Shown: positions 1 through 64,000 of the stretch, piece by piece | How positions within the stretch are numbered: the stretch's first letter is position 1 | Layout of the letters: every line of letters begins with the position of its first letter | Virus record (IMG/VR): IMGVR_UViG_3300046534_001374 | Location: 32,001 to 96,000 of that record | Origin: a virus | DNA length: 64,000 nucleotides | Strand: one strand, 5' to 3' | Position numbers and translations under genes: made by a program | Notes under the pieces: model-generated | What the model was told of the DNA's origin: nothing | Seen by the model: the letters and a program-made list of their open reading frames with translations, nothing else | Databases searched by the model: none

Positions 1-259
1 AACCCGAAGGGACGTTAGAAACGCTTACAGACTCAGAGAGGGTCTTTGTTCTAACGTAACCCTTCTTCTCTTTGGATTTAATTTTAGATCTTAGCTTACT
101 TTCGCCTTGCCACGATCCTTTTTGTGGATTGGCATTTCCGACTCTGCCCCAACGAGCATCCCAGTGACCATCTTCATAGAGATCCACTTCATAAAATTTA
201 TTATTGTTAGCGACGATGGTGACGCAGATCAATCTGACTGTTTCTTTAATTTTGGACAT
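1..259 (-). CDS. WGR-domain protein, N-terminal part (possible PARP-like ADP-ribosyltransferase), runs off left edge
   Basis: Manual translation from ATG 259: MSKIKETVRLICVTIVANNNKFYEVDLYEDGHWDARWGRVG...KEKKGY; NNNKFY, WGRVG and KKGY are WGR hallmarks; not in ORF track. Confidence 0.8.
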   Translation of the reverse strand, partial: MSKIKETVRLICVTIVANNNKFYEVDLYEDGHWDARWGRVGNANPQKGSWQGESKLRSKIKSKEKKGYVRTKTLSESVSVSNVPSG

Positions 260-262
260 GGT

Positions 263-568
263 TTAAATTAATTGAATAGGTTTGTCGAATCGTTTCAAAA
301 TGTCAATGGCAGCACAGAGGCATCTCATTTCATGCTCCATACATACAACACGATCAAAGTGTTTATGGCCGACTTTTACGTCATCTTTTTTAAGCTCCTC
401 CTCATTTAGGATAATAAAATCCAGCCGCAATTGCTTTTTCTCATAATCTTCTTGCAATCTTGCGATTGGGTTGGTGAGGCATAAAGGATCTGTAGTAGCA
501 TCCTTAAATTGTTTAAGATCTATTTCGATAATGTCTGACATAAGTGTTACTCCTTTTTGTGTCCGCAT
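263..568 (-). CDS. hypothetical protein
   Basis: ORF in co-directional early cluster; start probably the internal Met (MSDII). Confidence 0.6.
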   Translation of the reverse strand: MRTQKGVTLMSDIIEIDLKQFKDATTDPLCLTNPIARLQEDYEKKQLRLDFIILNEEELKKDDVKVGHKHFDRVVCMEHEMRCLCAAIDILKRFDKPIQLI

Positions 569-837
569 GTTTTTATGATAAGCTTTTCTATTACTTTGTC
601 AAGATGTTTTTGGCAGAATTCTTGAACCCTTTTCAAGTCGCGATGGGTATGGATATAATCCTCTGAATCTTTAAACTTAAAACATCCTCGCCAACCATAT
701 TCAGTTGGCTTGATTGAGTAACTACTTTTTTCAAGCCAGTCTTGTTCACAGAAATATTCAACAACTTCCTCGGTTGTTTGTCCGTCTCCATTATCATCGA
801 TTGTTTTGGTTGGTTTTTTAAATTCTTTCCAGTTCAT
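547..837 (-). CDS. hypothetical protein
   Basis: ORF preceded by TTGACA-N17-TATTTT-N7-ATG. Confidence 0.7.
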   Translation of the reverse strand: MNWKEFKKPTKTIDDNGDGQTTEEVVEYFCEQDWLEKSSYSIKPTEYGWRGCFKFKDSEDYIHTHRDLKRVQEFCQKHLDKVIEKLIIKTCGHKKE

Positions 838-844
838 TTAAATT

Positions 845-873
845 AAAATACCCTAATTTGACACGTCTGTCAA
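845..873 (-). promoter_or_regulatory. sigma70-type early promoter, leaderless arrangement
   Basis: TTGACA-N17-TATTTT ending 7 nt before ATG 837. Confidence 0.65.
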
Positions 874-930
874 GCTCACATGTTAATTCATGTTCTCAAT
901 TTGAGCATCGTTGAGAGGCTTTAGGGGTTT

Positions 931-1016
931 TGGCAGAGCATAATGGAATTGAACCATGAACCTTTTAAAGTCCCCATAGTTTAGCAAACTACTTCGCCAC
1001 CTCGACGGTATGCTCT
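931..1016 (-). tRNA. tRNA-Ser(GCT)
   Basis: Acceptor AGAGCAT/ATGCTCT-G-CCA, loop TT-GCT-AA, long variable arm, TTCAATT T-loop, short D-loop. Confidence 0.85.
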
Positions 1017-1041
1017 TAAGGCGGGGAAGGCAAACTAAAAA

Positions 1042-1764
1042 TTATTTGCTATTCTCCTCAGATTTAGTTCGTTCTGTCAACAATTCAACTTTCGCCGTTA
1101 GTGTTGCTATTTTTTCTGCAATAACTACGGAATTCTCAACGTCTAAATTTTGTTGTATCTTGGCGAGATCTTGGTTTGCGGCATTCCACTCATCCCGTAT
1201 ATTACGGCTACCTTGTTCCTTGGTGTGTTCCAGCGCAAATAAATTCAGCCGTTCTAAGCTTCTTCTGAGGCTATCAACTTGATCCTTAAACATATCCCCT
1301 ATTTCTTCCTGATTCCTGTGCAATGATACGAGATCATGCTCGACGCCAACTAAACGTGACAATGTATTCGGGTGGCCGTCTAGGATGACATGTTTTTGTA
1401 TTTCTTCTTGTAAGGGCGAAACTAATAAAACAACTGCTGCCCAAAAAGCCGCAACAGCAACAACCCCTGCGGTGATAACTAAACTAACAACCGAGACCAA
1501 CATGCCCGCACCAATCTTGGTAGGCGCGGAATTCCTTTCAGAAAGAACGTCTTTAATATCCCTAAAACCTTCTGCTTGATGTTGTTGTAATAAAGTTTGT
1601 CCTATATTTAGGGATTTGATATCACCTTTAACTTCACTTATTGCAGATTGAAATTCGACCTGCAATCCACTGATATTTTTCTTAACACCCGCAATTTCGG
1701 AATCTACTTTCTGGAATCTCTCCGAAGTGTCGCTTGGTGTAGATTTTCTCGGGGCTGTGGGCAT
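1042..1764 (-). CDS. coiled-coil membrane protein (late)
   Basis: One long hydrophobic segment between coiled coils; TAAATA-N5-ATG. Confidence 0.7.
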   Translation of the reverse strand: MPTAPRKSTPSDTSERFQKVDSEIAGVKKNISGLQVEFQSAISEVKGDIKSLNIGQTLLQQHQAEGFRDIKDVLSERNSAPTKIGAGMLVSVVSLVITAGVVAVAAFWAAVVLLVSPLQEEIQKHVILDGHPNTLSRLVGVEHDLVSLHRNQEEIGDMFKDQVDSLRRSLERLNLFALEHTKEQGSRNIRDEWNAANQDLAKIQQNLDVENSVVIAEKIATLTAKVELLTERTKSEENSK

Positions 1765-1800
1765 GTATGTATTTATTTAAAATATACATCCGTTTAACCG

Positions 1801-1837
1801 TTTAGCGGGTATTATATAAAATATAATACCCGCTAAA
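1801..1837. repeat. perfect 17-bp inverted repeat (possible terminator or operator)
   Basis: tttagcgggtattatat-aaa-atataatacccgctaaa. Confidence 0.85.
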
Positions 1838-1950
1838 AATAACTAATTATACGTTACAGCCAGTATAGGTTTCGCTAATCTACCGATGGCGACAAAACGG
1901 CTTTTTCTAGTGGGTTCGCCTAGATCGGGACAACCTACTTCTAAGGTTTC

Positions 1951-2649
1951 TTATTTTGGGGAGTTTTGTTTCTCCAAATATGCACCATAAAGTTTATACA
2001 AATTGGGGCTTCTACCCTTTTCTGTCGAAACCAGACCGACAACTACTTGTCGATCATTTTGAATTTGTGTAAGTTTCTTCCCAGAATCACCACTAACAAA
2101 TCGTGTATCTTTAGTAGTGGACAGTCTAATTATATTTCCGCTCGTAACAGTCACATAATAACCCCGCCAAGGTCTGTCGGCAAATCTCTGTGCGGTTGTC
2201 GGGGTGTCGGGTAGCGCCTTCCCTATGGGCATTACTGAGTGGATTGATGTGTCCAGAGGTTCGTCGAAGGTTAGTATAGCTAGATCATAGCCTAAATCTT
2301 CCTTTGTAATAATATGCCTATAAGTGGTCACACCACCCCTACCGTCGAATCTAACACGTTGATTGGTTTTGATCGGCCAATGAGCGACGTGTAAAGATTG
2401 TTTAGGATTTACTAAAACCCCACCCAACTGAACTATATCTCCGGTAGTGTCAATATCGGGGATAAGTTCGGATTCGGTTGGAGCCTTGCTTTCTTTAAAA
2501 AGTTTATATAAACCAGCACCAATACCCAAACTAACAACACCTAATACACTGTATTTTGTTTTTTGTTCCGTGGTTAAAGGTTCTGAGGGACTACTCCCAC
2601 ACGAAGCCAACATTAATAAACACATAGCGTAAGAAAGTAATCTTTTCAT
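1951..2649 (-). CDS. trypsin-like (S1) serine protease lipoprotein
   Basis: Start re-assigned to 2649 (TAAATA-N5-ATG); lipobox LASC; triad motifs VAHW, DLAIL, GDSG; VVGLVS. Confidence 0.75.
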   Translation of the reverse strand: MKRLLSYAMCLLMLASCGSSPSEPLTTEQKTKYSVLGVVSLGIGAGLYKLFKESKAPTESELIPDIDTTGDIVQLGGVLVNPKQSLHVAHWPIKTNQRVRFDGRGGVTTYRHIITKEDLGYDLAILTFDEPLDTSIHSVMPIGKALPDTPTTAQRFADRPWRGYYVTVTSGNIIRLSTTKDTRFVSGDSGKKLTQIQNDRQVVVGLVSTEKGRSPNLYKLYGAYLEKQNSPK

Positions 2650-2769
2650 AATTGTATTTATGTGTGTTAATCCGAAATTTCTCATTTTTCTAGATATGCA
2701 ACATCCAGTTCTTTTTCATGGAATACGCCGTTGAGGTCTTGGTATTCTACATTTAAACCTGAATACCCG

Positions 2770-2865
2770 TATAAAGTTTCTGATAAAACTATCGCAAACT
2801 GGTGTAAAAGTTATGAACTCAAAAAGCCAACCAGAGGTTTTTGGGTCAAAGAAAATAATTCGTAG
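2770..2865 (+). pseudogene. C-terminal HTH remnant of a homing endonuclease
   Basis: YKVSDKTIANWCKSYELKKPTRGFW*, resembling the VSDxxxxKWCK...PxRGYW tail of phage HNH endonucleases; no ATG nearby. Confidence 0.5.
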
Positions 2866-2867
2866 TC

Positions 2868-2975
2868 GGTGCGCCCAATCAGATTCGAACTGATAACCTA
2901 GCCTTTATCCACGTAACACACTAAGATCAGTATGTTACGAAAGAGAAGCTTACTCTACCCTTGAGTTATAAGCGC
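2868..2975 (-). tRNA. tRNA (Ile-like, or Lys) with 34-nt hairpin insertion in the anticodon loop
   Basis: Acceptor GCGCTTA/TGGGCGC-A-CC, D arm ACTC/GAGT, anticodon stem AGCTT/AGGCT, T arm ATCAG-TTCGAAT-CTGAT; loop 41 nt instead of 7. Confidence 0.75.
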
Positions 2976-2982
2976 ATATTAT

Positions 2983-3073
2983 TGGCACAAGCAATAGGAT
3001 TCGAACCTACATAGTGTATTTCCAGTTACGGTATTTATTCACACTGCTTAGAAGGTAGGACCGATATACTTGC
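2983..3073 (-). tRNA. non-canonical tRNA-Arg(TCT), truncated D region with enlarged variable region
   Basis: GCAAGTA/TGCTTGT-G-CCA, loop CT-TCT-AA, T arm GTAGG-TTCGAAT-CCTAT; only 8 nt where the D arm should be. Confidence 0.7.
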
Positions 3074-3079
3074 TTAATT

Positions 3080-3120
3080 TGGTATTTTACAGGTCTACCT
3101 GCTTCTGACTATACCTAGCC
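3080..3120 (-). ncRNA. 41-nt pseudoknot-like mini-RNA, copy 1
   Basis: GGCTAGGTATAGTCAGAAGCAGGTAGACCTGTAAAATACCA; 38/41 identical to 7828-7868. Confidence 0.6.
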
Positions 3121-3128
3121 AATTTTTG

Positions 3129-3204
3129 ATGCGAGAGTTGGAATCGAACCAACGACACAACTATCTTCTCGATAGTTTGCTCTATCCAATTGAGCTATCT
3201 CGCA
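3129..3204 (-). ncRNA. tRNA-like RNA without a valid anticodon loop
   Basis: TGCGAGA/TCTCGCA acceptor, canonical D and T arms; anticodon arm is a 7-bp stem with GAGAA loop; no encoded CCA. Confidence 0.7.
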
Positions 3205-3210
3205 AACTGT

Positions 3211-3408
3211 TTACTCGTCCCAATCCGACCAAGCTGTGATGATACAAGTGGGCGAAACGACACCCAATGTATGGATAATCTCCCCTTTGTATGACTCTTC
3301 AAAATCACATTGGAATAATCGATATACATTCACTGCCCAACTGAAGGGGAAGAGGATGTAAAACACGATTATTAGGGTGGTGAGGATGGTTTTATATGTG
3401 GTGTCCAT
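3211..3408 (-). CDS. small membrane protein
   Basis: Hydrophobic segments; TTGATT-N16-TATAAT-N6-ATG. Confidence 0.7.
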   Translation of the reverse strand: MDTTYKTILTTLIIVFYILFPFSWAVNVYRLFQCDFEESYKGEIIHTLGVVSPTCIITAWSDWDE

Positions 3409-3445
3409 AATGGTATTATACTTTATTTTCTTAATTAATCAAGGA

Positions 3446-3739
3446 TTATTTGAAATATTTTACTGCTCGCTTTTCGAGGGCGTCATACGCCTCCAAAATA
3501 GGTTTCTTTCGTGATTCCAAATCCGGCTTTTCTTCTGAACGAGATTCGCCCAAAGCAAACTTGGCTCGATTAACCGCAATCGCGGTTCCAATTTTACGAT
3601 CAAAGCGATCACTCGAATCTGGATTCACCAAGGAATAACCAAATCCAAATTTACCATCTTGGTTTACCACTACCGCAACCCCAGTTGGGTTGTTATTTGA
3701 ATCTCGGATGAACGTCTTTAATACTGTATTTTCTGACAT
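3446..3739 (-). CDS. hypothetical phage protein
   Basis: TGGACA-N17-TAGAAT-N6-ATG. Confidence 0.7.
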   Translation of the reverse strand: MSENTVLKTFIRDSNNNPTGVAVVVNQDGKFGFGYSLVNPDSSDRFDRKIGTAIAVNRAKFALGESRSEEKPDLESRKKPILEAYDALEKRAVKYFK

Positions 3740-3881
3740 GTGAGTATTCTACTTTAGTTTTCGTTTTTTGTCCAGAACTATTTTGAAGAAATTATTTCCT
3801 TGGGGGGATTTTAACCCGCTCTTCTTTTCGAAGTTTCAGCACAGCGGGGTTTTATACCTGCTACGTTTAATGCTAAGGATT

Positions 3882-3958
3882 TGGCCCACCTAGAAGGATT
3901 TGAACCTTCGGCCTCCAAAGTTTCAATTTGGAACTCTACCAGACTGAGTTATAGGTGG
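3882..3958 (-). tRNA. tRNA-Phe(GAA)
   Basis: CCACCTA/TAGGTGG-G-CCA, CCAAA-TT-GAA-AC-TTTGG, canonical D and T arms. Confidence 0.9.
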
Positions 3959-3984
3959 TTTGTGATTGTTGGTTGTTGTTATTA

Positions 3985-4070
3985 TGGTGCATCAGGCGGG
4001 GGTCGAACCCGCATGCTCTAGGAGCGCGACCGTTTAAGGATCGAATGTATACCAATTCCATCACTGATGC
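3985..4070 (-). tRNA. tRNA-Leu(TAA)
   Basis: GCATCAG/CTGATGC-A-CCA, CT-TAA-AC, long variable arm. Confidence 0.9.
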
Positions 4071-4072
4071 GT

Positions 4073-4148
4073 TAGTAGTTTCCCCCAGATTCGAACTGAG
4101 AAACATCAGTTATTAACCGACTGCTTTACCTAATTTGCATAGGAAACT
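4073..4148 (-). tRNA. tRNA-Ile(AAT), atypical
   Basis: AGTTTCC/GGAAACT-A-CTA, GTCGG-TT-AAT-AA-CTGAT, CTCAG-TTCGAAT-CTGGG. Confidence 0.7.
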
Positions 4149-4151
4149 ATT

Positions 4152-4238
4152 TGGTGTGCATAATCGGACTCGAACCGATAAGGGATTACTCCCACTAGAA
4201 CCTAAACCTAGCGCGGTTACCATTTTCGCCACACGCAC
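4152..4238 (-). tRNA. tRNA-Leu(TAG)
   Basis: GTGCGTG/TATGCAC-A-CCA, TT-TAG-GT, long variable arm. Confidence 0.9.
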
Positions 4239-4294
4239 ATACCGTTGTTTTGTCAGACTGGGACAACGAGAAACCCTTTACATATTCATCTACC

Positions 4295-4933
4295 ACTGGT
4301 AGCGAACTAAGTTATTTTATAAATTTAATAAGACCTTTCTCCATTAACTCTTGGACTGTGGAAGTATCTTTCTTTTCATATACCGCAAACAACCAAGGCT
4401 TTTCGGTAATTGCCCGTTCTAAATCTGGGTCGTCATTATGTAATGATTGGATTTCGGGGGGTAGATCTCGAAACTCGGTCTTGGTGACATCGTTACGCTT
4501 CTTATAGTAATATTCCCACACTTTACTACTATCTTCTGTATTGGCACCACCAGTATGTCCATACATTAGAGTGGAAGAACCTATTTTATGTTTTTGGTAA
4601 GTTACCAGTTCCATTGCAATGTCGTATCCTAATGCGCCATAACCCTTACCCCTATAATTACCGTATGATCCTGTATGCCCATTCCAAAATCCATCAAATC
4701 TCGACTCCAGCCTCATAGAGAAAACTAAGTCTTTTTTTACTTTATTAAATATATCAAAATCCCACTGCTCCCTATTCGACGAATGTTGGTTCGCCATCCT
4801 AACGAAAATCCGAGTTTTTGGATCACTGTGTAATTCAGACACATCTGCCATACCTTCGGTTAAATCATGTAATAAAGTTTCAAAACGATCCATACATCTA
4901 CTTATCTGTTACACACTACTGGTAGCGAACTAA
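4295..4933. repeat. 16-bp direct repeats (4295-4310, 4918-4933) flanking ORF 4312-4893
   Basis: actggtagcgaactaa occurs at both positions. Confidence 0.85.
4312..4893 (-). CDS. GNAT-like acetyltransferase-fold protein (late, possibly virion-internal)
   Basis: YRGKGYGALGYDIAME resembles GNAT motif A; TAAGTA-N5-ATG. Confidence 0.55.
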   Translation of the reverse strand: MDRFETLLHDLTEGMADVSELHSDPKTRIFVRMANQHSSNREQWDFDIFNKVKKDLVFSMRLESRFDGFWNGHTGSYGNYRGKGYGALGYDIAMELVTYQKHKIGSSTLMYGHTGGANTEDSSKVWEYYYKKRNDVTKTEFRDLPPEIQSLHNDDPDLERAITEKPWLFAVYEKKDTSTVQELMEKGLIKFIK

Positions 4934-4936
4934 TTC

Positions 4937-5203
4937 TTATGGAAAGATCAAAGCAACTTTTCCGCTTTCGTGTTCTATTTTAAATTCTTCCCACTCTACT
5001 TCATCATCAAAACCAGCGTCATCGGCAGACCAATTTGGGTCGTATAGCTGGGCATCCCAACCAGAACTACCTTTAACATAAAAACATTCGGTATGGACAC
5101 CCGCAATAGTTTCATAACCATTACCTTCGGCATTCTTTTGGAGGATGATTTCCATATCGTCAGGGATATCTTTAATTTGTTCTTTTAGTTTTCCAATCGT
5201 CAT
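4937..5203 (-). CDS. hypothetical phage protein
   Basis: MTIGKLKEQIKDIPDDMEI...P architecture common among small phage proteins. Confidence 0.75.
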   Translation of the reverse strand: MTIGKLKEQIKDIPDDMEIILQKNAEGNGYETIAGVHTECFYVKGSSGWDAQLYDPNWSADDAGFDDEVEWEEFKIEHESGKVALIFP

Positions 5204-5456
5204 TATTTTATATTAACATTCCGATTATACTTTTCAAGTGTTTCTATAAAATGAATCTCACATTCGGACTATACCGCTCACATACATCGTAGACTTGAGA
5301 CCAATCTACGTGAGTTTTGAATTGTCGGAGATCAAGCCGACTCACATTAAATTTAAACTAGGTTAGCACGACACACTTTAGTTTTACGAACCACGACATC
5401 GTGCTGTCTCAGTCCACTTATGCGATCCCTATCTCAGGGGTATCCACCGTTTAAAT

Positions 5457-5529
5457 TGGTAGCTCGTCCGAGAATCGAACTCGGCTGGAAAGCATATGAA
5501 ACTTTCTACTTCACCTGAAGTAACGAGCA
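5457..5529 (-). tRNA. tRNA-Met(CAT) (or Ile2) with compact D-loop
   Basis: TGCTCGT/ACGAGCT-A-CCA, CTTC-AGGT-GAAG D arm, TT-CAT-AT loop, CCGAG-TTCGATT-CTCGG. Confidence 0.75.
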
Positions 5530-5532
5530 GTT

Positions 5533-5790
5533 TTAACCTGCATTAAAAGAACTACAAATAATTGTGCCTTCTTTTTGTCTTTGGTTTGCTTTACCTATAC
5601 ACTCAACTGTAATTGAATTCAGATCAGATGTCCAACCACAATTCCGATTGTGTGACATATCAGTGTCTTTATAGAATTCGTGATTAGGGTAATAAGTAAG
5701 TGCTTTTTGTTTTGATTTTGAAACTACGACAAAGGAATCATAACAGTCGTAACTTTTATTTTTATCTTGTTGGAGTAAGTAAATGTTCAT
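5533..5790 (-). CDS. hypothetical phage protein
   Basis: MNIYLL...YDSFVVV...SFNAG; TTGACA-N17-TAGTAT-N6-ATG. Confidence 0.75.
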   Translation of the reverse strand: MNIYLLQQDKNKSYDCYDSFVVVSKSKQKALTYYPNHEFYKDTDMSHNRNCGWTSDLNSITVECIGKANQRQKEGTIICSSFNAG

Positions 5791-5958
5791 GTTGGTATAC
5801 TACCGTGCTAATGAGAATTTGTCAAGCCAGTTTCTAAATTTATTCTCATCTTCGGTCAACCTAGAATCCTTAAAACATATGAAGCCCATACTCGTTTCTC
5901 ATCGAGTAATAACTCTAACGTATCTTCTGTATCAAACTCCAACGCTTCATATTTTGCA

Positions 5959-6228
5959 CTATAAATTCTCTGATATCTTAGGGGTTATGGCGGGAGGAAT
6001 CGGGACTTGAATCACCTTTGACTTGAAGTAGTTTGTTTTACCACAAACCACACAATCCCCTGTCCAATAGTCTCCATCTCTTTGAGTTGAAAATTGTTTT
6101 ACCTCATCCCCCTGTTCCGAATAGTGTTTTACCTCATCTTCTTCTGCCTCTAATTCAGACTTACATTTGTTGCAAGTGCATGTATATACAGTTTTGGAAA
6201 TATGCGTTCCTCTTTTGATTACTTTCAT
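5959..6228 (-). CDS. zinc-ribbon protein
   Basis: CNKC and CVVC pairs. Confidence 0.7.
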   Translation of the reverse strand: MKVIKRGTHISKTVYTCTCNKCKSELEAEEDEVKHYSEQGDEVKQFSTQRDGDYWTGDCVVCGKTNYFKSKVIQVPIPPAITPKISENL

Positions 6229-6277
6229 ATTGAATTGGTAGTGATGAATAACTCCTTAAAAAGCTAGGAGTATAGTT

Positions 6278-6367
6278 TGGCAGACTAGCATAGCATCGAA
6301 CTATTACCCCATCTCTGACGCACTATGCTTTTCAAGAGCATTTGAGGAGCCGACCTCAGACTAGTCC
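6278..6367 (-). tRNA. tRNA-Ser(TGA)
   Basis: GGACTAG/CTAGTCT-G-CCA, ATGCT-CT-TGA-AA-AGCAT, long variable arm. Confidence 0.85.
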
Positions 6368-6371
6368 ATTT

Positions 6372-7034
6372 TTAAATCTTTTTGATATACATTTGCCCCT
6401 TAATATTTTCGGGAACTCTCATTCCATACGTCATACTAAGAAAATCTCCCGAAAAATCATTAGGATGCATATACTTTATTCTGTGGATAAAATTCTTAAT
6501 GTAAAATTTGATACCAATACCGTCAATACTAACTCTGCATTCACCAATTCTATTCGGCTCTATCGCAAAGGTGGTTTTAATATCAGGATCAAATTGGCTA
6601 ACTATAGTATATCTTCCCGCATTCAAAAGGTTGAATATAATTCTCTTATGGATTTCTCTTTCTATCACAGGTAAAGCTCTATCGAACTTATTGTCACCAG
6701 AAGAAATTCTCCTGTTGCACATTTCCATACCGTCCACAATAAAGTCTGTGGTCATTTTGGTTTCGACATATGGTGCAAATACCACGCTATCCTTCAGATC
6801 TCGGGATAACATGCTGACAACATCATTCTGGTCTGTATAGTCTACGCGAGGAAGACAACTAGTGATGTTTGCCATACTTTTGGTTGAGTTGATTAAATCG
6901 ACCCACAAACCATAATCAAAAAATTTCTTGTGACTGAATATGGGTGACGGTTTGACACCGCCAATATTCAGTTTAGAATATGTTACTACTGGAGTAGCGA
7001 GGAGTAGTGTTGATAAAAAGGTTCGTTTTTTCAT
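6372..7034 (-). CDS. hypothetical protein with signal-like N-terminus
   Basis: 220-aa ORF, N-terminus MKKRTFLSTLLLA. Confidence 0.6.
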   Translation of the reverse strand: MKKRTFLSTLLLATPVVTYSKLNIGGVKPSPIFSHKKFFDYGLWVDLINSTKSMANITSCLPRVDYTDQNDVVSMLSRDLKDSVVFAPYVETKMTTDFIVDGMEMCNRRISSGDNKFDRALPVIEREIHKRIIFNLLNAGRYTIVSQFDPDIKTTFAIEPNRIGECRVSIDGIGIKFYIKNFIHRIKYMHPNDFSGDFLSMTYGMRVPENIKGQMYIKKI

Positions 7035-7040
7035 AAATGT

Positions 7041-7184
7041 ATGTTGTTTGATCCTAGTAAGGAGGAGTTACAGGAAAAAATTTCTAGTGGGCTACCTTTA
7101 ACTAAAATTGGTCAGTATTATGGTGTTTCGGTTAATGCTATCCGAAAACGTTGTAAAAAACTACAAATAAGTTTCAAAAGGTAG
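7041..7184 (+). CDS. stand-alone HTH (homing-endonuclease C-terminal type), 47 aa
   Basis: MLFDPSKEELQEKISSGLPLTKIGQYYGVSVNAIRKRCKKLQISFKR*; below ORF track cutoff. Confidence 0.55.
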   Translation: MLFDPSKEELQEKISSGLPLTKIGQYYGVSVNAIRKRCKKLQISFKR

Positions 7185-7186
7185 AT

Positions 7187-7262
7187 TGGCTCTAGATTGT
7201 GGTAACGCTCCACACGCTCTCTTCTTAACAGGAAGGCCCGTTCGCTTGCTCGGTCATCTAGA
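7187..7262 (-). tRNA. tRNA-Asn(GTT) with non-canonical D/T loops
   Basis: TCTAGAT/ATCTAGA-G-CCA, CT-GTT-AA, T-loop AGCGTTA, D-loop lacks GG. Confidence 0.75.
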
Positions 7263-7265
7263 ATT

Positions 7266-7340
7266 TGGCAGTATAGGAAGGACTCGAACCTTCATTTTAT
7301 GGATCAACAATCCACGGCATTGCCATTATGCTACTATACT
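7266..7340 (-). tRNA. tRNA-Asn(GTT)
   Basis: AGTATAG/CTATACT-G-CCA, TT-GTT-GA, canonical arms. Confidence 0.9.
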
Positions 7341-7456
7341 ATGTTTATAAGCCATAAGGTCTAATCTTTCGATCTACAGGGGTAGCGTAGTGATCATCTG
7401 GTATGCTGGCCAGACATCGTTATCCTTATTGTTGTTTAAGCGTATGCTTATAAAAT

Positions 7457-7532
7457 TGGTCCGCTAGGAGGGAGACGATCCCCCAACCTTGTCGTTAAAA
7501 GCGACCTGCTCTGCCTATTGAGCTACTAGCGG
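7457..7532 (-). tRNA. tRNA-Lys(TTT)
   Basis: CCGCTAG/CTAGCGG-A-CCA, CT-TTT-AA; T-loop ATCGTCT. Confidence 0.85.
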
Positions 7533-7541
7533 TTTAAAAAT

Positions 7542-7618
7542 TGTGTCGTATGGGTATCGATCCCACTTATTACCTAACCTCCACTTTTCACAGCTTTGGA
7601 TGCCACCTGATACGACCC
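7542..7618 (-). pseudogene. degenerate tRNA-like element (His-GTG-like loop)
   Basis: T arm GTGGG-ATCGATA-CCCAT, imperfect acceptor GGGTCGT/ACGACAC, CT-GTG-AA in a poorly paired arm, no CCA. Confidence 0.4.
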
Positions 7619-7635
7619 TTAAAATATGACTTACT

Positions 7636-7706
7636 CTAACCTCTGGAATTGAACCAGAGTCTGCCGCTTTATAAGCCGCCGTAATTTCCAATTATACCAA
7701 GTTATT
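7636..7706 (-). pseudogene. tRNA-like element with ATA loop and defective acceptor
   Basis: D arm GTA..TAC, GCGGC-TT-ATA-AA-GCGGC, TCTGG-TTCAATT-CCAGA; only 5-bp acceptor, no CCA. Confidence 0.45.
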
Positions 7707-7749
7707 TCTGTCCACAACCAAAGAGCAAATAACTCTCTCAGATCATGTT

Positions 7750-7824
7750 TGAAGTCAAGAGTTAGATTCGAACTAACGACACTCCCTCAATTAAAGGCTG
7801 CTCTAACCACTGAGCTATCTTGAC
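7750..7824 (-). ncRNA. tRNA-like RNA without a valid anticodon loop (paralogue of 3129-3204)
   Basis: GTCAAGA/TCTTGAC-T-TCA, canonical D/T arms, arm CCTTT-AATT-GAGGG. Confidence 0.7.
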
Positions 7825-7827
7825 TTA

Positions 7828-7868
7828 TGGTATTTTACGGGTCTACCCGCTCCTGACTATACCTAGCC
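7828..7868 (-). ncRNA. 41-nt pseudoknot-like mini-RNA, copy 2
   Basis: GGCTAGGTATAGTCAGGAGCGGGTAGACCCGTAAAATACCA. Confidence 0.6.
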
Positions 7869-7870
7869 TT

Positions 7871-8043
7871 TGGTGTCCCATGTGGGGATTCGAACCCTAC
7901 TCACATTATATCCTTTGTCAATTACTAATGCATTTTCTTTGACACTCTATTTCCTGTGGGCCGATACTTCATCTTACGACTTCTTCGGGCACACTTCTTA
8001 CACTACGTTTAAGTAGTAGCTCTAGCCATTGAGCTAATGGGAC
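7871..8043 (-). ncRNA. 173-nt tRNA-like RNA with about 100 nt of extra domains
   Basis: GTCCCAT/ATGGGAC-A-CCA, GCTC/GAGC D arm, GGG-TTCGAAT-CCC T arm, several hairpins between. Confidence 0.7.
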
Positions 8044-8113
8044 TTTTAATTCTCATAACAAATACAAGTCAACATGAAATTGTAATGTTGTAAAGGTTTA
8101 TCTTAACTTAATT

Positions 8114-8206
8114 TGGAGCGGAGGAACCGATTCGAACGGCTATCTGTTCTCAGTTGTATAAGGTTAGGCTTGGATTCGCCCTGTGCTGCCATTACACCAC
8201 CTCCGC
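8114..8206 (-). tRNA. atypical tRNA-Gly(TCC)
   Basis: GCGGAGG/CCTCCGC-T-CCA (U73, Gly-like), 8-nt loop GAATCCAA, 24-nt variable region. Confidence 0.65.
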
Positions 8207-8215
8207 TTTTTACTG

Positions 8216-8608
8216 TTACCAGTCAATATTTATAACGTATTCTCCTGCTTCGATCAAGCCCTTTTTGAATAAATCGTCAAAGAGTATTTCGATGTTTGGA
8301 AAGAAATTCCGTTCCCAAAACATTTCAAGAGTCCAAGCAGAGTCGGATTCTGAAAGTTGTTCTGTGGGATCTCGCTCAAGCCAGTCTTTCAAAGAAACAG
8401 AACCATACTCATTTTTAATGATATCCTCTAGGACATATCCTTCTAGGACATATCCTTCTTCAACATCTTTCACAGGAACTTTTACATATTGGGTTCCTCT
8501 TGCTCTACAACCAAATTGTTGCTGAAAGCTAAAAGGTCTTTTGTAAGTTTCCTCGATGAAATCGTCCAAATCTGAGACTTGGACATATTTTATGGTTTCG
8601 TATTTCAT
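8216..8608 (-). CDS. hypothetical phage protein
   Basis: 130-aa ORF ending GEYVINIDW. Confidence 0.75.
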   Translation of the reverse strand: MKYETIKYVQVSDLDDFIEETYKRPFSFQQQFGCRARGTQYVKVPVKDVEEGYVLEGYVLEDIIKNEYGSVSLKDWLERDPTEQLSESDSAWTLEMFWERNFFPNIEILFDDLFKKGLIEAGEYVINIDW

Positions 8609-8632
8609 GTTTTATGTTTTATGGTTTAAATT

Positions 8633-8929
8633 CTATTCGAAATACCGTTCGTTGTCAAGAGGAAACCATCTGTTTCTCACTGACTTGGCGTAGTCTTCAA
8701 CACTACCCTCAAACTCATCGAACACTGTTTTGACTCGGCCATCTACTGAATCACCGTATGAATGGAACAATTCTAGAAACTCGATTGCCCTTCCGGCAAC
8801 ACTAATATGGCGTTTAAAATCACCTACTGGTGGATTCTTCTTCGCGCAGAAATCATCTACTGTTGCCAGTAGGCATTCTGCGATGTAAATTGCTGCCTTC
8901 GTCGGGTTGCATACGTTGATTCTCTTCAT
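8633..8929 (-). CDS. hypothetical phage protein
   Basis: TTGACA-N17-TACCTT-N6-ATG. Confidence 0.7.
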   Translation of the reverse strand: MKRINVCNPTKAAIYIAECLLATVDDFCAKKNPPVGDFKRHISVAGRAIEFLELFHSYGDSVDGRVKTVFDEFEGSVEDYAKSVRNRWFPLDNERYFE

Positions 8930-8973
8930 GTCGTTAAGGTATATTGTTTGGGTTGTTTTGTCAACGTTTAAAT

Positions 8974-9048
8974 TGGTTACAGGAGAAGAAATCGAATCTT
9001 CGTAGAAAGGGATATGAACCCTATCAGGGAACCAACACCCTTCCTGCT
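8974..9048 (-). tRNA. initiator-type tRNA-fMet(CAT)
   Basis: A1:A72 mismatch, GGG/CCC at base of anticodon stem, TT-CAT-AT, CCA encoded. Confidence 0.75.
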
Positions 9049-9051
9049 ATT

Positions 9052-9175
9052 TGGAGATTAACAACAAACTCAATCATTGTCAACCTTTATCAACAGGAAA
9101 AATCATTTTTGTTTCTCCTGTCTTTCTATAGCGAACGTCCTGCCATTTCTGGGGGCACCGAATTTTAATCTCTCC
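9052..9175 (-). ncRNA. candidate ~120-nt structured RNA ending in CCA
   Basis: Terminal helix GAGATTAA/TTAATCTC, internal ACAGGA/TCCTGT hairpin. Confidence 0.4.
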
Positions 9176-9184
9176 GCTTGAAAT

Positions 9185-9217
9185 AAAAAACCCATTTAAC
9201 TGTTAAGCTAAATGGGT
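9185..9217 (-). terminator. intrinsic terminator (attenuator)
   Basis: ACCCATTTAGC-TTAACA-GTTAAATGGG followed by T6-ATTT. Confidence 0.85.
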
Positions 9218-9246
9218 GTCGTATTTCTAAAATCTTTATTTTATAC

Positions 9247-9324
9247 TTAACACACCCGCAGGGAATTACTTCTCTTGCAAAAGAGAGATCTTCCTAAATT
9301 TATGTTTGACATAATGTGTTTCAT
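9247..9324 (-). CDS. putative attenuator leader peptide MKHIMSNINLGRSLFCKRSNSLRVC
   Basis: 25-codon ORF between a promoter and a terminator; its 3' end GGGTGT is complementary to ACACCC at the terminator base. Confidence 0.65.
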   Translation of the reverse strand: MKHIMSNINLGRSLFCKRSNSLRVC

Positions 9325-9339
9325 TGGCTTTGTTGTTAT

Positions 9340-9369
9340 TACTTATAGCAGAGGTTTGCTCTTTTGCAA
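9340..9369 (-). promoter_or_regulatory. promoter of the tRNA array (sigma70-like, overlapping late motif)
   Basis: TTGCAA-N16-TATAAG overlapping TAAGTA. Confidence 0.55.
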
Positions 9370-9392
9370 TTAAAATGTTAATTTTTTTAAGT

Positions 9393-9506
9393 TGGTGTTA
9401 GAGCGGGATTTGCACCCACATATTGTAGCTATATCAATATTCCACATACTACTTCAAAATCACTCACTTTCTAGAATTAAGAGCAATTTTTGCAGTGGAC
9501 CTAAAC
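9393..9506 (-). ncRNA. tRNA-capped RNA (acceptor + T arm + CCA, no D arm)
   Basis: GTGGG-TGCAAAT-CCCGC-TCTAAC-A-CCA; long TCCAC..GTGGA-closed hairpin; ATATTG/CAATAT hairpin. Confidence 0.55.
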
Positions 9507-9514
9507 TTTTAAAT

Positions 9515-9637
9515 TGGAGATCTTGGATGGGGTTGAACCACACTAACCCTAAGCTTTCGGGGTATTCCTTATATTACCGACTCTTCGGAATTTATAGAGT
9601 GCTAGCCCTTTATAAATTCCTGCAATAAGCCAAGACC
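9515..9637 (-). ncRNA. tRNA-capped RNA (acceptor + T arm + CCA)
   Basis: GGTCTTG/CAAGATC-T-CCA, GTGG-TTCAACC-CCAT, GGAATTTATA/TATAAATTCC hairpin. Confidence 0.6.
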
Positions 9638-9658
9638 TTGTTGGGGGTTATTTGTAAC

Positions 9659-9856
9659 CTAGATCCACCGAGGTAGTGGACTTCCTTGCTTTCCGCTTTC
9701 TGCCGCAAAGAGCGCATAGGCATCTTTTAGAGCTTTAGCCGAATCTCTATATCCTGATTCGCTGGATTGCATACTCAGAGATCCGCCTTTACAGGCATAT
9801 CGGTTTGAATGTGACGATTGGGCTGTTTTGTATTTGTTTTCAAGTTCTTCTAACAT
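9659..9856 (-). CDS. hypothetical protein
   Basis: ORF in early cluster. Confidence 0.5.
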   Translation of the reverse strand: MLEELENKYKTAQSSHSNRYACKGGSLSMQSSESGYRDSAKALKDAYALFAAESGKQGSPLPRWI

Positions 9857-9932
9857 TGTTTTGTTTTCGTTTCTTTCGATGTTTTTAAATTAGCACGGGG
9901 TTTATAATTCGGCAAGTGCTAACTTGAGTTTT

Positions 9933-10295
9933 TTAAATTTTGTATTTTGCACGGATGTCTTCAAAAAGCATAGGCTCCTCGTTGACCATGAAAATGTGGA
10001 ACGAGAGGCTTTTAGCCAAGCTATCCGAGATTTTCAGAGTATCGAACTCAGCAACCATTGGCTTATCCTCGTCGATATCCATCATGGAGACTTCCTCAAG
10101 AGTGACCACACCATCCTCTGTAATGGTCAGAACGTAATCACCACGCTCACCGAGGTTGTAAAATACCCGAGACCCTTTGGTGTGTTTGGATGGATACTCC
10201 ACTTGGAATTCTCTGCCTTCAAAGGTAACTCCATAGACTTTGAATTCATATTCTTGGACTACCCTTACTAGTTCGTTTCTCAGTTCGTTTCTCAT
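9933..10295 (-). CDS. hypothetical protein
   Basis: TTGACG-N17-TATAGT promoter upstream. Confidence 0.7.
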   Translation of the reverse strand: MRNELRNELVRVVQEYEFKVYGVTFEGREFQVEYPSKHTKGSRVFYNLGERGDYVLTITEDGVVTLEEVSMMDIDEDKPMVAEFDTLKISDSLAKSLSFHIFMVNEEPMLFEDIRAKYKI

Positions 10296-10392
10296 AACGA
10301 CCGGACTATACCCAATTTTTAGAGTTTCGTCAATTTAAATTTTAATTTCATTTTGTCCTTGCAAAATGAAATAAATGCCTTATGCTGATAGC

Positions 10393-10524
10393 ATGATTGA
10401 ATTATTAATTGTCCTAGCTGTATTGGGAGCCGCTTTATTATTGTGTGTCGGAATTATTTTCGTTGTCTTTAAAATCATTATGCTGTTATCGGGAGCAGTA
10501 TTTGCCTTTTTGGATATGTTCTAG
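10393..10524 (+). CDS. 43-aa type IV pilin N-terminal-helix mimic
   Basis: MIELLIVLAVLGAALLLCVGIIFVVFKIIMLLSGAVFAFLDMF*; TTGCAA-N16-TATGCT-N6-ATG; not in ORF track. Confidence 0.65.
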   Translation: MIELLIVLAVLGAALLLCVGIIFVVFKIIMLLSGAVFAFLDMF

Positions 10525-10568
10525 AAATCCCGTAAGCTAATGCTTATAGGCTTTCTCATCCACCAAAC

Positions 10569-11678
10569 CTAAAACCCTGTTAGGTTTCCTAAAACCTCTA
10601 TACCTTGGTTGATTGTATCGCACAATGTTCTGGGGTCTGTGTTTATAGCCCTCAATTTATTTCCCTTGTGGATATACTCGTGTTGAAGATTTCTATACGG
10701 TGGTAGCATTTCACTTACTTGTAAATTGCACGAGTATACTTCAGGGATTGGTTCGCCGTCAACATAAAGAAAGTTGCCCTGTCCTTGGTAGTCGAAATTA
10801 AATTTAACAATAGGTATGAACCGTAAACCTTTAATTTCCACCTCACCCACTACAGGAGAATCCTCAATCCATTTGTTTCTAGATCTTGCAGACACCATGT
10901 AAGACATAAATCTAACAAATTCGATATTTCTCTTAGTCGTTGCTTCATCAAACGTGTTGATCAAGTCAAAGCTTAAATTATAATCGGGTGTTAGTGCTTG
11001 CCCTCGGTAAAACCTATCCGAACTACTAGTAGCATTAACCGAAGGGTAAATTGCCCTAGCTACAGAATTACCAATACCACCTAAGTTTCTAGTTAGAGAG
11101 CCGCCCATTAATAGCTTACCGGCATTGCCGCCAGCCAAAGCACTATTTTGGAAGAAGCTAGAAGCACTATTCATAATATTCCCTATAGGGTTTGAACCCT
11201 CACCCTCGCCGTCACCAAATTGGGTGTTATAGGTCTGAGGTAATAAACTCAGCATAGGAAGTTTGATGGTCCATTTGAGATCATCGGCAATCAACATGTT
11301 GGCATATGGATTGGTGATATAAGAATTGATTTTTTCCATAAGAGATGAATCTTTAGGAAGCTGATCCGCTATCTGAAACCCTTGGGTTAGTGTTGTAAAC
11401 AGATTTGTAATCATCGAACTATACTTTGGTTGAAATAATTTGATAGTATAACTAACCAAATCCTTTTTAGCAAAAGCAGGATTCAATGACCATGAAGTAG
11501 ATTGTGTTAAATCGATAACCCCCGCAGTTCTAGAAGGGGCTACATATGGTTGGGCTGGATCATTGCTATCCATTTTGAATTTAATAGCATCTCCAAAAAT
11601 CCCCGATTTTGAACCGCGAGATTTCCCTAGTTCAAATTCGCTTTGAACTATCTGGTCGTTGAATACATTTACAGCCAT
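10569..11678 (-). CDS. baseplate tail-tube cap-like protein (T4 gp48-like)
   Basis: Size, Gly/Asn-rich middle, tube-cap-like C-terminus, adjacent to gp25; TAAATA-N5-ATG. Confidence 0.5.
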   Translation of the reverse strand: MAVNVFNDQIVQSEFELGKSRGSKSGIFGDAIKFKMDSNDPAQPYVAPSRTAGVIDLTQSTSWSLNPAFAKKDLVSYTIKLFQPKYSSMITNLFTTLTQGFQIADQLPKDSSLMEKINSYITNPYANMLIADDLKWTIKLPMLSLLPQTYNTQFGDGEGEGSNPIGNIMNSASSFFQNSALAGGNAGKLLMGGSLTRNLGGIGNSVARAIYPSVNATSSSDRFYRGQALTPDYNLSFDLINTFDEATTKRNIEFVRFMSYMVSARSRNKWIEDSPVVGEVEIKGLRFIPIVKFNFDYQGQGNFLYVDGEPIPEVYSCNLQVSEMLPPYRNLQHEYIHKGNKLRAINTDPRTLCDTINQGIEVLGNLTGF

Positions 11679-11686
11679 GCTTTTAT

Positions 11687-12130
11687 TTAGGCTTGAGCTT
11701 CAATTCCATTGTTCCTACTAAAATCAACCTGTAGGCTGATATCCCGTTCATTTAAAGTCGGTATTGCAAAGAAGATTTCAACATTATAGATGCCTTTGAT
11801 TTTATCTACATTTATATTAATATCCTGAACCACAACTCTAGGTTCTTGTTTTAGAGTCTCTTCCAGATCCTCGCCCAACATCTGGGCATTCTCTTCTGAT
11901 ATTTGTTCGAATAGGTATTCATCCAATTCATTTCCGTAAGCTGTATCAAGAATTCTAGTCCCCTTTCGTATAGAAAGTAGGTTTACTAGAGAATTTCGTA
12001 TAGCGAAAAGATCATTAACCGCGATTTTGGTAGATTTGAAATTGCTATTTCTGCTAAAATTTAGATCTCGGTAGGTGTAATCCCCCGCGTTTCCATTTTT
12101 TAAACTAAAATCTTGTATGACAATACTCAC
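11687..12130 (-). CDS. gp25: baseplate wedge subunit gp25
   Basis: AIRNSLVNLL..KGTR..YG..LFE..EPRV; GTG start 5 nt after TATAAATA. Confidence 0.85.
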   Translation of the reverse strand: MSIVIQDFSLKNGNAGDYTYRDLNFSRNSNFKSTKIAVNDLFAIRNSLVNLLSIRKGTRILDTAYGNELDEYLFEQISEENAQMLGEDLEETLKQEPRVVVQDININVDKIKGIYNVEIFFAIPTLNERDISLQVDFSRNNGIEAQA

Positions 12131-12135
12131 AATAG

Positions 12136-12143
12136 TATTTATA
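12136..12143 (-). promoter_or_regulatory. T4-type late promoter TATAAATA
   Basis: Exact T4 gp55 consensus. Confidence 0.8.
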
Positions 12144-12163
12144 CCTGATTGGCGAATTAACAA

Positions 12164-12189
12164 AAAGCCTAGTTTTTAGGCTAGGCTTT
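12164..12189. terminator. intrinsic terminator
   Basis: aaagcctag...ctaggcttt with A/T flanks. Confidence 0.7.
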
Positions 12190-12215
12190 GTTTGGATATA
12201 TATATTAATATCCGA

Positions 12216-12500
12216 CTATTTTAGTTTGTTGCCACCATTGATATCTGGCTCAATAGTCGCACCGGCAACGAAGGTCAGTGCCTCGGCTACATTATCCCCT
12301 TGCTGTGTGGTAACTTGAACTACACAACCATACGGGGTTCGCATTGCTTTTGCTGATTTCATCCATCCTTGGGATTTAGAACTAGCCTTACAAAGCAAGG
12401 TGAACATGTCAGGATTTCCGACAACTTCAACATCACTTACTTTCTTCTTCGTATCGTCAACTGATGTGGCGTTTAACGTTTTTTCTTCTGTTGTTTCCAT
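12216..12500 (-). CDS. hypothetical phage protein
   Basis: GWMKSAKAM...GCVVQVTTQQGDNVAEALTFV. Confidence 0.75.
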   Translation of the reverse strand: METTEEKTLNATSVDDTKKKVSDVEVVGNPDMFTLLCKASSKSQGWMKSAKAMRTPYGCVVQVTTQQGDNVAEALTFVAGATIEPDINGGNKLK

Positions 12501-12505
12501 AAATT

Positions 12506-12724
12506 CTAAGGGATTGTTATCATACCCTCTTTTCTAATCGATACTACCGATTTGATATCGCCTAATTTATCTGAAGTCGCTTTATCACATTCAACTATGA
12601 TGATACCCACCTCTTCAAGAATATTTTTGACAACACCACCTGCCGATTCTATCTCAATAAGAATTTCTTTCTCGCAACCTCTACCATCACCTTCCTTAGT
12701 CACCATCACCAAGTATGTGCTCAT
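12506..12724 (-). CDS. peptidase inhibitor I9 / subtilase-propeptide-like protein
   Basis: YLVMV..IESAGGVVKN..GIIIVE..L..V..I pattern, 72 aa. Confidence 0.5.
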   Translation of the reverse strand: MSTYLVMVTKEGDGRGCEKEILIEIESAGGVVKNILEEVGIIIVECDKATSDKLGDIKSVVSIRKEGMITIP

Positions 12725-12727
12725 AAG

Positions 12728-13108
12728 TTATTGACCCGCATCTTTGATAAAGATACCATCGACAGTTTTGCCTGTTCTATTCTTAATGACGTTGTAAGCC
12801 GTTTCTAGAGCACCCACGCAATCTAGACCACTAAGCTTGGCAAAGAGGATAAGAGTCACCAGAACATCTCCTAGACCGTCTTCGATCTCATCCTCTGCCT
12901 CCTTAATCATATCTTCTAAATAAGGATTTGGTTTTTGTCTAACTTCGCGGAGTGTTAAGAGTTTAACCACGGCATCTCTGGTCTCAAGATATTCTTCCAT
13001 AGTTTTGTTTAACTGCGGAATGGCATTATCTTTTTTGATAAGATTTTTGGCATCGCCCCATTCAATTACATTTTCCTCTAAACTTTCAAACGTTGTTTTA
13101 TCTGTCAT
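12728..13108 (-). CDS. MazG-like nucleotide pyrophosphohydrolase
   Basis: KTMEEYLE...DGLGDVLVTL...AYNVIKNRTG. Confidence 0.9.
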   Translation of the reverse strand: MTDKTTFESLEENVIEWGDAKNLIKKDNAIPQLNKTMEEYLETRDAVVKLLTLREVRQKPNPYLEDMIKEAEDEIEDGLGDVLVTLILFAKLSGLDCVGALETAYNVIKNRTGKTVDGIFIKDAGQ

Positions 13109-13361
13109 ATCTTAATTTAATTTTTGATTCCCACTCTTTAGGACTTACACACAAAGGATACTCTTTCCATTCCTGCTCTAAATCTTCATCCAAGTAGATC
13201 CCTATCATACCCTTGGATTCCAATTCTTCAACTGTATATGTCTCAGTTTCTTTAGGTTTTCCTTGCGCCATTTTGACAGACCTGCGAGGAAACCAAGACC
13301 TAATAGTTTTTGGGTTGTTGGTCAACCAATCTCCTTTGTGTTTCGGGGTTTCTCTAGCCAT
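13098..13361 (-). CDS. hypothetical protein
   Basis: ORF overlapping both neighbours. Confidence 0.65.
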   Translation of the reverse strand: MARETPKHKGDWLTNNPKTIRSWFPRRSVKMAQGKPKETETYTVEELESKGMIGIYLDEDLEQEWKEYPLCVSPKEWESKIKLRYDR

Positions 13362-14701
13362 TACAGCGCAAAGTCGAAAACGTTAGGCGCTCCTTTTCCG
13401 TTATTCTCAATAATAACGTAACCCTGCTGAGAAGTCCAACCACCATTTTCAGAATAATCATTACCACCGAACAGCGAAGGTAGAATCATCTTCCTGAGGC
13501 GGTTGGTGATGTTATCATCAATCTTCAAAGTTTCGATATTCTTGGGCTTCTGGGAGGCGAATTTAGCCAAAGAGTGTAGATGCCCTTGTAGGTTTAGGTT
13601 GTAAAGTTTCGGGTTACCCCACTGATATGCAAGATGTTCTGAGGACAGTTTAGAAATTCTTTGATCTCCGTGGGTCAGGATATAGTTGATACCGTCAATT
13701 TCCTTTGAAAGGATTAGTGCATTGTATTCTACCTTATATTTTAAAAACTCAAGACCCCAAACAATTAGTTTGGTCATTTCGCCCTCAGTCCCTGCACTCT
13801 TGTCGGCCAGCAATCTATCATGATTACCTGAAATCATATTGATCTCCTTTAGGTTGTTAATTCGAGATAGAAGGTAATGGTGTAAGACATCGACGCTGAT
13901 TTTAATAGCATCGACTGCACTACTAATACCGTTCTCGATAGTTTTCCACTGTCCGGCGTGCATTAATTCCGCCCCAGTTTCAACCATATCACCCAAAAAG
14001 TTTACATGGACTTCTTTGTAATCCATAGAATTAATTTGATCTGACATCTCCACGAAAAAATCTTTTATGTTTTGTAAACAATAGTCTGGGGTTTGTTGTA
14101 AACCTTTAACGAACGCACCCAGATGAATATCCGCGATATTCAAAACACCAACCTTAGTATTCTTAGTCTTTACTTTTTTACTTTTAAGTTCACTCTTGGT
14201 TGTTTTAAGTTCGTTCTCAACTAGACTTCTCGCCAGTTGTAGATTTTTAGATTCTTCCTCCGACGAAACACCAACAGCCACTCCAGAAGGTATCCGTAGA
14301 GTCATGCCATTTTCCTTAATATATGAACCTCCTGCTGCTGTAGGGGAAATCCCTAATTCTTTACAAGCTTCTTTAAACTTCTTCATAGATCCACTTGAAG
14401 GTTCTACCACTATCAGTTCTTCTAGTTCTTCTAGTTCTTCTAGTTCTTCTAGTTCTAGAAGATGGATCTTCCCGTCATCGACCGTTACACCATTGACCCT
14501 ATACAAACCCTCGTTGAAAAAACGAACTGCTTTGCTTACAAGCTTTCCGCTGAAATCCGTTCCGAATTTGTCGTTATAATGATCCGCCGCATCTTTATAT
14601 GATGAGAAGGTAAAGTTGTCCGCTGCTAGGATAAGTTCCAAAATGTGGTGAACTTTGGTTCCTTTAGTGGTATCGGTAGTGGTTTTTGGTTTAGTTGCCA
14701 T
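13361..14701 (-). CDS. calcineurin-like metallophosphoesterase
   Basis: DIHLG, GD, GNHD, HGD, GHLH motifs. Confidence 0.85.
   Translation of the reverse strand: MATKPKTTTDTTKGTKVHHILELILAADNFTFSSYKDAADHYNDKFGTDFSGKLVSKAVRFFNEGLYRVNGVTVDDGKIHLLELEELEELEELEELIVVEPSSGSMKKFKEACKELGISPTAAGGSYIKENGMTLRIPSGVAVGVSSEEESKNLQLARSLVENELKTTKSELKSKKVKTKNTKVGVLNIADIHLGAFVKGLQQTPDYCLQNIKDFFVEMSDQINSMDYKEVHVNFLGDMVETGAELMHAGQWKTIENGISSAVDAIKISVDVLHHYLLSRINNLKEINMISGNHDRLLADKSAGTEGEMTKLIVWGLEFLKYKVEYNALILSKEIDGINYILTHGDQRISKLSSEHLAYQWGNPKLYNLNLQGHLHSLAKFASQKPKNIETLKIDDNITNRLRKMILPSLFGGNDYSENGGWTSQQGYVIIENNGKGAPNVFDFAL
14415..14456. repeat. 9-bp tandem repeat (about 4.7 copies), encodes (LEE)n
   Basis: agttcttct x4 plus agttct. 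Confidence 0.9.
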
Positions 14702-14779
14702 GTTTAATTTAAGTTAAAGTATACTTGTTAAGTTTTCAAGTTTTATTGTTTCTTTTATACGCCAACTATAATTAGAACT

Positions 14780-15232
14780 ATGAGTTCTAAGTTTGATGAT
14801 ATACACCAACACGCGATGAATCGCTATGCATTTGGCGGAGTTCAAGTTCGTGATTATGTGAAAATTAAAGATACTAATATTGACGGTCTCTCTGATGAGA
14901 TCAAAGCTGAGTTAAAAAAGGTTCAGTCTGATGATCTTAATATTAAGGTATTGGAAGTGGTCAAGTCAACACCGGAAGATGGAAAAAATACACAAGATGT
15001 TTTCGCCGCTGTTATCGGTCAAGAAATTGCGGGTGGTTTGTTTCCCACAAAATTTACGGTCCCTGTTAATAAGCTTGAGGTTGTTGGTTTTAATGTGCCT
15101 GAGAGTATCCCCGATAGCTGGAAGGCTGAAATGAAGGTAGACTTCGACGGAAAGCCCGAGAAAGCACCTGAAGTCGGAGGAGAGCAAGTGGTGAAAGGTA
15201 ATGAACCCACTCCCGAGATCAAACAACTCTAA
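14780..15232 (+). CDS. late hypothetical (virion?) protein
   Basis: TATAATTA-N5-ATG. Confidence 0.75.
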   Translation: MSSKFDDIHQHAMNRYAFGGVQVRDYVKIKDTNIDGLSDEIKAELKKVQSDDLNIKVLEVVKSTPEDGKNTQDVFAAVIGQEIAGGLFPTKFTVPVNKLEVVGFNVPESIPDSWKAEMKVDFDGKPEKAPEVGGEQVVKGNEPTPEIKQL

Positions 15233-15247
15233 TTTTTAGTAAGTCAA

Positions 15248-15284
15248 AAAAACCCTCTTTTAGTAAGTCTAAAAGAGGGTTTTT
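15248..15284. terminator. bidirectional terminator
   Basis: aaaaaccctcttttag-taagt-ctaaaagagggttttt between convergent genes. Confidence 0.85.
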
Positions 15285-15287
15285 GTT

Positions 15288-16400
15288 TTACGAAATACGA
15301 GAATTTACGTCATCAATTTCTCCTGATTTTACGGGTAGGTCCAAATGCTCTTTTGAGATATCATAACCACCATATGGATCAATTCCATCTTTCTGAAGAT
15401 TCTTCAGATACTCCCCGTATTCAACAACTGCATTTTGTCTCTTGTAAGTTGGCATAACAATAACTCGGCCATCTACTAAATTATATTGGATATATTTGTG
15501 AGATGCGGAGAACACTGCTTTAGCTGCTGCTAACTGAACCCAGTCATCCCACAATCTTTGTGATACTTCACTTTTCGTTGATTTTTCAATAGCCTTAAGG
15601 AAGTCTATATAACCCCCGATTATCTTTTTGCCCGAAGCTGTCAGATTGTCAGTCTTCTCACCATCCTTCTTAGAAAACGACGCAGACTTGAAACTAGAAC
15701 CATCTGGTTTGGATAGTATAATCGGAACCCCATAAACATCAGTATTGATATTGTCGATACATCCTAGTTTACCTGTTAGAAGCTGAACAGCAAAACCAGC
15801 CTTCACGGTGGACATACCCCTAACTGCGTAAACGATGTATTTATATAGTTCGTAGGAATCTTTATACAGGCCAGTCTCAAAGATTTGTTTGTAAAGTTCT
15901 TCCCTCTGTTCCCATAAAGCTATCAAGTTTTTGCTAGCCCCTCGGAACATCCACTGTTTAATAGATCTTTTTTTACCATCAATACCTACCAAATTGTCAA
16001 TCCTCAAAGGCTTTCCGTTGGTTTCCTTAATATAAGCCGCATATACGGGGTAAAGGTTTCTGAAGTCAACCCAAGACGACCCAACAGTTCCAGCAACAAG
16101 ACCCAGCACGAAAAACATATTGTCGGGGGATGACATCGCAAATTTGTTAATTTCTGGATTGTGCTTACAGAAAGAACTGGGTGTATCAATGATATCGCTT
16201 TGATTGATTATAATCGTGTTGTCTTCGTTCTGTTCCCCCTTTATCTTACTCGGAATCATAACAGAAACACCGTCAATTTTAGTTAACTCATACGAACCCT
16301 TTGCTTTATCGGGATCAAAGTTCTCCACCACTAGCCTAAATTCTTCCAGTTCGTCCACTGTTGAACCTAGACTTTCCATTAAAGTTGAAAACTTTCCCAT
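15288..16400 (-). CDS. HhH-GPD DNA glycosylase-like protein
   Basis: VRGMSTVKAGFAVQL..GCIDNIN resembles the HhH motif plus catalytic Asp; TAATTA-N5-ATG. Confidence 0.6.
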   Translation of the reverse strand: MGKFSTLMESLGSTVDELEEFRLVVENFDPDKAKGSYELTKIDGVSVMIPSKIKGEQNEDNTIIINQSDIIDTPSSFCKHNPEINKFAMSSPDNMFFVLGLVAGTVGSSWVDFRNLYPVYAAYIKETNGKPLRIDNLVGIDGKKRSIKQWMFRGASKNLIALWEQREELYKQIFETGLYKDSYELYKYIVYAVRGMSTVKAGFAVQLLTGKLGCIDNINTDVYGVPIILSKPDGSSFKSASFSKKDGEKTDNLTASGKKIIGGYIDFLKAIEKSTKSEVSQRLWDDWVQLAAAKAVFSASHKYIQYNLVDGRVIVMPTYKRQNAVVEYGEYLKNLQKDGIDPYGGYDISKEHLDLPVKSGEIDDVNSRIS

Positions 16401-16404
16401 GTAT

Positions 16405-17124
16405 CTAATTATACTTTAGGTATTCGAATCCTTGTCTTAAGAAGGTAAAATAGTCTTCTATGGTATCGTTTTCCCCATACCAACCAATAGCATAAGGGTG
16501 TTGAACTTCGACTAGTGCCAATTCACCTGTATCCAAAATACCCATATCAACAGCACCACAAAAATCTTTAGGGATATCCATATGCGCTATACTCGGACCG
16601 TGGGGGTTTTTCTCGCAAGTTTCATCAGATCCTTTATACCACCACGAACAAATCACTTTTCCGTTGGCGACAAAATATCTCCACTCATCAACAAAGTTGA
16701 CAACTTCAGATATATCGAAAGGTGGTTGTGTTGTCTCTACACAAAACCCCGTTTTAGATAAAACACCTTCGAATCTTTTGTATTTATCCGAAGGTTTTAC
16801 GAACATATCAATTACATTATCTAAGTGATCCGTATAATCGGAAAATTTACTATTGACAATTATGTCTCGTCTCCAGAAATTTTTCGACCACTCTGGATAA
16901 TAATCTGGTTTTCGATGACCGATATAATTTTCAAGAAATTCCACAGAACCTAAAACAAAAAGAGGATCTGTGTTGATTTCGGAAATACAGTCAACAGTTT
17001 TAATTTCAAATTGTTTACCAATACCCCCACAAGTTCCTCGCCTCTCTTCCATTTTAGTCGCATGACCTTGCATAGCACCTAATGACCTACACTCAAAACC
17101 TTTTTGTCTATAAACCGTGTTCAT
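16405..17124 (-). CDS. ATP-grasp (DUF4343/R2K-like) protein
   Basis: FVKP..KRFEG, SEVVNFVDEWRYFV, AVDMG..LVEVQ. Confidence 0.75.
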   Translation of the reverse strand: MNTVYRQKGFECRSLGAMQGHATKMEERRGTCGGIGKQFEIKTVDCISEINTDPLFVLGSVEFLENYIGHRKPDYYPEWSKNFWRRDIIVNSKFSDYTDHLDNVIDMFVKPSDKYKRFEGVLSKTGFCVETTQPPFDISEVVNFVDEWRYFVANGKVICSWWYKGSDETCEKNPHGPSIAHMDIPKDFCGAVDMGILDTGELALVEVQHPYAIGWYGENDTIEDYFTFLRQGFEYLKYN

Positions 17125-17125
17125 A

Positions 17126-18046
17126 TTAACCTTTCTGTAATTCTGATAATTCAAGAACCAAGCAGTAGAAGTTCAATTCTGGATCTGCATGTTCCTTATC
17201 TTGGACCAAATATTTATTCATCAACATCAGAACTGGTCTAGACGAAGAAGGTTCGAAGTTATCCAATGCGTATCGCATCATATCAACCATCAAATCTGAA
17301 AAGGTTCCATATTGTGCGGCTTGATTCAAATAGAATTCTCGGATCTTTTCTGGTTCATATCTCGAAATCAAACCCCAAATCAAAGTAACAAACTTGTTCT
17401 GCTTTTGTTTGGAAACCTTCAAAGTTCCTTCAATCGAAGAAGCTCTCAAAGCCACAACCGCAGTTCTGAAATCAGGAAAAGCTGGTTTGGTGATCTTCTC
17501 AAGCTCTTTGTCTTCGTAGGCTACCTTTTCTTTGTCTAAAATGACAGCACAGTGAGCTTTGAAGTCTTCATAGCTACAGTGAAGGTCAATCCTTTGACAA
17601 CGGCTCACAATAGGCTCTACGATCTTAGATAGATGATTAGAGGTAAAAATGAAACGAGTAGTTTCGGAGTAATCTTCGATGATCTCTTTAAGAGAATTCT
17701 GCGCTTGCGGCGACATACCGTCAGCCTCGCCAAAAATAACCACCTTGAGTTTATCGTCAAAGGTAGCGGAAGAAGCAAAGGATTTGACCTTTGTTCTGAT
17801 AACATCAACACCACCTTCATCGGCAGCATTAATATTTAGATATTCACAATCAAGGACATCATTTACTAAAATCTTAGCGAGCGAACTTTTACCCAATCCC
17901 GCAGAACCCACTAAAAGTAGATGTGGGATAGATTCTTTTTTGACAAAGTCGTCAATTTGCTTTCTAACTTCTGGTGCTATAACCAATTCATCTAGTGTTT
18001 GTGGTCGGTATTTTTCGCCCCAAAGTAAGTCTAATATTTCACTCAT
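17126..18046 (-). CDS. gp44: clamp loader subunit (gp44/RFC small)
   Basis: WGEKYRP, GSAGLGKS, SRC, FPDFR. Confidence 0.95.
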   Translation of the reverse strand: MSEILDLLWGEKYRPQTLDELVIAPEVRKQIDDFVKKESIPHLLLVGSAGLGKSSLAKILVNDVLDCEYLNINAADEGGVDVIRTKVKSFASSATFDDKLKVVIFGEADGMSPQAQNSLKEIIEDYSETTRFIFTSNHLSKIVEPIVSRCQRIDLHCSYEDFKAHCAVILDKEKVAYEDKELEKITKPAFPDFRTAVVALRASSIEGTLKVSKQKQNKFVTLIWGLISRYEPEKIREFYLNQAAQYGTFSDLMVDMMRYALDNFEPSSSRPVLMLMNKYLVQDKEHADPELNFYCLVLELSELQKG

Positions 18047-18049
18047 AAT

Positions 18050-18274
18050 TTATTTTTTGATAACCTTAATCCCGCTTACGGTAGATCTAAGTTCGTCCAT
18101 TTGTTTCTCCAATGCAATAACAGACTTCTCCAAACCGTCGAGTTTTTTCTGTTGCGCTACCACAATCTCAATTGAATTGCTCATGAAAACGTTGTTTTGC
18201 CAGTTGCCCACCTTCAATTTTCGGCAAAGCTCTCCATAAGATCTTATGACGGTATTTTTAATTGTTTCTTTCAT
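18050..18274 (-). CDS. hypothetical coiled-coil protein
   Basis: ORF with upstream sigma70-like promoter. Confidence 0.55.
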   Translation of the reverse strand: MKETIKNTVIRSYGELCRKLKVGNWQNNVFMSNSIEIVVAQQKKLDGLEKSVIALEKQMDELRSTVSGIKVIKK

Positions 18275-18340
18275 TTAGACTTACCATACACCCAAGTTGT
18301 TTCTTTTCAATAGTTAAAAGAAAGTTTCCTAAATACTGGT

Positions 18341-19249
18341 ATGGACAAATACAAAGACTTACTTTATACTTTGCGCTGGTTTGGTAATTTTGCATGGGAT
18401 CAAAAAAAATCACAAAATCAAGCAATCGACCAAGTCAGTAAAGCTTTATCATTGACTAATGACGAGGGTGATATTTCGGCACTTTATACATTGAGGTGGT
18501 ATTTTACCAATAGGTGGGGGTTTACTGATGATAGCCAAGAAGATGTGGTTGGTATTATAACCGAATTGTTGGAAGATACACCTACTCATATCGACCACGA
18601 TAGAATTCCTAATAAAGATGCTTTAGTTGGTAGTGACGAAGAAGAGTTAAAAATATACAAACCAGTTATCAAGAAGGCTGAAATTGCTTCTGGAATTAAA
18701 GTCGGTTTAGCTATTGGCCATAATCAATTTACTGGAGCGAGATCTTACAAAGGTGATGATGAATGGACTACCCGTAAAGCCGTCACGCTACATGCGGTGG
18801 AGATTTTAGCTGAATATGGTGTAGAGTCAAAGATTTTTATTAGGGATCGTTCTAAAGGATATACTACTGCAATGAAACAGCATGGGGCTGATATGAGAAT
18901 GTTTGGTTCTCAAGTTAATTTAGAAATGCATTTCAATTCAGCGGGTCCAACTGCAACAGGAACTGAAATTATTTGTGTTTCAGAAAAGAGTGGTAAATAT
19001 TTTAGACCGCTATGTAAACACTTTGCCGATTATTATGATATGCCGATTAGGGGTGATCATGGAGCACAAGTTAAATCTTCAGGTAGGGGTATTGCATTCG
19101 CTAAATATACACCGAATAGAAGTGGTGTATGGGAAGGGCAGTTCGCGTCTAGTAAGCAGGATTGGGATAAGGTGGACGATAAACCCAAAGAAGAAGGTGA
19201 AACTTTTGCTTATGGATTATTGGAATGTTTGGAACAAGATTATAGATAG
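18341..19249 (+). CDS. N-acetylmuramoyl-L-alanine amidase (Amidase_3), endolysin
   Basis: IGHN..E..LEMHFNS..GTE..E; N-terminal LYTLRW repeat; TAAATA-N5-ATG. Confidence 0.8.
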   Translation: MDKYKDLLYTLRWFGNFAWDQKKSQNQAIDQVSKALSLTNDEGDISALYTLRWYFTNRWGFTDDSQEDVVGIITELLEDTPTHIDHDRIPNKDALVGSDEEELKIYKPVIKKAEIASGIKVGLAIGHNQFTGARSYKGDDEWTTRKAVTLHAVEILAEYGVESKIFIRDRSKGYTTAMKQHGADMRMFGSQVNLEMHFNSAGPTATGTEIICVSEKSGKYFRPLCKHFADYYDMPIRGDHGAQVKSSGRGIAFAKYTPNRSGVWEGQFASSKQDWDKVDDKPKEEGETFAYGLLECLEQDYR

Positions 19250-19462
19250 ATTGTTACCAATTTCTTATTAACTCGCCGTTCCTTCTATTTTTGTTTCGAT
19301 TAGATCCACCACTACCTTTACTGCGGATCTTTCCATTATCTTTTTTGGGTGATGGTGGAGTTTCACATTTGATTCGTCTTTTCCTCCAACTCCCCCACAT
19401 GTTTTCCGAGCAAGAACCTTCAGGGTTGTAATTATTATTTGGATTTGATTTCCTCATTATTT

Positions 19463-21139
19463 TTAGTCGGCACAACTTTCGCAAGTATCCCAAGCTGCGC
19501 CATTCTTTTCGATGGCAGCATGTCCTTGCGGATAATAGTAATACAAGGTCTTGACATTAATAGACCAAGCATACTTGTGGATTTCGTAGATATCTTTCAT
19601 TGTATAGTTTGGTCTATTGCAAAGGTTGATACTCTGAGCCATGTCAATATGAACTTGAGCATCAGCGGCAAGATCAAGAATATCTTTCGGTGAAACCTCG
19701 TCAAAGGTTCTATAAATACTTTTCTCTTCATCGGTCAAGATATCCAGATGTTGGACAGATCCAAGATTTACAAGAATAGACCCCCAAACTTCTTTTGTGT
19801 TTTCTCCTTTAGATTCCAACAATTTCATCAAATCGGGATTTCTGAAAGTAGTTTGGATACCTGCTAATTCCATAACGTAGTAGTTTGATCTACGAACTTC
19901 TCTACCAGCAGAAGCATCACATAAGAACGCTGTTGACTTATTCGGAGCTACTATACCCAAACTAACGTTGCGTCTCACCAGACCAGCTTCTACACACATT
20001 GCAGGAGAACCCAGTTTCTCACCCATCTCCAAGGTATAATCTTCACCACATTGTCTAATGGTTTTGTAAATTTCCTTGTTGAGGAATCTGGATTGAATAC
20101 CACCGTATGAAGCACCCTTGCTCTGGAAATAGGAATGCAATCCCAAAGTTCCCAAACCAATATCGCGCTTCTCGATAGCAGATCTTCTAGCCTTTTCCAT
20201 GAAAGGAATACCTTCAGTCAATCTGATAAATTCCGAAACGTTGATATCAAGATATGCATAACAATCTTTGATAATTTGTGGATCAGCTTTGATACGATCC
20301 CAGTGCTTCAAGTTCAAAGACGCAATAACACACACGAAAGATTTGTCATCATATTTAGGTGTCAATACTTCTGTGCAAATGTTGGTGCTCTCTACAGAAT
20401 GTCCAAGGTTTTTATAAACAGGAGATTGGTTTTTATTACAGTTGTCAACGTGAAGGAGATATGTTTTACCAGTTTCCAAACGCTCCTTCAAAACACGCAA
20501 GTATCTCTTCTTCAGTTCTTTATCGGTCTTAATCCTTTCATCGAAACCGCTAGGTAGAATCACACCAATGTTATTAGAAACAAGTGGATCTGATTTATCT
20601 GGGTTCTTCTTCGAAGCTCGATCCATCACTTCATTGAATTCTTTATCATCGATAGAAATGAAAGGAACAGAGTATCCCCTTCTAGCACTTCCTTGTGAAA
20701 CTTTCTGAGCAGTTCTTACACCATCTTCAATCCAATCAAGTTTAGAGTTGGTATAGAAGTTATCCTTTTCCAAGAAAGTTCCGCCATCATAAAGATTAGT
20801 GTAGTCAATACCGACACCACCACCAAGCTTGGACATCATAGCAGTTTCACCCAAAGAGTAATAGATACCTTTGATTGAGTTTTCTGGGTTGATGATAAAA
20901 CAAGAAGCTGGTAGGGGAGTTGTCCCCTCTACCTTTCTTCCCAAGTTAGCCCATTGTGGCGTTGAAGGACTTAGTATTTGTTCCTTGATATAGTATTCAA
21001 TTCTTTCCTGCAATCCCTCGTAATAGTCTGATTCATAGTTACCCACTACCCGACCCATTTCGCTAATTCTGTCATCTAGTGACAGTCCTCCTAAATAGTT
21101 CTTTTTATTTAAGAACTCTAATTGTTGTTTTCCGAACAT
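19463..21139 (-). CDS. nrdA: ribonucleotide reductase class I alpha (no ATP cone)
   Basis: SCF, GGGVG, TNICTE, APNKST, KTLYY, C-terminal CESC. Confidence 0.95.
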   Translation of the reverse strand: MFGKQQLEFLNKKNYLGGLSLDDRISEMGRVVGNYESDYYEGLQERIEYYIKEQILSPSTPQWANLGRKVEGTTPLPASCFIINPENSIKGIYYSLGETAMMSKLGGGVGIDYTNLYDGGTFLEKDNFYTNSKLDWIEDGVRTAQKVSQGSARRGYSVPFISIDDKEFNEVMDRASKKNPDKSDPLVSNNIGVILPSGFDERIKTDKELKKRYLRVLKERLETGKTYLLHVDNCNKNQSPVYKNLGHSVESTNICTEVLTPKYDDKSFVCVIASLNLKHWDRIKADPQIIKDCYAYLDINVSEFIRLTEGIPFMEKARRSAIEKRDIGLGTLGLHSYFQSKGASYGGIQSRFLNKEIYKTIRQCGEDYTLEMGEKLGSPAMCVEAGLVRRNVSLGIVAPNKSTAFLCDASAGREVRRSNYYVMELAGIQTTFRNPDLMKLLESKGENTKEVWGSILVNLGSVQHLDILTDEEKSIYRTFDEVSPKDILDLAADAQVHIDMAQSINLCNRPNYTMKDIYEIHKYAWSINVKTLYYYYPQGHAAIEKNGAAWDTCESCAD

Positions 21140-21152
21140 ATGTCTTGTATTT

Positions 21153-22139
21153 TTAAAATTCAAAATTATCAATATCAACTTCCGTATCATCGGAAGAATA
21201 ACCACCAGCGTTATTATCAAAAAAGTCAACTTCCACAGGGGCAAGTATCTTTTCCATCATCCATTGATTCTTCTCCTCATATAATACCTCATCATATTCA
21301 TAATTCAAGTCGAGATCCAAATCTTTTGCAATAACATTGAAATTATAATTCAGGAAATTAATAACCTCTTCTCTTGTGATGTGTTCTGGGACACCATTTT
21401 CAAAAAACCAATCAATTAATTTTAGTTCGGATGTATAAGCTACTTTGATGTTTTTCTCAACAAGATCAACCAAATATTCAGACCATAGTTGTGGATTTTC
21501 CTCTTTGATAATATTAACAACATCAATGCCTAAACTATAGTGGATAATTTCTTCAGTGGCGGTTGATCTCTGTAAAGACGAAATAGTTTTTAATCCTCTA
21601 TTACTTCTGGCATAAGACATCAAAATATAAAATTGGGTAAACAAGCTTGCTCTCTCAACCAAAGCAGTGAACAGAACTAATTTTTTAAGAATCCTCTTCT
21701 TACCGATAATCTTTGGATCTTTCTCCATGTGCTTTTTGAGATAGCTGATTCGGTCTGCCAGTTCTGGATGGTCGTTAACTTCCTTAGGATCGATTTTAAG
21801 CTGTTCCAACAGACTATGATAACTTCTCCGGTGAGTCACTTCACTCTGCCCAAATACCCCGCCTATGTCGCCTATAACCGTTTGTGGAATTTCGTCGTGA
21901 AGACCGCACCAAAAGTTCTTAACTTTATCCTCAACAATAGCAATAGCAAGTATGCAACGCCTAATAGCTTCTTGGTCTGTCTCCCCCAACTCATTGAAAA
22001 AATGAGGGACATCTTGCTCTTTAATCAACTTCTCATATTTAGCAGGAGTCCACCCACCTTTATACATGATGGCGACATACTTGTCTAGGTGTTGGTATTT
22101 CGGGTTTAGGTAAATTTCGTTTTCAAATATATCGGACAT
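21153..22139 (-). CDS. nrdB: ribonucleotide reductase class I beta
   Basis: EVTHRRSY, VE..LFTQF, EEIIH. Confidence 0.9.
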   Translation of the reverse strand: MSDIFENEIYLNPKYQHLDKYVAIMYKGGWTPAKYEKLIKEQDVPHFFNELGETDQEAIRRCILAIAIVEDKVKNFWCGLHDEIPQTVIGDIGGVFGQSEVTHRRSYHSLLEQLKIDPKEVNDHPELADRISYLKKHMEKDPKIIGKKRILKKLVLFTALVERASLFTQFYILMSYARSNRGLKTISSLQRSTATEEIIHYSLGIDVVNIIKEENPQLWSEYLVDLVEKNIKVAYTSELKLIDWFFENGVPEHITREEVINFLNYNFNVIAKDLDLDLNYEYDEVLYEEKNQWMMEKILAPVEVDFFDNNAGGYSSDDTEVDIDNFEF

Positions 22140-22225
22140 AGTAGGTTTAATTATTACCACAATACCGCTACGGATTCAATTTATTTATCTAAAAAAGTTT
22201 TTTTTCTGCGCGGATACCCTAGCAC

Positions 22226-22651
22226 TCAATCTAAGATGATCGAATCTAGGATTTTACCTGAAATTGATTCGCGATCCTTAAAATTATTAATTTGTTTTCT
22301 GGTGAATCTGTCTTCGCTAGAATCCCACATTACGATATAAGTAACCAGTTCATCGAAATCTGGCGTTTTGTAGAATACCTCGAACTCTTCCAGATCCTCA
22401 AAATCAGAGATGCTGTCTTCGTATAAACTAAAAACTTCCACTCCATTGACGAGAACTTCCATATCCTGCCTACCATAGTGGAAATTTTCGGTTATTCGGG
22501 TTACCTCGTTAAGTTGTATAAAAAACCCCAATTCCCCAGCAACCGGATCGTGGTATTTGGAAGATGTTAAATCGGGAAACTGTATGCTGAAATGATCCAT
22601 CAATTTTTGATGGGTGGATTCGCCCAATTCTTTATCAATTTTAAAACTCAT
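22226..22651 (-). CDS. hypothetical protein
   Basis: 141-aa ORF. Confidence 0.65.
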   Translation of the reverse strand: MSFKIDKELGESTHQKLMDHFSIQFPDLTSSKYHDPVAGELGFFIQLNEVTRITENFHYGRQDMEVLVNGVEVFSLYEDSISDFEDLEEFEVFYKTPDFDELVTYIVMWDSSEDRFTRKQINNFKDRESISGKILDSIILD

Positions 22652-22659
22652 ATTATTAT

Positions 22660-23613
22660 TTACTCGAATTTGCCAACGCTTGGAAATCCGCTATTCGGAT
22701 TATTCCTCAATTCCGAATTCTCTTCAAGCCCAAAACCAGATCCATCTTGAACCGTATAGTAGTTATATACGAATTGGATCTGTCTCTGCATGACTCTGTC
22801 GGCTTCATAGTTTAGGTTTTCCTCACTAATGTTGTTAGGAACAGCATCGTAATACTTGAAAACCTTTCTAACAATAGGTCTTTGGTTTGGAAATGTTCCT
22901 GCCAATTCAAATATAGTAATATCCGCTTTCAAAGATCTTTCTCTACTTGTGGCAAACAAACCTCTATGGGACATTAATTTTGCCCAAGGATGTAAGAAGA
23001 AATCCGTATACGAACAATTGGTTTCTTTAACTGTAACTTCCAATGCTTGGTTTTCGTTGGAGCCTTGGGTCACCGGAGCTTTCATGAAACCGTTGCTGGC
23101 TCCATTCATACCACCGAATTGTCCAACGTTAAAACTAAAACCAGCCTCTTGAACACCTAGAGCAAAAATACAACCAATAGTTTCTTGTGCCTCGTCTCTT
23201 TGAAGATATTTGGTTGCTTCCTCGAAATTCCAATCCTGCGAAGATTTAGTGGGTTCGTATTTTCCGATATCTTTAATTTGGCTTAATAGGTATTCCTCAT
23301 TATGAGGCTCGATGAATACCGCCCATTTAGCGGCATGCGGCAATGCATAACAAAAGTTACACAAAGTGGAGTAATAAAACTCCAAAGGTCTGTTGAACAT
23401 ACTAGGCGGGCCACTACCTTTGAAGTCATACTGCATATTTGGATCAAATCCAAAAGAACCGCTACTGTAAGAATCACTACCACGACCTTTAAAGAAAGAT
23501 AAAAAGTTTTCAATGGGTGCATTAATGTTGTTTCTAACAAAACTAGGACCGCGTTCTAACGCTAGATCGGGGAAAGGTATGCGTGATTGAACAAAGTCGG
23601 TATTCCGTGCCAT
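22660..23613 (-). CDS. tail tube initiator / gp54-like protein
   Basis: Tube-fold C-terminus (YYDAVPNNISEENLNYE..QFVYNYY); start re-assigned by TAATTA-N5-ATG. Confidence 0.6.
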   Translation of the reverse strand: MARNTDFVQSRIPFPDLALERGPSFVRNNINAPIENFLSFFKGRGSDSYSSGSFGFDPNMQYDFKGSGPPSMFNRPLEFYYSTLCNFCYALPHAAKWAVFIEPHNEEYLLSQIKDIGKYEPTKSSQDWNFEEATKYLQRDEAQETIGCIFALGVQEAGFSFNVGQFGGMNGASNGFMKAPVTQGSNENQALEVTVKETNCSYTDFFLHPWAKLMSHRGLFATSRERSLKADITIFELAGTFPNQRPIVRKVFKYYDAVPNNISEENLNYEADRVMQRQIQFVYNYYTVQDGSGFGLEENSELRNNPNSGFPSVGKFE

Positions 23614-23618
23614 AATAC

Positions 23619-23624
23619 TAATTA
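23619..23624. promoter_or_regulatory. palindromic bidirectional late promoter TAATTA
   Basis: 5 nt from ATG on both strands (23613 minus, 23630 plus). Confidence 0.6.
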
Positions 23625-23629
23625 TGAGT

Positions 23630-23845
23630 ATGAAGGAGTTTATAAGGAAGCTGGACCCTAGTTGGATACGCGGTCTAATCTCTGTATTGCTATGCCTTAC
23701 GGTTATATTTGGTTTTTTTGTGGGGTTAATTCCTGTTGAATTTATTAAAGATCTAACTATCATGGCTCTATCGTTTTATTTCGGTAGCAAAGTTCCGACA
23801 TACCAAGAACAGAAGTATATGAAAGAAAGTATTAAAAATCCCTAA
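23630..23845 (+). CDS. holin-like membrane protein
   Basis: Two TM segments, SFYFGS, basic C-terminus; alternative ATG at 23624. Confidence 0.6.
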   Translation: MKEFIRKLDPSWIRGLISVLLCLTVIFGFFVGLIPVEFIKDLTIMALSFYFGSKVPTYQEQKYMKESIKNP

Positions 23846-23854
23846 TTATATACT

Positions 23855-24370
23855 ATGAGCAATCCGTGGGAAACAAATCATGAAAAATTGGCAACCGTTT
23901 TCCAAGAAGGAATTCTTGATAGAATTGGGTCGAAGGTGAGGAAACCTTTTAGAGCTATGGGTAATCTTGCATCTGGTCTTAGTAAGGGCGTAATGCATAA
24001 CCCCCAAGTAAAACAAATTGAAGATTATATAAATAGAAAATATCAGGAAATAGAAAATGATATTGGCCAACTTATTAAAGACTCTCCCCAAAAAGTAGAA
24101 ATGGGCGATTCTATCATAGAACTAAAAAAATCGTTTGAAGGGTTTAATACGAAGGTTGAAGAAATTTACACTAGGGAGCAGAGAGGTGAACAAGATAAAT
24201 TAAATCAAATAGACCCTACTAGACAACAGCCCCAGCAGAATTCTACACCACCACCTCTCCCTCAACAACAACAGCCCCAGCAGAATTCTACACCACCCCC
24301 TCTCCCTCAACAACAAACCTCGCGTCAACGTCAACAACGCCAACGCCGCCGTCAACTCGGCCTATACTAA
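23855..24370 (+). CDS. late protein with Q/P-rich tail
   Basis: TAATTA upstream; FQE-GILD motif. Confidence 0.7.
   Translation: MSNPWETNHEKLATVFQEGILDRIGSKVRKPFRAMGNLASGLSKGVMHNPQVKQIEDYINRKYQEIENDIGQLIKDSPQKVEMGDSIIELKKSFEGFNTKVEEIYTREQRGEQDKLNQIDPTRQQPQQNSTPPPLPQQQQPQQNSTPPPLPQQQTSRQRQQRQRRRQLGLY
24223..24316. repeat. 45-bp tandem duplication (QQPQQNSTPPPLPQQ x2)
   Basis: Near-identical units at 24223 and 24268. Confidence 0.85.
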
Positions 24371-24405
24371 TACGGCCCATATAGCAGAAATAGATAATTA
24401 CAATT

Positions 24406-24939
24406 ATGGCTAATATTGATTTTGATGACCTAGAACCGCTAGCTTGCCCTTTGGTGACCCAACCGGACAACAACACCTGTATAGGTGATTTGATTAAGCA
24501 GTATGCATATAATTTAGCAATACTTGAAAGAGCATTGTTGAAAACTGTCGTGGCTGCGGGGATGCTCCAATATTTTATGGGGGGTTTGAGTAAGATCCCT
24601 AAAGGATATGTTATTGCCGATGGTTCTTGGTATAGTCCCGAAACTTTTCCCAACCTTTTTGCCAATATCAAATACATCCACGGCAAAAGAGAAGATGGTT
24701 GTTTTAGAGTTCCAGATTTAAGATCAACCATTCTGGTTGGTTTGGACATGAATAGAAAATGTCTGACTGATGTTAACGAGTATGTAGGTTTAGATGTTAA
24801 CGGCGATCCGGTCGAAGGTGATAATGTAGGTGCATCCAGAACCTATTGCCAGAGTCCTAACATTGGGCAAGAGTGCGATAGTCTAGTTAAAAAGAAATTA
24901 GCCATACCCCTTATATCTACGGGGGAGATATGCCTCTAA
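24406..24939 (+). CDS. tail collar domain protein
   Basis: IPKGYVIADG..FPNLFANI..FRVPDLR. Confidence 0.85.
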   Translation: MANIDFDDLEPLACPLVTQPDNNTCIGDLIKQYAYNLAILERALLKTVVAAGMLQYFMGGLSKIPKGYVIADGSWYSPETFPNLFANIKYIHGKREDGCFRVPDLRSTILVGLDMNRKCLTDVNEYVGLDVNGDPVEGDNVGASRTYCQSPNIGQECDSLVKKKLAIPLISTGEICL

Positions 24940-24978
24940 AACTTGATTTAGTTTTTATATTCCATAAATACTGCCCTA

Positions 24979-25329
24979 GTGGATATTATTTACAATAAAA
25001 TTCTGTGTGAGTTGCTATCTAAGCCGCTCACTATAGAACATAAAGACAAAGTCGTTAAAAAGGGAACTTTACTGAATTGGAAATGTAATCCCTTTTTCAT
25101 GGAGCTAATCATCAAGACTGAAAAGAAGGACGAGTCGGTCAAGCTACTATACCCATTTAAACTCGAATCATATTATAATGATGAGGGTGATATGTTATCC
25201 GAGGTATATTTTGACTATAGGTTATCCACTTTTAATGAAAGTATGAAAACCGATTTTAAGAAACTCGATATCGAGAAATTTAGTTATCATAAATATACGG
25301 ATACGATTTTAAGTATAATCGTTGACTAA
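24979..25329 (+). CDS. hypothetical protein
   Basis: ORF after TAAATA. Confidence 0.7.
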   Translation: MDIIYNKILCELLSKPLTIEHKDKVVKKGTLLNWKCNPFFMELIIKTEKKDESVKLLYPFKLESYYNDEGDMLSEVYFDYRLSTFNESMKTDFKKLDIEKFSYHKYTDTILSIIVD

Positions 25330-25358
25330 TTTTTGAATCCCACATACTAAATAGAATT

Positions 25359-26420
25359 ATGGCCGAAACCAATCCTTGTAAATGTGCAGACCCATCTGTA
25401 GGTCCGACTAAATCAACCGCATCTTCATTTTCCTTTCAAATTTGTGATGGTATGGAGTTGGTTTCTGTTCCTGCCTCTAGCATTGCCGACTATATCATAA
25501 ATGTTATTTATGGTAATACCGAAGGGGAACCTCCTGCGGAAGGTTGTTATAACGTCTGTTATGATGGTAGTGGTAATAGATCTATTAATTTGGCGGAATC
25601 ACCTAGATTGCAATCTGAATATGTTTTACAAACCCAAGAAACATTATTTCCTATTGTAGAGGGTGACCCAAATGCACGAATATCTTGGAATTTACCAAAT
25701 CCTTCTTTCCTCGCATTCACCCAACAACCCCCCACTGGTTTTATACCGACTTATGCTAAACTAAAATTTACTTCATACTTTGGGGGTAGTGGTGGTAAGA
25801 TTGTTGAAATTTTAGATAAATACGAAAACCCTGTTTATAGACTTGTTGGGGATAATAGTGATGATGACGGTGCGCATACTGGTGAAGTTTGGGTTCCGGT
25901 GGATGATAATGGTGGGAATGTCGGGGTCTTCTTGAGTGGTGTTACTAACAATGCTTATGTTAATATTAAACTGGTAGGCTTTACTAATGCGGCTATTTTA
26001 ACTTCCGATGGAACGGTTATCGGAGACATTGGTGATGGTGGTGATGGTGGGTCTGGAAATATTACAGAAACTACTACTGACCCTCTAGGGATTACCTACC
26101 TTAAACATGAATACAATTCTGGTTCTGTTGACATTACCGTTATCGAATTTACGAAAGACACAACTCTATTAGAGGGCACTGATGATTATACTATCCTAGT
26201 TGATTTTGGGGGTAACGATATAAGAAGTGTTACCGTCCCTCACACAACATCAACTAGCCCGAAACAAAGAGTCACTATAAATTGGACTGTGGACAAAGCA
26301 CTCCGTGTTGAAGTTAAAGCTAAGTCGCCTACCGCAAGTGGGAGTGTTCGGTCTTCCGATACCGGAAGTATAGATGCTTCGATTACTATACCTAAAGATA
26401 TTACAACACAGACTATTTAA
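25359..26420 (+). CDS. putative tail/fibre structural protein
   Basis: Gly/Thr/Asp-rich beta domains; TAAATA-N5-ATG. Confidence 0.6.
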   Translation: MAETNPCKCADPSVGPTKSTASSFSFQICDGMELVSVPASSIADYIINVIYGNTEGEPPAEGCYNVCYDGSGNRSINLAESPRLQSEYVLQTQETLFPIVEGDPNARISWNLPNPSFLAFTQQPPTGFIPTYAKLKFTSYFGGSGGKIVEILDKYENPVYRLVGDNSDDDGAHTGEVWVPVDDNGGNVGVFLSGVTNNAYVNIKLVGFTNAAILTSDGTVIGDIGDGGDGGSGNITETTTDPLGITYLKHEYNSGSVDITVIEFTKDTTLLEGTDDYTILVDFGGNDIRSVTVPHTTSTSPKQRVTINWTVDKALRVEVKAKSPTASGSVRSSDTGSIDASITIPKDITTQTI

Positions 26421-26555
26421 ATGAACGACGAATTACTAGAAGAATTAATCGGTTATCTACATGACTATAAAGATTTACTACAAGAAGTAGATTTTACCCC
26501 ACTAGATGATGATATCACCGAAACAATAAAGCAACTTGAAGTGTTGCTTGACTAG
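26421..26555 (+). CDS. 44-aa acidic hypothetical protein
   Basis: MNDELLEELIGYLHDYKDL...LD*, abuts previous stop. Confidence 0.5.
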   Translation: MNDELLEELIGYLHDYKDLLQEVDFTPLDDDITETIKQLEVLLD

Positions 26556-26576
26556 ACGTTTGCCATAATTAAATGT

Positions 26577-29500
26577 GTGGACACAAATGGCAATATAACT
26601 TTACCCGTTAATTCAGGAGATCCTTTATTCGATCTCCTGAATTGTTATATCGATGCGTTTGGTGAAGAAATTCCTAACAGTGTATACTTGGACCCCTTTA
26701 CCAAGGACGAATTTGCCTTTGAACTTTTTACTAAAACTGGTAAATATTTAGGGGAAGATCTGTTCTTCATAAATTCAGAAGAGACCGAACCAGTAACCAC
26801 ATTAACAAATGAAATATCTACAGGTAATAATATATTTAACCCTTTTCAGAACCTTGGCAACGGCGCAAATGCTTCTTTCCCAATTGCCAGCAGTGATATC
26901 GGAGCTACCTCCGGTTCTTCTTTAGCTACATCTGATATTGTCTGGCAGTTTGTAGATGGTGAATTGGAAGGTGCGTGGTATAAAAAGTTTGACGAGGAAT
27001 TTTCGGCAGATCCGATTTGCCTTAAACTACAAGTCGGAACTTTTGAATTAAGATATCCGTATGGCGATAGGGGGACTTTGGATGACGAAGACGGTTGGTC
27101 TGGTCGTGGTTTGGATAACTGCCAAAGATCGGTTTACCTAGGCCAAGAAGACCAGATAACACAAGAAGCCTTGGAAGAACTTTACTGGAACGAACCAGCC
27201 GAATTATCAACAACACCGTCTATTGCACTTAATGATACTACGTTGATTGATGACGGTGCTTATGCGGATAAGAATATTTTTTATGCGGATCAGATTCAGG
27301 TAAAAACTGACAGAGATGCGGATACGGGTGAATTCGCATGGCTGTATGATTTTGACCATACCGAACTTCCTATTATCTGCGGTCTGAATCAGATCTACTG
27401 GCCTTTGTTTAGATATGACGACGAGACAAGGGAATTCCCCTTTAAGATATCTAACGAGCAGGTAGAGGACATTGCTCTTACTTCAATTAACCTGAACAAA
27501 ACCATGTGCGGAGCAGTGGCTGGTTTGACACCAGAAACATCAGATCAATTTTATAAGAAGTCTGGTTTTTGTGGAAGCGGGACCGAAGGGGCTTGGTTGA
27601 AAGGTTGTGATGTAGAACCTTTAGGTGAGGACATCTACCCTCCTGCTATTCCTGAAGAACTTTGTCAAGGACTTACTTTCTTTTTAGAAGACGATGAGGT
27701 GTTTGTTACCGGTTCTTGCGTCATACCTCCCGTAGTATACATTCCCGACGAAGGTTGTGGAGACCCCCTATTTACAGGAACTTCGGTTATCGGTTTCGAA
27801 AACGCAGTGTATGAAGGAACACCCGAAATTAAGATCAGAAAAAATATTTTCGAATGGGGCGTTCCGGTTTCTGGCGGAAAAAACAAAATAGAATTCGAAC
27901 CTGTAAGTTTTTCAGAGGTTTCTTTCGATCAGTCTTTTAAGATTGGTGATCTGTCATATTTAAATGAGATTGTCCAAGGCGGTAGTTATGTTGATACGGT
28001 TGATGTTGTGTTGAGCTTATCGATAGGAAATAATATTCAGGAATTTACTTTTCCTTTTGATATTACCGAGACCACAAACAATTCGTCGAACCCTATTGAA
28101 AATGCTGACACCATAACGATAACCAAGCCAGCAACCCAAACCGTTTTCACTTTATATGGTGTTGCTTATACTTTAGAAATATTTTTTAAAGAAGGCTTAA
28201 CCGAAGGTGGTTTTGCCAAAGAAACCGAGTTGTTTGCCAACGAACAAGCTACTGCTACTACCGAATTATTTGCGAAACTAACAACTATAGAATCGCAGGA
28301 ACAAACTAATTCTTATACCTATAAGGTGTTCTCGTTTGAGCCTAAGGTTGGTTTTGACTATAGCCTTGATGTAACTGGGTGTGTTTTAACTGTCGTTGGT
28401 GATGAAACCGAGGGTATTGCTCGGGAGGAAAACATATTCCAAATAGAAACTGATGGGACCGACTTTATTAGTTTTTATGAAGATGGTGTAAAGAAATCGG
28501 AGCTACTTGCACCATTAATGATACTTTGTTATAGAAATAAAGTAAGATCTTTAACTGGTGCTTCGAGGCAGACGGGTCTGCATATGATGGCTCCGACAGG
28601 GGGGGATACTCATTTCTTTTGGGAGTTTCCTGATTCCGATATCACCGATGTTATCAATGGTTATGATCATGATGATTATTGTGAATACGGAAAGTTAGAC
28701 TCTTACAAATCCATTGTTGATGCTAAACTTGGTGAAGAGACCAATGAATGGAAAAAATGTAATTGTAAAGCGGTTTACCATTCACCTATAGGTAATAGTT
28801 TTGAAGGTGTCGCGGGATTTGATGATTATAAAGAATACTCCGACATTATTTTTTCAGACAGCGGTGTTGAGCCGTTCTCTTTTTCTACTTGGGTTGGTCC
28901 TGATGGTAAAGATTATAGAACCAGTGATTACTTCGCAGTATTCAAATACTCTGGGAGGGAACCCGATGTTGGTTACGGTATAGGTTACTGGGAGACTCTT
29001 TCGGGAAAATCCATGAAACTTGAAAGAGGTAATAGTTATGTTTATCGTCGTGCTTCTTTCGATGGTTGTGATGATAATAAACCGCCTTGTTTGGTGGTTC
29101 AAAATTGTCACTGTTATGATAACTGTAATGATTCTGTGTGTAAACCCCAGTGGACTAAACTAGTCCAAGAACCTGATGGTTCGTGGGTCGATACTGGAGA
29201 GCCTAGCGATATGATACTTGAGGCCGGTCAGTTCTACGAATATGAGAAACAAGGATCTATAAATTACACCCTACATAAAGAAGACGGAACCTCTTACGAT
29301 AGGACAACACCCACTTCCAGCTTCTCTATGAATGTCCCTTTTAAAGAAAGCAGTCCTTTCTGGGCTTCTTCCCCAACTGTGGGTTCGTTAAACATTGGAC
29401 TAGGTCCGCTTGAAAGCTCAGACTATCTTTTAACAACCCAACCAGATCCTAGTGAAATTATTATAGACAATGATAACTACATCAAAATTGTTAGAAACAA

Positions 29501-30032
29501 ATGCGAACCCTTCGTGTGGAAACAACCACTTACCTCTACTATAGATCTGGAAAAACCCCCTGTTTGGAAAAAACTTAATTTTAGTTTCACCAACCCCAAG
29601 CTACTACAAAAGATTGTGGGGTGTGGTAACTGTGAATTGGTGTTTGATGATACCCCCGATTCTTGTTTTTTGAAGGAAGCTAATTGTAATTCATATATCG
29701 GGTATGTTGAGGAAACTAACGAAGATTCTGATATGATTATCAGAACTGCTTCCAATTGCAATAATAATACAGAACTCTATTATTCCGCCCAAAATGATTT
29801 TATATGGACAAACGACGTAGTCAATACTACGGACGTGGTAAATCCTGTTTCAGAGGTTTACGTTGAAGCAGAGCAGCCTTGGGCTAATTACCTAAACAAA
29901 GACAAAGCCGTTGTTCGGGTAAAGGAAACTGATACCCATCTCAAAACTAAAGACGAACTGGGTGTGTTTGTTCCTAAAAACATCGGCGTGAATAAGCTCC
30001 AGTGTTTTGGCCAAGAAAATGAATTAGTATAA
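26577..30032 (+). CDS. large Cys-rich virion protein with choice-of-anchor K-like insert
   Basis: 1151 aa; TAATTA-N5-GTG; WG.P..F.IG.L.Y.N..F.I.ET.N..AD motif string. Confidence 0.6.
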   Translation: MDTNGNITLPVNSGDPLFDLLNCYIDAFGEEIPNSVYLDPFTKDEFAFELFTKTGKYLGEDLFFINSEETEPVTTLTNEISTGNNIFNPFQNLGNGANASFPIASSDIGATSGSSLATSDIVWQFVDGELEGAWYKKFDEEFSADPICLKLQVGTFELRYPYGDRGTLDDEDGWSGRGLDNCQRSVYLGQEDQITQEALEELYWNEPAELSTTPSIALNDTTLIDDGAYADKNIFYADQIQVKTDRDADTGEFAWLYDFDHTELPIICGLNQIYWPLFRYDDETREFPFKISNEQVEDIALTSINLNKTMCGAVAGLTPETSDQFYKKSGFCGSGTEGAWLKGCDVEPLGEDIYPPAIPEELCQGLTFFLEDDEVFVTGSCVIPPVVYIPDEGCGDPLFTGTSVIGFENAVYEGTPEIKIRKNIFEWGVPVSGGKNKIEFEPVSFSEVSFDQSFKIGDLSYLNEIVQGGSYVDTVDVVLSLSIGNNIQEFTFPFDITETTNNSSNPIENADTITITKPATQTVFTLYGVAYTLEIFFKEGLTEGGFAKETELFANEQATATTELFAKLTTIESQEQTNSYTYKVFSFEPKVGFDYSLDVTGCVLTVVGDETEGIAREENIFQIETDGTDFISFYEDGVKKSELLAPLMILCYRNKVRSLTGASRQTGLHMMAPTGGDTHFFWEFPDSDITDVINGYDHDDYCEYGKLDSYKSIVDAKLGEETNEWKKCNCKAVYHSPIGNSFEGVAGFDDYKEYSDIIFSDSGVEPFSFSTWVGPDGKDYRTSDYFAVFKYSGREPDVGYGIGYWETLSGKSMKLERGNSYVYRRASFDGCDDNKPPCLVVQNCHCYDNCNDSVCKPQWTKLVQEPDGSWVDTGEPSDMILEAGQFYEYEKQGSINYTLHKEDGTSYDRTTPTSSFSMNVPFKESSPFWASSPTVGSLNIGLGPLESSDYLLTTQPDPSEIIIDNDNYIKIVRNKCEPFVWKQPLTSTIDLEKPPVWKKLNFSFTNPKLLQKIVGCGNCELVFDDTPDSCFLKEANCNSYIGYVEETNEDSDMIIRTASNCNNNTELYYSAQNDFIWTNDVVNTTDVVNPVSEVYVEAEQPWANYLNKDKAVVRVKETDTHLKTKDELGVFVPKNIGVNKLQCFGQENELV

Positions 30033-32188
30033 TGTTATTTAATCCGCTTACAGATTTTCCTTCTTCCGAAGAAGTTATTAAAGACACAAATTCTATCAAT
30101 GCGATAAATTTAAATGGTCAACGATATCTATTTGCCGTGTGGTTGGATAATGGCAAACAAAAAATTCAAATACCAAGCAAATATCTTAATGAATTAAAAA
30201 TAGTTGATACTTTGTCTGAGTTTAAAACTTCTGGATCTCTTACCTACAGAGACCCAAATTTTAGTATTTTTAGATTGTTGTCCAAATTGGTTAATATATT
30301 AGATGACGGCTGTATCAAAAATACCGAAGCCGAACGACAGAAAGTTACAGATTTTGCTTTTAGAGGTTCTGGTAGTGAGAGAATACATATTAAACTGTTG
30401 CCTATATCGGGTGATGGTGATGTTGATGTGTTGAAAACTCAACAAAAAATGTCTTCAGGCGGATGGACTATTAAACAAACTTTCGTTATAACTAAAATCG
30501 AAAACACCCCTTCTCCGCTTTCTGCGAAAAACTACCGAATCGACTTTGAGGATGTAATAACGCACGTATTAGAGAGTTACAGAATTACGGAATTCCCATG
30601 TAGTTCAATTGGGAAGAACGGAATTCCTGAAGAAATAGTTTCGGTGTCTGATTCTCAAACGGGAACGACCAAACCAGATAAACCCGCAATCGAACCGGAT
30701 GGGTCGAAACAAGAAACGAGTTCGGGTGAGGGTATTTCGGGTTCCCCTACGGAAACACCTCCTTCGGAAAACTCCCCCAATACAGCCGCTCAGGAGGCTT
30801 CTGGTGCTAGCGCGGACCCAGAAGAGACATCTAATGAGACATCGGGCTATCCGACACACGGAGAAGGAAAAAACTCCGTTGATGCCGCAAAAACGGGAGA
30901 GGCTATTTATTGGATTATCCATAAAGCATTAACAGAATATTACGTTAAAACTGGATTTGATGTTCGGGGATACTTACCTAAGATCAAATTTAAAAATGGT
31001 GAATATGTTGTTGACGATATTGAATTAAAAGGCAAAAAGACTAACCGCATCAAGACCAAAACAGGTATGGTGAAGACGGTGCTTGACAAGAATCCTGAAG
31101 ATGTGTGGGATTTCGGACCTAATGATAGTTTGTTATTAGCCACTCTAAATGGAGTGGGTGGCACCCATTTACTGTTAGACAAATTTCTAAAGATTCATGT
31201 TTCGGGCGTTGAACACGAAAAATCTGAATTCCTAGATCCCGAAAATAAATCACTCTCAAATCTTAACTGGGAACCTTGCTTATTACATAAAACTAGACCC
31301 GCCAACGAAAACGATAGCCTCACAATAACACTAAGACCCATCTCCTCATGGATGAATAACTTTGGATCTCTTGATGGGGATATTGGCGATGAATATATGG
31401 ACTCTTTCACCTTCAAAAACGAAGAGGATTTTATAAACAAAAGCCTCGGAACTATTAAAGGGTTTATAAACAATTTAACCTTTTGTGAAAATATTGATGC
31501 TAAGGCAAAAAACGTAGCCACACCTATTGATAGGTTTGTTTACGATCCTTTAAGTCCTGAAGACTCTGTTAAATTTATTGTTCCTCATATTGCAGAGCAC
31601 AATGGCCCTAGAAAAGCATACATAGCTGAAGTTGAAGGTGGTTTTGAATATTGTAAAAAATATGTGTCCGAACTATATATTAAAGCTTTCGCACCTAAAA
31701 AAGATTCAAAACACAGACACGGTATGGTCAATATTGATGACGACCAGAATCTAAAGAATCAAGATGCCAATGTTAAAATTAGAATCCAAAATAGAATACC
31801 AACTAAAACTTCTTTGGTTGCTTTGGGTAGAAATCGTCTGATTAAAAATATCATATTCTTTAATGATCTTTTAAGCTTTAGAATAGAAGGCTCTACCCAT
31901 AGACAAAGTGGCAACTTCTTTAGTGTTGACCTAGCTGGCGGAACGGACCCCTTTGACGAAAATCTAAATAGATTGCTCGGTGTTTGGTGGTGCGCGCAGG
32001 TAACTCACGAAATCGATTTTCGAGATAACACATATATGAACGAGATCACTGGAGTTAAATTCCATAGATACAACTCAGATATTGAAAGCCTACCTACGGA
32101 TAACTCCGAAGATTTAGATATAGGTATTCCTAGACCTTCTGATGGGCTAACATTACCTAGTGGTATTGGCGATACTGTAATTTCTTAA
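30032..32188 (+). CDS. baseplate hub protein (gp27-like)
   Basis: N-terminal SGSLTYRD; C-terminal IEG..RQSG..LLG.W...VTH. Confidence 0.55.
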   Translation: MLFNPLTDFPSSEEVIKDTNSINAINLNGQRYLFAVWLDNGKQKIQIPSKYLNELKIVDTLSEFKTSGSLTYRDPNFSIFRLLSKLVNILDDGCIKNTEAERQKVTDFAFRGSGSERIHIKLLPISGDGDVDVLKTQQKMSSGGWTIKQTFVITKIENTPSPLSAKNYRIDFEDVITHVLESYRITEFPCSSIGKNGIPEEIVSVSDSQTGTTKPDKPAIEPDGSKQETSSGEGISGSPTETPPSENSPNTAAQEASGASADPEETSNETSGYPTHGEGKNSVDAAKTGEAIYWIIHKALTEYYVKTGFDVRGYLPKIKFKNGEYVVDDIELKGKKTNRIKTKTGMVKTVLDKNPEDVWDFGPNDSLLLATLNGVGGTHLLLDKFLKIHVSGVEHEKSEFLDPENKSLSNLNWEPCLLHKTRPANENDSLTITLRPISSWMNNFGSLDGDIGDEYMDSFTFKNEEDFINKSLGTIKGFINNLTFCENIDAKAKNVATPIDRFVYDPLSPEDSVKFIVPHIAEHNGPRKAYIAEVEGGFEYCKKYVSELYIKAFAPKKDSKHRHGMVNIDDDQNLKNQDANVKIRIQNRIPTKTSLVALGRNRLIKNIIFFNDLLSFRIEGSTHRQSGNFFSVDLAGGTDPFDENLNRLLGVWWCAQVTHEIDFRDNTYMNEITGVKFHRYNSDIESLPTDNSEDLDIGIPRPSDGLTLPSGIGDTVIS

Positions 32189-34197
32189 TAGGTGGGTATA
32201 TTGTAGTTTTGAACGTAATGGGTGTGTCGTAAACTCTTAGTAGTTTCATTTGATGAACCGCCATTGAAAATATTTGTATCGCCTCTGTCTGGAGCGTCAT
32301 TACTAGCTAGTGTGGCCGCAGTGATTGCTTGTGCATTTTCTTTATTGGCTGCTAACATTTCTAAATGTCTTTTATTACTCAGTTCCGTTTCTTCTCTTGC
32401 ACGATCTTTTAGTGCTTTTTGTTCTTTTTCGTATTTCTTTTTAGCTACCCGTTCACCAGACTCCTTAGCAAGGGCATCAGATTCTACCAACGCTTCATAC
32501 AATGCCTTCTCTATACCAACTGTATCGATTGTATCAACACCAGCTTTATCGAGATCAAACCCGTCAAGTCCAAGAACACCTAGAGCCTGTTGTGTAGCCC
32601 ATGGTAATTTTTTTATTACCGCATTAGCTGCCGTCTGTATTGCTAGTGGAATGGTGTTAATGAATTCTGTGATAGAATTCACAGCGTAAGAGAAGCGGAG
32701 TTTAAACCTTAAGATTGATTTTGTAAATGTATTTTTAATTTCTCTAAAGAAAAGACTTTGTGCGAATATATCCCAGATGTTCTTCATGCCATCTAAAACA
32801 GCACCCCAGAATTTCTTAAATAACCCAAAATACCATACCCCAAAATTCTTAATAACATCAACGCTCTTGCTGGCGAATTTCAAACCACCTCCATTTCTAA
32901 AGAAATCAAACGTGGCAATGACCCACCCAATGGCTGGCCCAAATAACATTTCACCACCTTCTTTTAATAGATCAATCGCGTCATCAACATCCCCGCCATT
33001 TTTAGCAGTGAACAACCCGAAAACCCCTTTGAATAGATTTGTGATTCCTTTGAAGAACTTGTTATTCATGAACCATGCCTTAATACCTGCGAAAAATCCC
33101 TTGCCTTGATTTTGTCTTTGGTCCCTAGTGGTTGTTAAATCCCTATAAGCAGAGAATAAATCTATACCTAAAGCCACTGCGTTTCCGATTACAGGAATTA
33201 TCGGCGCAATACCCGCTGCAATATCAAGCATACCCCCTACCACGTCACCATCTTTAAATCTAGAATAGGCAAAGCCAAACGAGATAATAGACCCCAATCC
33301 GGGAATTGCACTAAATGCAATTCTCGCACCCTTGCCCGCAAATTTACCCAATTTACCCAATTTACCCAAACCTACTTTTAATAAACCTATGACGTTTTTA
33401 AACATACCCTTTGCGGGTAACTTGCCTGTCACAAAATTAAAAATACCTTTTAAGCCACCACCCACCTTTTTGAGTATGGGCTTAAAAACGTTATCCATCA
33501 AGTTAGTTAAAATACCAGCCCCGAATTTAAAAATAGATGTTCCGATCATTTTTAAAGTTCCCTTCAACCTACCATCGGTCATAAAACCTTCAAAAAGTAA
33601 AGCGGCACCAACAGCTAAGGCACCAACAGCTACGCCAGCCATGGCTAACCATTTTAAAATTCCACCCAATTTACCTTTGGGTTTTTCCGAATCTCTACCC
33701 GATAATGAAACATTAGTTGCTGATACCGAACCCAATTTTTCTAATAAACCTTCTTGAACACTTGCGATATGCACGGGCATAGCTTTTCCTGTTCTTTCGG
33801 TTGTGAAATCATCGGGCAACGGTGGTGGTGTAGCTACACCCATGTTTAAACTTTTAAGAACTCTAGGAAGAATATGTGCAAGAACAACTTCTTTGGGTGG
33901 GTCTTTTGGGTTTTCGGTTGTAAACTTGTTATCGCTTGCGACTGTTTGGAGATTAACTTTATTTTCAAAGTTATCTATAAAAGTGTTTAATGCCTTTTCG
34001 TATCTCTTTTTGAAATTAGTAAACTTACTACTATTAATCTGAAATATATCAGACATAGCAAATGGTTTATTGTCAGTGGAAATACTTTTAAGCTTATCGA
34101 AAAATGGCACAAATGCACTCGAAAGCTGATCTTCGAAATAGCCATTCCCTTTCGCTGCATCCAATACGGATGCTATTTCTGCTAAATTCAGTTCCAT
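32185..34197 (-). CDS. tape-measure / gp29-like protein
   Basis: Gly/Lys-rich amphipathic repeats, IPGLG. Confidence 0.65.
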   Translation of the reverse strand: MELNLAEIASVLDAAKGNGYFEDQLSSAFVPFFDKLKSISTDNKPFAMSDIFQINSSKFTNFKKRYEKALNTFIDNFENKVNLQTVASDNKFTTENPKDPPKEVVLAHILPRVLKSLNMGVATPPPLPDDFTTERTGKAMPVHIASVQEGLLEKLGSVSATNVSLSGRDSEKPKGKLGGILKWLAMAGVAVGALAVGAALLFEGFMTDGRLKGTLKMIGTSIFKFGAGILTNLMDNVFKPILKKVGGGLKGIFNFVTGKLPAKGMFKNVIGLLKVGLGKLGKLGKFAGKGARIAFSAIPGLGSIISFGFAYSRFKDGDVVGGMLDIAAGIAPIIPVIGNAVALGIDLFSAYRDLTTTRDQRQNQGKGFFAGIKAWFMNNKFFKGITNLFKGVFGLFTAKNGGDVDDAIDLLKEGGEMLFGPAIGWVIATFDFFRNGGGLKFASKSVDVIKNFGVWYFGLFKKFWGAVLDGMKNIWDIFAQSLFFREIKNTFTKSILRFKLRFSYAVNSITEFINTIPLAIQTAANAVIKKLPWATQQALGVLGLDGFDLDKAGVDTIDTVGIEKALYEALVESDALAKESGERVAKKKYEKEQKALKDRAREETELSNKRHLEMLAANKENAQAITAATLASNDAPDRGDTNIFNGGSSNETTKSLRHTHYVQNYNIPTY

Positions 34198-34206
34198 CTA
34201 ATTTAA

Positions 34207-35823
34207 TTAGTAAACATAGAAGGGTGTGCTCATACCTCCTTCTGATTTTGTCTTCTTAAGCCAATCGGAGAGTTCTTTTCTCTCCTCAAGACCTTGTGCC
34301 AAAAGATCATTACCGTTGATTTGCAATCCGCCAATAGTCGATCCGCCAAATTTGGTTAATGTATTACCCATAATAATTTTGGTCAATGCTGTAGAATAAT
34401 CTTGAACCCAAGTTTCGGAAATCATTTGTGATATAGATCTCTCTAAGTTAATACCTAACAGGTAACACCCATTTCGGTAAATCCCGCCACTTCTATTTTT
34501 AAAGATCTTCAGTCTCTGGGTAGTGGGGTTAAAATCAAAACTAGTTTTATTACCACCACCAAATCGCTCACGCATCATCTCCATCATCGACATGCTTAGT
34601 TCATGCGTTACTATGTCGTATCCGTATCTGTTGAAATTTCTACCACCAGAGCCATTATACCCGAAAGTTTGTTGTGCTATGATATACTCAAAGCTGAATA
34701 ACCCAATTCCGAAATTGTTCGAAGACATAGGGGCAACCTCAAATACACCAGATATTTTTCGACTCTCGCCTCTGTCGTGATCTTGGTAAATATCAAAAGG
34801 CTCAACTCTAGTATCATACACCAAGGTTGTTACGTTTTTATTAAACTCTACATTTGCCGAAATGGGGTTGGCCGTATCTGGGACTGTATTATTATCGGTA
34901 ACCAATTTGAAACCAGTATTCTTGTCGATATCAAAAGTCCCTACTAATCCTTCGGGTAATGCGAAGTCGTTAACAAATTCAATACTAGCAGTAATATAAC
35001 CACAAGTGTCTAGCTTGCGATCTAAGACGTTGAAGGTTCCCCCTTTGCCTGTATTCAATATTATGGTCTGTAACCCCTCCACGGTGCAGTTAGGGACACT
35101 TGTTACCACAAGGTGTGTTGCTAATGATGGGTCGAAATCGGGATATAACGTTTCATCCACACCCCACCATTCCCAAGCAGAAATACACGGATCTTTATCC
35201 TCCCAACTAATCGGATAGAATTCGGCGATACCGTTTTCAACTTTGACCCAAACATCCAGAACAGGGGAAAGGGATTCTTGAGGAGGATAAGACTCTAAAG
35301 GGGTTATCGTTACCGAGTTAGCATCACAAACTTCAAAAGACCAAGGGTCGGTTGGTTCATAAGTTATTGCAATCGACCCCGTAGTTTCTGTGGCCGAAAC
35401 CGTGAGGCCAGAATCAATCAGCGAGACGCCATTTCCGATAAGGGTAGTCTCTACGGTTTCTCCCGAAACATATTCAGTCTCGATAACATCGCCTGTAAGC
35501 GCAGGGTTTGCGTCTACTCCTGTCTGGCATTGACAGTTGGTGACTATTTCATCCAATCTAATTGAACAACCATCATCTAATGCATCGTCGCAAAATAAAA
35601 CATATTCACGATCATAACCAGCATACCTTGAATATAAATCAATTGCCTCGTCTATGTTATTTGCAATTGCTTCATCTGTAGCATTAATCTTGGACAAAGG
35701 TGCCCCGAGACGGATTTTGATTCTATTAGCAAGGTCTTCGTAAGACTTGATGGAAGAATTCCTATAAGTGGAACCACTCCAGTTATCTGGTAGAACGTTA
35801 TTGGTTGTAATTTCAGAAGCCAT
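34207..35823 (-). CDS. gp13: neck protein gp13 with large insertion
   Basis: RLGAP..IDEAIDLY N-terminus; WVQDYSTAL..G..LTKF..GG..ING C-terminus. Confidence 0.85.
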   Translation of the reverse strand: MASEITTNNVLPDNWSGSTYRNSSIKSYEDLANRIKIRLGAPLSKINATDEAIANNIDEAIDLYSRYAGYDREYVLFCDDALDDGCSIRLDEIVTNCQCQTGVDANPALTGDVIETEYVSGETVETTLIGNGVSLIDSGLTVSATETTGSIAITYEPTDPWSFEVCDANSVTITPLESYPPQESLSPVLDVWVKVENGIAEFYPISWEDKDPCISAWEWWGVDETLYPDFDPSLATHLVVTSVPNCTVEGLQTIILNTGKGGTFNVLDRKLDTCGYITASIEFVNDFALPEGLVGTFDIDKNTGFKLVTDNNTVPDTANPISANVEFNKNVTTLVYDTRVEPFDIYQDHDRGESRKISGVFEVAPMSSNNFGIGLFSFEYIIAQQTFGYNGSGGRNFNRYGYDIVTHELSMSMMEMMRERFGGGNKTSFDFNPTTQRLKIFKNRSGGIYRNGCYLLGINLERSISQMISETWVQDYSTALTKIIMGNTLTKFGGSTIGGLQINGNDLLAQGLEERKELSDWLKKTKSEGGMSTPFYVY

Positions 35824-35976
35824 TACCTTTAATTAGGCTTTTGGTATTGTATCAATCCAACAAGACGTGAGAGAGCGACGATCTGCCGCTAGTAAAGTTT
35901 ATGGTTATATTAGATCGCGTTTTAATTCTGCGTTCATAAACATTGATTAAACCCAACCTAAACCTTAATTACAATT

Positions 35977-36801
35977 ATGGCAAAAAAAGAATCTGAAAAG
36001 TTCACCTCAATTATTGAATCACTTAAAAAGATTAACGATTCTAAGAGAATTAGTTTTAAACTACCGTCCTCTAAGATCGAGGTTGAATTAAATCCACTAC
36101 AAGCAAAGCACATTTCACAAATCAACAGTTCGTTTATGGCTGGTGGTAGTGACGGAACCTTTGCGGCTAGCTTTATCGGTTTATTGAAGAGGTTACTAAC
36201 TGATGTATTGATTCTTCCTGAAGGAAATACCTTCAAAGATTTTGATACTATTGATATGCATTATATCTTGTTCAAAATGAGAGAACTGATCGATCCGATT
36301 TTTAATATAAAATCTGGTGATGGTGAAAATGATATTGCAATCGATATTAAAAACCATATTAAAAATCTTGATAAACTTAAAAACATCAAAAAAGAAATCA
36401 CTTTCGGTAATACTTCTTGTAAAGTTACATTACAGTTACCTAGCTTCGAACATTACGCCAAGTATAGTAAATTCATCGAGATAGCCCACAAAAGCGCCAG
36501 AGATCAAAAAAAACCTAATTTTGAGAATCTTACCAAGGATGTCTTCTCTTTTAGTATATTAACGTATATCTATAAATTGTCGGTTATTGTCGATAAGGAA
36601 GAACATGAATTTATTTTCTCTGAAGAGACACCAGCGAACCAATCAGAAATTCTTGATCACATACCTAAAGACGAATACTCGGAAATCTTCAAATCTATTT
36701 CCAAATTAACAGAACCTATCCAAAAATGTCTAGAAACAGATGTCGAAGATGTTTCTATTCCTATCGACCATACATTTCTGATTCAGAACATGGATAGTTA
36801 A
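35977..36801 (+). CDS. baseplate hub assembly protein (gp26/gp51-like)
   Basis: LPSS..PL..D..YILFKMR..L.LP. Confidence 0.65.
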   Translation: MAKKESEKFTSIIESLKKINDSKRISFKLPSSKIEVELNPLQAKHISQINSSFMAGGSDGTFAASFIGLLKRLLTDVLILPEGNTFKDFDTIDMHYILFKMRELIDPIFNIKSGDGENDIAIDIKNHIKNLDKLKNIKKEITFGNTSCKVTLQLPSFEHYAKYSKFIEIAHKSARDQKKPNFENLTKDVFSFSILTYIYKLSVIVDKEEHEFIFSEETPANQSEILDHIPKDEYSEIFKSISKLTEPIQKCLETDVEDVSIPIDHTFLIQNMDS

Positions 36802-38861
36802 AATTCAACCTTTAATATTTTAGTTGCACTACCCGCAGCAAAATATATACTATTTCCTACAGTTACCGCATATGTGAACCAATTGCCACTTGCTCCGAAA
36901 TCATCCTTTATGTCCTCAAGACTGACCCATCCGATTTCATCAGTTGCAGGATTAATCCAAAATAAATATGGCATCTGCCACGGAGTCGAATAAATTAAAC
37001 CATTCGGACCCTCCACTGTGGAAAAACTTTTTGACAGTGTTGCTGAATATAGTTCGGTCGGCAGGGGAATCTCTTCGGCCATTTCAGTATCTGGATTTAT
37101 TTTAAGTATCGCGTTTGCGTGTCTAGGCATCGCATAGATACACTGATTTACACTTGAAAGAGCACCCCCGCTATATTTAGCTGTATAAGCTCCGTTGTTA
37201 AAATCTATTGGTTGTCCTATTGGTGGAATTTCGGCATTACCGTCTAATGTATCCAAACCTTGTTTTGCGGTCATCGTAAACGGATCAATTATACTGATCC
37301 TATCGCTAGTGAATGGAATTCCGAAGACTTTTCCATTATTAGCAGTTACCGCACCCCAATATCTATCAAAGGTATAATCCGCATACGATTCCCAGTCGGT
37401 TCTAATACTATAAAAAGGCCCAGAACGATCTATATCAAAAAGTATATTTGTGTTTATTTGTGTTTCTAAATCATGAATAAATACTCTGTTAGTTGTCCCC
37501 GAGAATGTTGTTAAAAACAGTTTACCTTGTGATTCGGCAATCCCTCTAGTCTGCCATGCAGAACCACTAGTATCTAGGGTTAGTGTTTCCCCTGAAGCAT
37601 CTATGATTAGAATACCCCCAGCGGCATGTGGTGCTGCATATATCAATCCGTTTGAGGCTACTAAAGAACTTACCCACTTTTGGCTGCTCGAAGTAATCCC
37701 CGATACAGAAGGCCCAAAACTCACGGTATCCGTTTCGGGGTCGATTATCATTATTTCGCTAGCTGCGTATGGTGCGGCAATCAACCTCCCGTCCTCCGCT
37801 TGAGAAATGGACCTCCATTTAATAGAAGTCCCTTTGCTGGTGAGGTCACCAAACGTGCTAATGTTCTTTATTTCTGCGGGTATTGTTTCTGCGGATATTG
37901 TAGGGCCGTATTCGATATATAAATCCCCCTCCTTTTGGCAATCGATTTGGTCTACCTCTGCGCTTGCGGGTAATTCAATTGTATAGCACGACCCCCCAAC
38001 ATAGTTGGGGTATGTTAACTGCTCGAAGAATACAGACCATTTACCATCTTTAGAATACCCCCCTAACAACTCATATGGAAAATCTAACAATTCAATACCA
38101 TCCCAAACTTTTTCTGATAGATCGTATTCATAAATTCTCAAATTCTGAGCTATATCCGAATCAGTTAGAAATAATTCAATTCTACCTTCTTTGGTATTTA
38201 AAACCGCAGAGGTTATGGTTGCTGTTAGATTGGTGGATATTGTTTTGATATTTTCGCCATCAAAGATTCTCAAATTAAATTCTCCTAAAATTTGATCAAT
38301 AATAAATAGTGGATTTTCGTTTTCATCTGAAATTACATTAAAGTAAGACATATACCCCAACGAGAATGTTTCAAAGCTTTTACATGTAGTAAACCAAACT
38401 TGACTTTCCCCCACTAGGACAATCTTATCATAAAAAACATTTACATTTACCAGTTCCAATTCTTCAACTACCAAGCTATCAATGGTTAGAACCGGATTTC
38501 TATCAGAATCAAAAATGAACAGTTTGCCTACGAAGTTTTTCTTGCTGGTTATATTATTCTCGTTTTCAATATCCTTGAATAGGAGATATGCATTACCACA
38601 AACATCCTCAACACATTTAAACAACCTATCTTCCACGATAGATGCATCAACGCATTGCTGGCTGGCTTTGTTAACTAGAGCACTCAGATCCTCAACGGAA
38701 GAGGAGTATGCGGTGTAATTTTGAAAGTCTTGGCTTGCCGCATTCCTTGAATCACAATAGACCCCATTCGTTAACTCGAAAGGTGTCCTGTTTTTTTGAA
38801 CTGTTCGCTCATTAATAAAACTATTAGGATCTCTTACTACTGTTGGGTTATTTTCACTCAC
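36798..38861 (-). CDS. structural protein with C-terminal beta-propeller
   Basis: Repeats W.G..A.NG.IY..P..A..IL.I.P. Confidence 0.65.
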   Translation of the reverse strand: MSENNPTVVRDPNSFINERTVQKNRTPFELTNGVYCDSRNAASQDFQNYTAYSSSVEDLSALVNKASQQCVDASIVEDRLFKCVEDVCGNAYLLFKDIENENNITSKKNFVGKLFIFDSDRNPVLTIDSLVVEELELVNVNVFYDKIVLVGESQVWFTTCKSFETFSLGYMSYFNVISDENENPLFIIDQILGEFNLRIFDGENIKTISTNLTATITSAVLNTKEGRIELFLTDSDIAQNLRIYEYDLSEKVWDGIELLDFPYELLGGYSKDGKWSVFFEQLTYPNYVGGSCYTIELPASAEVDQIDCQKEGDLYIEYGPTISAETIPAEIKNISTFGDLTSKGTSIKWRSISQAEDGRLIAAPYAASEIMIIDPETDTVSFGPSVSGITSSSQKWVSSLVASNGLIYAAPHAAGGILIIDASGETLTLDTSGSAWQTRGIAESQGKLFLTTFSGTTNRVFIHDLETQINTNILFDIDRSGPFYSIRTDWESYADYTFDRYWGAVTANNGKVFGIPFTSDRISIIDPFTMTAKQGLDTLDGNAEIPPIGQPIDFNNGAYTAKYSGGALSSVNQCIYAMPRHANAILKINPDTEMAEEIPLPTELYSATLSKSFSTVEGPNGLIYSTPWQMPYLFWINPATDEIGWVSLEDIKDDFGASGNWFTYAVTVGNSIYFAAGSATKILKVEF

Positions 38862-38862
38862 G

Positions 38863-40722
38863 TTAAATTACAAATGTTGCATCGTTAGAATTGCCAGAAC
38901 CGTCTGTTAATATATTACCAACTAAACCTTCTGCTTCAAAAATAATATCGAATGCATTTTCTTCACTGCATTCTTCGACAACCTCCTCCGAGTTTCTATT
39001 ATTCTTAATATTGAAACTATAGATACCCTCGCCCGTGGTCGTATCAAACACACATATATCCATACTACAGGTAGTAACTGTTATAGACGCTATTGCAGGA
39101 CCGCCAGACTCACAGGGTATAGCGTCAGCCCACACCAACTCAACACCCTCGTTTGAACCATATAAAGACTCAGAACAAGACATATCTCTAGCATCTCTAA
39201 CGGTCGCGGATATGTCTAGTATGTCTAAATTATTATGCCTTAGGTGTTGGTTTGTATGTGTATGGCCATTTAGTATTAGGTCAACAGGTAAATCGTCAAA
39301 CCCCCAGTCCATCTCAGTGACTACCTTATTTGTTGCCGACGACATACCACTAACATATGGGTGGTGGAACATTACAACCCTATACTTTGCAGTTGAAGCC
39401 CCTAATGCCCCTATGAACCATTGATACTGAAGACTACCCACCGTATTACCATCAGGCTCAACCATACTACCATTAGACTTAACGCCACTATTAAGAACAA
39501 ACAATTCTAAACTAGCATCTTCAAACATTACGTTATAGTATCTTTTGTTATTAGGGAGATAATCGAACTTATCGGTTTGTGGGTTCGCCAAATCGAAATT
39601 CTCTATATCGTGATTGCCGATAGCCGGAAATACTTTCTCGATCTGGACATAAGGGTCGAACAAATCCCAATTTGCTTCGATGGTTTCGTAGTCCCCATTT
39701 TCGTAGTTGTTATCTCCACCGAAGAATACCCCGTCCAACTCACCCATTCTATAGAGAATATCGGCAGCATCTGTTTGTTTACTATTAACTTGACCCGCAT
39801 CTGACATGAAACCGAATACACCATAATATTCTGGTGAATCTTTTTTACAAACTTCGGTAAGGACGTTTAAGTTTTTATTGGATAAAGGTCTTTTGTATGT
39901 GTATACCTCACCCGCGCTCAACACCGTTTGTGATGGATTTATATCTTCAAACAAAACACTCTCCAGTTCTGGAGAATCGGATAAACATGTCTCACCAACT
40001 AACCCATAATACCTATCAACCCACACCGACTCACAATCATCACCCTTAAGCCAAGACTCAACACCGTTCGCTATTATATGGTCGGCTTCTTCAGGGCATG
40101 AGCCAGCAAGAGCGCCAAAACAAGAGAAATCAAGATCTACTAAATTTATAGGGTCTGAAAGATCGGGTAATTTAAATGTAAACTCACTTGTATCGAATGT
40201 TTGAGTTATGGTGTTGGTAGTAAAAAGAATAGATGGTTTGAATGTATCAAGTTGATGCTCACCAAAGTTAAAATAACTATAGTTTCTATAACAAGATCCA
40301 CATGTTACGGTTTCTTTTTCGGAGAAATTATTCTTTAAAGGTATAATACTACCCCTAAACAAATACGAATCCGAATCCGCCTCTATCGTAGAAGTCTTAG
40401 GGAAGCTGGTCCAGTAGTTAAAACAGGGTTCTGGTGATTCCTCGGCCATTATAGGAACTTCTTCAGTGAATACGGAGAGGACAGGGGTAGTCATACCCTC
40501 GGAAAATTTAGTTCTTACGTTGGTGAGAAAATTAACACTATTGAAGTTCTGGCTGAAGTCCCAAACTTCACTCAACTCTAATTGTATCCGGTCCCCGTCC
40601 CCTCCTATAAATCCTGCGGGTAGTGTTTCCATAAAACCATCAAAAAAACTCCTATTTGGGTTCAAATAACCAAACTTAATAGGGGTTTTTTTAATATATT
40701 CTGATGGCACAGGTATTAACAT
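38863..40722 (-). CDS. virion protein containing a purple-acid-phosphatase-like metallophosphoesterase
   Basis: SDAG, GDNNY, GNHD, HHP, GHTH; N-terminal part shares GA.AG..P...D with 26577-30032. Confidence 0.75.
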   Translation of the reverse strand: MLIPVPSEYIKKTPIKFGYLNPNRSFFDGFMETLPAGFIGGDGDRIQLELSEVWDFSQNFNSVNFLTNVRTKFSEGMTTPVLSVFTEEVPIMAEESPEPCFNYWTSFPKTSTIEADSDSYLFRGSIIPLKNNFSEKETVTCGSCYRNYSYFNFGEHQLDTFKPSILFTTNTITQTFDTSEFTFKLPDLSDPINLVDLDFSCFGALAGSCPEEADHIIANGVESWLKGDDCESVWVDRYYGLVGETCLSDSPELESVLFEDINPSQTVLSAGEVYTYKRPLSNKNLNVLTEVCKKDSPEYYGVFGFMSDAGQVNSKQTDAADILYRMGELDGVFFGGDNNYENGDYETIEANWDLFDPYVQIEKVFPAIGNHDIENFDLANPQTDKFDYLPNNKRYYNVMFEDASLELFVLNSGVKSNGSMVEPDGNTVGSLQYQWFIGALGASTAKYRVVMFHHPYVSGMSSATNKVVTEMDWGFDDLPVDLILNGHTHTNQHLRHNNLDILDISATVRDARDMSCSESLYGSNEGVELVWADAIPCESGGPAIASITVTTCSMDICVFDTTTGEGIYSFNIKNNRNSEEVVEECSEENAFDIIFEAEGLVGNILTDGSGNSNDATFVI

Positions 40723-40764
40723 CAATTCTAATTATAGGTTTTCACACTATTAAACAAAGGATGG

Positions 40765-41535
40765 TTAAAAACTAGCATAAGCGGGTGGGGTTTTACGGGT
40801 TCTTTCGTTATACTCTCTCTCCATTTCCTCAAAATCCTCAAATTTCTTAACAATAAATTTGACGATTTCGGATCTCACGATATCGTCGGAGGTTAATTGG
40901 AAGAAATTAATGCCCTTATCCACACATTCGGGTGTATCGAAAATTTGTTTGGCTGTCTCTAGGCCCGACCCTTTAATGTCGGACTGTTGGCTATCGCCAC
41001 ACATGATCAATTTCGAACCCTTACCGATACGAGTCATAAGGGTTTTCACTTCATCTATACTGAAATTTTGGATTTCATCAGCAATTACATAATGATCTAC
41101 CCAATTTTGGCCTCTTAGGAAATTTATAGGAGCCGCCTTCAACGGAAGTCCAGACCTAGACCCTACCTCAACTATCTCTTCTACCTTAGAGTCTAGGATA
41201 GCCTTATAATTGGAAAACTTGGCATTTTCGTCACCAGCTAAATATCCCATAGATTTAGACGCACTTTCAATGACCGTTCGTAGATATAAAATATCTTTAA
41301 AATCTTGTTCTTGGTATGCTTTCAGTGCTGCATAGACCGATAGATAACTTTTCCCTACTCCGGCTGGGCCGTCAATTATTACAATTTTAACAGTGTCGTC
41401 CAACATAGCATGTAAAATTTCTCGTTGGTTTTTCGAAAACTTAAAATCCCTTTTATTGAAGGCTATCTTTGTTACCGATGAATTTTTAGATAAAGCTTGA
41501 TTAATATCCGTTACGGATAAGTTATTATTTGACAT
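40765..41535 (-). CDS. phoH: PhoH-like ATPase
   Basis: GPAGVGKS, FLRG, DEIQN, TRIG, GD..QSD, DIVRS. Confidence 0.95.
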   Translation of the reverse strand: MSNNNLSVTDINQALSKNSSVTKIAFNKRDFKFSKNQREILHAMLDDTVKIVIIDGPAGVGKSYLSVYAALKAYQEQDFKDILYLRTVIESASKSMGYLAGDENAKFSNYKAILDSKVEEIVEVGSRSGLPLKAAPINFLRGQNWVDHYVIADEIQNFSIDEVKTLMTRIGKGSKLIMCGDSQQSDIKGSGLETAKQIFDTPECVDKGINFFQLTSDDIVRSEIVKFIVKKFEDFEEMEREYNERTRKTPPAYASF

Positions 41536-41627
41536 CTAAATTTAATTATACCTCACAAACATAAATTCAATCAAACCTATTAAATTAATTTGGGTTGCAA
41601 TAAATTGATTAGTTCATAATTAAATAT

Positions 41628-42776
41628 ATGAAGCAAAAATATACTAAAGAAGTGATAAAATCTATAGCCGGAAAATACACATCGAAAAAGGAATTTATAG
41701 CTAATGATCCTAATGTTTATGGATATATGCGGCGTAAAGGTGAAGATTTTTCTAAAGAAGCTTGTGCTCATATGACACAGCTTAGAAGGAAACATACTGA
41801 CGAATCATTGAAAGATATAGCCAAAGAATTTATGTCCCGAACAGAATTACAAAGGGGTGATGCCTCGGCTTACAGTTGTATTAGAAAAAAAGGTAAACAA
41901 TTCATGAACGAGGCATGTGAACATATGATTCAAGGTAGATTTTCTATAGCACAACTAATGTGTAAAAAGATATTTGAAAATATACTTGATAGTGTTTGTG
42001 TGTATGATACCCGAAAAGTTATTACTCCCTATGAAATTGATATATGGTTTAAAGAGTTTAATTTGGCAATAGAGTATAATGGAAAATTTTGGCATGCCAA
42101 AGAATGTGCAATAAGAAGAGATGCTATTAAAAAGAAAATTTGTGAAGATAGAGGTATACACTTAATAACCATATACGAAGGGGTCAAAGATTACGAGACC
42201 GAAGTTAGGCATAAAATAATAGAAATATTACCACTTATTAATAATATTACCAAAAAACAAATAACTACACAAAATGTTTTAGATGTCGATTGTTCGACAA
42301 TATGGGATGATATACTGAAGAGTAATAGTATTGACGAAATCAATAAGAAAATAAAAAAATGTAAAAACATAAAAGAATTCAAAGAAAAACATTATACCAA
42401 TTATAAATATATCCACAAAAGTGGAAATACAGATATGTTAGACTGTATCAGAGAAAAAGAAAATGAAAATTTGAGTGATGTAGAACTTATGCGGAAATGT
42501 TCAGAAATAACCCATTATGCTAAATTTATAACAGATCATAAAAATTTATACACAATTACCCACAGACGGGGATTATTAGATTCTGTAGCCAAAAATATGA
42601 TTCTCACCAATAGAAGATATAGATTTCATAAACATGAAGATATTATTAATCTGGCGGGAGAATATAAAAATAAGTCTTCTATTGAAAAGGGTGACTGTGC
42701 TTTGTTTAAAGAAATTAACAAAAGAGAAGATATTTCTTGGAGTGACATCTTATTTTTAGCGAAAAGAAAATTCTAA
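41628..42776 (+). CDS. free-standing homing endonuclease (PD-(D/E)xK, Hef-like)
   Basis: YEIDIW..LAIEYNGKFWH; repeated AC.HM modules; very AT-rich. Confidence 0.8.
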   Translation: MKQKYTKEVIKSIAGKYTSKKEFIANDPNVYGYMRRKGEDFSKEACAHMTQLRRKHTDESLKDIAKEFMSRTELQRGDASAYSCIRKKGKQFMNEACEHMIQGRFSIAQLMCKKIFENILDSVCVYDTRKVITPYEIDIWFKEFNLAIEYNGKFWHAKECAIRRDAIKKKICEDRGIHLITIYEGVKDYETEVRHKIIEILPLINNITKKQITTQNVLDVDCSTIWDDILKSNSIDEINKKIKKCKNIKEFKEKHYTNYKYIHKSGNTDMLDCIREKENENLSDVELMRKCSEITHYAKFITDHKNLYTITHRRGLLDSVAKNMILTNRRYRFHKHEDIINLAGEYKNKSSIEKGDCALFKEINKREDISWSDILFLAKRKF

Positions 42777-42784
42777 TTATATTT

Positions 42785-43006
42785 ATGAGTTCTTTTACAA
42801 AGGTTCCCTGTGCAGAATGCGGGACAATGACTATCGCTAAAAATGGAGACACAGATCCACAATATTGTGATTCTTTCTGTCAAGCTAGGAGTAGAGTAAA
42901 CAACCGAAGGAACGGTGGAACTATACCCTCCGCTTCAAACACCAACCTCAAGAGCAGGGTCGTCCGTGGTAGAACCTGCGGGAGCTGCAACTCCAAGAAG
43001 ATTTAA
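42785..43006 (+). CDS. small zinc-finger protein
   Basis: CAEC..YCDSFC..CGSC; TAATTA-N5-ATG. Confidence 0.65.
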   Translation: MSSFTKVPCAECGTMTIAKNGDTDPQYCDSFCQARSRVNNRRNGGTIPSASNTNLKSRVVRGRTCGSCNSKKI

Positions 43007-43429
43007 AGTAATCTCACATTCTTCACCGTCAAAGAAGGCGTCTAACACTCTTTTGAAGACATCATACTCGCCTAGAGTCGGAACCCCTTCTATATTAGAA
43101 CCCCTATTAAAAAGGGTCATGCTAGATTTAAGCTTCAGTGCATCGATTTCGCCTAATATGTCTACAATATCCTTTGTATCATGTTGGAGTAATTGTAAAC
43201 AATTACAGCACAATCGATGAGCGAGATCATAATTTTTAGTATAATCAATAGCCTCTTGTAAATCTTTTACTCCGAAAAAACGAGATCTGGGGCTTTTGCT
43301 TAACCCCAATAATTGGGGAAAAACAAACCACATCCAGTGAGTTTGTTTTTCCCCCCTATTCAATTCTGCGCTTATTTTGTCCCACCCGAAACTATTCTGC
43401 GCTAACCCAAATTTTTCTAATGTTTCCAT
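42935..43429 (-). CDS. DUF1810 (Rv1873-like) protein
   Basis: EL..G.K.THWMWFVFPQL.GL..S. Confidence 0.9.
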   Translation of the reverse strand: METLEKFGLAQNSFGWDKISAELNRGEKQTHWMWFVFPQLLGLSKSPRSRFFGVKDLQEAIDYTKNYDLAHRLCCNCLQLLQHDTKDIVDILGEIDALKLKSSMTLFNRGSNIEGVPTLGEYDVFKRVLDAFFDGEECEITLNLLGVAAPAGSTTDDPALEVGV

Positions 43430-43451
43430 GTTTACTTAGAAGAAGAATTGG

Positions 43452-43721
43452 TTATAGATTTATGATCTGACCTTTAATTCTACCGCCCTCTTCGATTATC
43501 CATTCAAGCGGGTATTCGCTTTTGTTATAGGAATAAACGGTCATAGACTCTGCGGTTGGATTATAACGTTCGAGGTAAATAACTTCAGATTTCTCATCCT
43601 TGATCATCGACACATTAATGCCGCTCTCACCAGAACCAATTGTGGTTCTGGTGTATTTTACCCACCCCAAATCAAAAAGATGTTCCAGTGCGTCGATATC
43701 TTCGTATTCAGTAATTTTCAT
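43452..43721 (-). CDS. hypothetical protein
   Basis: ORF. Confidence 0.65.
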   Translation of the reverse strand: MKITEYEDIDALEHLFDLGWVKYTRTTIGSGESGINVSMIKDEKSEVIYLERYNPTAESMTVYSYNKSEYPLEWIIEEGGRIKGQIINL

Positions 43722-43730
43722 ATTAAAGTC

Positions 43731-44327
43731 CTATTGGATTACGATACCTCTTCCGCAATCAGAGACACTAGCTTCTGTGAGTTGGTCAAGCTTGAATTGT
43801 GCAATCGATCCAGTTTTGAGGTAATTCCTCTTGATGAAGTTTTTGGCTCTAACAGGTGCGCCGCTATTTACAGGCTTCTTCGGTGGCCCTTCCTTGATCA
43901 CCACTCGCTCCACCAGAAGACCTTTTAGATGGACCGACCCAGTTGCAATATGCTCCTTCGTCGCTGGCCCTACCCGCCTGTAGGCGTCAAGTTGTCCATT
44001 GGAACGGTTCTTCGACTCGGTAGTTTCTTTCCTAAGACCCTTGATAAGGGCATCTTTAGCCTCCTCCAAGATGTCTTTGGGGGTTTTTGTATCGTGGTGT
44101 TTGTCGAACTTTGTTAGGATATCGGCGAATTCCAAAACATCTCCTTTGGTTGGGGTCCATTTATCGAGGAATTCCAAATCAGCATTAACACCGTCTTCGT
44201 ATGACATTCCGGCGTTAATTACATAATCGGACACTTCCCCCTTCGCGTTGGTATACCCCTTCACTTTAACGAAGAGGCAGTCTGTTTCGGGGATTTGGCT
44301 TAGTTGGTCTGCAAGTTTTGTTGACAT
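43731..44327 (-). CDS. hypothetical phage protein
   Basis: TTGACA-N17-TAGTAT-N6-ATG. Confidence 0.75.
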   Translation of the reverse strand: MSTKLADQLSQIPETDCLFVKVKGYTNAKGEVSDYVINAGMSYEDGVNADLEFLDKWTPTKGDVLEFADILTKFDKHHDTKTPKDILEEAKDALIKGLRKETTESKNRSNGQLDAYRRVGPATKEHIATGSVHLKGLLVERVVIKEGPPKKPVNSGAPVRAKNFIKRNYLKTGSIAQFKLDQLTEASVSDCGRGIVIQ

Positions 44328-44336
44328 GTCGTTATA

Positions 44337-45113
44337 CTAAAGGTTTTTTTGAATGTTGTCAAGGGATTTTTCATCCACGATCAGATTTTTTGTCTGGAAT
44401 CCAAAATCCCCAAGGTCAAATTCTTGATCCTCTGAGTATGCTGGCATCCCGTCAGCACCCACAATAGCACCTAATGCGCTACCGTCAAGAGAATCTTCAG
44501 ATTCTCCACCTTTTTGATCTCCATTTTCGTCTAGAATCTCGCTAACATAATCAATTCTAGCTTCCCTTGAACCTGTCACCTCGTCAATGAATGCGCATTT
44601 AGATGTAGGGTAGAGTGTTTCGGCTAATGGTCCTCCAGTTGCATATTCCATATAAAAAGTATTCAGGAGATTGTCAAAACCTCTTCTGAAGTCATCGTTG
44701 ATTTCTTCTGGAACTTCGATCCCGTCTTTGTCGTCGATAGGGATGAAATAAATCATATGATAGTATTCCATAGACCTTTTAGTAATTTCAATACTTTCAG
44801 CCAAAAATCCATCAGAAATCTTATCGGCCCCTAGAGAATAAAGAAACATAGTTACCGCTAGATTGTCAAGTAAAGTCCTGTCCATAATGACTCGCCTGTT
44901 CGTGTCTCTTTTCTGCCACAAGCCTTGTGCTTGTTTAAACATGAAATCTCGAATCAATCTCTGACTTTCTTCTGTTCCATTTTCATAAAGATCCAAATTA
45001 GGGATATCCCTATAAGATTCTGCTGGTTGTCCGTATCTAGGAAACTTCTTAACGAAGTCTTTAATAAATGTAGACTTCCCCGTTTTTGTTGCGCCTGTTG
45101 TCCCTATAATCAT
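44337..45113 (-). CDS. AAA_28 / NadR-Ttd14-like nucleotide kinase
   Basis: GATKTGKST, DRTLLD. Confidence 0.8.
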   Translation of the reverse strand: MIIGTTGATKTGKSTFIKDFVKKFPRYGQPAESYRDIPNLDLYENGTEESQRLIRDFMFKQAQGLWQKRDTNRRVIMDRTLLDNLAVTMFLYSLGADKISDGFLAESIEITKRSMEYYHMIYFIPIDDKDGIEVPEEINDDFRRGFDNLLNTFYMEYATGGPLAETLYPTSKCAFIDEVTGSREARIDYVSEILDENGDQKGGESEDSLDGSALGAIVGADGMPAYSEDQEFDLGDFGFQTKNLIVDEKSLDNIQKNL

Positions 45114-45117
45114 TTTC

Positions 45118-45399
45118 TTATAACCAATTAAAATTTACAATAGTGCTAATGCCTAGCCTACCCGATACCGAATCGTCGTCAGATATAGTATCTACTATAT
45201 ACCCTAGAGCTTCTAGTTCGTTGGTATAATACGCCCTTTCTTGTAATGAATTACATACAAATTGGCTACAACCAATACCCTTTCTAGAATCTTCTGCAAC
45301 ATCGTCCAAAAGTTCTACTAAGTTTTCTTTCCAATATTTTAGCTGTGAATCTACATAGTTATTGTAGTTTTCCATAGCTGCTTTAGCGGTGATTTTCAT
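45118..45399 (-). CDS. hypothetical protein
   Basis: ORF. Confidence 0.65.
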   Translation of the reverse strand: MKITAKAAMENYNNYVDSQLKYWKENLVELLDDVAEDSRKGIGCSQFVCNSLQERAYYTNELEALGYIVDTISDDDSVSGRLGISTIVNFNWL

Positions 45400-45403
45400 A
45401 TTT

Positions 45404-45736
45404 CTAAATTCCTGCTCTACTTAGGATTGAATCATTAGAACAAAAAACTGATTCTAGAACAAAAATTACAGATCTAATCTCGTCCGCTACAGGAACTAGC
45501 TTTTCCACTGGAGGTTCGTCATCACATGACGCAGGGCGCGGATAATCCTCTCTCAATACAGGTTTAAATTGATTTTCTAAATCCACAGACTGGTCTCTCA
45601 GCATCGCGGCAATAGTATTCAATTGCTCTATATATTGTTCAACTTCTGTCAAGCTTCTTGGACAGGCACTACTCACATCATTACTCGTTACGTTATTAAT
45701 ATTCATAAATTTATTTTGTTTCTTGTTTTTCGACAT
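45404..45736 (-). CDS. hypothetical protein
   Basis: ORF. Confidence 0.65.
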   Translation of the reverse strand: MSKNKKQNKFMNINNVTSNDVSSACPRSLTEVEQYIEQLNTIAAMLRDQSVDLENQFKPVLREDYPRPASCDDEPPVEKLVPVADEIRSVIFVLESVFCSNDSILSRAGI

Positions 45737-46160
45737 ACATAAACACCTGCTTCTCTCTTGCGAAGATGTATTTAGATCCCGCGAAGGTAACAGGGATACC
45801 TGCCTTCTGCTCTAGAACAACGGTATATCCTTGTTTGGTGTATTTAACATTGTCACCAACCATTACCACTTTACATGCCTTGAAAACATTACCACCTTGT
45901 TGATCTCTAAAAGCTTCCTCGGAGAAGACTAGACCATTTTTAATAATCAAACCATCGTCGGTTCTTTCTTCATTATCCAAAACGATATCTTCCAAAAGAA
46001 TAACATCGTCGGGAACACCTGTTACTACGAAACCATCCAGAGGTAATTCGTGACACAATTCTTCATCCCACAATTCTTCACCTGTAGAAGTTCCTGCGTC
46101 ATTACTTTCGAGTTTTGGTTCAAATACCAATTTTTGTTCTGCCCTTTCAGTTCTAGCCAT
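45711..46160 (-). CDS. GroES-like co-chaperonin
   Basis: DVIL..T.DGLII..KVVMVGDNVK..G.TVV..E. Confidence 0.7.
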   Translation of the reverse strand: MARTERAEQKLVFEPKLESNDAGTSTGEELWDEELCHELPLDGFVVTGVPDDVILLEDIVLDNEERTDDGLIIKNGLVFSEEAFRDQQGGNVFKACKVVMVGDNVKYTKQGYTVVLEQKAGIPVTFAGSKYIFAREKQVFMYVEKQETK

Positions 46161-46208
46161 AAACATACATTACCAGCAGTTTCCAACTATTCAAGTTACG
46201 GGACAAAC

Positions 46209-46628
46209 TTATTTAACAAAAACATCCATATACATAGGATTGTTATCTCTCATATTCCTATACTTCCCTGTTGTGGACACATATACGTCAAACACATAAG
46301 ACTTTCCTTTAGAAGCCCTTTTCTTAGTTACAGCACTACCTCTATCCTGCACTTTGAATTTACCGTCACCGACGATACCTTTTAAGTCTGGGATGTAAAT
46401 TTCAGTTCCAAAACCAAAATTAGGATGAGCAGCTACAGTGATACCTTCTTTAGCCCTTTTTGTTTTCGGGTCGGCAACTTGCGAACCCCATTTATCCTGA
46501 TTTGGATTATAGTATGTGATACGACAATGTATCTTCTTATTATACCCTATCATTTGTTTGAGGGGCAATTCTTTTGGTGCTGCTATAGTGGTTGTTAGTA
46601 ATGTGATTAATAGTAATATAGTTTTCAT
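46209..46628 (-). CDS. 3D-domain (peptidoglycan lytic-like) secreted protein
   Basis: Signal peptide; TVAAHP..FGT.IYIP..VQDRGSAV..FDVY. Confidence 0.8.
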   Translation of the reverse strand: MKTILLLITLLTTTIAAPKELPLKQMIGYNKKIHCRITYYNPNQDKWGSQVADPKTKRAKEGITVAAHPNFGFGTEIYIPDLKGIVGDGKFKVQDRGSAVTKKRASKGKSYVFDVYVSTTGKYRNMRDNNPMYMDVFVK

Positions 46629-46638
46629 AAATAGATGT

Positions 46639-47217
46639 ATGACTCGTTTTGAAGAATTGGCAAAAGCCTACTCCCTTGAATATTTTGGCAAACCTTTGAT
46701 GGAAGCTGGTGTGGAGGGTATTGATGTTTTAGACGATGATCAAACCAGCGCAATACCAGAAACTGAAGAAAGTGGTTCGTCGGACATTGGTAAGTTATTA
46801 CTCCTAACAAACATCCTTTTGAAAGCTGCTAAATTCAAGCCTAGTGATGAAGTGGTTGCATATTTAAATATGCCGCGTTTTAAGACACTATCCCCATTTT
46901 CAAAATTAACAGCAGTAAGAAATCTTATTTCCGATCATCCTGAAATGATTGTTCAAGAAGCCGAGGGGGACGAAGGTGCTGAATTGGAAGATGGTGAAAA
47001 TGATATGGAGCCTCCTATGGAAGGTGAGGTTGAAGACTTCGGTGAAGCTGAACTAGAACTAGACGAAGCAAGCGAAGAGGAGATTCTTAATTTAACATTA
47101 AGAGTTCTTGAAATGGACCCATATAGTCTCCCGTCTACTCTTAGAACACTTCCGTCAAGAGCGACCGAGGAGAATTATGAGGAGATCATTACCGCATTAG
47201 AGTCTATCCTTGTTTAA
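46639..47217 (+). CDS. acidic late (internal head?) protein
   Basis: TAAATA-N5-ATG; MTRFEEL..LMEA. Confidence 0.7.
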   Translation: MTRFEELAKAYSLEYFGKPLMEAGVEGIDVLDDDQTSAIPETEESGSSDIGKLLLLTNILLKAAKFKPSDEVVAYLNMPRFKTLSPFSKLTAVRNLISDHPEMIVQEAEGDEGAELEDGENDMEPPMEGEVEDFGEAELELDEASEEEILNLTLRVLEMDPYSLPSTLRTLPSRATEENYEEIITALESILV

Positions 47218-47425
47218 GGGCTTTCATTAAATTTCCCTCAAGTGCTGCTTTAGACGGGAATCCTTTATCGAAAAAGGGTGCGATTCGTTCATCCACAACG
47301 GTATCATACCCTTTGATGGATGGCTGTAAAAAGAACTTTTGATCTTTGGCCACTATATACCCTACGGTTCTTTCTCCGTATTGCACGACATATTCATTGT
47401 CATTTTTAAGCGGCTTGTAACTCAA
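47204..47425 (-). CDS. hypothetical protein
   Basis: ORF. Confidence 0.6.
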   Translation of the reverse strand: MSYKPLKNDNEYVVQYGERTVGYIVAKDQKFFLQPSIKGYDTVVDERIAPFFDKGFPSKAALEGNLMKALKQG

Positions 47426-47440
47426 GCTCTCCTGAGCACC

Positions 47441-47593
47441 TCAAGCCTCCTCCAAGGCTTTTCTAGATGAGGTATAACGATCTTGGAGTTTGTCATCCAA
47501 GATAGTCTGTAGTATGGCAGAGGCTTTCTCGATGTCTTTACCTTGTGTTGCAGCTACAAACTCTTTAGTTTTTTCGTGTGGTTTATTTTTCAT
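47441..47593 (-). CDS. small prohead-core-like protein
   Basis: Short helical ORF; weak gp67-like pattern. Confidence 0.4.
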   Translation of the reverse strand: MKNKPHEKTKEFVAATQGKDIEKASAILQTILDDKLQDRYTSSRKALEEA

Positions 47594-47600
47594 TTCTACT

Positions 47601-48227
47601 TTAATTATCGATATCGGTTCGTAAATCAAAAGTCATCCTATCGTAGGCGAAAGAAAAGTCAATGTAAATAACGTCACCTTCCGTATTATTGTCTAGCGGA
47701 TAACCGCCTAGCTTAGTGGGGACCACTCCATGAAAAGTATAAAGACCGATAGGTTTCTTATATTGCCCTAACAAAAATACACTGTAAGTTGTTGAGTAAT
47801 GGTCCTTTTCAAAACCACCGACCACACCCTTTTCGATATCAACTAACATCTGCATCCATTTATAAATCGACCAATAGTTAGACATATTATCATCCATTTT
47901 AAATTGTATGTCAATATCAGGAAAATCATCGTATTTCGTTCCTGCTTCGGTATGGCTACCCACACCGTAAGCAACCTTAGTTGCAGGTATGGAGATGTCG
48001 GGGATTGTTATAGATCTAACACTTAATTCTAGTTTCTCAAGAGAGATCTCTTTGTCTGTGTCTCTGTTGACTCTGTTAAACTTCCTTAAGCATGTCGGTA
48101 AATCTAAGATAGTATCAAACTTGTCGTTATACAAATTATTCAGCTCACTAGTCCCGCCAGCAGATCCAAAAATCTTTGGCGGAAGTGCCTCTGGAGGACA
48201 GGTGGTATTTTTAACAACATCAGACAT
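47601..48227 (-). CDS. tail completion / tube terminator (gp3-like)
   Basis: IPDISIP..F.MDDNM.NYW.IYKWM..F.G..PT.L. Confidence 0.75.
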   Translation of the reverse strand: MSDVVKNTTCPPEALPPKIFGSAGGTSELNNLYNDKFDTILDLPTCLRKFNRVNRDTDKEISLEKLELSVRSITIPDISIPATKVAYGVGSHTEAGTKYDDFPDIDIQFKMDDNMSNYWSIYKWMQMLVDIEKGVVGGFEKDHYSTTYSVFLLGQYKKPIGLYTFHGVVPTKLGGYPLDNNTEGDVIYIDFSFAYDRMTFDLRTDIDN

Positions 48228-48267
48228 CGTAATTAATATTTAGTGTAGTGTGTAAATAATTACAGTT

Positions 48268-48930
48268 ATGCGAGACTCCGATATAATGAATGATGCCAAA
48301 GGACGATTCGATAAGTGGTCCGAAATCCATTTACAATATCATGATTTTTTGGATGAGGGATTTGAAGCTACTGATAGCGGTTATGGCAACACAAGTTATG
48401 ATCCATCTATAACGGAATACTATCATACTGGCTGGTATGAGTTGAGCTTCACACTAGAAAAACCTATCCAAAAATTTACTAAAATATTATGGGAATATTT
48501 TCCTTTGGATGAGTCTTACAAAAAAGACAATACGGCGGGTTCCGTGGATTGGTCTCATGATGAAAATACTATAGTGGTGGGTATTTCCTATTTTTCATTC
48601 TCATCTTTTTATACACACAATGATGAAGAAAATGAATTTCAAATTTTCTATAATGTCGCTAAAAATGAAGACTTGGGGGTTATAGCAGATATGCCGGATC
48701 ATATCGTATGGGACAAGGATTCAACCGAAGGTGATATATATTTTGTTAAAAATGACATTGTAGAGTTAAAAACATTTCTTAACGTTTTTAACTCTACTTT
48801 AGAGTTTGGTAATATAGACAGTGGTAAAATCGAGGAATGGGTTGAGGAGGAATATTCTGAAATTGTCCAATTAACTAACTCAAAAGATATCTTGGAAAAC
48901 TTTGGATATTGGGAGGAAGAAAACTATTAA
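48268..48930 (+). CDS. late hypothetical protein
   Basis: TAATTA-N5-ATG. Confidence 0.7.
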   Translation: MRDSDIMNDAKGRFDKWSEIHLQYHDFLDEGFEATDSGYGNTSYDPSITEYYHTGWYELSFTLEKPIQKFTKILWEYFPLDESYKKDNTAGSVDWSHDENTIVVGISYFSFSSFYTHNDEENEFQIFYNVAKNEDLGVIADMPDHIVWDKDSTEGDIYFVKNDIVELKTFLNVFNSTLEFGNIDSGKIEEWVEEEYSEIVQLTNSKDILENFGYWEEENY

Positions 48931-48938
48931 TTACTAAT

Positions 48939-49268
48939 ATGATTGTTTTGGAATTGTTTGTTTTGTTTCTTTCTTCTCTGGGTATGATAAATATTTTGAT
49001 TTATAGCCCATTGACTGAAGGTATTAGATCTTTCCTTATCAAGATATTCTCTAAATTTGGTAAGGAAAAAGTGGGACACTATTTATCACAGTGTCCCACT
49101 TGTATGGGTTTTTGGGTAGGAGTTATCATGCTCCTTGTGTGGCTGTCCGGTTTAGTGTGGTTTACACTACCATTTTCAATCAGCTTTCTAGGCTATCTTG
49201 GCGGGCTGTATCTGTTTCCGCTACCTGAAAGGCTTGCTCCGAAACAGTTTCAGAAAAACCAGCCTTGA
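48939..49268 (+). CDS. DUF1360-like membrane protein
   Basis: L..CP.C.GFW.G with TM helices; TAATTA-N5-ATG. Confidence 0.75.
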   Translation: MIVLELFVLFLSSLGMINILIYSPLTEGIRSFLIKIFSKFGKEKVGHYLSQCPTCMGFWVGVIMLLVWLSGLVWFTLPFSISFLGYLGGLYLFPLPERLAPKQFQKNQP

Positions 49269-49479
49269 TAATATCGACAAACTCTATTTTTTCACCGCCC
49301 TCCAAGTCCATCACAGAAGCACCCACTGCGATATTCATGATATGGATTAGTAATGTAGCTCTAAGAGCTACATCTTCGATCTCCATCAAATTGGATCTAA
49401 CAGAAACACCCATACCATCAAATTCGCCAGTTTCGTCGTCGGTATCCACATTGGCTGATAATAGCGTAAAATTAATCAT
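49180..49479 (-). CDS. hypothetical protein
   Basis: ORF coupled to upstream small gene. Confidence 0.55.
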   Translation of the reverse strand: MINFTLLSANVDTDDETGEFDGMGVSVRSNLMEIEDVALRATLLIHIMNIAVGASVMDLEGGEKIEFVDIIKAGFSETVSEQAFQVAETDTARQDSLES

Positions 49480-49651
49480 GGTCTTCAGCTTTAGGGATTG
49501 CGACAACCACTTCTTGGATGTCCTTCTTTTCTAAACCAATCTTTTCCCAGTTGATATCACTGATATTGTTTGCGCTTTTTAACACATCCAAACCAGATTC
49601 TCCGACTTGTTTCGTGATCTGCTCTTGTATTCTTTTTACATCTTCTGTCAT
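49472..49651 (-). CDS. 59-aa hypothetical protein
   Basis: MTEDVKRIQEQ..., start overlaps gp46 stop. Confidence 0.55.
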   Translation of the reverse strand: MTEDVKRIQEQITKQVGESGLDVLKSANNISDINWEKIGLEKKDIQEVVVAIPKAEDHD

Positions 49652-51492
49652 TATAGTATTCTACTTTGTCCTTTTTCTTTTACCACGTTAATAATTTTAG
49701 CATCGGGAATATCAAATTGTGTTTTGTGTGTAATGATATACGGGTTCTCTCCGTGCTCTTTTTGCCTTTCGACTAGGATTGCTGATATAGCATCTAAACC
49801 TGATTGGTCAACAGCATAATCAAAAGACTCGTCAATCAGTTTAATATTGAAACTAATCTGATTCTGAATTCTGAGGATATCAGAGAAAGTTAGGAATAAG
49901 GCCATATTGATTCTCCACTTCTCACCGCCCGAGAATGACTCATACTGCATCTCAAGACCTCCTAACGTCTTCATGGAGTATTCCATATGCTCATCAAACA
50001 AAACCTCGCAAGGAGCACCAAGACGCATTAGATACGCATTAAGGCTAGTATTAAACAAGGTGATCAGTTTCGAGAGGATTGAACTTCTCAAACCCTTCTC
50101 GCTGAATACGATTTTTACGTGGTGTAAAACTTCGAGTTCTGTTTCTAGTGTTTCTAATTCGGTTTTAAAGATTTTAATCTTCTTTTCGGTCTCCGAATAA
50201 TCCCTCATCAAGGTTTTCAAAATAGAACTGTCTTCCGGCTTCTTGATATCTTCCAGAGCATTTTTCCTATCCTTCTTAAGGATCTCGATTTCCCTAATCT
50301 TCTTTTCGTAATCAGAAATTTCTTTCTGATTCTTGAAAGCTTTGCTTGTTAGATCCGATCTAGCGTTTTGAACTTTAAATTCTTTCTGTTCGAGTAATTT
50401 GATCTCTTCGTTGAGTTCTTTATAATTCACTCGTTGATCAACGATCAATTCCAAAAGAGTTTCATTCTCATTAACCATTCTTTTACAATCAGCATCGATA
50501 ACATCTCTATCATCTTTGTCAATATCTTTACCACATTCGCCGCAAACCTTAGCTTTAGTCTTTCGTTCTACTTCTCTCTTATTAGTTTCGATAGTTGATA
50601 GGTTAATATCGGCTTCATATTTTATGGTAGAGCGTGATTCTTTCTTTACAGAAACCTTTGTTTGAATCTTAGTTAGTAACTGGGAATATTTATCAGTCTC
50701 CAACGCTAGATCTATCGCCTCGGGCTTATCACCGATAAAAGATTCCATTCTCGAAATTTCTATTTCAAGTCTTCCAAGCTGTTCTTGTTTCTTTTTGGTT
50801 GCATTTTCAAATTCAACCTTAACCGTTTTGATTTGATTCTTGATAATGGGGAGGTGTGGTTCGGAAGAGCTAATTTCGGTCTGCTTCTTACTAACCTTTT
50901 TGCTGACTGTGTTGAATTCTTCTCTTGCCAGTTTCTCGGCTTCTTTGATATATGTGAAATCAAAAATAGTTCCAATGAACTTCTCCCTTTCAGTTTTCAT
51001 CATACTAAAGAAAGAACCTGAGTCTGCTTTGGTTGCCATAGACTGCATGAAGACTTCCTTTTTGATACCTTTCAGTAGAGTGTCGGCAATGTATGCTTGT
51101 GTCGCAGGTGAATTACTTTGGGTTTTATTATCACCGTCTACAGTCAAAGTAAGCTTCGATGGATTAATTGTCCTGTTAATAACGACTGGGATAATTGTGT
51201 CATCTTCCGCAATATCCAACTTCAATTCTACGATACATTTCTTCTTACCTCCACGATTGAATGGGATTGAGTCTTTGGGGAATTTCTTTCTAGAGGTCTC
51301 TCCATACAAAGCATAAACTAAACTGTCAAAGAAGATGGCAGTCTTACCAACTCCATTATTCTGGTCCTCTTGCCCTACAGTTCGGTTTTCACCTCTGATG
51401 AAATAAATACCGTCTTCGAATGTATAACTTACCTTCTCACCACAAGAAAGGAAGTATGAAAGGTCGATTGATTTAAATTTAATTCGTCTCAT
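49651..51492 (-). CDS. gp46: recombination endonuclease ATPase subunit (Rad50/SbcC)
   Basis: NGVGKT, CGEC zinc hook, FSGGE, IDE, ITH. Confidence 0.95.
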   Translation of the reverse strand: MRRIKFKSIDLSYFLSCGEKVSYTFEDGIYFIRGENRTVGQEDQNNGVGKTAIFFDSLVYALYGETSRKKFPKDSIPFNRGGKKKCIVELKLDIAEDDTIIPVVINRTINPSKLTLTVDGDNKTQSNSPATQAYIADTLLKGIKKEVFMQSMATKADSGSFFSMMKTEREKFIGTIFDFTYIKEAEKLAREEFNTVSKKVSKKQTEISSSEPHLPIIKNQIKTVKVEFENATKKKQEQLGRLEIEISRMESFIGDKPEAIDLALETDKYSQLLTKIQTKVSVKKESRSTIKYEADINLSTIETNKREVERKTKAKVCGECGKDIDKDDRDVIDADCKRMVNENETLLELIVDQRVNYKELNEEIKLLEQKEFKVQNARSDLTSKAFKNQKEISDYEKKIREIEILKKDRKNALEDIKKPEDSSILKTLMRDYSETEKKIKIFKTELETLETELEVLHHVKIVFSEKGLRSSILSKLITLFNTSLNAYLMRLGAPCEVLFDEHMEYSMKTLGGLEMQYESFSGGEKWRINMALFLTFSDILRIQNQISFNIKLIDESFDYAVDQSGLDAISAILVERQKEHGENPYIITHKTQFDIPDAKIINVVKEKGQSRIL

Positions 51493-51763
51493 ATGATTTA
51501 AAAAATTGGTTAAGTCTTTCGATCTTTGCCTTGGCCTTTCTTCTGAGATATCGATCTAGGGGTTCGAAAATTTCCTCCTCACCATTATCTCTATACTCTC
51601 TCATGTCAGTGTCGGAATCCCATATAGAGTATCCCATAAACATAACAAGGTCAACCATACCGCCAGTTCGGTATTCAAAACATTGATAGTCATCATCATT
51701 GAAGAAATCCATCATGTCGTAATTTAGAGTATGGACCAATTCAATTATTTTTTTAGTTTTCAT
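51479..51763 (-). CDS. hypothetical protein
   Basis: ORF. Confidence 0.65.
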   Translation of the reverse strand: MKTKKIIELVHTLNYDMMDFFNDDDYQCFEYRTGGMVDLVMFMGYSIWDSDTDMREYRDNGEEEIFEPLDRYLRRKAKAKIERLNQFFKSYETN

Positions 51764-51764
51764 A

Positions 51765-52493
51765 TTATTTTAAATCTTTAAATTTATCAGTTATAGCCTT
51801 TGTGTCTGCCATCAATCTTAAGACACTTTCCCTATCCCAAACTTTTGAATCTTCGAAGTTTCCAATCCCATTCTTCATATCAATACACATCTGATATGTA
51901 TTGAGATATCCAGCAGCATCAACAATATTGTCTCTTTTCACTGAGTGTGTTTCTCTAGCAACTTTCAAAAGGGTCATCATTAGAGCCACGTCTTCGGGGG
52001 TGAGTTTAGAATCGGTTTTGTATTTCATATCGATATACCAATTCCATCCATCTGCAATGTTCTTGAAGTTTTCAGAAGGGTGGCCGTATGCAGATTGTCT
52101 AGCTCCATTGGTAAGCTCTTCAGCTTCGTCCAAGATACTTTTATTTTCCTTTTTTGGGGTCTGTAACGAATTCAAATCTTCGTCTAGAATCTGCATTCCA
52201 AATTCTTTCGCAAGAGCGCGTTCAATTGGCGCACCTCTGGAATTTTCCCAACCTTTCATCATGACTATACAATTACACTTCATTAGTTTTGCAATATCAT
52301 TTTTCATATAATCCTCCCATGAAGGATTCTCGAAATCTAAATCCAACTTGGAAGGGTTGATGATCTCGTATGTAACATTGGGATATTCACTTTTTAGAGT
52401 TTCTGTTACATCCTTTTCTAACTGCAAAAAAGCTTCTTTGTTGTGATTTGGGATACCTGTCATTGGTCCCGAGATATAGTAAACGTTATGCAT
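51765..52493 (-). CDS. DUF4406 (deoxyribosyltransferase-like) fused to DUF6378
   Basis: YISGPMTG..W..S.GA..E then ILDEA..R...YGHP..LLKVAR..DN.VD.AGY. Confidence 0.8.
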   Translation of the reverse strand: MHNVYYISGPMTGIPNHNKEAFLQLEKDVTETLKSEYPNVTYEIINPSKLDLDFENPSWEDYMKNDIAKLMKCNCIVMMKGWENSRGAPIERALAKEFGMQILDEDLNSLQTPKKENKSILDEAEELTNGARQSAYGHPSENFKNIADGWNWYIDMKYKTDSKLTPEDVALMMTLLKVARETHSVKRDNIVDAAGYLNTYQMCIDMKNGIGNFEDSKVWDRESVLRLMADTKAITDKFKDLK

Positions 52494-52979
52494 CTATCGA
52501 GTTTCGTAAACTTTAGTGAAATCGGTATTGGGCATAAACCATGTATCCTTTACGTCAACCTCGCCATCTTCCTCTAGATTCCACAGAACCCAACCATCGT
52601 TATTAGGGTTGGCGTATTCCATAGGTCCATCCAAAGTGCCCAGTTCAACAGGATTAATTCCAACTTGCTCTGCTTTGATTGGGTTCTTAGTCCAAAGATT
52701 AGAGGACCATTCATCGGGCATGAGACCTTCAAAAGGATTGTGTGAAGTCCATCCTACGGGATTGTGTTCATCGCCAGCAACTAGATGTGCGACTGTGTCT
52801 TTATCGTTAATCTGAACCCAACATCCTTTAAGATGTTCTTGTTTATTTCCTTCTCCCCAAGAAGTTGATTTGTCTAAGGAAATAGGGTCTGCGCACCAAA
52901 ACATCATTTTTGGTTCGTCTGTTTTTTTGTAGTAGGTTTTCATTTTTAGTTCTTCTGGTTTTCTGTAGTAGGTCTCCAT
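52494..52979 (-). CDS. hypothetical protein
   Basis: N-terminal duplicated M.TYY.K..E.K. Confidence 0.65.
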   Translation of the reverse strand: METYYRKPEELKMKTYYKKTDEPKMMFWCADPISLDKSTSWGEGNKQEHLKGCWVQINDKDTVAHLVAGDEHNPVGWTSHNPFEGLMPDEWSSNLWTKNPIKAEQVGINPVELGTLDGPMEYANPNNDGWVLWNLEEDGEVDVKDTWFMPNTDFTKVYETR

Positions 52980-53288
52980 AAATTTGAAGTTACCATACGA
53001 ATTCCTCAAAACAACCCCTAAAATGAAAATAATCGAAAATGTGGAAAACCTCAAAATTTCCCCGCACCTAAATATAATATATGTTTTATATAAGATTAAT
53101 ACGGTTTTAAATGAAGTTGTTATAGTATTATGTGTTCCGCCAGAGGCGGTTATATTATTAATATTATATTAAAACCGTTTTTATTCTTTATTTAATCCAG
53201 ATTCTAAGAATATTTAATATCTAGGTAAAAATTTTTCAAGCCATAAAATGAAAAAAGATGAAAAAAGATTTTTATTTGCTTTGAAAAG

Positions 53289-53317
53289 TTGAATTCGCTT
53301 AGGCATTATGCTATAAT
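53289..53317 (+). promoter_or_regulatory. sigma70-type promoter of the uvsY-uvsW-55-47 run
   Basis: TTGAAT-N17-TATAAT (with TG), 7 nt before ATG 53325. Confidence 0.7.
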
Positions 53318-53324
53318 CCTTCAT

Positions 53325-53816
53325 ATGAGTGAGGGTCAATACGATGTTTTTGATAAAATGATTACAAAAATCAAAAGCCGCAATGCTAAAAAAATAGCAC
53401 AGGATTATTTTGATGATTGGGAACGGGATGCATCGGTAGACCAGCTAACATTAATGGTTAAATTAGAGGAGGTTTCTTTGATTGCACATAAATGGTCAAA
53501 GAGAAATTTTGACCAAAAAATGTATTTGTATGAACTTGGTAGAATGAGAGAAACTGTTTTTCAAAAACTTAAAAAAATCAAACAACATTCAGGAGATATT
53601 TTAGATAAAAGTAGATTTGGAACACTGTCAGAGGATGCTCCAGCTTGGGGTTATGCGTTAAAGAAGGAACAACCTCTTATAGATATTGATAATAGCATTG
53701 CAGAGAATGTGTTGTTGTCTGAGTTTATTCAGGAATATGTAAACTTTGCAAAATTCACATTGATGAAGTCTTGTAGTAGTATTGTTGAACTTAAAAAAGT
53801 CGAAGCCCTAACATAA
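53325..53816 (+). CDS. uvsY: recombination mediator UvsY-like
   Basis: Helical, HKW motif, directly upstream of uvsW. Confidence 0.6.
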   Translation: MSEGQYDVFDKMITKIKSRNAKKIAQDYFDDWERDASVDQLTLMVKLEEVSLIAHKWSKRNFDQKMYLYELGRMRETVFQKLKKIKQHSGDILDKSRFGTLSEDAPAWGYALKKEQPLIDIDNSIAENVLLSEFIQEYVNFAKFTLMKSCSSIVELKKVEALT

Positions 53817-55309
53817 TGCTGGAATTTCAAATAAATATTGATCTTGATGAAGAAGGCAACGGTGTTCTTGAAAGCACTCATTTCGAAATCATTAGGAATA
53901 AATTTTCATGGGCAAACCCAGAGTATAGATTTGCTCCGAAATGGAGAAAGAATCAGCTTATGAAAAAATGTTATGCAATCGACACAAACGGAAAATTCCC
54001 AATCGGATTACTGAATGAGATTTATGATTTCACAAAAGCATTCATACCACACCTAAACAAAAATCAATTTATTGTTAGCTCCAGAGCTAGGTATTTTTAT
54101 GAACCCTCGTTCTTATTACCAACGAAATACGAACTCCACCAATTTGATGGTTGGGAATATCGCGATATCCAGTTGAAAGCTTTAGATCGAGTATTCGTAA
54201 GAGGTAGAGGTATCGTTAAGGTTGGAACTAGTGGAGGGAAAGGGTTAATCATGGCTTCCATTTGTAGGACTATTTTGAACTACAACCCTTGCCAGACTAT
54301 TGCCATTTTGGTTCCGACACATTTGGTTGGGAAAACCTACGATGAATTTATTGACGAATTTAAATTCACCACGGAGCAAGTTTCCCAATGGACCGCTAAA
54401 GGGAAAGAAGATTTCACTACACCGATAATCATTGTTGGATCAAATCTTTCAGTTGCCCGTGCAGAGAAGTTTCACCAACACATCGGAAACCGAAATCTTT
54501 TTTTAATTGATGAATGTCACATAATAAAGGATTCCAGTAAAATAACGCAACTGGTTAAATCGGTCAAGACTAACAATATTATTGGGTTTACCGGAACTCT
54601 ACCACCAGAACCACAAGACCTTTATTCTGTTTTAGGAAATATTGGTAAAGTTGTTTGCAACGTAGAGTCCTCTGAACTCAGGGATAAAGGTTTGAAGGCA
54701 CGTTCCAAGGTTTACTCTACATGTTTCACAGGGTGCTCCTACAAGCCCGTAAAGGAGTATGTAGATGAAGAAGGTAGCGAGAAGATTTACACAGACACTC
54801 AAATGTTCACGAATGAGATGGAATACCTTTTGAGATCTCCAGAAAGAACAGATTATATTTGTCGCTGGGTTTTAAAAGTATGCACCGGAAATACCATGAT
54901 TCCGGTTGATCGTGATTTTCATGAAGAGATTTTAAAAGAAAGGCTTGAAAATTGCGGAAGAAAGGTTATCGTCATAAATGGAGACACCCCAGAAGAAGAA
55001 AGAACCAAGGCATACTCCGATATGGAGAATGAGGAAGGGACTATTCTAATTGTCAAAACAGGAGTAATGAGAGAAGGAATTTCAATTAAGAATTTGAGCT
55101 TTATGGTTGGGTTCTTTGCGCAGAAATCATTTATCAGGATAATCCAACTACTCGGTCGAATCGAAAGATTAGGCGGAAATGAGGTTCCGATCTTTTTTGA
55201 TTTCTATGACACCACATATTTCAGTAAGAAACACTACACCGAGAGGAAGTCTTTCTATAAAAAGGACAAAACACCAGTTGTCGAAAAAAGGGTGAAACTT
55301 AACTATTAA
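53816..55309 (+). CDS. uvsW: SF2 DNA helicase UvsW
   Basis: TSGGK, DECH, GFTGT, Q..GR..R. Confidence 0.9.
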   Translation: MLEFQINIDLDEEGNGVLESTHFEIIRNKFSWANPEYRFAPKWRKNQLMKKCYAIDTNGKFPIGLLNEIYDFTKAFIPHLNKNQFIVSSRARYFYEPSFLLPTKYELHQFDGWEYRDIQLKALDRVFVRGRGIVKVGTSGGKGLIMASICRTILNYNPCQTIAILVPTHLVGKTYDEFIDEFKFTTEQVSQWTAKGKEDFTTPIIIVGSNLSVARAEKFHQHIGNRNLFLIDECHIIKDSSKITQLVKSVKTNNIIGFTGTLPPEPQDLYSVLGNIGKVVCNVESSELRDKGLKARSKVYSTCFTGCSYKPVKEYVDEEGSEKIYTDTQMFTNEMEYLLRSPERTDYICRWVLKVCTGNTMIPVDRDFHEEILKERLENCGRKVIVINGDTPEEERTKAYSDMENEEGTILIVKTGVMREGISIKNLSFMVGFFAQKSFIRIIQLLGRIERLGGNEVPIFFDFYDTTYFSKKHYTERKSFYKKDKTPVVEKRVKLNY

Positions 55310-55313
55310 TTTT

Positions 55314-56159
55314 ATGAGTAAGAAAAACGAGAAACATTATGTAATCAAGGAAGACCTTTGGCAGGAGATTAAGGAATTTTATGATTCCGAAGGGGCTATG
55401 GGCAACACATTAGGTGTTGTGATTGACAATATTGCCAACAAAATTATGACTAGTCAAAACTTCAGCGGATATCCTTATAAGCAAGAGATGATCAGTGATG
55501 CTGTTTTGAGGATGGTTACAACGTTATCAGAACGTAAATTTAAACTATGGAGTGACGCCAAATGTAAGAAAATCCAATATAGGTCTTTCGTAGGCTACAA
55601 GGTTGACGGTGAGGTTGATCTTGAAAAGGGCGAGGTTTTACAAGTTAATTCTTTTAATATCTTCGAAAATATTGAATCCCATGAACCTAAAAATAAGGTT
55701 GCGAAAAAAATTAAAGATGTATCAATATTTGATATTGACGCCGAACATTTTTTCCATGAAGATATTAAAGGAGTTGTCAAGAAAACCCCTTGTTGGAAAA
55801 AGAATAGAGTCGCAAAGGGGGTTAGTATTGTTAAAACTGGCGATCCTAATGATTTTTTGGAAATCCACACATATATCGAATCTGACAAGAAAGTTAATGG
55901 CCGAAACCTTTACGTTGTCGGTGACATGTATGATAAAGGAGGTAAGGTAGTTAGGCAGAAAAGTAATGCCTTTGGTTATCTATCTCAAATTGCGAAACAC
56001 GAAGCAGTCACTAGAATTAAAAAAGAAAAGAAAAACACCGACGCAATTCGAACACACCAAGAAGATGAAATGGTTTCGTTTCAGTCTGAGAATTGCGAGA
56101 TGACTCCGCAAAGAATTTTTGACGACAGTTACGAAAGTTACGATAGCAACAATGAGTAA
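55314..56159 (+). CDS. gp55: late sigma factor gp55 with ~140-aa insertion
   Basis: HYV, NFSGYPYK.EMISDA, SNAFGYLSQIA, RIKKEKK. Confidence 0.85.
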   Translation: MSKKNEKHYVIKEDLWQEIKEFYDSEGAMGNTLGVVIDNIANKIMTSQNFSGYPYKQEMISDAVLRMVTTLSERKFKLWSDAKCKKIQYRSFVGYKVDGEVDLEKGEVLQVNSFNIFENIESHEPKNKVAKKIKDVSIFDIDAEHFFHEDIKGVVKKTPCWKKNRVAKGVSIVKTGDPNDFLEIHTYIESDKKVNGRNLYVVGDMYDKGGKVVRQKSNAFGYLSQIAKHEAVTRIKKEKKNTDAIRTHQEDEMVSFQSENCEMTPQRIFDDSYESYDSNNE

Positions 56160-56391
56160 TATTAATATGTTTTATTTAATTGAAGACCACGAATATTGTA
56201 GCGATGTCGATGAGATCTACTGGCACCACAAAACAGTCCTATTCGAAAACGCTAATAAAAAAGTAGTTGAATTCGAACTTGGGAAATGTCATGATCACTC
56301 ATATGAGGTTTCGGGTTATCACATGGATTATTTGAAACATTTTATAGTGGATGAAGAAACACTAGAAACACTAGAACTACGGGGTTTATAA
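56152..56391 (+). CDS. hypothetical protein
   Basis: ORF. Confidence 0.6.
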   Translation: MSNINMFYLIEDHEYCSDVDEIYWHHKTVLFENANKKVVEFELGKCHDHSYEVSGYHMDYLKHFIVDEETLETLELRGL

Positions 56392-56582
56392 TGACACAAT
56401 TAGAAGGAACCTACGCAGAGGATGACGAGGAATTTGAATATGTATGTCGGGTATTTTGGTGGGGAAAGGGTTCCGATATAGAATGGGTTAATGGATCGGG
56501 GGAGGCTGTAGATGTAAGCCACGGCGATGTTTTGAGAATGTTTGGTAATGGCACATGGTGCGCACTGTATAGAAAAAAATAG
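56391..56582 (+). CDS. hypothetical protein
   Basis: ORF. Confidence 0.6.
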   Translation: MTQLEGTYAEDDEEFEYVCRVFWWGKGSDIEWVNGSGEAVDVSHGDVLRMFGNGTWCALYRKK

Positions 56583-56583
56583 T

Positions 56584-57651
56584 ATGAAAATTAAAGGTAA
56601 ACAAATAGGTATTATAGGAGATCTACACTTAGGTTCTAAGAACGGAACCCATGCAGATAAATGGGAGAAGGTTTATGACGATGTCCTAGAATGGATTGAA
56701 GAATCATTCTTAAACAGGGTTGAAACTATCATGTTCCTCGGAGATATCTTCGATGGGAGATTTAGCAAGACTAGTGAGAAAGCTATGTCTTTCAGGACAC
56801 TTAACTATGCCGATAAATTCTTTGAGCGTTTGGCTCAGAACTTTGAAGTTATTGCCTTCAGTGGTAACCATGATGTTTACTATAAAGATAGTTGTGAGGT
56901 TAGTGCTTTGACTCTGTTAGAAAACAAACCAAACATAAGAGTTGTATCTAAGCCAACGCCTTTTGAGGTTGATGATAGGGTTTATAAAATACTACCTTGG
57001 GCTTGCTGCCCATTTACCGGACATCAGAAGGGTGAGGTTTATGATGCAATCTTCGCTCACTTGGATATCCAAACATTTAAGATGAACGCTCACAAGGTCT
57101 CTGAGCACGGGTATACACCAAAAGCCTTATTCGAGATCTGCGATGTTGTTTATACCGGACATTATCACGGAAGACAACAGAGGGAATACCAGAAGGGTAA
57201 GAAGGGGATCTACTACGTAGGGACACCCCTACAGTTGGATTGGAATGAAGCAGGTAAGGACAGTTTCATTTACATTCTGGATCTATCTAAAAATAAAATG
57301 GTAGAAGAGTTTGAAAATGACTTTTCACCGAAACATATTAAAATGGATGCTAGTTCCATTATCAAAAATAAAGGAAAAGATATTGGTCATAATATTGTAG
57401 AGGTTTTGTGGGATATATCACCAGAGGAAAATCTAACAAAGATGGAAGGAGTTCTAGAAGGAATTCAAACCTTCTCACATAAAATGAACTTCGAAAAAAC
57501 CATCACCGTTGATGTCAATGAATTGAAACTTATAACCGAAGCTATTGAACCGACAGAACAAGCGGAGGAATATATCAATCAAATGGATTGGCCTAATACA
57601 GATAAAGTAGTTGAAAAATCAGTATCCTTCATTAACATCGTAAAAGTATGA
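56584..57651 (+). CDS. gp47: recombination endonuclease nuclease subunit (Mre11/SbcD)
   Basis: GDLHLG, LGDIFD, GNHD, GHYH. Confidence 0.9.
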   Translation: MKIKGKQIGIIGDLHLGSKNGTHADKWEKVYDDVLEWIEESFLNRVETIMFLGDIFDGRFSKTSEKAMSFRTLNYADKFFERLAQNFEVIAFSGNHDVYYKDSCEVSALTLLENKPNIRVVSKPTPFEVDDRVYKILPWACCPFTGHQKGEVYDAIFAHLDIQTFKMNAHKVSEHGYTPKALFEICDVVYTGHYHGRQQREYQKGKKGIYYVGTPLQLDWNEAGKDSFIYILDLSKNKMVEEFENDFSPKHIKMDASSIIKNKGKDIGHNIVEVLWDISPEENLTKMEGVLEGIQTFSHKMNFEKTITVDVNELKLITEAIEPTEQAEEYINQMDWPNTDKVVEKSVSFINIVKV

Positions 57652-58844
57652 GGAGTATCATTAGAGAGAAAAAAGACAGGGTTAATATAGGAGATCTTGA
57701 GTCTATGGGTATGGACAATCGCGGCGGGTTCCACCCTTCGGTATTTTTTGCTAAAAGGACAGGACATTCTGGGTTGGTTTATAATTACGTAGAACCTGCT
57801 TTATTTAAGACGTTATGGACTAAACCAACAACAAACGGAATCATTTACCGAAATGACCTGATTGATATGTTGAACGAACACCCCGACTATATGGTTGTAT
57901 CGCTACATCAAAATACCGTAGATATGAGATCCCTACTAGATGACGAAGAGTTAGGGTATTATGGATCAATTAGAGAATATAATCAGATTTGGTTTTATGA
58001 CACCCTAAACCGGATGGTTTTAGGTCTTGTATATAACGATAAGGGTTGTTCCCATACTACATTTTTTTGTTTAAAATCTGAAACTCATGTGGATTATATA
58101 AAAACGGTTGAAGACTACAAGTTGAGCGAAGAGGAATTTGTAAAGGACCAAATCCCTAAAGTATTTATATTAGAGAGTAATCAGTTAGAAGGTCTTTTCA
58201 AAACCCCTTTCGGGTTATCCGAGATAGATGTAGACCTTGATATGAACTATAATGAGGATATCCTCGATATGGACAACAATATGGAAAGGTTCATCAATAA
58301 TAAAGAAACCGGAAATGGCCTGTGTTTGTTACACGGCGACCCGTCAGGGGGTAAGACGAGTTACATTAAGCATTTGATACAGACATACCCAGCAACACCC
58401 TTTGTGTTTATAGCACCGTCTATGGTGACCGCATTCGCATCTCCTGAATTTACCTCGTTTTTGAGATCTAATAAGGGTGCTATTATGATTATTGAAGATG
58501 CTGAATCTATTCTTAGAAAGAGGGAGGACGGTGAGCGTAATGATTGTGTTGCCAACTTACTACAAATGACTGATGGTTTACTTTCGGATGCATATAATTT
58601 AAAGATCATAGCTACATTCAATACCGGATTGAAGCATATTGACGAGGCTCTTACAAGAAAGGGCAGGTTGCATGTAGAGTATAAATTCGGAAAGTTGTCA
58701 CTGTCCAAGTCTAAACTGAAAGCAAAGGAACTAGGTATAGACGAGGATCTAATCACAGATCCAATGATGTTAGGGGAAATTTATAACTTTCTTAAAGAAA
58801 ATGGTGTGAAAAAGGTGGAAAAAAGAAAAATTGGGTTTAATTAA
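57648..58844 (+). CDS. AAA+ ATPase
   Basis: LHGDPSGGKT, IIEDAE, TFN, ID.AL.RKGR. Confidence 0.85.
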   Translation: MRSIIREKKDRVNIGDLESMGMDNRGGFHPSVFFAKRTGHSGLVYNYVEPALFKTLWTKPTTNGIIYRNDLIDMLNEHPDYMVVSLHQNTVDMRSLLDDEELGYYGSIREYNQIWFYDTLNRMVLGLVYNDKGCSHTTFFCLKSETHVDYIKTVEDYKLSEEEFVKDQIPKVFILESNQLEGLFKTPFGLSEIDVDLDMNYNEDILDMDNNMERFINNKETGNGLCLLHGDPSGGKTSYIKHLIQTYPATPFVFIAPSMVTAFASPEFTSFLRSNKGAIMIIEDAESILRKREDGERNDCVANLLQMTDGLLSDAYNLKIIATFNTGLKHIDEALTRKGRLHVEYKFGKLSLSKSKLKAKELGIDEDLITDPMMLGEIYNFLKENGVKKVEKRKIGFN

Positions 58845-58849
58845 AGTTT

Positions 58850-59476
58850 ATGGCTAATAAGAAGACAGCAAAAACTAAGACAGCAACTGTAAAGAAAGAG
58901 GTTGCAACTACAGATATCGCAAATGTGTTTAAGGATGAAATTCCCCAAGCCAAAAAAAATTGGGCACCCAGTCAGGGTGTCGGCGAAGGGGGGGTGGTCG
59001 AAAGCTTTTCTGATGTTGAAGTTTCAGAGAATCAGTTTTCACCCGAAACTGATTTAAAAGGAGGAGTCCGACCCAACGTGGAATTGCAGTTGGCGGCTAT
59101 GCAAAATTCTATTGCGGAATTAGCTAAAATTCAAAGAGAATCCTTACAACTACAGGCTTCCGAACCTGCTGGAACTCCCCGTGGTCATGATATTGAACAA
59201 AATAATAGAAAAACTGCATTGACATCGGCTCAGAAGACTTCAACTTCAGTGAAATTGTCAGAACCACAACGCAGTCCAGCATATGTCGGAGGAAATCCAG
59301 AAGGACTTGAAGAGCGAGTTCGTAGATTTATTGCGGAGTTGGCGTCATACGAAACGAAAGCTCGCTCACTCAGTAAAGAAATGGTTCGGGATATTGATAT
59401 GAAGCGACAGGATTCGGCAAATGCCGATAACTTCAAATGGTTTCAAGATCGGTTGAACGACATTATTAAAGGATAA
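58850..59476 (+). CDS. hypothetical protein
   Basis: ORF. Confidence 0.7.
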   Translation: MANKKTAKTKTATVKKEVATTDIANVFKDEIPQAKKNWAPSQGVGEGGVVESFSDVEVSENQFSPETDLKGGVRPNVELQLAAMQNSIAELAKIQRESLQLQASEPAGTPRGHDIEQNNRKTALTSAQKTSTSVKLSEPQRSPAYVGGNPEGLEERVRRFIAELASYETKARSLSKEMVRDIDMKRQDSANADNFKWFQDRLNDIIKG

Positions 59477-59480
59477 AATT

Positions 59481-59711
59481 ATGAACGAAGAAACTAGAGA
59501 AACATACGAAGAGGAACTATTAAGGCTTCAAGTTGAAAATCAAAGGATACAAAACGCAATTTTATTGTCAAATCACACATCAGTGTCCTTACTATATCTC
59601 TTGAAGAGAGATATAGGTTGGACTGATGATGAATTGAAAGAAAACGAAGCATGGTTAATGAGGGAGTTTAAAGTTTCATTTGCTAACAATCAGACTTTAG
59701 CGTGTGGTTAG
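59481..59711 (+). CDS. hypothetical protein
   Basis: ORF. Confidence 0.6.
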   Translation: MNEETRETYEEELLRLQVENQRIQNAILLSNHTSVSLLYLLKRDIGWTDDELKENEAWLMREFKVSFANNQTLACG

Positions 59712-59714
59712 GGT

Positions 59715-60194
59715 ATGAAAATTATTGAAGGTAATTTATTAGACTTCCCCGAAGATATAGACTTCGCTTATCACAACGCGAATTGTAGAGCTTGTATGGG
59801 ATCTGGAATAGCTCTGGAGGTCAGAAAAAGATTTCCAGAGGTATTCCAATCTGATAAAGATTATTCGATTCAAGTAGGTCCGAGGAGACTAGGGAATTAT
59901 TCTTTTTCCAAATTGAAGAAAGCCCCCGATAAAAGAGTCTACAATTTGTATGGACAAGATTTGGGTGGCGAAGTTCCATTTAGGATTAAGTCTTATATGT
60001 CTGCTCTCCTCAAATCACTTAAACATATCAGGAATGAATGTAGCGTCAATAAAACCAAACTACCTATTCTAGGATTCCCTTGGTTAGTTGGTGCGGGATT
60101 AGGTGGCGGATATTTTCCATACATTAAAGATGTTACCGAATGGATGTTGGATCAAAATGGATTTGAAGGGGTGTGGGTAAAATTTAATGAATGA
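59715..60194 (+). CDS. macro domain (ADP-ribose binding/hydrolase, Tk.4-like)
   Basis: GNLL, NC...MGSGIA, NLYGQ, GAGLGGG. Confidence 0.9.
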   Translation: MKIIEGNLLDFPEDIDFAYHNANCRACMGSGIALEVRKRFPEVFQSDKDYSIQVGPRRLGNYSFSKLKKAPDKRVYNLYGQDLGGEVPFRIKSYMSALLKSLKHIRNECSVNKTKLPILGFPWLVGAGLGGGYFPYIKDVTEWMLDQNGFEGVWVKFNE

Positions 60195-60450
60195 TAAAGA
60201 TTTCCATTTGTTAGGCGAAGAAAGCGAAATCCAACACACACTCTGCATTGACATGGGTTTAGAGGAGCTTTATGGTTTGGATGTAGTCATAGACCGAGAA
60301 ATCGTAGACCAGCACCTAAGGACGTTTATATGTCCATTAAAGGGTGTTACATGGGTCTATTATGATGAACATCCCTTGGTCGTTACGTGGACAGAAGAAT
60401 TCGAAGGGACTACAACAACCTTCACTAGATTATTATTTGAGAGTTTATAG
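60187..60450 (+). CDS. hypothetical protein
   Basis: ORF. Confidence 0.6.
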   Translation: MNDKDFHLLGEESEIQHTLCIDMGLEELYGLDVVIDREIVDQHLRTFICPLKGVTWVYYDEHPLVVTWTEEFEGTTTTFTRLLFESL

Positions 60451-60485
60451 CTTGACCCGAAGAAAAAATAGCCCACCATCACCGT

Positions 60486-60935
60486 ATGGACCTAGCCGAT
60501 AAACCCTACGAGATTGGAGATGTAATCCAATCTATAGAAACCCACACATCACCCTCTATCGAGGAATGTATTGAAACCCCTGCCGATCATTGGTGGGTTC
60601 GTTTTGTCAAAATAGTTGTAGCAGAAACCGAAGACGACGTAGATATTGTTTACGGAAAATACACCTTGAATAACGAAAGTTGTATTTGTAGTTGTAGAGA
60701 TTGGGCGGGTATTTGGGATTTTGGAAATTATAGCTATAAACACCACTATAATTGTGAGCACTATGATGACACTATTATCGAAGTGGTCAGGGTCTCTTTA
60801 GATGGGAATTGTTATTACGAAAAGAGTATGTCGGAAGCATTAGAACATAAGAATGAAAACGACTCGGTTAAGTTTGAGTATATGTTTATGGAGAAATCCA
60901 ACTACGAAGAGCTACCTGAATTTGAAGGATTTTAA
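60486..60935 (+). CDS. hypothetical protein
   Basis: ORF with upstream TTGACC promoter. Confidence 0.65.
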   Translation: MDLADKPYEIGDVIQSIETHTSPSIEECIETPADHWWVRFVKIVVAETEDDVDIVYGKYTLNNESCICSCRDWAGIWDFGNYSYKHHYNCEHYDDTIIEVVRVSLDGNCYYEKSMSEALEHKNENDSVKFEYMFMEKSNYEELPEFEGF

Positions 60936-60937
60936 TT

Positions 60938-61384
60938 ATGAAAGAAATGAAAGAAGAATATAGTGTATCATATGATAGTTTTACAGATCGTTTTCATATT
61001 TATAAAACCGATGAACCAAACCCTTTAAAGCGCGGTATATCCGATGAAGATTTGACCGAAGAAAATAAACCCTTTTTTCAAAAACTAATCAATCAATACG
61101 CTGAAGAGAATAAGGATATTATCTATCAAAAGAAAGAATATAATAAAGTAAGCTCTTTGTTCGAAAACAATCGAAAAAAAGCTACAGTAGAGGGTGTTAA
61201 GATTATTTTACCTGATGATTTTAACCCTGATTTTGATGATTGGGAAAAATTTATCAAACATAAAACCAATACCGATTCTGTGTTTATTTATGATGATATT
61301 AGATTTCTCAGCGGAACTGCTGGATTTATGATTAAGGACAAACAAGGGAAAGTAAAAAAACAGTTAGTTATTTGGAGAAGTTAA
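60938..61384 (+). CDS. hypothetical protein
   Basis: ORF. Confidence 0.65.
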   Translation: MKEMKEEYSVSYDSFTDRFHIYKTDEPNPLKRGISDEDLTEENKPFFQKLINQYAEENKDIIYQKKEYNKVSSLFENNRKKATVEGVKIILPDDFNPDFDDWEKFIKHKTNTDSVFIYDDIRFLSGTAGFMIKDKQGKVKKQLVIWRS

Positions 61385-61474
61385 ATTTATAGTTGTGAGA
61401 TCAACTTTAAAAAACTCAATTATATTAGTTGCCTTGGAAGCACTGAAAACATCACCTACGACAAAGAAAAAAAT

Positions 61475-64000
61475 ATGTATAGACACGTTTATTACGACAA
61501 GAAAAGTTCCCAGATCCATGAAAACACATGGGATACCGAGGGAGAGAGAATTACAAAGGTTACCGATTTTAAACCTTTCCTGTTCACAGAGACAGACAAG
61601 AAAACCAAATACAAATCCATTTTTGGAACGTATCTAGAACCGCATCTATTTGATAATGATAGTAAGCGTTACTGGTTTGTTGAGAATAAGGATGAGAAGA
61701 TTTTCTACAATCTTCCACCAGAGCAGCAATACCTAATTGCAAACTATCGAAAGGTTCCGCAGGAGGAATTTTCGGTAAATCCAATCAGAACTTTCTTTCT
61801 GGATATTGAAGCACCAGCCAAATCTGAATTTCCTGCACCGAAAGATGCCAAGTATGAAATCGATCTTATGTCCATCTATGATTCCCTGACAGGGAAGTAT
61901 TATATGTGGGGTAAGAAAGCTTGGGATAGAAGTGGAGTTGAAGAGACCCTAGATAAACTCAACAAGGAAAAGGGTGAGGAAGGAAAACTACTCCCTATTT
62001 CTATTGATGATATTGTGTATTATGAGATAGAAGATGAGAAGGAACGACTTACCCATATGCTCAATTTTTGGGTTAAGAATTATCCCGATATTTACACAGG
62101 CTGGAACTGTAATGGTTTCGATACAGTCTATATCATTAATAGATTGAAGCTTGTATTGGGTGGAAAACACTACCAGAAGCTTTCACCTTACGGTAAGGTT
62201 ACAGCCAAAGAAGGTTTCGATAAATTCGGAAACCCCGAAATTCGTTATAATATCCACGGCATTAACGTTATGGATTATATGGATGTGTTTTCTACTTTCA
62301 CCTTTAAGGCTGAGAGAGAAAGTTGGTCTCTGGATGCAGTTGCTAGCGATATCCTAGAATGCGGTAAGGTCGATGCTGGGATGTCTCTCTACGATCTATC
62401 CATAAAAGATTGGCCCAAATACAGCCTCTATAACTTGGTTGACGTAGCTCTTCTAGTTTCTATGGATGCCGAGTTGGAATTCCTTGAAACGTCTCGCCAG
62501 ACGGCATATGAGGGGTTCTCCAACTATGTCGAGAGCTTGGGTAAGATCAAGGTTATTAATGGATCTATTGCGGCAAGTGCTGTTAACAAAGGTGTGTTTG
62601 TTCCTTCGGCTAAAAGATCGCAACCAGTATCCTTTGAGGGTGGGTTTGTTAAAGAACCAACTGTGGGGCTGACAACAAATCTATTTTCTTACGATATCAC
62701 ATCACTATATCCAACGAATATGATTTCATTGAACACTTCATTGGAAACCAAAGTTGGATCTGTCCAAGGTCAAGACGGCGAGTTTATCATTTACACCGAC
62801 TACGGAACTTCCTGTAAAGTCAGGGAAGATCGATTCCTAGATGAGATGAGAGAAAAGGGCTATTGTGTTTCAAAAGCTGATGTTATTTTTGACTTGAACA
62901 AATCAGGTATTGTTATCGAATTTATTCAAAAGCAGTTTGATAACAAAAGCCTGTATACGAAAAAAGCCGACCAATGTCTCTCAAAAGATGATTTTGAGGG
63001 TGCTAAATACTGGCAGAGAAAAGCGAAGATCACCAAGATTTTTCTTAATAGTTGTTATGGGATGATTTCAGCAGCAGCTTCACCTCTTTATGATTTGGAT
63101 ATTGCCCGTTCAATTACTTTAACTGGACAAGGTGTTACTAAGAATGCGATTGATGAGATACAAAAGTTGTTTAAAAAAAGTTATGGTTGTGAAGAAGATC
63201 CGGTTGTGGGCGGGGACACGGATAGTGTTATGGTTACGTTCGATTCCGTAGTTAAACACTACGGTAAAGAATTCTTTGAAAATGAAGCACTAACCCCTTT
63301 CGGTAAAATCTATTCTGATAAGATTGGTGATTTTCTTAATAAGATCACTAATGATTGGGCTAGAGATACGATGGCTTGCACCAAACCTACGTATAACTTT
63401 GGTAGGGAAAAAGCAGCACCAACCGCTTTGTTCTTTGCTAAAAAGCAATATGCATACTACGTCCTAGATAACGAAGGCTTTCCTCTCCCCGAAAAGAAGA
63501 GGATGAAATACACTGGGTTGAAGGTTATCAAATCCGAATATTCGCCTATGGTGAAGGGTTTGTTCAACGAGCTGTATTTTGAAACTCTCGCCAAATATCT
63601 GGAGATGGGTCATAAGTTTAATAGGATTCATTTATGTAAAATTTTAGCGAAACATAAGGAGCAGTTTTTCAAGGCAAGTTTTTCAGACGTGTCTAAAAGA
63701 CAGAGAGCAAACAACCTGTCCCTATACGAGAATGGTGGTTCTAGAGTTAATAAAGAAGGATCGACTGTTATTACCGAAGGTTTTAGAGAACGTTATGTCG
63801 CAGGGAGTCGTTGTCCTGCCCAAGTCAAGTCTTGTGTATTTCATAATAGGATCGTCGAAGACTTGGGACTAAAAGGGAAGTATCAATTACATCAAGGAGG
63901 TGTTAAAGCTCTGTGGTGTTATATTAAACCTAATGAATATGGTATCGAGTCTATCGCGGGCAGTAATCAGAAACTACCTGAAGAGTTTGGTTTGGAGATA
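61475..64000 (+). CDS. gp43: family B DNA polymerase, truncated by window edge
   Basis: MYRHVYYD..., FLDIE, GWN..FD, YDITSLYP, KIFLNSCYG, GGDTDS, KKQY; absent from ORF track because it has no stop in the window. Confidence 0.95.
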   Translation, partial: MYRHVYYDKKSSQIHENTWDTEGERITKVTDFKPFLFTETDKKTKYKSIFGTYLEPHLFDNDSKRYWFVENKDEKIFYNLPPEQQYLIANYRKVPQEEFSVNPIRTFFLDIEAPAKSEFPAPKDAKYEIDLMSIYDSLTGKYYMWGKKAWDRSGVEETLDKLNKEKGEEGKLLPISIDDIVYYEIEDEKERLTHMLNFWVKNYPDIYTGWNCNGFDTVYIINRLKLVLGGKHYQKLSPYGKVTAKEGFDKFGNPEIRYNIHGINVMDYMDVFSTFTFKAERESWSLDAVASDILECGKVDAGMSLYDLSIKDWPKYSLYNLVDVALLVSMDAELEFLETSRQTAYEGFSNYVESLGKIKVINGSIAASAVNKGVFVPSAKRSQPVSFEGGFVKEPTVGLTTNLFSYDITSLYPTNMISLNTSLETKVGSVQGQDGEFIIYTDYGTSCKVREDRFLDEMREKGYCVSKADVIFDLNKSGIVIEFIQKQFDNKSLYTKKADQCLSKDDFEGAKYWQRKAKITKIFLNSCYGMISAAASPLYDLDIARSITLTGQGVTKNAIDEIQKLFKKSYGCEEDPVVGGDTDSVMVTFDSVVKHYGKEFFENEALTPFGKIYSDKIGDFLNKITNDWARDTMACTKPTYNFGREKAAPTALFFAKKQYAYYVLDNEGFPLPEKKRMKYTGLKVIKSEYSPMVKGLFNELYFETLAKYLEMGHKFNRIHLCKILAKHKEQFFKASFSDVSKRQRANNLSLYENGGSRVNKEGSTVITEGFRERYVAGSRCPAQVKSCVFHNRIVEDLGLKGKYQLHQGGVKALWCYIKPNEYGIESIAGSNQKLPEEFGLEI

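Follow-up and report, generated by a model that had tools for sequence, protein, structure and literature searches.

The window analysed here, a stretch of 64,000 nt, comprises bases 32001-96000 of the 139,595-bp IMG/VR record IMGVR_UViG_3300046534_001374, whose completeness is estimated at 65%. Its source is a large, uncultured, myovirus-like phage with homologs of gp46/gp47, gp25, ribonucleotide reductase and proteins of the rIIB neighbourhood. Cultured phages are very distant, with at most 25% identity in the SbcC-like protein. ARAGORN reported about 30 tRNA or tRNA-like genes in the record, all on the minus strand, and the gene at 2868-2975 (window coordinates, as throughout unless indicated) sits within this minus-strand run, near which we did not find a terminator-like site. 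Read along the minus strand, the locus consists of the genes for a 97-aa and a 65-aa protein, an odd Ser-like tRNA (3128-3204), a mini-RNA (3080-3120), an odd Arg-like gene (2983-3073) and a tRNA gene whose anticodon loop carries a 34-nt insert (2868-2975). Just upstream of the window start, a contig of the same phage encodes a 416-aa protein with a PARP-type ADP-ribosyltransferase domain beside tRNA clusters (L006:9325-10575).

Two protein searches led only to one related lineage, represented by the contigs L013 and L014, in which the 97-aa protein encoded 470 nt upstream of the insert-bearing tRNA has its relative (71% identity). A locus-level search with three proteins returned nothing closer than 43% identity. 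An exhaustive profile search with the 97-aa neighbour yielded 68 distant homologs, and the three that we inspected lie on T4-like contigs without this tRNA cluster. The neighbourhood in L013 matches that in the window: a 98-aa gene is followed by an odd Ser-like tRNA, a 41-nt mini-RNA, a tRNA(CAU) and a tRNA-Arg(UCU). As the neighbouring proteins of the two lineages are merely 65-71% identical, the branch leading to the window phage must be long. Contigs of the window phage itself are at least 99.8% identical to each other, corresponding to a near-clonal population, and do not differ at all between 2685 and 3210. The phage is present in the JGI samples 3300060907, 3300047667, 3300054693 and 3300054696 and in the SRR284167xx-284174xx study. 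Two Logan contigs from different runs (L007 and L011) end at position 2979, 4 nt before the tRNA, and a third (L038) starts at 2771, so that the breaks flank the gene; these may be population variants or may merely reflect coverage.

The insert-bearing gene (2868-2975, minus strand) extends over 106 nt to the discriminator base A73 at position 2870, after which CC is encoded at 2869-2868. Its 5' part (2943-2975) contains the 5' strand of the acceptor stem, the D arm, the 5' strand of the anticodon stem and the loop bases C32, U33 and C34. The 3' part (2870-2908) continues with A35, U36, A37 and A38, followed by the 3' strand of the anticodon stem, the variable loop, the T arm, the 3' strand of the acceptor stem and A73. 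Between the two lies the insert (2909-2942), which is composed of UUU, a hairpin (2912-2939) and UGG. The hairpin has 12 bp, of which 10 are Watson-Crick and two are G-U pairs, and an AUCU loop. The anticodon loop thus reads CUCUUU, the 28-nt hairpin and UGGAUAA, and 41 nt separate the two strands of the anticodon stem; a 7-nt loop that could present a triplet arises solely after removal of 34 nt.

Apart from the insert, the gene has the properties of an ordinary tRNA. The Rfam tRNA model (RF00005) spans 2870-2975 from end to end (model positions 1-71) with 44.6 bits and an E value of 1e-8, well above the gathering cut-off of 29 bits, and in its alignment 38 inserted nucleotides are assigned to the anticodon loop. 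ARAGORN called a tRNA-Ile(gat) with a 34-nt intron when introns were allowed and made no call at 2868-2975 when they were not. The minimum-energy fold of the tRNA comprises the acceptor, D, anticodon and T stems together with the 12-bp hairpin and its 4-nt loop (-36.1 kcal/mol, z = -4.1), a value equalled by none of 200 shuffled sequences. All four stems are paired, with 21 of 21 cloverleaf pairs intact, and the conserved D- and T-loop bases are present. Five metagenome contigs that were assembled independently from different samples (L006, L008, L009, L010 and L012) share exactly these 108 nt, which are therefore not an assembly artefact. These results bear out an initial, sequence-only reading of the locus, which had described an otherwise intact cloverleaf with a 34-nt hairpin in its anticodon loop. 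It had also noted that removing 34 nt would give CU-GAU-AA, CU-CAU-AA or CU-CUU-AA depending on the register, which we found as well, and had left the choice among the three open.

This choice could be made by comparison with the tRNA at L013:948-1020, the neighbourhood ortholog of the window tRNA, which is identical at 60 of 72 bases outside the insert and has the loop CUCAUAA. In a MAFFT alignment with insert-free orthologs, the two genes are separated by a single gap of 34 columns, located exactly between CTC and ATAA. The ortholog's loop indicates that the interrupted ancestral anticodon was CAU, rather than GAU or CUU, and by this alignment the 34-nt insert splits the anticodon between C34 and A35. 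Assignment of the interrupted anticodon as CAU and of the insertion point as C34/A35 by means of an insert-free ortholog is the new result of this comparison. Since the ortholog lacks the insert, the latter is best understood as a lineage-specific gain into a working tRNA. Pattern scans with the 5' half, the 3' half and the joined, insert-free form detected insert-free CAU look-alikes in the contigs L015, L035, L022 and L017; the same scans detected neither another insert-bearing copy nor an insert-free allele of the window phage. All seven anticodon-loop bases flanking the insert are unchanged relative to the ortholog, for which the probability by chance is roughly 0.3 at 17% divergence.

With respect to its identity, the gene is, as judged from sequence comparison, a genuine tRNA gene encoded by the phage and belongs to the tRNA-Ile2 type, which has a CAU anticodon and an AUA-reading body. 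In tRNAs of this type, TilS converts C34 to lysidine and IleRS does the charging. The E. coli IleRS identity elements named earlier, A73, C4-G69, U12-A23 and C29-G41, are all present, and with the addition of G3-C70 the assignment to an isoleucine-type tRNA holds. The pairs G3-C70 and C4-G69 stem from an acceptor stem in which GCGCUUA is paired with UGGGCGC, with U5-G68 here instead of C5-G68. Silva et al. (2006; PMC1635315) found that G3-C70 (not C3-G70) and a frequent C4-G69 distinguish tRNA-Ile(CAU) from the Met and fMet tRNAs. Correspondingly, the phage's other CAU tRNA (5457-5529) has C3-G70 and would be of the Met type. The second CAU tRNA of L013 also has G3-C70, however, which indicates that the G3-C70 rule may be weak in phages. 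The 3' half of the window tRNA resembles the T4-type tRNA(CAU) of RB69, and a BLAST search of phages with the tRNA gave generic T-arm matches only. While the ortholog in L013 keeps its CAU intact, C34 of the window tRNA is set apart from A35 and U36. In the phage's long ORFs, AUA accounts for 23% of the Ile codons, and ARAGORN found no other AUA-reading tRNA in the record, so that a working tRNA-Ile2 would be useful to the phage.

Several features point to selection on the tRNA body. In an alignment of four tRNAs, 96 of 96 pair cells are standard, and nine pairs show double changes. Three of these pairs, A7-U66, A10-U25 and A52-U62, are unique to the window tRNA and are G-C in the other three, and such compensatory double changes on its own branch suggest that the cloverleaf has been under selection in the window lineage. 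The three changes could, however, predate the insertion. The hairpin alone is considerably more stable on the sense strand (-13.7 kcal/mol, z = -5.8) than on the antisense strand (-8.4 kcal/mol, two mismatches); both of its non-Watson-Crick pairs are G-U on the tRNA strand and mismatches on the opposite strand. Such a strand bias is consistent with the hairpin being maintained as an RNA structure. As the insert is known from one near-clonal population, the hairpin offers no covariation and thus no proof of selection after the insertion. A long branch without broken pairs argues against an old pseudogene, though not against a very young one.

The insert-bearing gene is surrounded by other unusual tRNA-like genes. 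The Ser-like gene 150 nt upstream (3128-3204, minus strand) is tRNA-shaped, and its 'anticodon' stem has 7 bp and closes a loop of 5 nt, GAGAA. Its counterpart at L013:821-897 retains this shape with the loop GUGAA and two double compensatory changes in that stem, a covariation which suggests that non-decoding tRNA look-alikes are conserved and under selection in this lineage. The Ser-like gene is immediately followed by the 41-nt mini-RNA (3080-3120, minus strand), which ends in ACCA and has a counterpart at L013:~900-942; the changes in its central hairpin keep the pairing (CAGGUAGACCUG versus UGGGUAAACCCG). The Arg-like gene (2983-3073, minus strand) has well-formed acceptor and T arms, encodes its CCA, lacks a D arm and has a weak anticodon stem around CUUCUAA. 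It scores 22 bits with the Rfam model and has a fold z of -0.9; a normal tRNA-Arg(UCU) is located nearby in L013 at 1102-1175.

Further odd tRNA-like genes were observed in the record and on other contigs. Anticodons starting with A (AAU twice, AUA and AAA), which are unusual in bacterial-type tRNAs, were assigned by ARAGORN to genes at 4075-4148, 7635-7705 and 7751-7825 (minus strand) and at genome position 19992-20081, and some of these tRNAs have imperfect stems. Two oversized tRNA-like genes lie at 7871-8043 and 8114-8206 (minus strand), called by ARAGORN as an Ala(tgc) tRNA with a 79-nt 'intron' and as a 93-nt gene with a 2-base 'anticodon', respectively; neither matches the Rfam tRNA model at E values up to 1. 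Two IMG/VR contigs, 182 kb and 51 kb long (L042:~2480-2590 and L045), carry another phage tRNA-like gene with normal acceptor, D and T arms and a long, odd middle section with a small hairpin, GAATCTA...TAGATTC. At L016:2266-2390, the 5' half of a metagenome tRNA is followed by CTCAAAAT and then by long non-tRNA sequence, possibly an intron of the group I type within the anticodon loop.

To characterize the insert itself, we looked for further copies and for known families. No second copy was detected in the window, the genome, the IMG/VR contigs or 185,579 species genomes, and the hairpin was accordingly rejected as a mobile or host-derived element present in any of these sets. A 14-mer match at genome position 137219 has no hairpin around it and is probably fortuitous. 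None of the other tRNAs in the record contains the insert, and Rfam gave no match to an intron or self-cleaving ribozyme family in 2850-3110 at E values up to 10. A plus-strand reading frame at 2671-2865 with the look of a DNA-binding tail was considered as the remnant of a homing endonuclease, but Pfam and PHROGs returned nothing significant for it.

The bulge-helix-bulge motif consists of a 3-nt bulge, a 4-bp helix and a 3-nt bulge at the splice sites. The fold of the window tRNA does not contain this motif; it has a 3-bp helix (UCU with GGA) flanked by loops of 1/3 nt and 2/1 nt, and inspection did not reveal an alternative 4-bp pairing that would create it. The two junctions of the CAU register are directly opposite each other across one base pair. 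Excision at the hairpin base by RNase P and RNase Z was rejected by inspection because it would leave a 12-nt loop instead of a 7-nt loop, as was a 2-nt staggered cut of the RNase III type, which would leave a loop of 6 nt or 11 nt. An RNA ligase or endonuclease elsewhere in the genome, which the initial reading had named as something to look for, did not turn up: searches of the 139.6-kb record for T4 Rnl1, Rnl2, RtcB and the splicing endonuclease (EndA) with PF01974, PF09414, PF01139 and PF09511 gave no match, the Rnl1 search with PF09511 having no positive control. An AAA_33-type kinase, RegB (likewise searched without a positive control), a CCA-adding enzyme and a TilS-type PP-loop domain were not found there either. 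Given that a third of the genome is missing from the record (completeness about 65%), the failure to find ligase genes carries little weight.

So far, the findings may be explained in several ways, among which we tentatively rank first an unspliced, non-decoding tRNA-shaped RNA as our best guess. This ranking is based on the fact that such an RNA needs no novel machinery, has conserved precedents 150 nt away and should be stable. Engineered tRNAs with a hairpin in place of the anticodon stem-loop undergo processing in E. coli and are stable there (Ponchon and Dardel; PMC3753655), and an unspliced 108-nt RNA should accumulate likewise. The lack of a ribozyme match, of a recurring insert and of a ligase or endonuclease match also supports a product that stays unspliced. 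Among the points against it, the seven unchanged loop bases are what an intron would require, and the loss of a decoder would be costly with AUA at 23% of the Ile codons and no second AUA reader in the record. Both agree better with a protein-spliced mini-intron, which we consider possible, if less probable. Here, an endonuclease and an RNA ligase of phage or host would restore tRNA-Ile2(CAU), or tRNA-Ile(GAU) if the cut occurred one base earlier. In favour of this explanation are also the flawless body with its Ile-type features, the fact that taking out exactly 34 nt gives the CUCAUAA loop of the ortholog, and the short, non-ribozyme introns described as 'enigmatic' in tRNAs of Lak megaphages (PMC6784885). 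It is weakened by the missing bulge-helix-bulge and the directly opposed cut sites of the CAU register, and by the lack of genes for an endonuclease, Rnl1, Rnl2, RtcB, an AAA_33-type kinase or RegB in the 139.6 kb. Moreover, dedicated machinery would serve a single site, as the insert is unique, the insert is not tRNA-shaped like those of Lak, and RNase P and RNase Z would not produce the proper loop. A slightly narrower version, namely a true intron between bases 34 and 35 that is removed by an endonuclease and an RNA ligase in a bacterial cell, and hence a protein-dependent route of tRNA splicing without a ribozyme core or bulge-helix-bulge, appears a little more doubtful still. In that case, splicing might also control the timing with which the AUA decoder is supplied.

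The tRNA may instead have been killed by foreign palindromic DNA that inserted recently, leaving a young pseudogene whose decay or deletion is yet to come. We regard this as rather unlikely, although the insert occurs in one lineage only and is absent from the relative, the anticodon itself is split, the cluster contains other aberrant tRNA-like genes such as 2983-3073, and the near-identity of all copies is compatible with a recent event. All 33 pairs are intact, the gene scores highly with Rfam, and neither broken stems nor lost conserved bases were found. Where the hairpin departs from canonical pairing, the sense strand has G-U in both cases. At least five assemblies of different samples show the form to be fixed, and on a branch as long as that implied by the 65-71% identity of the neighbouring proteins an early inactivation should have left mismatches. 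It is very improbable that the insert is a self-cleaving RNA, be it a collapsed or minimal group I intron or one of another kind. The sequence-only reading had considered a collapsed group I remnant in view of the GAU register, in which U is the final base of the 5' exon and G that of the insert, matching group I splice sites. This idea is now disfavoured, as 34 nt are too few for the core, no family matched, the ortholog-defined CAU register ends the 5' exon in C, the relative L013 lacks an intron, and the phage group I introns known by 2014 were all located in protein genes (PMC3984707). Explanations beyond these four account for a small remainder of the probability.

If the insert indeed stays in the RNA, as in the unspliced product that we favour, the gene would be transcribed within the tRNA run and released by the usual tRNA end-processing enzymes. 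The product would then be a stable, tRNA-shaped molecule of 108 nt that accumulates in the cell, with an anticodon arm lengthened to about 20 bp by the 5-bp stem, the 3-bp helix and the 12-bp hairpin. Such an RNA would be unable to read codons and would join the lineage's set of anticodon-less tRNA look-alikes. It might use its acceptor, elbow and identity elements, all of them intact, to tie up a host or phage factor that recognizes tRNAs, candidate binding partners being defence nucleases, toxins and modification enzymes, and would presumably be maintained by selection.

According to textbooks, the tRNA introns of bacteria and phages are group I ribozymes that splice themselves. Inserts as short as the one described here cannot self-splice. 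If it is removed, bacteria or their viruses would possess an uncharacterised, protein-based route of tRNA splicing; if it is kept, phages would make tRNA look-alikes by plugging the anticodon, and such look-alikes could be decoys against host defences that cut tRNAs. The case is minimal and clean, with one hairpin, an exact insertion point and an insert-free ortholog, and the two outcomes correspond to RNAs of 108 nt and 74 nt.

Among known systems, the short non-ribozyme introns of Lak megaphage tRNAs (Devoto et al. 2019; PMC6784885) are similar in that a short insert, too small for a group I intron, lies in the anticodon region of a phage tRNA for which insert-free alleles or orthologs exist. 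In contrast to one Lak example of 93 nt with a tRNA-like T arm, the insert described here is a bare 12-bp hairpin within 34 nt, and while several Lak tRNAs, in different cohorts, carry inserts, this one is found in one tRNA of one lineage, between bases 34 and 35. Group I introns of bacterial tRNAs also interrupt the anticodon loop of a bacterial-type tRNA (PMC3984707), but these ribozymes, with their P3-P9 core, typically measure about 200 nt or more, whereas the insert has 34 nt and no Rfam match. The same review, from 2014, places all phage group I introns then known in protein genes and none in phage tRNA genes. The protein-spliced introns of archaea and eukaryotes (PMC4090602) are short, extend the anticodon arm and are removed by an endonuclease and a ligase. 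Unlike these, the insert lies at 34/35 instead of 37/38, has no bulge-helix-bulge, is not accompanied by an endonuclease gene that we could find, and belongs to a bacterial virus. The tRNA of RB69 annotated as 'tRNA-Met, CAU-anticodon' (AY303349, 74868-74941), a T4-type tRNA-Ile(CAU), shares C4-G69, C29-G41 and a similar variable loop and T arm, but its gene is uninterrupted and the overall identity is modest. The engineered 'tRNA scaffold' likewise keeps the acceptor, D and T arms and has a longer hairpin in place of the anticodon stem-loop; it is man-made, whereas the window tRNA arose naturally.

A further parallel lies within the locus itself. Like the insert-bearing tRNA, the gene at 3128-3204 and its counterpart at L013:821-897 combine a tRNA body with a non-decoding anticodon arm and are encoded among real tRNAs. 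They differ in that the Ser-like gene is conserved between lineages with covariation, while the insert-bearing tRNA is known from one population. Comparable to such anticodon-less, tRNA-shaped RNAs are the stable RNA species 1 and 2 of T4.

Follow-up and report, generated by a model that had tools for sequence, protein, structure and literature searches.

The window, a stretch of 64,000 nt (bases 32001–96000 of a 139.6-kb IMG/VR virus record), belongs to a phage whose family-B DNA polymerase is ∼28% identical, and no higher, to its counterparts in T4-like Vibrio phages. The phage carries ∼30 tRNA genes, arranged on the minus strand in three blocks. The gene considered here (the candidate) lies in the third block, in which it is the sole Arg tRNA, and comprises 91 nt including an encoded CCA (Table 1). 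It is flanked on the 5′ side by a 41-nt hairpin element and on the 3′ side by a tRNA-Ile(GAT) gene with a 34-nt insert. The block is headed by a leader ORF of 25 codons, MKHIMSNINLGRSLFCKRSNSLRVC, in which AGA occurs at codons 12 and 18, in agreement with the first-pass annotation, which had counted two AGA codons in the leader peptide. The residues of the leader mostly match the tRNAs encoded downstream (Lys, Ile, Met, Ser, Asn, Leu, Phe and Arg). In the long ORFs of the phage, AGA is the commonest Arg codon (46%), and AGG accounts for 19%. The phage also encodes a canonical tRNA-Arg(UCU), at genome positions 29763–29839.

The candidate is base-for-base identical in six more assemblies obtained from different samples (L005 and L007–L011) and is therefore no assembly artefact. 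Near and distant BLAST searches with positions 2600–3500 against GenBank phages gave no matches. The same was true of exact-pattern scans of IMG/VR (T arm plus acceptor, or the neighbouring tRNA) and of metagenome scans with a protein profile of the neighbouring gene or a tRNA-Ser/spacer pattern, and no near relatives of the phage were found among GenBank phages or in IMG/VR. Searches with neighbouring proteins recovered the same phage and one relative only, a 5.2-kb ENA contig (L003), which is the only diverged relative found and whose neighbouring proteins are 67–71% identical. L003 keeps the tRNA-Ser, the 41-nt element and the next tRNA, and the ∼95-nt unit containing the candidate is missing from the syntenic site; a canonical tRNA-Arg(UCU) is located 81 nt beyond (1102–1175). 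Since the six assemblies are identical and L003 is devoid of the gene, close relatives offer no covariation.

The 41-nt element is found at ∼900–945 in L003. Its inner stem displays compensatory changes (GCAGG/CCTGT versus GTGGG/CCCGC in L003), the outer stem, GGTAT/ATACC, is unchanged, and ARAGORN run at a low threshold takes the element for the 5′ half of a tRNA. In the tRNA-Ile gene, the insert is a hairpin placed between U33 and G34. Its L003 homologue (947–1020) has the anticodon CAT and no insert, and the anticodon stem covaries (AGCTT/AGGCT versus ATCTT/AGGAT). A class I-sized tRNA gene called Ser(AGA) has a counterpart in L003 (821–897) called Ser(TGA); the loops, CGAGAAG in the window and CGTGAAG in L003, have G33 in place of the universal U33 in both phages. 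The candidate's block contains two further aberrant tRNA-like genes. One, of 173 nt, has a normal acceptor, D arm and T arm and ∼95 nt at the variable position; the other, of 93 nt, has an 8-nt anticodon loop (GAATCCAA) and a 24-nt variable region. Finally, a 244-aa ORF, 70% identical to L003 protein P0002 and without a Pfam or PHROG match, displays a lipoprotein-type signal (…LASCGSS) and a GDSGK motif and is possibly a secreted trypsin-like protease.

Table 1. Segments of the candidate, listed 5′ to 3′, and features around it (window coordinates)
Feature	Positions	Strand	Remarks
Candidate, 91 nt with CCA	3073..2983	-	
Acceptor 5′ strand GCAAGUA (tRNA positions 1–7)	3067..3073	-	7/7 pairs with 2993–2987; G1·U72 wobble
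Linker U8-A9-U10, acceptor stem to D-stem 3′ strand	3064..3066	-	T8 and A9 invariant in 24/24, outside the search pattern
CGGU, proposed D-stem 3′ strand (canonical 22–25), continuing into the anticodon stem	3060..3063	-	pairs with ACCG 3032–3029
Anticodon arm, stem CCUAC/GCAGU, loop CUUCUAA	3043..3059	-	anticodon UCU 3052–3050; read directly from the sequence
Putative extra helix, 5′ strand GUG	3040..3042	-	complementary to CAC or UAC within 3018–3014
A/U-rich linker AAUAAAU, extra helix to D-stem 5′ strand	3033..3039	-	equivalent to CGUUAAN in compact members
ACCG, proposed relocated D-stem 5′ strand (canonical 10–13)	3029..3032	-	pairs with CGGU 3063–3060
Proposed relocated D-loop UAACUGGAAA	3019..3028	-	equivalents of A14/A15, G18 G19 and A20
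Putative extra helix, 3′ strand UACAC	3014..3018	-	complementary to 5′ strand GUG
Junction UAU ahead of the T stem, variable-loop-like	3011..3013	-	T-stem-adjacent U invariant (T63), outside the pattern; UAU also in L026 and L028
T arm GUAGG, loop UUCGAAU, CCUAU	2994..3010	-	5-bp stem, consensus T loop; stem covaries in the family
Acceptor 3′ strand UGCUUGU, discriminator G73, encoded CCA	2983..2993	-	read from the sequence
41-nt hairpin element	3120..3080	-	directly 5′ of the candidate
tRNA-Ile(GAT)	2975..2870	-	34-nt insert
tRNA called Ser(AGA)	3128–3204	-	class I-sized
244-aa ORF	1951–2685	-	
173-nt tRNA-like gene	7871–8043	-	
93-nt tRNA-like gene	8114–8206	-	
Leader ORF	9324..9247	-	25 codons

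Anatomy of the candidate

Canonical tRNA features are readily recognized in the candidate: a 7-bp acceptor, a 5-bp T stem with the UUCGAAU loop, a 7-nt anticodon loop with U33, the discriminator and CCA. The anticodon loop is the same as that of the tRNA-Arg(UCU) of L003. The stem below it forms C-G, U-A and C-G pairs, with C·U outermost and A·C at the fourth pair. The D-arm hairpin that would be found between positions 9 and 26 is missing, and just UAU-CGGU separates the acceptor from the anticodon stem. The anticodon hairpin is followed by a 32-nt insert which holds ACCG and UAACUGGAAA. What the first-pass annotation had described in the sequence is borne out on each point: the acceptor GCAAGTA is followed by only TAT-CGGT ahead of the CTTCTAA arm, AGTGTG (3045–3040) and TACACT (3018–3013) flank ACCG and TAACTGG (3028–3022), and the orphan CGGT is complementary to ACCG. 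The 5′ strand of the extra helix can be extended to U3043, or to AGUGUG at a cost to the anticodon stem.

The candidate and the canonical tRNA-Arg(UCU) of the same phage are identical at 24 of 27 positions in the TAGG…CCA stretch, which covers the 3′ part of the T arm and the acceptor 3′ end. The two genes differ in a compensatory manner at acceptor pairs 4-69, 5-68 and 6-67.

As the first-pass annotation had anticipated, the gene escapes standard scanners. ARAGORN makes no call at the candidate with default settings, and the Rfam tRNA model RF00005 scores it at 22.1 bits, below the gathering threshold of 29, with the acceptor and T arm as the only aligned parts. The minimum free energy (MFE) fold predicted from this sequence alone (z = -1.46) is not informative; in this fold, CCUAC pairs with the T-stem strand.

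Phage genes with the same order of parts

A permissive BLAST search with the 91 nt against GenBank phages yielded unannotated stretches of Vibrio phages, with 71% of the length covered. These stretches have the same order of parts in a different sequence, namely, TAT-CCTA, anticodon arm, TAGG-G-TAATTGGAA and T arm. The architecture was also searched for as a pattern (CTTCTAA, gap, TAAYTGGA, gap, GTTCGAA), the spacing of which shuts out normal tRNAs. A narrower first scan gave two loci only; the broad scan added 25 IMG/VR contigs beyond two already collected. Further BLAST searches and the pattern gathered loci from Streptomyces phage Francob, a Kuravirus, Vequintavirinae and T5-like Klebsiella phages. 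Among the pattern-matched loci, 26 out of 27 have a fully paired acceptor (7/7) exactly 19 nt ahead of the loop and a T stem of 4–5 pairs. The search pattern specified neither the acceptor pairing nor the T-stem pairing. The resulting set of GenBank phage and IMG/VR loci consists of 23 distinct sequences and, with the candidate, 24 (alignment A2). We define the family by alignments A2 and A3 together with a covariance model, R1, as no published definition was found.

The compact form of the gene is present in 266 GenBank phage records, Felixounaviruses among them, and in a sample of 40 of these records it is mostly either not annotated or labelled ‘tRNA-OTHER’. Named members include Klebsiella phage Roth39 (L056, PQ657804.1 26000–50000; gene at 41154–41235), Escherichia phage wV8 (27567–27644) and Vibrio phage F100 (∼129216–129301). 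The Roth39 gene is annotated as ‘tRNA-OTHER’ and is directly followed by an HNH endonuclease gene, an arrangement also seen in Vibrio phage F100 and Salmonella phage SSBI34; a second ‘tRNA-OTHER’ annotation in Roth39 is located at 42539–42623. T5 (L014 272–345; AY587007 ∼41351–41424) and BF23 (L015 272–345, inside ‘rnaX’) contain a 74-nt tRNA-like element with a G1·U72 acceptor stem, a T arm and the strand-plus-loop motif CCGTAACTGG. The element lacks a 7-nt anticodon loop, scores ∼30 bits with R1 and may be an anticodon-less derivative of the rewired scaffold.

When the acceptor, the long-range D helix, the anticodon stem and the T stem are counted over the 24 sequences, 94% of the cells are standard pairs, compared with 62% in column shuffles (none of 500 as high as 94%) and 35–46% when the partners are slid by 1–3 columns. 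The acceptor helix covaries at all seven pairs, and the T stem covaries as well. In the long-range D helix, every one of the 24 sequences has C-G as the first pair. Pairs 2 and 3 are also formed in all 24 sequences, by four pair types in the former (UA 15, AU 4, GC 3, CG 2) and by five in the latter (CG 16, GC 4, UA 2, AU 1, UG 1). The fourth pair is formed in 6/24 only. In the candidate, CGGU:ACCG gives 4/4 pairs (C-G, G-C, G-C and U-A). The comparison thus supports the proposal of the first-pass annotation that the orphan CGGT and the distant ACCG together rebuild the D stem: 23 other sequences have the same layout, and the helix covaries. The covariance model of phage homologues that the annotation had called for gives the candidate 58.1 bits.

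Several positions outside the search pattern are invariant, namely, U8, A9, the first D pair, one linker A (position 40 of the candidate) and the U before the T stem. Combined with the D-loop AA, the invariant U8, A9 and pre-T-stem U fit the tertiary contacts U8-A14 and A15-U48, from which we infer that these contacts may be retained. The spacing from the acceptor to CUUCUAA is exactly 12 nt (UAU + 4 + 5) in the candidate and in every member with a full acceptor. The D-loop motif TAAYTGGA is kept throughout the family, also in members found by BLAST (L012, L013, L019–L022), with TAATGGA in L018. The search pattern itself prescribed the anticodon loop, the D-loop motif and the T loop, so that their invariance among pattern-derived members is partly a matter of ascertainment.

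R1 was built from the 23 other family sequences, with the candidate left out, and gives it 58.1 bits (E = 8.5e-14), so that the resemblance is beyond chance. Elsewhere in the genome, the best ordinary tRNA reaches 33.1 bits and the canonical tRNA-Arg(UCU) 23.6 bits. The candidate is at most 68% identical to any collected member. Judging from the sequence comparisons, it almost certainly belongs to the rewired tRNA-Arg(UCU) family, as a divergent member.

Two readings dispense with a rewired fold. The candidate could be a tRNA with the ordinary order of parts interrupted by an insert, in which case GUGUG/UACAC would be the anticodon stem, with a 14-nt insert ahead of a CUGGAAA loop. Alternatively, it could be the 3′ half of a tRNA(GGA) with a 62-nt intron, the 5′ half being the upstream 41-nt element; indeed, ARAGORN with -ps90 reports such a tRNA-Ser(gga) at genome positions 34983–35118, and the neighbouring Ile gene does have a 34-nt insert in its anticodon loop. 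However, the acceptor stem of the intron version has one mismatch and three G·U pairs, and its supposed 5′ half is a conserved stand-alone element, present in L003 without any 3′ half. Furthermore, region 8–29 is left without a D stem in these readings, whereas the family alignment and R1 account for each segment and make an intron unnecessary. We consider an insert or intron very improbable. A scrambled pseudogene, in which TCGGTCCTAC would have arisen by duplication of part of the T loop and stem (in the canonical copy, TCGAGTCCTAT), was rejected, as the family alignment reads this segment as UAU, D strand and anticodon stem.

The family fold is less stable in the candidate than in the other members: its predicted energy of -6.8 kcal/mol, compared with -13 to -24 kcal/mol for the others, is the weakest of the 24, and the distance to its own MFE, 11.4 kcal/mol, is the largest. 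Moreover, the candidate alone of the 24 is unpaired (A·C) at the fourth anticodon-stem pair, so that the inner four pairs are not all formed, and it alone has a C in the D-loop where other members have a U. Such features would be expected of a decaying, non-functional rewired copy that was acquired by the tRNA cluster, is redundant with the canonical tRNA-Arg(UCU) of the same genome and is drifting; the absence of the gene from L003 and the aberrant state of adjacent tRNAs, such as the Ile gene with its insert, point in the same direction. Yet all family-defining elements are intact, with a D helix that is better paired than in most members, and the fully paired acceptor, T arm, G73, CCA, UCU loop, U8 and A9 are all present. 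The R1 score is 58 bits, the changes in the acceptor are compensatory rather than random, the sequence is identical in seven assemblies, and the low G+C content of the phage's tRNAs could account for the weak helices. On balance, decay is unlikely, though the chance of it is appreciable.

Extra helix, predicted fold and decoding

In the compact, 79-nt members, the D helix encloses the anticodon arm and the secondary structure is nested. Longer members have an added helix, the strands of which lie just after the anticodon stem and 2–3 nt before the T stem: GGACGU:AUGUCC in L026 and L028, GUCGU:GUGAC in L023 and L045, CCUU:AAGG in L033, GCCA:UGGC in L017 and UGC:GCA in the Vibrio phages. At the equivalent place in the candidate, GUG can pair with CAC, or UGUG with UACA. 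Taken alone, this helix of 3–4 bp is no better than in shuffled sequences, and its position and the analogy with the longer members argue for it. Because the added helix crosses the D helix, the longer members, with the candidate as a probable case, would form a true pseudoknot. The pseudoknot suggested by the first-pass annotation thus gains support from the other long members, in which the crossing helix recurs with differing sequences. In topology, the extra helix is the counterpart of the stem in a class II variable arm whose ‘loop’ holds the D strand and the D-loop.

In a normal tRNA, strand 22–25 leads into the anticodon stem and position 22 adjoins U8, A14 and A21, whereas the end of the D-loop adjoins position 48, which leads into the T stem. 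With canonical geometry, entry into the D helix at position 22 from U8-A9-U10 and exit from the D-loop into the T stem mean that short linkers suffice. In the proposed fold, U8-A9-U10 would be followed by the D-stem 3′ strand CGGU, running straight on into the anticodon arm. Beyond the anticodon arm, a 7-nt linker would bridge positions 43 and 10 and lead to ACCG as the D-stem 5′ strand and then to the D-loop UAACUGGAAA, which would together pair back across that arm. The short extra helix (GUG:CAC/UAC) would be placed at the site of the class II variable arm, crossing the D helix. Stacking of the D helix on the anticodon stem would be preserved, and the D-loop GG could still make contact with the T loop, so that the L shape would be regained. 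The RNA would be excised from the transcript of the tRNA operon, charged by the host ArgRS and used to read AGA.

ArgRS of the E. coli type recognizes A20, C35, U36/G36 and A/G73 as identity elements. The corresponding positions of the candidate are an A after the GG of the proposed relocated D-loop (A20), C35, U36 and G73. The T5-like Klebsiella phage Roth39 encodes 25 canonical tRNAs, including Arg(ACG), and no canonical Arg(UCU), so that the rewired gene is its only UCU tRNA.

A tRNA-shaped RNA might also serve without decoding, either as a decoy or sponge for tRNA nucleases or modification enzymes or as an element in the processing or regulation of the tRNA operon. Phage tRNA clusters do hold stable non-tRNA RNAs, such as ‘rnaX’ of BF23 and the adjacent 41-nt element, T5 and BF23 have a related element without an anticodon loop, and tRNA-cleaving defences are widespread (PMC10264068, PMC11555353, PMC12445682). 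By contrast, the candidate has a flawless tRNA-Arg(UCU) anticodon loop and retains CCA, the discriminator and the ArgRS identity positions, and Roth39 has no other UCU tRNA; an invariant anticodon would not be needed in a decoy. We therefore hold a non-decoding role to be quite improbable. Collectively, the sequence data suggest that the candidate is probably an AGA-reading tRNA-Arg(UCU) with a circularly permuted D/anticodon domain, from a widespread and hardly annotated phage family. That it is a working AGA-decoding tRNA appears probable to much the same degree.

Why such a layout would be selected can be framed in terms of immunity. Phage tRNAs escape anticodon nucleases via loop mutations (PMC10264068) and neutralize retron and PARIS defences (PMC11555353, PMC11464382), Septu cleaves the variable loop of tRNA-Tyr (PMC13096335) and P2 OLD cuts several tRNAs, Arg included (PMC12445682). 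Immune evasion would be a plausible reason for the design. A fuller scenario, which is tentative and on present evidence rather unlikely, is that selection favours the layout rather than tolerating it, a working rewired Arg tRNA being invisible to tRNA nucleases of the host or of rival phages, or to the phage's own host-tRNA-destroying activity. AGA decoding would then continue during infection, and canonical and nuclease-proof UCU tRNAs would both be kept, under a codon-sensing attenuator.

Literature and comparison with known tRNAs

Full-text literature, with subscription journals outside the scope of the search, yielded no description of a relocated D strand or a pseudoknotted core in a phage or bacterial tRNA, and no experiments on any family member were found. 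The candidate is very probably a new, divergent and pseudoknotted member of a non-cloverleaf tRNA-Arg(UCU) family that was not found in the literature searched. To our knowledge, the cloverleaf is regarded as universal outside mitochondria. If the proposed fold is right, a chain with a different topology can also arrive at the L shape in bacterial translation, and the universality of the cloverleaf would have to be revised. The family would also explain ‘missing’ AGA tRNAs in the tRNA sets of phages such as Roth39, reveal what tRNAscan-type finders and GenBank annotation overlook and provide a natural scaffold for orthogonal tRNAs. A testable hypothesis is that phages alter tRNA architecture, beyond the bases of the anticodon loop (PMC10264068), against tRNA-targeting immunity. 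A viral candidate RNA, listed without a name in PMC10690425, overlaps in some cases with predictions of tRNA-Arg.

Canonical tRNA-Arg(UCU) (E. coli argU type, RF00005) and the candidate share the 7-bp acceptor with G1·U72, the CUUCUAA loop, the GG-A of the D-loop, the T arm, G73 and CCA. They differ in that the D-stem 5′ strand and D-loop of the candidate are located 3′ of the anticodon arm and a 32-nt segment takes the place of the 4–5-nt variable loop. With the rewired phage members, the candidate shares the segment lengths up to the D-loop (7-3-4-5-7-5 nt), the C-G first D pair, U8, A9 and TAAYTGGA. Only L026 and L028 exceed its length of 91 nt (with CCA), and it has a crossing helix that is missing in most members, which are compact (79 nt). 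In contrast to L012, L020 and L021, it has no adjacent HNH endonuclease gene.

The D-armless mitochondrial tRNAs, that is, metazoan mt-tRNA-Ser(AGY) and the minimal tRNAs of nematodes and mites (PMC2797822, PMC11571959), resemble the candidate in lacking a D hairpin at the usual place and in defeating standard finders. In those tRNAs, however, the D arm is lost, a short loop is found instead, and adapted mitochondrial partners are needed. In the candidate, by contrast, the D stem and D-loop appear to be relocated rather than lost, and the RNA exceeds a normal tRNA in length. Class II tRNAs (Leu, Ser and bacterial Tyr) likewise have a helix between the anticodon stem and the T stem. Their arm is a closed hairpin and their D arm is normal, whereas the ‘loop’ of the candidate's helix would bear the D strand and the D-loop, giving a pseudoknot.

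Circularly permuted tRNA genes occur in the red alga Cyanidioschyzon merolae, in which the transcript is circularized and re-cut to give an ordinary cloverleaf. The permuted order of tRNA parts in the gene is common to this system and the candidate. In the candidate, however, permutation is confined to the D/anticodon domain and the acceptor ends keep their usual position, and the mature RNA itself would therefore be non-cloverleaf.

Follow-up and report, generated by a model that had tools for sequence, protein, structure and literature searches.

Two copies of a 41-nt element (E1 and E2) lie between tRNA genes in the window that we analyzed, a stretch of 64,000 nucleotides from the 139.6-kb record of a large uncultured phage, and the element is a real feature of this genome (Table 1). 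Both copies are found on the minus strand, which is the coding strand for all tRNA genes in the cluster, and they form direct repeats 4.7 kb apart. Each nearly fills a tRNA-to-tRNA spacer, with 2 to 7 nt to spare per side: E1 is located between the tRNA-like gene A1 and an odd tRNA-Arg(TCT)-like gene (C), and E2 between a 173-nt tRNA-like gene (G) and the tRNA-like gene A2. A1 is upstream of E1 (gap of 7 nt) and A2 downstream of E2 (gap of 2 nt). These two genes, described in the original prediction as anticodon-less tRNA mimics, are paralogous and have a noncanonical anticodon arm, and each copy does adjoin one of them. Of the 33 minus-strand tRNA calls listed for the record, 25 have an encoded CCA end, as the element does.

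Table 1 Features of the two element copies and of the adjacent tRNA-like genes, in window coordinates
Feature	Position	Strand	Description
E1	3080..3120	(-)	41-nt element copy; covariance model, 67.2 bits
E1 hairpin 1	3107..3120	(-)	GGCUA-GGUA-UAGUC, one G.U included; fold and alignment
E1 hairpin 2	3089..3102	(-)	5 bp, UAGA loop; A-U pair here is G-C in E2 and E3
E1 tail	3080..3088	(-)	AAAAUACCA; AUACC complementary to loop 1 (GGUA and next U)
E1 promoter-like match	3084..3111	(-)	TAGTCA-16-TAAAAT
E2	7828..7868	(-)	41-nt element copy; covariance model, 67.7 bits
E2 hairpin 1	7855..7868	(-)	
E2 hairpin 2	7837..7850	(-)	G-C at the covarying pair
E2 tail	7828..7836	(-)	AAAAUACCA
E2 promoter-like match	7832..7859	(-)	TAGTCA-16-TAAAAT
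A1	3128..3204	(-)	tRNA-Phe-derived tRNA-like gene; 7-bp "anticodon" stem, 5-nt loop; UCA replaces CCA
A2	7751..7825	(-)	A1 paralogue (75% identical); 6-nt anticodon loop

A repeat search and the sequence itself placed both copies where they had been predicted. They are identical at 38 of 41 positions and differ at element positions 17, 21, and 30 (3104/7852, 3100/7848, and 3091/7839 in the window). Two of these differences do form the proposed compensatory swap, since positions 21 and 30 are the partners of one hairpin pair that is A-U in E1 and G-C in E2. The predicted ACCA is present as the terminal bases of both. With 3 mismatches tolerated, 0.21 chance occurrences of the first 16 element bases are expected in the window, and a covariance model scored the two copies at ca. 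67 bits and everything else in the record at 11 bits or less, which places E1 and E2 far beyond chance.

The model built from the two window copies only recovered a third one (E3, L106:901-942; 49.6 bits, E value of 5e-10) in a related phage, with 66 to 72% identity between orthologous proteins. E3 is found directly 3′ of the orthologue of the non-decoding tRNA-Phe-like gene A, the same gene that precedes E1, and carries a single-base insertion that brings loop 1 to five bases, precisely those matching the tail. No further homologues were found in phage (including GenBank phages), viral, metagenome, and genome collections. The borders of the element are fixed at the same bases in the three copies, while the flanking spacers of 2 to 7 nt vary in length and sequence. 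Identity across the two species is 85 to 90% for the element and 88% for the adjacent tRNA-like gene, versus 44%, 56%, and 78% at the third codon positions of three neighboring genes; silent sites are near saturation in two of these three. The comparison with those two genes (85 to 90% versus 44 to 56%) indicates that the element is under selection.

The substitutions among the three copies, six in total, all fall within positions 17 to 32 (the linker and hairpin 2), while hairpin 1, loop 1, and the tail AAAAUACCA do not vary in the known copies. If six substitutions were placed uniformly over 41 positions, such clustering would arise in about 0.3% of cases by our own calculation. Three of the five pairs of hairpin 2 vary, by the double change A-U/G-C and by the one-sided changes G.U/G-C and C-G/U.G, and all 15 pair positions (five in each of three copies) remain paired. 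The double change alone has a 1.6 to 2.9% chance given three random substitutions; the pair count in a shuffle control (177/500) is by itself not significant, and the alignment consists of three sequences from one narrow lineage, two of them paralogues.

The minimum free energy (MFE) structure given by ViennaRNA for all three copies consists of two independent tetraloop hairpins followed by a free 9-nt tail. Good folding is restricted to the tRNA-sense strand (MFE z scores of −2.3, −1.7, and −2.05, compared with −0.5 to −0.8 for the antisense). Each hairpin contains a G.U pair that becomes an A-C mismatch on the opposite strand, and the hairpins are thus strand specific. When whole precursors were folded, both persisted beside intact cloverleaves. 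Together with the identity of E3 and the pair-keeping substitutions, this sense-only folding supports the selected RNA structure that had been suggested at the outset.

The element had not been assigned to any family, and a scan of positions 2700 to 10600 against Rfam 15 (E value of ≤10) gave no family matching it, ribozymes included. It is not a tRNA: there was no match to RF00005 at this threshold, ARAGORN made no call in its standard, intron, or mitochondrial modes, and nothing at the 5′ end is complementary to the seven bases that precede ACCA. The small ribozyme considered among the early options (we took into account hammerhead, pistol, twister, twister-sister, hatchet, and HDV-like types) found no support, as there was no Rfam ribozyme match, the hammerhead CUGANGA...GAAA core is absent from the sequence, and the topology does not fit the pistol ribozyme by sequence inspection (the pseudoknot partner of the loop is there inside P2/P3). 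With regard to solitary CRISPR-repeat mimics (RNA anti-CRISPRs), which would be nearly identical to a CRISPR repeat of the host, pattern scans of genome and metagenome collections retrieved chance matches only, none of them in an array.

We favor, with moderate confidence, the interpretation of the element as a small structured RNA module that takes up a "tRNA slot" of the phage tRNA operon. It would be transcribed on the tRNA strand within a polycistronic precursor and fold independently, with two tetraloop hairpins of 5 bp each and then the 9-nt tail with its CCA end. The cuts that free its neighbors could also release it as an RNA of 41 to 42 nt, with cleavage behind the preceding tRNA on the 5′ side and, on the 3′ side, an RNase P cut at the 5′ end of the next tRNA followed by trimming to the encoded CCA. 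Hairpin 2 would act as a structural spacer, free in sequence provided that pairing holds, while the GGUA-looped hairpin 1 and the tail AAAAUACCA would be read by sequence, possibly by a protein or enzyme acting on the 3′ ends of tRNAs. Single-stranded 3′ tails of 9 nt are normally open to exonucleases, which counts against a free RNA of this kind. The constant proximity of the element and the non-decoding tRNA-Phe-like RNA A suggests that both act in the same process. If the element does work as RNA, a trans-acting role as a tRNA-end mimic or decoy, or as a protein-binding RNA, rather than as a mere processing spacer, is a weak guess to which we give a minor share of the probability; the processing signal, nuclease-blocking knot, and protein sponge proposed originally are speculative candidate roles. 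Very improbable in our view is the most specific version, a two-part decoy made of a free, CCA-ended, pseudoknot-protected mini-RNA and the tRNA-Phe look-alike and directed at a host enzyme or defense toxin that recognizes tRNA 3′ ends or acceptor arms. If it were true, the phage would have a dedicated 41-nt "acceptor-end mimic" gene.

Alternatively, loop 1 and the tail might recognize each other, tucking in the 3′ end by a loop-tail helix. The complementarity GGUA(U)/(A)UACC is present in all three copies, where it is perfect Watson-Crick, and it involves the most conserved parts of the element. As a subcase of the RNA interpretation, it would form an H-type pseudoknot in which a helix between loop 1 (GGUA and the U after it) and the AUACC of the tail is stacked on a 4-bp hairpin 1, and the product would be a compact, exonuclease-resistant knot. 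The enlargement of loop 1 in E3 to exactly five tail-matching bases and the protection that an otherwise exposed 3′ tail would gain speak for this structure, as does the known use of small pseudoknots bearing a 3′ RCCA as RNase P substrates (PMC12710915). However, ViennaRNA gives the nested alternative of two hairpins and a free tail, and the closing pair of hairpin 1 would have to open, because the pairing would take up every loop base and leave a linker of zero or one base. In a rough energy estimate, the helix contributes about −7.4 and the loss of the closing pair +2.0, and with the textbook pseudoknot penalty of 6 to 9 kcal/mol, the balance is around zero or slightly unfavorable. The pairing is thus possible but thermodynamically marginal. 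The four to five loop-tail pairs are all invariant, like those of hairpin 1, and since neither partner segment ever varies, there is no covariation for or against the knot. The CC of the CCA would also be hidden within the helix, which counts against the tail as a tRNA-like acceptor end. Taken together, we consider the pseudoknot unlikely, if still a reading of some weight.

A different view of the same bases, absent from the original prediction, is that of a sigma-70-type early promoter, with TAGTCA as −35, a 16-nt spacer, TAAAAT as −10, and ACCA as discriminator, the hairpins being incidental. Transcripts would then begin on the first base of the tRNA-like gene that follows, or immediately before it, and yield a "leaderless" tRNA comparable to the phage's leaderless mRNAs. 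The phage is full of sigma-70-type promoters, E1 and E2 both match at 9 of 12 hexamer positions, and their three differences are all inside the spacer. The first base of A2 is the seventh past the −10 hexamer of E2, the geometry shown by the ATG of ca. 20 leaderless genes, as promoter-to-ATG distances peak at 6 to 7 nt (9 and 11 cases, where the background is ca. 2). Two strong promoters nearby (3442-3405 and 5825-5788) likewise read TAnnAT-ACCA, and the tRNA-Met at 9048 has TTGACA-17-TAATCT and then 6 nt before its first base. With a position weight matrix (PWM) derived from the phage's own leaderless promoters, E1 and E2 were in the top 0.1 to 0.2% of all positions, although their scores (6.6 to 8.4 bits) are at the bottom of the training range of 7 to 21 bits, with only 0.7 bits given by the poor −35. 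Moreover, 9/12 matches in the region are mostly chance (27 found versus 20.7 expected), and none of the other tRNAs of the cluster has a promoter of at least 9/12 at this distance. It is the third copy that weakens the promoter reading: its −10 is degraded to CAAAAT (8/12, under the scan threshold), and the −12 T is lost through the very substitution that turns a G.U of hairpin 2 into G-C. The distance from the hexamer to the downstream gene varies (6, 10, and 9 nt in the three copies), and the L106 unit already has a good promoter, of 10/12, upstream of the A orthologue. Thus, hexamers and spacing are those of a promoter in E1 and E2, but conservation is not focused on the hexamers; it extends over the whole 41 nt, including the nine bases 5′ of the −35 and the ACCA, which are invariant across species and not required by a plain promoter, and the spacer is GC rich and hairpin forming. 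We regard a promoter as quite unlikely. Just as unlikely is a combination of both, a structured RNA in read-through transcripts whose DNA doubles as an internal promoter, a weak one, of the tRNA-like gene downstream; this would cover the structure-preserving substitutions, the promoter-like geometry, and the ACCA discriminator common to neighboring promoters, but requires two functions within 41 nt, and its promoter half is weakened in E3.

The repeats might also act as DNA (recombination or att-type repeats, or a protein operator) or be the neutral relic of a duplicated or decayed tRNA gene. They are direct repeats at a distance of 4.7 kb and share the terminal ACCA of a tRNA 3′ end; the paralogous A genes beside both reveal a past duplication in the region, and the palindromic hairpin 2 could serve as a protein site. 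Template switching at quasi-palindromes can also yield symmetric changes without selection, a point in favor of a DNA-level explanation. However, conservation across species well above the silent sites of two of the three neighboring genes excludes a neutral relic, and the element, which matches no neighboring tRNA 3′ end, was not called by tRNA finders, even in mitochondrial mode. No integrase or nuclease Pfam domain was detected in the ten open reading frames scanned in and around the interval, and the G.U pairs make both hairpins strand specific. In L106, the same arrangement of A and element is found in an A-element-tRNA unit, with the 10/12 promoter upstream of the A orthologue and no terminator-like site from there through the element, making their cotranscription plausible. 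We consider a DNA-level site or relic highly improbable.

As a structured RNA, the element would resemble RNA C and RNA D of T4, non-tRNA RNAs located among phage tRNA genes and on their strand: it lies within a tRNA cluster, is on the tRNA strand, is not a tRNA, and is conserved in a relative. T4 RNA C and RNA D are ca. 120 to 140 nt long, while the element has 41 to 42 nt with two tetraloop hairpins and gave no match in GenBank phages. Ever since T4, the tRNA clusters of phages have been known to include extra small RNAs, whose roles are unexplained. Judged by its sequence, the element is a new and very rare example of them, and its occurrence in only two related uncultured phages limits its value. 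Yet it is unusually small and has a clear anatomy (one shape-constrained hairpin, and one sequence-constrained hairpin with a CCA tail), and a non-decoding tRNA-Phe derivative is its constant partner gene. It could provide a compact, testable way into the roles of tRNA-cluster RNAs, among which tRNA processing, protection of tRNA ends, and decoying of host nucleases or toxins are candidates.

Two other systems share part of this anatomy. Minimal model substrates of RNase P (Kosek et al. 2025, PMC12710915) carry a 3′ RCCA on a hairpin or a pseudoknot and are small, folded, and ACCA ended like the element, which lies at a place where its neighbors are processed by RNase P and 3′ trimming. In those substrates, the RCCA is free and directly follows a helix, while the CCA of the element would be 9 nt from hairpin 2 or partly buried in the loop-tail helix. 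Viral tRNA-like structures of the TYMV type (PMC7749636) are whole-tRNA mimics of 80 or more nt with a pseudoknotted acceptor arm and an unpaired ACCA at the 3′ ends of plant RNA virus genomes, and what they have in common with the element is a pseudoknot, in our case a candidate one, beside a 3′-terminal ACCA.

The 41-nt element repeated in the tRNA cluster is a real, selected mini-RNA module, and apparently one that has not been described previously. The window (bases 32001 to 96000 of an IMG/VR virus record that is 139.6 kb long and 65% complete by estimate) belongs to a novel large phage in which T4-like functions (baseplate wedge, ribonucleotide reductase, SbcC-like nuclease, and helicase) were recognized. 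About 35 tRNA and tRNA-like genes are spread over roughly 23 kb on its minus strand, with small ORFs between them. No CCA-adding enzyme (PF01743) was found in the whole record. Adjoining the tRNA cluster is a gene for a 416-aa protein with a Pfam match to PARP (ADP-ribosyltransferase), according to the gene table of L006, a contig identical to the window phage. Both copies of the element, E1 and E2, fill the spacer from one tRNA gene to the next and comprise hairpin 1 with loop 1 (GGUA), a linker, hairpin 2 with loop 2, and a nine-base tail ending in ACCA.

Element copies and associated features of the window and of contigs from related phages (L106 and L011; contig names precede their coordinates)
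Feature	Position	Strand	Context
A1, tRNA-Phe-derived tRNA-like gene	3128-3204	minus	7 nt before E1
E1, element copy	3080-3120	minus	tRNA sense; order A1, 7 nt, E1, 6 nt, C
C, odd tRNA-Arg(TCT)-like gene	2983-3073	minus	6 nt after E1
G, 173-nt tRNA-like gene	7871-8043	minus	2 nt before E2
E2, element copy	7828-7868	minus	tRNA sense; order G, 2 nt, E2, 2 nt, A2
A2, tRNA-Phe-derived tRNA-like gene	7751-7825	minus	2 nt after E2
A1 orthologue	L106:821-897		3 nt before E3
E3, third element copy	L106:901-942		5 nt before tRNA(CAT)
Counterpart of C	L106:1102-1175
Strong TTGACA-17-TAnnAT leaderless promoters	3405-3442, 3737-3774, 5788-5825, 5201-5237, 568-602	minus	others genome-wide
Promoter-like site of tRNA-Met	9049-9090	minus	TTGACA-17-TAATCT
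tRNA-Met	8974-9048
Inter-tRNA block of about 110 nt	7341-7456	minus	between tRNA-Lys and tRNA-Asn; counterpart L011:897-1013
Hairpin-bearing tRNA	2868-2975	minus	orthologue L106:947-1020
PARP-match gene	1-258	minus	continues beyond window start

The original prediction had proposed a search for homologues, and one was found in L106, an ENA contig of a related phage reached via a 67%-identical homologue of the neighboring ORF 1951-2685. This third copy, E3, scored 49.6 bits (E value of 5e-10) with a model trained on no sequences other than E1 and E2. It is 85% identical to E1 and 90% identical to E2. In three flanking genes, by comparison, third codon positions agree between the two phages at 44%, 56%, and 78%. 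Hence, purifying selection acts on the element about as strongly as on the adjacent tRNA-like gene, and a neutral relic is excluded. The three-copy alignment contains six substituted columns and one inserted base, a U in loop 1 of E3, and not a single pair is broken in any copy. E1 and E2 differ at three places, as had been read from the sequence, namely, element positions 17, 21, and 30. Linker position 17 is different in each of the three copies, the substitution at position 26 falls in loop 2, and the one-sided changes at positions 20 and 32 keep their pair (C-G to U.G and G.U to G-C). The predicted compensatory swap also stands: positions 21 and 30 pair and changed together, A-U in one state and G-C in the other. 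Since G-C is found in both E2 and E3, A-U in E1 is the probable derived state. Given three random substitutions, the chance of this double change alone is 1.6 to 2.9%. Hairpin 2 is maintained by compensating changes.

All six substitutions lie within positions 17 to 32, to which, by our own arithmetic, about 0.3% of uniform placements would confine them, while hairpin 1 and its loop, the CAG that follows, and the nine-base tail do not vary at all. The borders of the unit are fixed. A common two-hairpin structure is the minimum free energy fold of E1, E2, and E3 (-10.7, -12.2, and -11.4 kcal/mol; z scores of -2.3, -1.7, and -2.05), with a G.U pair in each hairpin, and folds of whole precursors retain the element hairpins beside intact cloverleaves. 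The antisense strand folds no better than shuffles. The element is thus conserved and strand specific, and the selected RNA structure postulated at the outset is borne out by cross-species conservation, intact pairing, and folding of the sense strand only. Overall, hairpin 2 of the tRNA-sense RNA is constrained by its shape, and hairpin 1 and the tail are constrained by their sequence.

An A-type RNA constantly adjoins the element. A1 and A2 are paralogues (75% identity) with a T arm of the type found in ordinary phage tRNA-Phe(GAA) genes. These tRNA mimics, noted originally beside each copy, have noncanonical anticodon arms: that of A1 consists of a 7-bp stem with a loop of 5 nt, and that of A2 has a loop of 6 nt. 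Their 3' ends are UCA and CAA; most other tRNAs of the window phage encode CCA. In the A RNAs, including the A1 orthologue of L106 (88% identical to A1), the D and T arms are intact, and the remodeled anticodon arm has a 7-bp stem that covaries between species and a G(A/U)GAA loop. Judging from their sequences, the A RNAs are conserved nondecoding tRNA look-alikes derived from tRNA-Phe(GAA). A model search found no element at 13 loci with an A-type T arm; their readable anticodon loops are GAA, i.e., these are ordinary tRNA-Phe genes. In L106, a 10/12 promoter is followed by the A1 orthologue, E3, and tRNA(CAT), and no terminator-like site was found in the stretch scanned; therefore, the adjacency of A RNA and element is conserved, and the unit looks cotranscribed. 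Pairing between the element and the A RNA was no better than in shuffles. Gene G is tRNA shaped, with acceptor, D, and T arms and an encoded ACCA, but its "anticodon" loop has 6 nt, about 100 nt of extra sequence occupies the variable-arm position, and it escapes the Rfam tRNA model. Gene C has a reduced D arm and an Rfam tRNA score of only 22 bits; its counterpart in the related phage is a canonical tRNA-Arg(TCT).

So far, the element is confined to two related uncultured phages. Exact and degenerate pattern scans of IMG/VR, metagenome contigs, and GTDB genome contigs gave only chance matches, verified as such by sequence reading and with the covariance model, and blastn against GenBank phages returned no homologue. 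The model had no match in 1.35 Mb surrounding the closest homologues of the adjacent phrog_27943 gene, a search space that included several tRNA arrays, and nothing resembling E1 or E2 occurs in the rest of the 139.6-kb record. In five other samples, contigs of nearly identical strains have unchanged copies and thus offer no population variation. At the place syntenic to E2, the element is absent from L011, a contig of a 71% relative. Of the other neighbors followed, ORF97 has relatives (46 to 48% identity) that showed no element and whose gene maps gave no tRNA-array context, and ORF220 had no relative at the 50% cluster level. Two weak candidates were rejected: the weak additional copy of family D2 at 10301-10325 proved to be an ordinary promoter's -10 region, and a model match at 2740-2793 (10.8 bits) has only the tail motif in common.

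Rfam scans at the gathering threshold and at E ≤ 10, a check that had also been proposed, gave nothing over the element, which matches no known family. The small ribozyme originally envisaged gained no support, since there is no ribozyme core and no Rfam family. The tRNA finders (standard, intron, and mitochondrial modes) left the element uncalled, and a low-threshold ARAGORN call at 2983-3118 with a 62-nt "intron" was discarded because its acceptor stem is not complementary. We likewise rejected a coding element (all three frames are closed or without a start codon), a MotA-box-like motif on the plus strand (wrongly spaced and lost in copy 2), and an att-type copy of a tRNA 3' end; no integrase or nuclease was found among ten ORFs scanned in and around the E1-E2 interval.

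A promoter could also be read into the element, as TAGTCA-16-TAAAAT-ACCA, and the window phage is rich in sigma-70-type promoters, one of which accompanies each small ORF of the tRNA region. From the spacing of its start codons, this phage appears to have leaderless mRNAs: downstream of promoter-like sites, 9 and 11 ORFs of at least 40 codons have their ATG 6 and 7 nt, respectively, past the -10 hexamer, compared with about 2 as background. This distance has a further peak at 9 nt. TAnnAT-ACCA recurs in two neighboring promoters, the 7th base after the hexamer of E2 is the first base of A2, and with a PWM trained on leaderless promoters of this phage, E1 and E2 rank in the top 0.1 to 0.2% of positions. 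However, their score is at the low end of the training range, the -35 adds almost nothing, and 9/12 promoter matches in the region are mostly chance. The gap to the next gene is unequal among E1, E2, and E3, and the invariant positions include nine bases upstream of the -35, as well as ACCA, although a promoter needs neither. E3 has lost the -12 T through the same change that improves a hairpin pair, and L106 already has a good promoter upstream of E3. That the element is only a promoter seems unlikely to us, and a dual role as structured RNA and promoter is likewise improbable. TANAATACC has 18 matches in the whole window versus 3.2 expected from shuffles. This is not a clean promoter signal, as many of the matches fall within opposite-strand genes. 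Some matches are promoter -10 regions, one pair is a long palindrome at 1808-1830, and another site lies at 35843-35851.

Within the RNA reading, a further helix between loop 1 and the tail is a reasonable hypothesis. The complementarity noted originally proved perfect in 3/3 copies (GGUA and the next U with AUACC), and the U inserted in E3 makes its loop 1 exactly the five bases that match the tail. Such a putative pseudoknot would explain both the frozen loop and tail and how a 9-nt 3' tail escapes exonucleases. Neither loop nor tail ever varies, and the helix therefore shows no covariation. Against it, the helix takes every loop base, the closing pair of hairpin 1 must open, and the CC of the CCA end would be buried. 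Its rough energy balance is about zero or slightly unfavorable, given about -7.4 for the helix, +2.0 for the lost closing pair, and the pseudoknot penalty, for which textbook values are 6 to 9 kcal/mol.

The selected mini-RNA would be transcribed together with the tRNAs and released by an RNase P cut at the next tRNA, after which 3' trimming would expose its encoded CCA; its 5' side would come from a cut behind the previous tRNA. Hairpin 1 and the tail, both invariant, might present a surface recognized by a protein or enzyme acting on tRNA ends or, alternatively, might pair mutually. We can only guess at the role of the mini-RNA: it may be a decoy or mimic, bind a protein, or aid the processing of the A RNA, which lacks CCA. 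The nearest known kind are T4 RNA C and RNA D, small non-tRNA RNAs of a phage tRNA cluster whose roles are still unknown (PMC3014915). The element occupies the same niche, although it is far smaller and unrelated to them in sequence. RNase P can take small pseudoknots with a 3' RCCA as substrates (PMC12710915), which bears on how the element ends might be made.

Other peculiarities were found in the tRNA array. The promoter-like site of tRNA-Met ends exactly 6 nt before the gene, which therefore may be transcribed from its mature first base as a "leaderless tRNA." The block of about 110 nt between tRNA-Lys and tRNA-Asn is conserved at roughly 85% identity in the 71% relative and has no Rfam match. 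Its structure as predicted by RNAalifold has a 9-bp closing stem and inner helices, with some changes that preserve pairing. This block is a candidate for a second small RNA in the array. Finally, one tRNA holds a 34-nt hairpin within its anticodon loop. In the related phage, the orthologue of this gene is an ordinary tRNA(CAT) that lacks the insert, and the hairpin is therefore a lineage-specific insertion, either a mini-intron or a disabling insert.

Follow-up and report, generated by a model that had tools for sequence, protein, structure and literature searches.

Candidate ribosome-mediated attenuators with codon-matched leader ORFs ahead of three tRNA blocks in a phage genome

The window examined here, which is the whole 64,000-nucleotide stretch of DNA under analysis, forms part of a viral contig of 139,595 bases with an estimated completeness of 65%. 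With its score threshold slightly relaxed, ARAGORN called 34 tRNA genes on the whole contig, and 33 of these, spread over contig positions 18,291-41,048, are on the minus strand; a run that allowed introns at a low threshold returned 291 mostly spurious calls and was set aside. The array extends about 14 kb past the start of the window, and it is there that tRNAs for Asp, Glu, Gln, Pro, Thr, Trp, Val and His are encoded. Three copies of a compact cassette divide the array into three blocks: One copy lies within the window (9370-9125, minus strand; hereafter cassette 9370), and a search of the contig with this cassette, followed by a reading of the flanks, located two more at contig positions 29030-28790 and 21445-21205 (cassettes 29030 and 21445). 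Unless stated otherwise, positions given below are those of the window and features are on its minus strand.

The block headed by cassette 9370 (block 1) opens with an initiator-like tRNA-Met(CAU) at 8974-9048, with a mismatch at 1-72 and, at the base of its anticodon stem, three G-C pairs. The rest of the block inside the window occupies 931-8206, with small ORFs interspersed, and the in-window tRNAs are Ile(AAU) (two copies), Lys(UUU), Asn(GUU) (two copies), Ser(UGA), Met(CAU), Leu(UAG), Leu(UAA), Phe(GAA), Ser(AGA), Ser(GCU) and a weak Tyr(AUA), together with one tRNA that bears an insertion and one odd gene. Block 1 continues with Arg(UCU) and Arg(UCG) 2.2-3 kb past the window start, and the amino acids that it serves are Met, Ile, Lys, Asn, Ser (three anticodons), Leu (two), Phe and Arg (two). 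The block after cassette 29030 contains Glu, Asp, Gly(UCC), Thr(GGU), Thr(UGU), Val, Gly(GCC) and His tRNAs, and the confidently folded tRNAs of the block after cassette 21445 are two Pro, Gln, Tyr and Trp.

An earlier reading, made from the letters of the window alone (hereafter the sequence-only reading), had placed cassette 9370 at the head of the array and had stated that Ala, Asp, Glu, Gln, Pro, Thr and Trp are absent from that array. Because the window cuts the array, the absence holds only for block 1, since Asp, Glu, Gln, Pro, Thr and Trp tRNAs are encoded beyond the window start; likewise, the cassette heads the first of three blocks and not the array as a whole. Most of the tRNAs listed in that reading were recovered, but a degenerate His(GTG) was not found, and what had been read as Gly(TCC) is an odd 93-nt gene whose anticodon loop is unreadable.

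Cassette 9370 begins with a -35-like hexamer, TTGCAA (9364-9369), which is kept in paralogue M2 and in the orthologue L033 (see below), followed 16 nt later by a -10-like box, TATAAGTA (9340-9347), that lies 15 nt ahead of an ATG. This ATG starts a leader ORF of 25 sense codons plus TAA (9247-9324, with the stop at 9249-9247), which has no Shine-Dalgarno motif and uses 22 different codons among its 25. Within the ORF, codons 2-4 (strand 1; 9314-9320) form a candidate anti-antiterminator that pairs with strand 2 in the minimum-energy fold of the full-length transcript, codons 13-18 (9271-9288) form a candidate pause hairpin, and codons 23-25 supply strand 2, GGGUGU (9252-9257), the 5′ strand of the predicted antiterminator. 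Its partner, strand 3 (ACACCC; 9214-9219), contains the first four bases of the 5′ arm of an intrinsic terminator hairpin (9190-9217), which has 12 pairs, four of them G-C, a loop of four bases, and a predicted energy of -14.3 kcal/mol when folded alone. A U-tract follows at 9181-9189, and a structured RNA of 48-49 nt (9130-9178) lies directly 3′ of the terminator. This is the layout typical of leader-peptide attenuators, with a short ORF, a terminator (9217-9181) and then the first tRNA at 9048, and it recurs in three other cassettes.

Much of this architecture had been proposed in the sequence-only reading, and the short minus-strand ORF and the TCTCTT/AAGAGA hairpin are both present, the latter inside the ORF (9288-9271). 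The terminator with its U-tract also stands, and in a consensus scan it ranks first among the terminator-like sites in 12 kb; only the number of pairs differs, which had been put at 11 and is 12 when G-U pairs are counted. For the promoter, the case is mixed: The boxes exist (TTGCAA, 16 nt, TATAAG; 9369-9342), but they go uncalled in a simple sigma-70 consensus scan because the last base of the second hexamer is G. The promoter is nevertheless kept in two paralogues and one orthologue. Counts of promoter-like and of terminator-like sites in the region are about those expected from shuffled sequence.

If the leader ORF is to act as a sensor, it has to be translated, and the lack of a Shine-Dalgarno motif is usual in this phage: Over the whole contig, only about 10% of the long ORFs have one. 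About ten real genes of the phage instead carry a TATAA[AT]TA motif 5-7 nt ahead of their ATG, and because this box sits so close to the start codons, leaderless or near-leaderless messages are suggested. The TATAAGTA box of cassette 9370 resembles this gene-start motif, and either TATAAGTA or TATAAATA occurs in all three cassettes of the phage, at distances from the ATG of 5, 8 and 15 nt (the last being that of cassette 9370). The distance between promoter and ATG agrees with the one seen at real genes. Translation of the leader is thus plausible on the strength of these motifs, although no ribosome data are available. The scarcity of Shine-Dalgarno motifs, together with the TATAA[AT]TA boxes, also hints at a host whose translation does not depend on Shine-Dalgarno pairing.

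Common to the three cassettes of the phage are a promoter box and a short ORF, together with an antiterminator/terminator pair and the conserved 48-nt RNA. The leader ORFs of cassettes 29030 and 21445 have 24 or 23 codons, and what has been kept among the paralogous leaders is the architecture and not the sequence of the encoded peptides, which led us to discard a functional conserved peptide as an explanation for the ORFs. The best-conserved part of every cassette is the 48-nt RNA, of which the genome holds three copies scoring 75-87 bits (window 9130-9178; contig 28792-28839 and 21212-21259). It also occurs in three relatives described below, with a match of 83.7 bits in L006 (1101-1164) and of about 74 bits in L033 (192-257) and L034 (134-198). 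In this element, GAGAUUAAAAUUCG and CAGGACG are invariant, the closing stem shows compensatory changes, and a capped hairpin varies. It matched no Rfam family, and a role in processing or in anti-termination is conceivable.

To what extent do the leaders contain the codons that are read by the tRNAs behind them? The clearest cases are the two cassettes outside the window. In the leader of cassette 29030, a run of 14 codons (codons 9-22) encodes only the six amino acids of its block, covers eight of eight anticodons, and uses both Gly and both Thr codon types. In that of cassette 21445, a run of 10 codons (codons 6-15) consists of five Gln, one Trp, three Pro and one Tyr, covering four of four anticodons. 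Against a null model of codon draws from the genome's own short ORFs, anticodon coverage has p = 0.0008 for cassette 29030 and p = 0.03 for cassette 21445, and the corresponding values for the number of codons read are 3e-5 and 3e-4.

For cassette 9370, 12 of the 13 anticodon species downstream have a cognate codon in the leader (p = 0.004, or 0.009-0.04 under other tRNA lists), and 16 of the 24 codons after the start are read by block 1 tRNAs (p = 0.05 under the same null model), as compared with 7 and 11 in the other frames. At the amino-acid level the match reaches only p = 0.05 relative to short ORFs of this AT-rich genome, because block 1 carries amino acids with AT-rich codons. Taken alone, the codon match of this cassette is only modestly above chance. 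The sequence-only reading, which relied on this leader, held that its codons track the array, and the anticodon coverage bears this out; however, the CTG and CGG codons (codons 22-23), of which that reading had paired CTG with a Leu tRNA, lie in the structural strand and are not kept in the orthologues. Block 1 offers no partner for the His, Gly, Cys and Val codons of the leader (Cys and Val had already been flagged as lacking one), and the leader is without codons for the Tyr(AUA) and Ala-like genes. Any one tRNA is represented by just 1-3 codons, so sensitivity to any single tRNA may be low.

The comparison with random AT-rich ORFs, barely favorable at the amino-acid level for cassette 9370 alone, becomes clear once its paralogues and a relative are combined: Over the three cassettes and L006, Fisher's method gives about 2e-6 for coverage and about 6e-10 for codons read. 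Two controls bear on the nature of the match. It is present only in the frame of the ORF, and each leader fits its own block far better than it fits the other blocks.

An antiterminator is predicted in all four cassettes (i.e., the three of the phage and that of L006), with its 5′ strand on the last codons or the stop codon of the leader. In cassette 9370, folding of a transcript that lacks the 3′ arm of the terminator gives a helix of 6 bp between 9257-9252 and 9219-9214, which is the GGGTGT/ACACCC pairing inferred in the sequence-only reading. When the ribosome is modelled as 31 unpaired bases around the A-site, such truncated transcripts keep the 5′ arm of the terminator sequestered (P = 0.8-1.0) until the ribosome nears the end of the leader; release comes when the A-site is at or beyond codon 20 in cassette 9370, 22 in cassette 29030, 15 in cassette 21445 and 16 in L006. 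Only a ribosome positioned on about the last 3-10 sense codons, or on the stop codon, frees the arm, and the runs of matching codons sit upstream of these limits.

Equilibrium folds are less uniform. Cassettes 29030 and 21445 switch clearly, but in cassette 9370 the terminator has P of at least 0.93 at every ribosome position, so that the switch which its truncated transcript displays is not seen at equilibrium. Because the terminator is favored at equilibrium, any switch in cassette 9370 must be kinetic, and the 2:3 helix of the trp leader is known to work kinetically. Judged by these models, cassette 9370 is the weakest of the phage's three copies as a switch. A 1:2 helix appears in the minimum-energy folds of cassettes 9370 and 29030 and not in that of 21445, and it rests on folds only. 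Cassette 29030 and L006 show a three-way covariation, in which the stop codon changes from UAA to UGA with matching changes in both arms of the terminator.

Cassettes also occur in three relatives. L006, a metagenomic contig of 2.5 kb found by a scan with a pattern taken from the conserved segment, carries a full cassette that precedes Glu, Asn, Lys, Gly and Cys tRNAs; its 18-codon leader covers five of the five, including one Cys codon. L033 and L034, which were reached through homologues of the adjoining 98-residue protein, hold orthologues of cassette 9370, with the short ORF and the antiterminator conserved in both. Leader identity at the nucleotide level is 76/78 (97%) in L033 and 62/71 (87%) in L034, and that of the adjoining gene is 78% and 76%, respectively. 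Strands 2 and 3 are invariant in the two orthologues despite changes in the codons that surround strand 2, the terminator stem is kept through base changes, and the stem of the candidate pause hairpin is kept as well, with a different loop in L034. Within the leaders, non-synonymous changes are no less frequent than synonymous ones, and the replacements in the part where a stalled ribosome would permit read-through exchange one block 1 amino acid for another.

Other searches for relatives were less productive. No close relative among known phages was found by DNA, and protein matches in known phages are only distant (38% identity for an exonuclease to a Cellulophaga phage, 24% for a gp46-like protein); the nearest exonuclease homologues belong to phages of Flavobacteriia. 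Protein and DNA-pattern scans of IMG/VR gave no cassette-bearing relative, and the gene behind cassette 29030 has no homologue on record. Over the cassette, six further assemblies of this phage show 100% identity and thus offer no variation to learn from. Several candidates were rejected: L003, with 43% identity in one protein, has no 48-nt RNA, L025-L027 are weak matches without tRNAs, the match to L030 ends just before the leader and gives way to unrelated GC-rich sequence, and four of five matches of the metagenome pattern scan were chance hits in GC-rich coding DNA. The genomic contexts of a 130-aa protein family, which are replication modules or regions with few or no tRNAs, were uninformative.

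We consider it probable that the three cassettes are paralogous ribosome-mediated transcription attenuators, one for each tRNA block, which tune the transcription of the tRNA genes to the speed of decoding; there are no expression data, and the activity of the promoters, the translation of the leaders, the switching, and the read-through that would feed the tRNA genes are inferred only. According to this model, the promoter would start a transcript with little or no 5′ leader, and a peptide of 23-25 codons would be translated at once. The last codons or the stop codon would form the 5′ strand of the antiterminator, which would pair with the beginning of the terminator's 5′ arm. A ribosome that reaches the stop would cover this strand, allowing the terminator to form and transcription to end, whereas a ribosome slowed earlier by a scarce, uncharged or cleaved tRNA would leave the antiterminator in place, and RNA polymerase could then pass through the 48-nt RNA into the tRNA block. 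Because each leader carries the codons of its own block, the result would be negative feedback, with tRNA transcription rising when decoding is slow and falling once the tRNAs are supplied. The core idea of the sequence-only reading, that a ribosome-read leader mirroring the tRNAs flips an antiterminator/terminator pair, thus gains sequence support from the recurrence of the cassette, the in-frame match to each block, the folds and the orthologues. That reading had further invoked the destruction of tRNAs by host anticodon nucleases, a scenario that is possible and not needed, in that simple feedback on decoding speed explains the data equally well.

A broader form of the attenuation model, toward which we incline with less assurance, is that large phages run a tRNA-supply regulon: tRNA genes would be sorted by amino acid into blocks, each autoregulated by a codon-matched attenuator that senses decoding speed (whether lowered by a poor fit to host codons or by loss of tRNAs to nucleases), with the 48-nt RNA serving as a module for processing or anti-termination.

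Whether the tRNA genes depend on these attenuators is complicated by promoter-like sites downstream. One such site follows each cassette; that of cassette 9370 (TTGACA, 17 nt, TAATCT; 9055-9083) ends 7 nt short of the first tRNA and is kept in L033 and L034. In the next block, a site matching 11 of 12 consensus positions lies directly ahead of tRNA-Glu, and further promoter-like sites occur inside the 12-kb block 1, as the sequence-only reading had cautioned. Given such sites, read-through may not be needed for the tRNAs to be transcribed, and the attenuator may add regulated transcription to a basal stream or act at another time of infection. Between the 48-nt RNA and the first tRNA, the stretch 9055-9106 includes a 7-codon mini-ORF with one of the phage's few strong Shine-Dalgarno motifs, and from the mini-ORF to the promoter it is about 97% conserved in L034.

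These sites, and the fact that no part of any cassette is better conserved than the 48-nt RNA, lend some weight to the view that the sensor is real and that its output is not, or not mainly, the tRNA genes, which would be transcribed from their own promoters; the output would then be the 48-nt RNA itself, the nearby small ORFs or a general report of translation capacity. We regard this as unlikely: A general sensor would have no need of three leaders that each fit a different block down to the level of isoacceptors, and a 48-nt RNA that is nearly identical everywhere cannot explain why the leaders differ. The cassettes might alternatively be ordinary short transcription units, each consisting of a gene for a small RNA or peptide and its terminator, with a codon match that arose by chance or from base composition. 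In favor of such units are the amino-acid match of cassette 9370 alone (p = 0.05), the dominance of the terminator in its equilibrium folds, and the near-shuffle numbers of promoter-like and terminator-like sites. Yet four cassettes fit their own blocks, with the combined probabilities given above and in frame only; the architecture has outlasted the peptides among the paralogues; amino-acid changes in the orthologues are no rarer than silent ones and still remain within the repertoire of the block; and the antiterminator strand always overlaps the end of the ORF. Ordinary units consequently seem to us a slightly poorer prospect still.

A third possibility dispenses with the ribosome, the leader RNA binding tRNAs directly through codon-anticodon pairing in the manner of a T-box. 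It would be in keeping with an output that consists of tRNA genes and with a leader that has their codons, but we give it very little credence, since no T-box or other tRNA-binding family was detected and the codons form one unbroken frame from the ATG to a stop in or beside the antiterminator strand, with a match that is lost in the other frames. An unbroken in-frame codon match is the signature of translation, as the attenuation model supposes.

Attenuation by leader peptides is familiar from amino-acid biosynthetic operons, including trpL, hisL, leuL and pheL, and some of these leaders are multivalent: That of thr responds through Thr and Ile codons, and those of ilvGMEDA and ilvBN through Ile, Leu and Val codons. 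As in those operons, the phage cassettes combine a short ORF containing many control codons with a terminator and an antiterminator that a ribosome completing the ORF would mask; a 1:2 helix may be present too, and the mechanism as proposed is the same. The amino-acid operons, however, regulate biosynthetic enzymes and not tRNA genes, and their leaders repeat one or a few codons, whereas that of cassette 9370 samples about a dozen tRNA species one to three times each. The phage cassettes also differ in having no Shine-Dalgarno motif and a 5′ leader that is very short or absent. The Rfam leader families (Trp_leader, His_leader, Leu_leader and Thr_leader) gave no match at E<=1 in 16 kb or at E<=10 in 9100-9400; the only sub-threshold Rfam matches of this kind were to the trpB motif and the PyrR site, both terminator-type cis-regulators. 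In E. coli, the pheST operon is controlled by the leader peptide pheM, whose Phe codons govern the expression of phenylalanyl-tRNA synthetase, so that there, too, a component of the decoding machinery is adjusted by the decoding of its own codons, but the target is a synthetase, a single amino acid is involved, and the system is cellular and not viral. By analogy, the nearest counterparts of the phage cassettes are the multivalent thr and ilv leaders and, where purpose is concerned, that of pheST.

T-box riboswitches bind one uncharged tRNA directly, by means of a specifier codon and the T-box sequence. Like the phage cassettes as we interpret them, they sense the status of tRNAs and govern read-through of a terminator ahead of genes for the translation apparatus. 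Unlike T-boxes, the cassettes have no specifier loop or T-box sequence, and their codons form a translatable frame; the T-box covariance model (RF00230) had no match in the part of the window searched or in the neighboring 15 kb. In mycobacteria, leaderless short ORFs encoding polycysteine are cysteine-responsive attenuators (bioRxiv 10.1101/834739). These resemble the phage leaders in being leaderless regulatory ORFs in which the speed of the ribosome on set codons controls downstream genes, and differ in that they respond to one amino acid and control cellular genes for biosynthesis or uptake, with no tRNA genes among their targets. The trn operon of Anabaena, an accessory array of 26 tRNA genes, is induced under translational stress through the repressor TrcR (PMC10272220). 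There, as proposed here, an accessory tRNA array is held low and turned on when translation is impaired, but by a protein repressor at the promoter, and not block by block by codon-matched leader peptides and terminators. In a full-text literature search, no account of tRNA genes under leader-peptide attenuation turned up, either for phages or for cells.

The purpose and timing of phage tRNA genes are debated, the proposals being compensation for codon usage, the sustaining of translation as the host decays, and escape from defenses that cleave tRNAs. If the attenuation model is correct, a sensor that gauges decoding speed codon by codon would show that phages supply tRNAs on demand, and the leaders would reveal the codons that are limiting from the phage's point of view. 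The reach of leader-peptide attenuation would extend to a new class of target, namely RNA genes of the translation apparatus, and to a viral host, and the cassettes could serve as compact, portable sensors for the availability of defined tRNAs.

The tRNA region has several other peculiarities. Odd tRNA-like genes lie at 2870-2975, 7635-7705 and 8114-8206 of the window and at contig positions 18728-18797, 19992-20081 and 29120-29203. Among the odd genes are one with an insertion of about 34 nt, Tyr(AUA) and Ile(AAU) genes with A at the wobble position, the 93-nt gene mentioned above, an Ala(UGC)-like gene with a poor D arm, and one whose anticodon loop cannot be drawn at the standard 7 nt (6 or 8 being possible) and reads as Gln or Pro. 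Most of the tRNA genes whose folds were printed encode the CCA end. Upstream of cassette 9370, the intergenic stretch at 9388-9665 contains two T-arm-like motifs, one of them followed by ACCA, and these may be decayed tRNA genes; neither a significant fold nor a tRNA call was obtained for this stretch. Just downstream of tRNA-Ser(GCU), 898-921 has a sub-threshold Rfam match to the abiF RNA (29.7 bits, against a gathering score of 37). Between this tRNA-Ser(GCU) and the Arg tRNAs sits a gene for a protein of 416 residues with a PARP-type ADP-ribosyltransferase domain, which occupies window positions 2-259 and continues past the window start (L010:9325-10575).
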